Shown: piece after piece, positions 1 through 8,241 of the stretch | How positions within the stretch are numbered: position 1 is the stretch's first letter | Layout of the letters: every line of letters starts with the position of its first letter | From: Paraphysomonas bandaiensis | Taxonomy: Eukaryota > Protista > Chrysophyceae | Direction: 5' to 3' | DNA length: 8,241 bases | Assembly (NCBI GenBank): GCA_965644295.1 | Contig: CBFFRP010000596.1 | Location: forward strand, 1 to 8,241 | The notes under the pieces: generated by a model | The model's database searches: none | What the model saw: the letters and a program-made list of their open reading frames with translations, nothing else | What the model was told of the DNA's origin: nothing | Translations under genes and position numbers: made by a program

Positions 1-14
1 AATATATGTATATA

Positions 15-2034
15 CCCTAACCCTAACCCTAACCCTAACCCTAACCCTAACCCTAACCCTAACCCTAACCCTAACCCTAACCCTAACCCTAACCCTAACC
101 CTAACCCTAACCCTAACCCTAACCCTAACCCTAACCCTAACCCTAACCCTAACCCTAACCCTAACCCTAACCCTAACCCTAACCCTAACCCTAACCCTAA
201 CCCTAACCCTAACCCTAACCCTAACCCTAACCCTAACCCTAACCCTAACCCTAACCCTAACCCTAACCCTAACCCTAACCCTAACCCTAACCCTAACCCT
301 AACCCTAACCCTAACCCTAACCCTAACCCTAACCCTAACCCTAACCCTAACCCTAACCCTAACCCTAACCCTAACCCTAACCCTAACCCTAACCCTAACC
401 CTAACCCTAACCCTAACCCTAACCCTAACCCTAACCCTAACCCTAACCCTAACCCTAACCCTAACCCTAACCCTAACCCTAACCCTAACCCTAACCCTAA
501 CCCTAACCCTAACCCTAACCCTAACCCTAACCCTAACCCTAACCCTAACCCTAACCCTAACCCTAACCCTAACCCTAACCCTAACCCTAACCCTAACCCT
601 AACCCTAACCCTAACCCTAACCCTAACCCTAACCCTAACCCTAACCCTAACCCTAACCCTAACCCTAACCCTAACCCTAACCCTAACCCTAACCCTAACC
701 CTAACCCTAACCCTAACCCTAACCCTAACCCTAACCCTAACCCTAACCCTAACCCTAACCCTAACCCTAACCCTAACCCTAACCCTAACCCTAACCCTAA
801 CCCTAACCCTAACCCTAACCCTAACCCTAACCCTAACCCTAACCCTAACCCTAACCCTAACCCTAACCCTAACCCTAACCCTAACCCTAACCCTAACCCT
901 AACCCTAACCCTAACCCTAACCCTAACCCTAACCCTAACCCTAACCCTAACCCTAACCCTAACCCTAACCCTAACCCTAACCCTAACCCTAACCCTAACC
1001 CTAACCCTAACCCTAACCCTAACCCTAACCCTAACCCTAACCCTAACCCTAACCCTAACCCTAACCCTAACCCTAACCCTAACCCTAACCCTAACCCTAA
1101 CCCTAACCCTAACCCTAACCCTAACCCTAACCCTAACCCTAACCCTAACCCTAACCCTAACCCTAACCCTAACCCTAACCCTAACCCTAACCCTAACCCT
1201 AACCCTAACCCTAACCCTAACCCTAACCCTAACCCTAACCCTAACCCTAACCCTAACCCTAACCCTAACCCTAACCCTAACCCTAACCCTAACCCTAACC
1301 CTAACCCTAACCCTAACCCTAACCCTAACCCTAACCCTAACCCTAACCCTAACCCTAACCCTAACCCTAACCCTAACCCTAACCCTAACCCTAACCCTAA
1401 CCCTAACCCTAACCCTAACCCTAACCCTAACCCTAACCCTAACCCTAACCCTAACCCTAACCCTAACCCTAACCCTAACCCTAACCCTAACCCTAACCCT
1501 AACCCTAACCCTAACCCTAACCCTAACCCTAACCCTAACCCTAACCCTAACCCTAACCCTAACCCTAACCCTAACCCTAACCCTAACCCTAACCCTAACC
1601 CTAACCCTAACCCTAACCCTAACCCTAACCCTAACCCTAACCCTAACCCTAACCCTAACCCTAACCCTAACCCTAACCCTAACCCTAACCCTAACCCTAA
1701 CCCTAACCCTAACCCTAACCCTAACCCTAACCCTAACCCTAACCCTAACCCTAACCCTAACCCTAACCCTAACCCTAACCCTAACCCTAACCCTAACCCT
1801 AACCCTAACCCTAACCCTAACCCTAACCCTAACCCTAACCCTAACCCTAACCCTAACCCTAACCCTAACCCTAACCCTAACCCTAACCCTAACCCTAACC
1901 CTAACCCTAACCCTAACCCTAACCCTAACCCTAACCCTAACCCTAACCCTAACCCTAACCCTAACCCTAACCCTAACCCTAACCCTAACCCTAACCCTAA
2001 CCCTAACCCTAACCCTAACCCTAACCCTAACCCT
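15..2034 (+). repeat. Telomeric array (CCCTAA)n / (TTAGGG)n, about 336 perfect units
   Basis: Uninterrupted CCCTAA hexamers from 15 to 2030 (2016 bp = 336 units) plus CCCT. C-rich strand on +, the orientation expected at a left chromosome end. Confidence 0.98.
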
Positions 2035-3217
2035 TACTATGAAGTGTGTATGTTATATATGTTATATATAGGTATATATGTGTATATATGAAGTATATAT
2101 TGACTTACTATGAAGTGTGTATATATATATGTTATATATAGGTATATATGTGTATATATGAAGTGTAAATTCGCTTACTATGAAGTGTGTATATATATAT
2201 GTTATATATAGGTATATATGTGTATATATGAAGTATATATTGACTTACTATGAAGTGTGTATGTTATATATGTTATATATAGGTATATATGTGTATATAT
2301 GAAGTGTAAATTCGCTTACTATGAAGTGTGTATATGTTATATATATGTTATATATAGGTATATATGTGTATATATGAAGTATAAATTCGCTTACTATGAA
2401 GTGTGTATGTTATATATATGTTATATATAGGTATATATGTGTATATATGAAGTATATATTGACTTACTATGAAGTGTGTGTATGTTATATATGTTATATA
2501 TAGGTATATATGTGTATATATGAAGTGTAAATTCGCTTACTATGAAGTGTGTATGTTATATATGTTATATATAGGTATATATGTGTATATATGAAGTATA
2601 TATTGACTTACTATGAAGTGTGTATGTTATATATGTTATATATAGGTATATATGTGTATATATGAAGTATAAATTCGCTTACTATGAAGTGTGTATATAT
2701 ATATGTTATATATAGGTATATATGTGTATATATGAAGTATATATTGACTTACTATGAAGTGTGTATGTTATATATGTTATATATAGGTGTATATGTGTAT
2801 ATATGAAGTATATATTGACTTACTATGAAGTGTGTATGTTATATATGTTATATATAGGTATATATGTGTATATATGAAGTATATATTGACTTACTATGAA
2901 GTGTGTATGTTATATATGTTATATATAGGTATATATGTGTATATATGAAGTATATATTGACTTACTATGAAGTGTGTATGTTATATATGTTATATATAGG
3001 TATATATGTGTATATATGAAGTGTAAATTCGCTTACTATGAAGTGTATATGTTATATATGTTATATATAGGTATATATGTGTATATATGAAGTATAAATT
3101 CGCTTACTATGAAGTGTGTATATGTTATATATGTTATATATAGGTATATATGTGTATATATGAAGTATATATTGACTTACTATGAAGTGTGTATATGTTA
3201 TATATATGTTATATATA
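2033..3217. repeat. Subtelomeric tandem satellite, 70-75-bp unit, 16 full copies plus 1 partial
   Basis: Unit is approximately CTTACTATGAAGTGTGTATGTTATATATGTTATATATAGGTATATATGTGTATATATGAAGT(ATATATTGA | RTAAATTCG). Starts at 2033, 2104, 2174, 2244, 2315, 2390, 2463, 2536, 2607, 2678, 2748, 2819, 2890, 2961, 3032, 3103, 3176. A degenerate remnant (TTGACATACTTTGAAGTGTG) extends to about 3273. Confidence 0.97.
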
Positions 3218-3302
3218 AATGAAGTCAAAAATGAAGTGTTTGTAAGTCAAAAATTGACATACTTTGAAGTGTGATGCTTCTGATATTCTTTGGGTTTTCG
3301 CT

Positions 3303-3346
3303 GGGGTTAGGTTGGGGTTAGGGTTGGGGCTAAGGTTAGGGTAGGG
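3303..3346 (+). repeat. Degenerate telomeric tract in inverted orientation (TTAGGG/TTGGGG variants), G-quadruplex-compatible
   Basis: GGGGTTAGGTTGGGGTTAGGGTTGGGGCTAAGGTTAGGGTAGGG. G-rich strand on +, opposite to the terminal array; six runs of at least 3 G. Confidence 0.85.
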
Positions 3347-3352
3347 TATATG

Positions 3353-3641
3353 ATATCTCAAGAACTATGACGAGTTAAAAAAAAGTAAACATATCAGTAA
3401 ATTCAGCGTACCCATATTATTCTTGTAAAAACCTATGACCTTCACCTATAAAGCTTTTTATAAAAAGTTAGGAGCTCACACCTCTATCTAACCTTAACCG
3501 CACCCCATAAAAATAATATCTCTGGAACTACGGGGTAATAAAAATTAAAAAATATATCAGTAAACGCAGAATACCCACATTACTCTAGTAATAAAATACG
3601 ACCTTTGCCTAAAAAAATTATTCTCATAAGTTATGAGCTCA
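3353..3641. repeat. Diverged direct duplication, period 163 bp (3353-3478 and 3516-3641)
   Basis: Collinear shared blocks ATATCTC..GAACTA, ATATCAGTAAA, TACCCAyATTAyTCT.GTAA, GACCTT, AAGTTA.GAGCTCA. ATATCTC at 3353/3516 and GAGCTCA at 3472/3635, both offset by 163. Confidence 0.85.
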
Positions 3642-3792
3642 AAACGCTCACAGAGCCGTATTCACTGTATTCTATGTATTCTATATCAAGAATAATGCGC
3701 GATGGTAAACTTACTTTTTTTGATTGGCTTAAATTTGATTGTTAAACAGATCCACACCTCAAATGGGTAAGGAGCGATCGGGGGACAGCGTA

Positions 3793-3842
3793 TAACCCTA
3801 ACCCTAACCCTAACCCTAACCCTAACCCTAACCCTAACCCTA
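3793..3842 (+). repeat. Interstitial telomeric tract (TAACCC)8
   Basis: Eight perfect TAACCC units at 3793-3840 plus TA, same orientation as the terminal array. Confidence 0.95.
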
Positions 3843-3885
3843 GACCCCAATCTTTTTCTCCCATGCTCCGACGCACAACTTCCTC
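3842..3885. repeat. Exact 44-bp direct copy of coding sequence 4975-5018, inserted in telomeric repeats
   Basis: AGACCCCAATCTTTTTCTCCCATGCTCCGACGCACAACTTCCTC occurs identically at 3842-3885 and 4975-5018. Confidence 0.97.
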
Positions 3886-4095
3886 TAACCCTAACCTCAA
3901 ACGTGTCTTGCTATTATACTATTAGGCCTTATCGTTTAATCTTTATCTCTAATAATATCAAGTATATTCTTACTAAATATCAAGACTAACCTTAAATCTT
4001 ATTTTAACCCTAACCCTAACCTTAATCGCATACAATTGAGAACAGAAAACCTTAGCAAATAATGTCACCTTCTGTTAAACAATCCAAACCCTAAC
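3886..4095 (+). repeat. Eroded telomere-like region with scattered CCCTAA/CCTTAA units
   Basis: TAACCCTAACCT (3886), CTAACCTTAA (3986), TAACCCTAACCCTAACCTTAA (4005-4025) and AAACCCTAAC (4086), separated by AT-rich sequence that partly resembles decayed hexamers. Confidence 0.7.
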
Positions 4096-4184
4096 TATTC
4101 GATTAAGTGAGTGTACCGGTTATATTATACACTATTATTCACTATTGATTGACGGCACAGTACAAGAAAATTACTAGTTTTCTG

Positions 4185-6395
4185 CTAGTTACCCTTATTA
4201 TTGGAATTTTGCCATGAAGTTGAGCGTTCGTTATCTTCATCCTCATCAGTTTCATATTCACTCGCATCTTCATCCTCATCACTTATACCTTCATCCTCGT
4301 CACTTCCATCGTCACTCTCATCTTCATCCTCATCACTCTCATCATCTGCAGAGTTCACATCTTCGGCTTCACATACTTCATCGCAATCAAAATAACACTT
4401 CACGCCGCAGGAACGAGCCCACTCAACAACACAATTCGGCCACTTCTTGTACAGCCACCTCCTATCACGGATGGTTACATTATTCCTTCGCAAAAAGGAT
4501 GAAGCTTCGGGAGTAAGCGGCCTCGTGGTAACCAAATACAAGGCATGTGAGAATTCTATATCCGTGTAGGTCTTACGCAAGCATTCAATTACACCTTCCC
4601 CACTCTTCAATTTTTTTAACACTATTCGAGCTGCACATACGCCAAAACTGCCATGTCCCAGTTTAATTTGCAGTCTATGTACACAACAATGATTCTTGTC
4701 GCTTGATTTCATAATAGAATCTGGTCCAATGGTCTTTTCCTTATCACCTTCATTATCAGCTGATTCTACTATGTTACAACATTCACCTTTTTGGAACACC
4801 ACTACATCAGCACCTCTACAGTCCGGAATTTCTTGCAGCGGGATGCCATAAGGTAAAGAACTAAACTCAACAGGAAATTGTATCCTACGAATTTTCAATC
4901 GACTCTTTCCTTCAAATATCAACTTCATCTTTCTGCCGCCACGGCTTTGGCTGCTTGGGAATTTAATTGGACCGAGACCCCAATCTTTTTCTCCCATGCT
5001 CCGACGCACAACTTCCTCAGCTCTCATCCCTAAAATGGAGTAGGGGTACCGCAGACACACTCTCATGTGTGAGGTAAACCAGCGCGGCCACGCAGGTCTG
5101 ACAGGTTGCTCCCTCAGAATTAGACAGGCAATTGGATGAGAGAATTGAAGAGTGTCGCGTTCATTAGTTTGCTGATAAAGAAACGCTCCGCTGTCTGACC
5201 CTTCATAGAATACTCGCGGATTGCTATCCGATAACCCTTCTAGATCATTCACATCAATTGGCGCCATCAGCCTCCATGGATCGGAATACAAGCCAGCCAG
5301 ATGCACCCCTTCCTCATCAGGAAATAACGTTCGTAGCATAGCATTTAAAATTCTTTCATACCTTTTGCGATGCTTCGTGATTTTGAAACAAAATCTATTT
5401 GAATATGTTGACATTAGTAGTTTATCCTTTCTGCGTACGATTCTTCTGTAAGCAGAAAAATTTCTCAGATACCCTCCTGTGTACAAATAGAAATTGCATA
5501 ACTGGCGAGGCGTGGGACGTTTCCCAAACAATTGGTGGTACGCCTCTATGAGGTCACTTTTGAGATAGAGTGGCTTGATATCGATAACATGGAATCTGTC
5601 GCTGTTTAGATTATTGGCTCTTCCAGAGTATGACGGGAAATCTCTCCTCGAAATGTCATCCAAAACCATTTTACCAAAACATAAACTGCGGAGATACGGA
5701 GCACTCCCAGACAATATAACATTTACTGGATTGCTTGAAGAAGACCAATTCCCAATGGAGGATAACTGCATAATCCATTTCCTGCCCTGCTCTGCAGGCA
5801 GTGTGTAAACTATAGAGTATTCATCAAGCACAAGGAATACGCGCCACTTCATTTTCTCCAAAAAGATCATCAATTTCTCCAAATTTCTCAAACGAGTCAA
5901 TTTAAGCGCATTCAACGCTTGCCAAGCATCATCTGGTAACATCTTCTCAAAAATGTCAAATATCAAATCATATGGACCTTCTCGATGCAAATGCTTACTG
6001 ACGTTAATATAAGCAGACAGCGTTGCCTTTCCAAGCTTTTGCATTGCAAAAACAAGACCTTGAAGAAAGGAAGTTTTGCCAACACTTTTTGGCCCTATGA
6101 CCAGGTGATTGGAAGAGTTTCCAGTTAATTTTCCAGAGTCAAGATCACGCAGTATCAACGACAATTCGGCCACAGCGTCAGTTCTATCCGAGTATAGCAG
6201 CATTCGACCATCTTCGGTACGAACTTCCCGCAGAATATTTTCGATGGCTTCTTGAGCATCACTCTTCAACAAATCATTGACTTCTTTTCGGACCCACCTT
6301 TTCTTGACATCATTAGTCGGTGTCATCGGAATCCTCCCATTGATGCCTGCTTTTAAAAAAGGGCAGAGAAAATCTGTGGTGGGATTGGCTATCAT
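4185..6395 (-). CDS. P-loop NTPase (STAND/AAA+-like) fused to Mrr-like PD-(D/E)xK restriction-endonuclease-fold domain with acidic tail; Crinkler/RHS (CR) effector-like, 736 aa
   Basis: Uninterrupted ORF. Walker A GPKSVGKT (aa101-108, nt 6072-6095), Walker B VFLVLDE (aa186-192), sensor-like VILSGS (aa226-231), TGGYLR (aa306-311, resembles the STAND GxP region). Nuclease-like motifs: GMRAEEVV (E460), PDCRGADVVV (D525/D530), RLQIKLG (Q576-x-K578), and LYLVTTRPLTPEASSFLRRNNVTIRDRRWL resembling the Mrr_cat C-terminal pattern. D/E-rich tail about aa670-725. The CDS itself is secure; the family call is inferred from motifs. Confidence 0.8.
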   Translation of the reverse strand: MIANPTTDFLCPFLKAGINGRIPMTPTNDVKKRWVRKEVNDLLKSDAQEAIENILREVRTEDGRMLLYSDRTDAVAELSLILRDLDSGKLTGNSSNHLVIGPKSVGKTSFLQGLVFAMQKLGKATLSAYINVSKHLHREGPYDLIFDIFEKMLPDDAWQALNALKLTRLRNLEKLMIFLEKMKWRVFLVLDEYSIVYTLPAEQGRKWIMQLSSIGNWSSSSNPVNVILSGSAPYLRSLCFGKMVLDDISRRDFPSYSGRANNLNSDRFHVIDIKPLYLKSDLIEAYHQLFGKRPTPRQLCNFYLYTGGYLRNFSAYRRIVRRKDKLLMSTYSNRFCFKITKHRKRYERILNAMLRTLFPDEEGVHLAGLYSDPWRLMAPIDVNDLEGLSDSNPRVFYEGSDSGAFLYQQTNERDTLQFSHPIACLILREQPVRPAWPRWFTSHMRVCLRYPYSILGMRAEEVVRRSMGEKDWGLGPIKFPSSQSRGGRKMKLIFEGKSRLKIRRIQFPVEFSSLPYGIPLQEIPDCRGADVVVFQKGECCNIVESADNEGDKEKTIGPDSIMKSSDKNHCCVHRLQIKLGHGSFGVCAARIVLKKLKSGEGVIECLRKTYTDIEFSHALYLVTTRPLTPEASSFLRRNNVTIRDRRWLYKKWPNCVVEWARSCGVKCYFDCDEVCEAEDVNSADDESDEDEDESDDGSDEDEGISDEDEDASEYETDEDEDNERSTSWQNSNNKGN

Positions 6396-7040
6396 TTAGT
6401 CCATCACTGCCGAGATCAATGGTGACAATTTATGCTGAACTATTGACGAAAGAAAACATTATTGAACTCTATGCGTAACTACAGTCGAAATATCATCTGA
6501 TTCAATTGCTTGCTTGGAGTGGTTGGATACTGATAGAACTTTTTTCATACATATCTGCTTTACGTTTTTCCGTACTGTATATTGATATGTACAGTATGTA
6601 CAGTATATGTGTACGTAAAAAAAAACAAATTCATTTCACTGAAAAAAATAGCATTGTGATGTTGTACATAATAATAATTAGAAAAAATTGATCATACCCA
6701 AAAATCCACCTTTTTTAAGAAAACCCCTATCAACTCTCCATATCCCATACCGTTTTTTGGTGTTGAAGACAGATCGTTTCACCACAATCATGTCGTTTTT
6801 TTGAATCTTGAAGGGGTGTCCACTGATTTTAGAATTTCCACTGGATGAGATTGGCATGCTGAACGTCACACCATAGAATTTGTGCCTTCAAAAACATGCC
6901 TTTCAGCGACTGGACCGAAGAAGTGCCAACATCACATCCCTCAAACGAACTTAAAGGAAGTCAAGTCCTATGAATAACTGTACAAACTAAGAGCAATTAC
7001 ACTTTACTTTTTTTAGAATTTATAATGTTTCTCTAGTATA
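6396..7040. promoter_or_regulatory. Intergenic region between divergent genes, presumed promoter region
   Basis: About 645 bp of AT-rich DNA between head-to-head start codons; positional inference only, no specific element identified. Confidence 0.4.
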
Positions 7041-8241
7041 ATGTACAGCCAGAATACCTCTGAAATTGACATAGGTAGGAGCCTGATCACATATTCGTGT
7101 TCTATTCGTGATTTGAATTACTGTACAGATAACTCCTTAGGCGGGATGAATATACGAGACTATGGGATGACGAATCCTGGCGGGTATTCCCACACTAATC
7201 AAGCGCCAGTATTCGATACCGAAGATAAGCTCTCTCATGGTTTTGGAAATTTTTCTCAGGGCGGGCCTGGAGCACCTTACGATTATTTGGATAACCCTGC
7301 ACTGCGAAGAGTGCGAGACAGCCCGCCTTCTATGCAGAGGAATTTTTCCGATTCTCAAATTCATATAGGAAGAAAAGCCCCCGCTCTTGGTGGAAGCCCA
7401 CCGCAGCCTTCATCGCCAATAAAGCGTAATGAATCAACCTTTGTCATGGATATCTCACCTAGCGTGGTTGGATGGATAATTGGCCGTTCAGGGATTAGGA
7501 TTAAGGAAATCCAAGCCCAGACTGGGTGCAAGATGTGGGTTGATCAGGATGTACCCAACGATCAACCGCGGAAGATTTATTTCCACGGAACGAAACAGAA
7601 TATAGATTCTGCTGTGAACCGCGTGTCTGAACTAGTTCAGACGGCGCCAATCCTAGCCAGCGCAAGCGTCACGTCTGGAAAGAGTCTCACTAGTACAATT
7701 GTGGACTGCCCTGTTTCTCTTGTAGGCCTACTCATTGGCAAGCGAGGCTGGACTATAAAAAAGATACAGCAGGCGAGTGGTGCACAGATATCTATCAACC
7801 AATCTGTGCGAGAAGGCCTACCCCGTAAAATTATCGTTTCTGGTGATGAGTCAGCAGTTGCAACGGCACTCCACCTCATTGATGAAGTTCTCCGTGACAA
7901 GTCATTGGGAACTGAAAATGACCCCCGGGACCCATTGATTAGTGGCCATTATGCGCAACATAACGGGCACATCCCTCCACAGATGGATTACGCTGGCAGC
8001 AGACCGGGACGAACTGATTCTCCTGTATATGGGGCACACGGAAGTGGTGGGCCACTGAATGTTATGTACCGGCAACATGCCCAGTCCCATTCATCTTCCC
8101 CACCTTCCCACACAATGCACGGAGGTGCTGTTAGCGGACGCTATTCTTCCCCCCTTCGTTCACAGGAAAATTACGGTGAATACTCCACCTCTGCGCGCCG
8201 TGTGCCATCTATACTTCAGTCCCAGTATGAACAGCACCAGC
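7041..8241 (+). CDS. KH-domain RNA-binding protein (two type I KH domains), 3'-truncated by the window edge
   Basis: Manual translation gives an open frame from ATG 7041 (in-frame TAA at 7023) to the window end. KH1: MDISPSVVGWIIGRSGIRIKEIQAQTGCKMWVDQDVPNDQPRKIYFHG (from 7446). KH2: VDCPVSLVGLLIGKRGWTIKKIQQASGAQISINQSVREGLPRKIIVSG. Both have intact GxxG loops, followed by a S/P/G/H/Y-rich region. Start uncertain (7041 or 7146); possible in-frame intron from 7075 to 7128 or 7140. Confidence 0.92.
   Translation, partial: MYSQNTSEIDIGRSLITYSCSIRDLNYCTDNSLGGMNIRDYGMTNPGGYSHTNQAPVFDTEDKLSHGFGNFSQGGPGAPYDYLDNPALRRVRDSPPSMQRNFSDSQIHIGRKAPALGGSPPQPSSPIKRNESTFVMDISPSVVGWIIGRSGIRIKEIQAQTGCKMWVDQDVPNDQPRKIYFHGTKQNIDSAVNRVSELVQTAPILASASVTSGKSLTSTIVDCPVSLVGLLIGKRGWTIKKIQQASGAQISINQSVREGLPRKIIVSGDESAVATALHLIDEVLRDKSLGTENDPRDPLISGHYAQHNGHIPPQMDYAGSRPGRTDSPVYGAHGSGGPLNVMYRQHAQSHSSSPPSHTMHGGAVSGRYSSPLRSQENYGEYSTSARRVPSILQSQYEQHQ

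Follow-up and report, generated by a model that had tools for sequence, protein, structure and literature searches.

A 44-bp copy of a neighbouring gene between telomere repeats at a chromosome end of Paraphysomonas bandaiensis is probably filler DNA from end repair

Introduction

Retrotransposon cDNA is captured at chromosome breaks and at eroded telomeres, as with the yeast element Ty1. Templated insertions and mosaic ends are found at dysfunctional telomeres, both in Caenorhabditis elegans survivors (PMC8034613) and in Chlamydomonas telomerase mutants (PMC10620057). The TALT cassettes of C. elegans serve as templates for alternative lengthening of telomeres (PMC8034613). In vertebrates, the TERC-ITS are telomere-like repeats at breaks, flanked by sequence reverse-transcribed from the telomerase RNA (PMC2246262, PMC8537989). 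Interstitial telomere tracts are known to be fragile sites (PMC11626172).

Here we describe an exact 44-bp piece of a gene lying between telomere repeats in Paraphysomonas bandaiensis. The window, which is the whole stretch of DNA that was analysed, comprises 8,241 nucleotides and is the chromosome end on contig C596 of a 62.5-Mb assembly with 669 contigs. A sequence-only reading of the window had proposed two models for the piece, a templated insertion followed by telomerase healing or a spacer-like memory cassette. The anatomy of the piece, comparable inserts on contigs C579 and C442 and the neighbouring pieces support the first model, and the second finds no support. We put the probability at about 0.7 that the 44-bp piece is filler DNA from chromosome-end repair, re-capped by telomerase and later buried, with no function of its own.

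Results

The chromosome end is built in layers

The window is an end in layers, each layer consisting of a short non-telomeric piece with telomere repeats on its distal side. From the tip inward it holds the telomere, a 71-bp satellite, a shared subtelomeric element (STE), short pieces alternating with short telomere tracts, an open reading frame (ORF) and a KH-domain gene. The features are the following.

14-2034, plus strand (C strand on plus): terminal telomere of about 337 perfect CCCTAA repeats
2033-3217, no strand assigned: AT-rich subtelomeric satellite, 71 bp, 16.5 copies, directly beneath the terminal telomere
3302-3347, minus strand: degenerate, telomere-like and inverted tract (G-strand orientation), marking where the shared element has its distal edge
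3360-3792, plus strand: STE, its right edge on TAACCC repeats
3793-3841, plus strand: interstitial telomere tract, (TAACCC)8 and a T
3842-3885, plus strand: exact direct copy of 4975-5018, 44 bp long; its plus strand reads antisense to the gene, its G strand mRNA-sense
3886-3897, plus strand: short telomere tract TAACCCTAACCT, 12 nt, its final CT shared with the following LTR sequence
3898-4004, plus strand: last 107 nt of a 260-bp LTR (family A), sense orientation
4005-4022, plus strand: short telomere tract, inside a contig of sequencing run X1 with 0 differences
4023-4035, plus strand: possible degenerate TAATCGAATAGTT linker, a weak match at 9 of 13 bases
4036-4077, plus strand: last 42 nt of a second high-copy LTR (family B)
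4078-4094, plus strand: degenerate telomere-like tract
4095-4107, plus strand: linker motif in the opposite (G-strand) form, CTATTCGA and TTAAG
4110-4184, minus strand: start of the ancestral DNA, homologous with the 3' flank of a paralog on contig C135
4185-6395, minus strand: intact ORF of 736 amino acids, transcribed toward the telomere
4975-5018, minus strand: source of the 44-bp copy, codons 460-474, a predicted helix before the nuclease-like core

Homology with the C135 flank begins only at 4110, so all the material distal to this position was added. Within 200 bp of the 44-bp copy there are at least two more pieces, and the sequence-only reading was wrong in seeing only one such insert. 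Contig C80 carries the same 71-bp satellite, there behind a telomere tract and a linker. [quoted passage not shown]

The 44-bp copy comes from the neighbouring gene

Positions 3842-3885 and 4975-5018 are identical at 44 of 44 bases, in direct orientation and 1133 bp apart, which cannot be a chance match. In the whole 62.5-Mb assembly the 44-mer is found only at the source, at the insert and, with two mismatches, in the C135 paralog, making the window's own gene the donor. The first base of the source is also that of codon 460 in the minus-strand ORF; the encoded peptide is EEVVRRSMGEKDWG, with two bases belonging to the following codon. One base at each junction is attributable to either partner, leaving a piece of 42-44 bp. 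The basic anatomy had been described correctly from the letters: the (TAACCC)8-T tract, the identity to 4975-5018, the 1133-bp spacing and the encoded residues (460-474) all match the assembly, as do the telomere-like G-strand end of the piece and a CCCTAA at 5028-5033. The perfect identity had further been taken as a sign of recency or active maintenance, which is a weak argument. Compared with its family, the neighbouring family A piece (3898-4004) has diverged by about 1-2%, a rate that would leave 44 nt unchanged about half the time, so the identity is no proof of recency.

At the distal junction (3841/3842) the piece and the C-strand repeats on its distal side overlap by 1 nt, fitting de novo telomere addition, where overlaps are 0-4 nt. 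The G strand of the piece terminates in GATTGGGGTCT right before the repeats, a G/T-rich seed. Judged by sequence, repeats that abut with a 1-nt overlap on a G-rich seed would be the signature of de novo telomere addition. The microhomology is 1 nt at each junction of the 44-bp piece and 1-2 nt at a similar piece on C579, and overlaps of 1 nt do not separate polymerase priming from blunt ligation. The 8-nt linker TCGAATAG, which is present at C579 and C442, is absent from both junctions of the 44-bp piece. Given this absence, we infer the telomerase step at the window junction from its geometry.

Priming of the copy at the CCCTAA that lies 10 nt beyond the source (5028-5033) was considered and rejected, as the 9 nt between are missing from the copy.

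Support from sequencing runs

The assembly is the sole source for the 44-bp insert. Sequencing runs were compared with it as Logan short-read contigs, leaving out the repeat at 3787-3852, and among the Logan contigs listed none spans 3804-3895. The public short-read contigs break at the repeat beside the insert and neither confirm nor refute it. Contigs of run X1 cover 3600-3786 and 3977-5100 with 0 differences, including the tract at 4005-4022 and the second LTR piece. A single X1 contig spans 3977-4810, also with 0 differences, showing that the adjacent layers are not assembly noise. One observation goes against the insert: an X1 contig (4786-5019) crosses both boundaries of the source without the breaks that would be expected of an unsimplified k-mer graph given a second context. 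The end of this contig at 5019 is due to k-mers in common with the C135 paralog and is thus uninformative on the insert.

A second haplotype was considered for the variants at 5025-5065 and rejected, since the C135 paralog has exactly these bases. The runs containing the sequence bear labels of coded organisms or of marine or seawater samples.

It is quite improbable that the insert is an assembly artefact, with a chimeric or mis-polished long read having put a gene fragment into a telomere tract. The insert has no read-level support and lies on a subtelomeric fragment, one of the 669 contigs of the assembly, both of which an artefact would suit. Set against this are the exactness of the copy, its clean junctions in telomere register, the same architecture on independent contigs and the flanks that short-read contigs confirm with 0 differences.

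Similar pieces lie at other chromosome ends

We surveyed about 15 chromosome ends for comparable structures. Contig C579 carries a 26-bp exact direct copy of unique DNA from 1632 bp further in, with a 22-bp telomere stub on one side, the 850-bp terminal telomere on the other and the TCGAATAG linker beside it. Its source is within an intact kinase/PH-domain ORF. As C579 copies a kinase gene, the coding content of the 44-mer looks incidental. On contig C442 a 58-bp direct copy, 97% identical, comes from unique DNA about 1.8 kb further in and lies between tracts. All three unique-sequence pieces (those of the window, C579 and C442) are in cis, direct and 26-58 bp long, with sources 1.1-1.8 kb further in. 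Pieces of other kinds are also found: C80 has a 203-bp piece identical to C573:6185-6387, C467 and C519 have pieces of high- and middle-copy repeats, and transposon pieces are present at other ends. Telomere repeats adjoin each piece distally with an overlap of 0-2 nt.

Erosion, patching and re-capping thus recur in the P. bandaiensis genome. The sequence-only reading had considered that the insert might be a one-off repair scar with no counterpart at other ends; the inserts on C579 and C442 show that it is not a one-off. Their unrelated self sources and their irregular sizes and spacers argue for repair and not for function.

The C442 locus (146597-146692) has a further peculiarity. The 58-bp piece is followed by a linker-like CTACTCGA and a G-strand repeat, which stands head to head with C-strand repeats. 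The structure looks like a fragment healed at both ends and fused to a short telomere.

A shorter course of events would be the alternative end joining of a break inside an already internal tract, with filler taken from 1.1 kb away and with neither a terminal nor a telomerase stage. This one-step repair requires fewer events than the loss and regain of the distal element. It agrees with the two junctions of the 44-bp piece, both of telomere repeat against filler, with 1-nt overlaps and without the TCGAATAG linker, and interstitial telomere tracts are known to be fragile (PMC11626172). We nevertheless regard it as unlikely. The C579 piece is directly beneath a terminal telomere, with a linker, and represents a terminal event; the layer stack of the window and the truncated-and-healed ends described below show that terminal cycles occur.

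Could the piece instead be what is left of a tandem duplication of the 1133-bp unit 3886-5018, by sister fusion or unequal exchange, whose distal copy eroded to its last 44 bp and was healed? The right junction, from 5018 to 3886, is exactly the one that a tandem duplication predicts. However, the three independent cases all keep fewer than 60 bp of units of 1.1-1.8 kb, and by our estimate the chance of this is about 6 in 100,000 if truncation points are uniform. All three copies being 26-58 bp long, a result that random truncation of a large duplication rarely gives, we consider such a remnant very improbable.

A shared element and its truncated tails

The STE (3360-3792) recurs at 96-100% identity on C12 (twice), C467, C119, C80 and C573. 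It always stops at the same proximal base, followed by 2-14 TAACCC repeats. This constant edge on a telomere tract, together with the 96-100% identity, is expected if the STE is spread by recombination primed in the tracts. Tails of the STE, 34-138 bp long, lie between tracts on C12, C579, C80, C441 and C442; they have the proximal edge in common and vary at the distal edge. On C299 and C325 the terminal telomere is placed directly on a 40-bp STE tail, which is the plain state of truncation and healing. From these edges the tails would fit repeated truncation and healing, followed by re-acquisition of the STE through recombination primed in telomere repeats. The STE itself behaves like a template cassette that is copied between at least six ends.

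On C467 the STE is truncated within the inverted telomere-like tract and healed with the linker. A second subtelomeric family is found on C612, C591 and C519, about 70% identical and arranged in tandem units of 307-350 bp. These units are parted by telomere tracts of up to 200 bp, and some open with the TCGAATAG linker. Its constant proximal edge and variable distal truncation also led us to consider the STE as a telomere-targeting (Penelope-like) retroelement. We dropped this idea, as a reverse transcriptase could not be found and the pattern is explained by ends being truncated, healed and recombined in cycles.

The neighbouring pieces are ends of LTRs

The family A piece (3898-4004) ends at base 260 of the 260-bp LTR. 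This is the exact 3' terminus, with the primer binding site beginning next in the 5' LTR copies. More than 350 copies of the family A LTR are present, in pairs 5.37 kb apart, and both LTRs of one element are identical. The family B piece (4036-4077) ends at the terminus of its LTR, where copies diverge or the primer binding site starts; in an RNA contig the bases after this terminus are the primer-binding-site-like TGGTAGCGG. Only as extrachromosomal linear cDNA or strong-stop DNA does a retrotransposon expose its LTR termini as DNA ends, which favours free-fragment capture for the LTR pieces. The LTR pieces likely originate from a free fragment that was captured by end joining onto a very short telomere and then healed.

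Family A is a young Copia-like LTR retrotransposon with a TGGCAGCGGATG-like primer binding site, and its LTR is present in RNA contigs of a marine metatranscriptome.

For the 44-bp piece we find the corresponding origin, a free double-stranded fragment of debris or cDNA that was end-joined onto a very short telomere and then healed, rather improbable. If fragments were captured at random, their sources should be anywhere in the 62.5 Mb and in either orientation, whereas all three unique pieces are from the same end, 1.1-1.8 kb in and direct. There is also no natural DNA end at 4975 or 5018. The capture of a fragment would be in keeping with the two LTR pieces that end exactly at LTR termini, with the near-blunt junctions, which suit ligation, and with C442, where the piece is bracketed by linker-like sequence in opposing orientations, as though each 3' end of a fragment had been extended.

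A linker beside telomere repeats

The TCGAATAG linker follows telomere tracts at 18 of 46 distinct junctions among the loci examined, and 13 of the 18 healed ends beside it finish in A. The linker, whose extended form is CTAACCCTAATCGAATAGTT, lies where telomere tracts meet unrelated DNA. Across the genome there are 103 occurrences of the 14-mer CCCTAATCGAATAG versus 0 for the reversed control, with about 0.5 expected for a random 14-mer. Of these sites, 36 are isolated and internal without a second repeat, mostly as CTAACCCTAATCGAATAG; the six that were inspected have unrelated flanks. A telomerase RNA was sought among these 36 sites (six inspected) and none stands out. Two environmental contigs have the linker beside telomere repeats, other exact-pattern matches in metagenomes being mostly chance and in coding DNA.

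By analogy, the linker may be copied from the telomerase RNA next to the template. If this is true, CUAACCCUAAUCGAAUAG is expected at the RNA template, and the linker would be a handle for finding the telomerase RNA of the P. bandaiensis lineage.

The donor gene and its paralog

The 736-aa ORF codes for a P-loop (STAND/AAA-like) NTPase with a C-terminal PD-(D/E)xK-type nuclease-like domain and a long acidic tail. The motifs E..PD..GADxVV and QIKLG are conserved in 13 relatives. The predicted nuclease-like core has a pLDDT of 76-95. By fold it comes closest to Mrr-like and restriction nucleases, with a Z of 5-7.3, which is below the decisive level. A Pfam search of the ORF gave only sub-threshold AAA matches and no nuclease match. 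The label of nuclease, given to the gene from the letters, thus agrees with the conserved motifs and the confident core of the model and finds no backing in Pfam or in a decisive Z; a nuclease is plausible as the predicted product. The copied segment had been called the predicted first helix of the nuclease domain. The model places a helix there, just before the nuclease-like core.

Among 5.8 billion proteins the ORF has only two close relatives and 184 distant ones. In architecture it is reminiscent of NTPase-nuclease immune sensors. A match to 4068-6477 in a JGI transcript contig, at 97.5% and free of introns, and one to 4192-5100 in a polyA metatranscriptome, at 100%, indicate that the donor gene is expressed. 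The C135 paralog (C135:238-1359 and 9194-9792) is a pseudogene with many stops, 85-89% identical, which a 7.8-kb insertion divides in two. Telomere repeats with the linker are found at the far end of C135.

The layers do not resemble a memory array

The pieces do not form regular repeat-spacer units of foreign origin. Every traced source is self DNA, and for two short pieces (21-22 bp) no source was found. In the cassette model, a transcript through the telomere-flanked pieces would silence or guide the nuclease gene or retrotransposons. Several pieces do stand in a row, and from their orientations a telomere-directed subtelomeric transcript would be antisense to the 5' ends of the two LTR RNAs. 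The same transcript, however, would be sense and not antisense to the gene. The sources are unrelated, namely the nuclease gene, a kinase gene, non-coding DNA, LTR ends and subtelomere tails; the pieces (about 22-203 bp) and the tracts (11-200 bp) are irregular. The polyA metatranscriptome that covers the gene at 100% identity has no RNA contig on 3804-3895, although contigs cannot show absence. Taken with these points, a functional cassette is scarcely credible.

It is also conceivable, at very long odds, that the layer stack is a transcribed trap locus. TERRA-like transcripts antisense to the captured 5'-end pieces of LTRs could then feed small-RNA silencing of active retrotransposons, and gene pieces, the 44-mer included, would be taken up incidentally and could modulate the gene beside them. 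If this were true, chromosome ends would be an adaptive memory of mobile-element activity.

Discussion

A route from a telomere stub to a buried patch

Under the reading of the 44-bp piece as filler from end repair, the telomere would have been eroded or broken to the 12-nt stub at 3886-3897. Its G-strand 3' end would then have been lengthened by a brief round of DNA synthesis, with the C strand 1.1 kb inward as template, either on the looped-back chromosome itself or on its sister chromatid. Synthesis would have halted after 44 nt at the G-rich 3' end TTGGGGTCT, where telomerase would have built a new telomere, the donor gene being left untouched. The new telomere would later have shortened to eight repeats and been buried, when the STE, the satellite and a further telomere were copied over from another end by recombination primed in the telomere repeats. 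The transposon layers could have formed in the same way, except that the patch would be the ligation of a free retrotransposon cDNA end in place of templated synthesis.

More speculatively, the C strand may have been resected by 1-2 kb, with the looped 3' tail invading just past the resection point. Synthesis would then reach the resected 5' end within a few dozen bases and run out of template, which would explain both the distance of the source and the short length of the copy.

If the filler reading is right, the genome holds a base-by-base record of chromosome-end repair in a wild, telomerase-positive marine microbe. The record would consist of short copies from 1-2 kb in, retrotransposon cDNA ends and truncated subtelomere tails, each re-sealed. 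Such mosaics have mostly been described in telomerase mutants, and finding them in a genome of the ordinary kind suggests that ends are routinely lost and patched. For annotators it would mean that exact gene fragments in subtelomeres need no function.

Comparison with known systems

CRISPR arrays and piRNA clusters also consist of short captured pieces parted by repeats. The layers here differ from them in being self DNA with irregular sizes and spacers, with no transcript seen in RNA contigs and no associated machinery identified.

Closest to the window are chromosome healing, the templated insertions and mosaic ends of telomerase mutants, the TALT cassettes and retrotransposon cDNA capture. 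As in Ty1 cDNA capture, the pieces at 3898-4004 and 4036-4077 end exactly at LTR termini. The 44-bp piece, in contrast, is from a single-copy gene and has no natural end at its borders. Its position, unique sequence near a chromosome end with telomere repeats on both sides, is like that of the TALT cassettes (PMC8034613); unlike them it is not amplified, the assembly having only the source and one copy. It is the STE, copied to many ends in one orientation, that resembles TALT. The TCGAATAG linker recalls TERC-ITS (PMC2246262, PMC8537989), as it stands beside telomere repeats, at ends and at isolated internal sites, in a way that resembles the copying of template-adjacent RNA. The junctions of the 44-bp piece, unlike TERC-ITS, are without the linker.

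In chromosome healing, repeats are likewise placed directly on unique DNA with an overlap of 0-4 nt and a G/T-rich seed, and C299 and C325 are in the same state. The healed end in the window is an added 44-nt filler, however, and not the broken chromosome itself. Templated insertions (PMC8034613, PMC10620057) share with our locus a short exact copy of nearby DNA at a junction, within a mosaic of subtelomere pieces and interstitial tracts. For polymerase-theta filler the typical distance to the template is shorter than the 1.1-1.8 kb seen here, where the copies are also always direct (n=3). The published templated insertions are from telomerase mutants, whereas P. bandaiensis has an ordinary genome with long perfect telomeres, and its junction was re-capped by telomere repeats instead of being fused to another end. 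What sets this locus apart from the known systems is its combination of an ordinary genome with long perfect telomeres and recurring cis-templated pieces, each sealed by new repeats.
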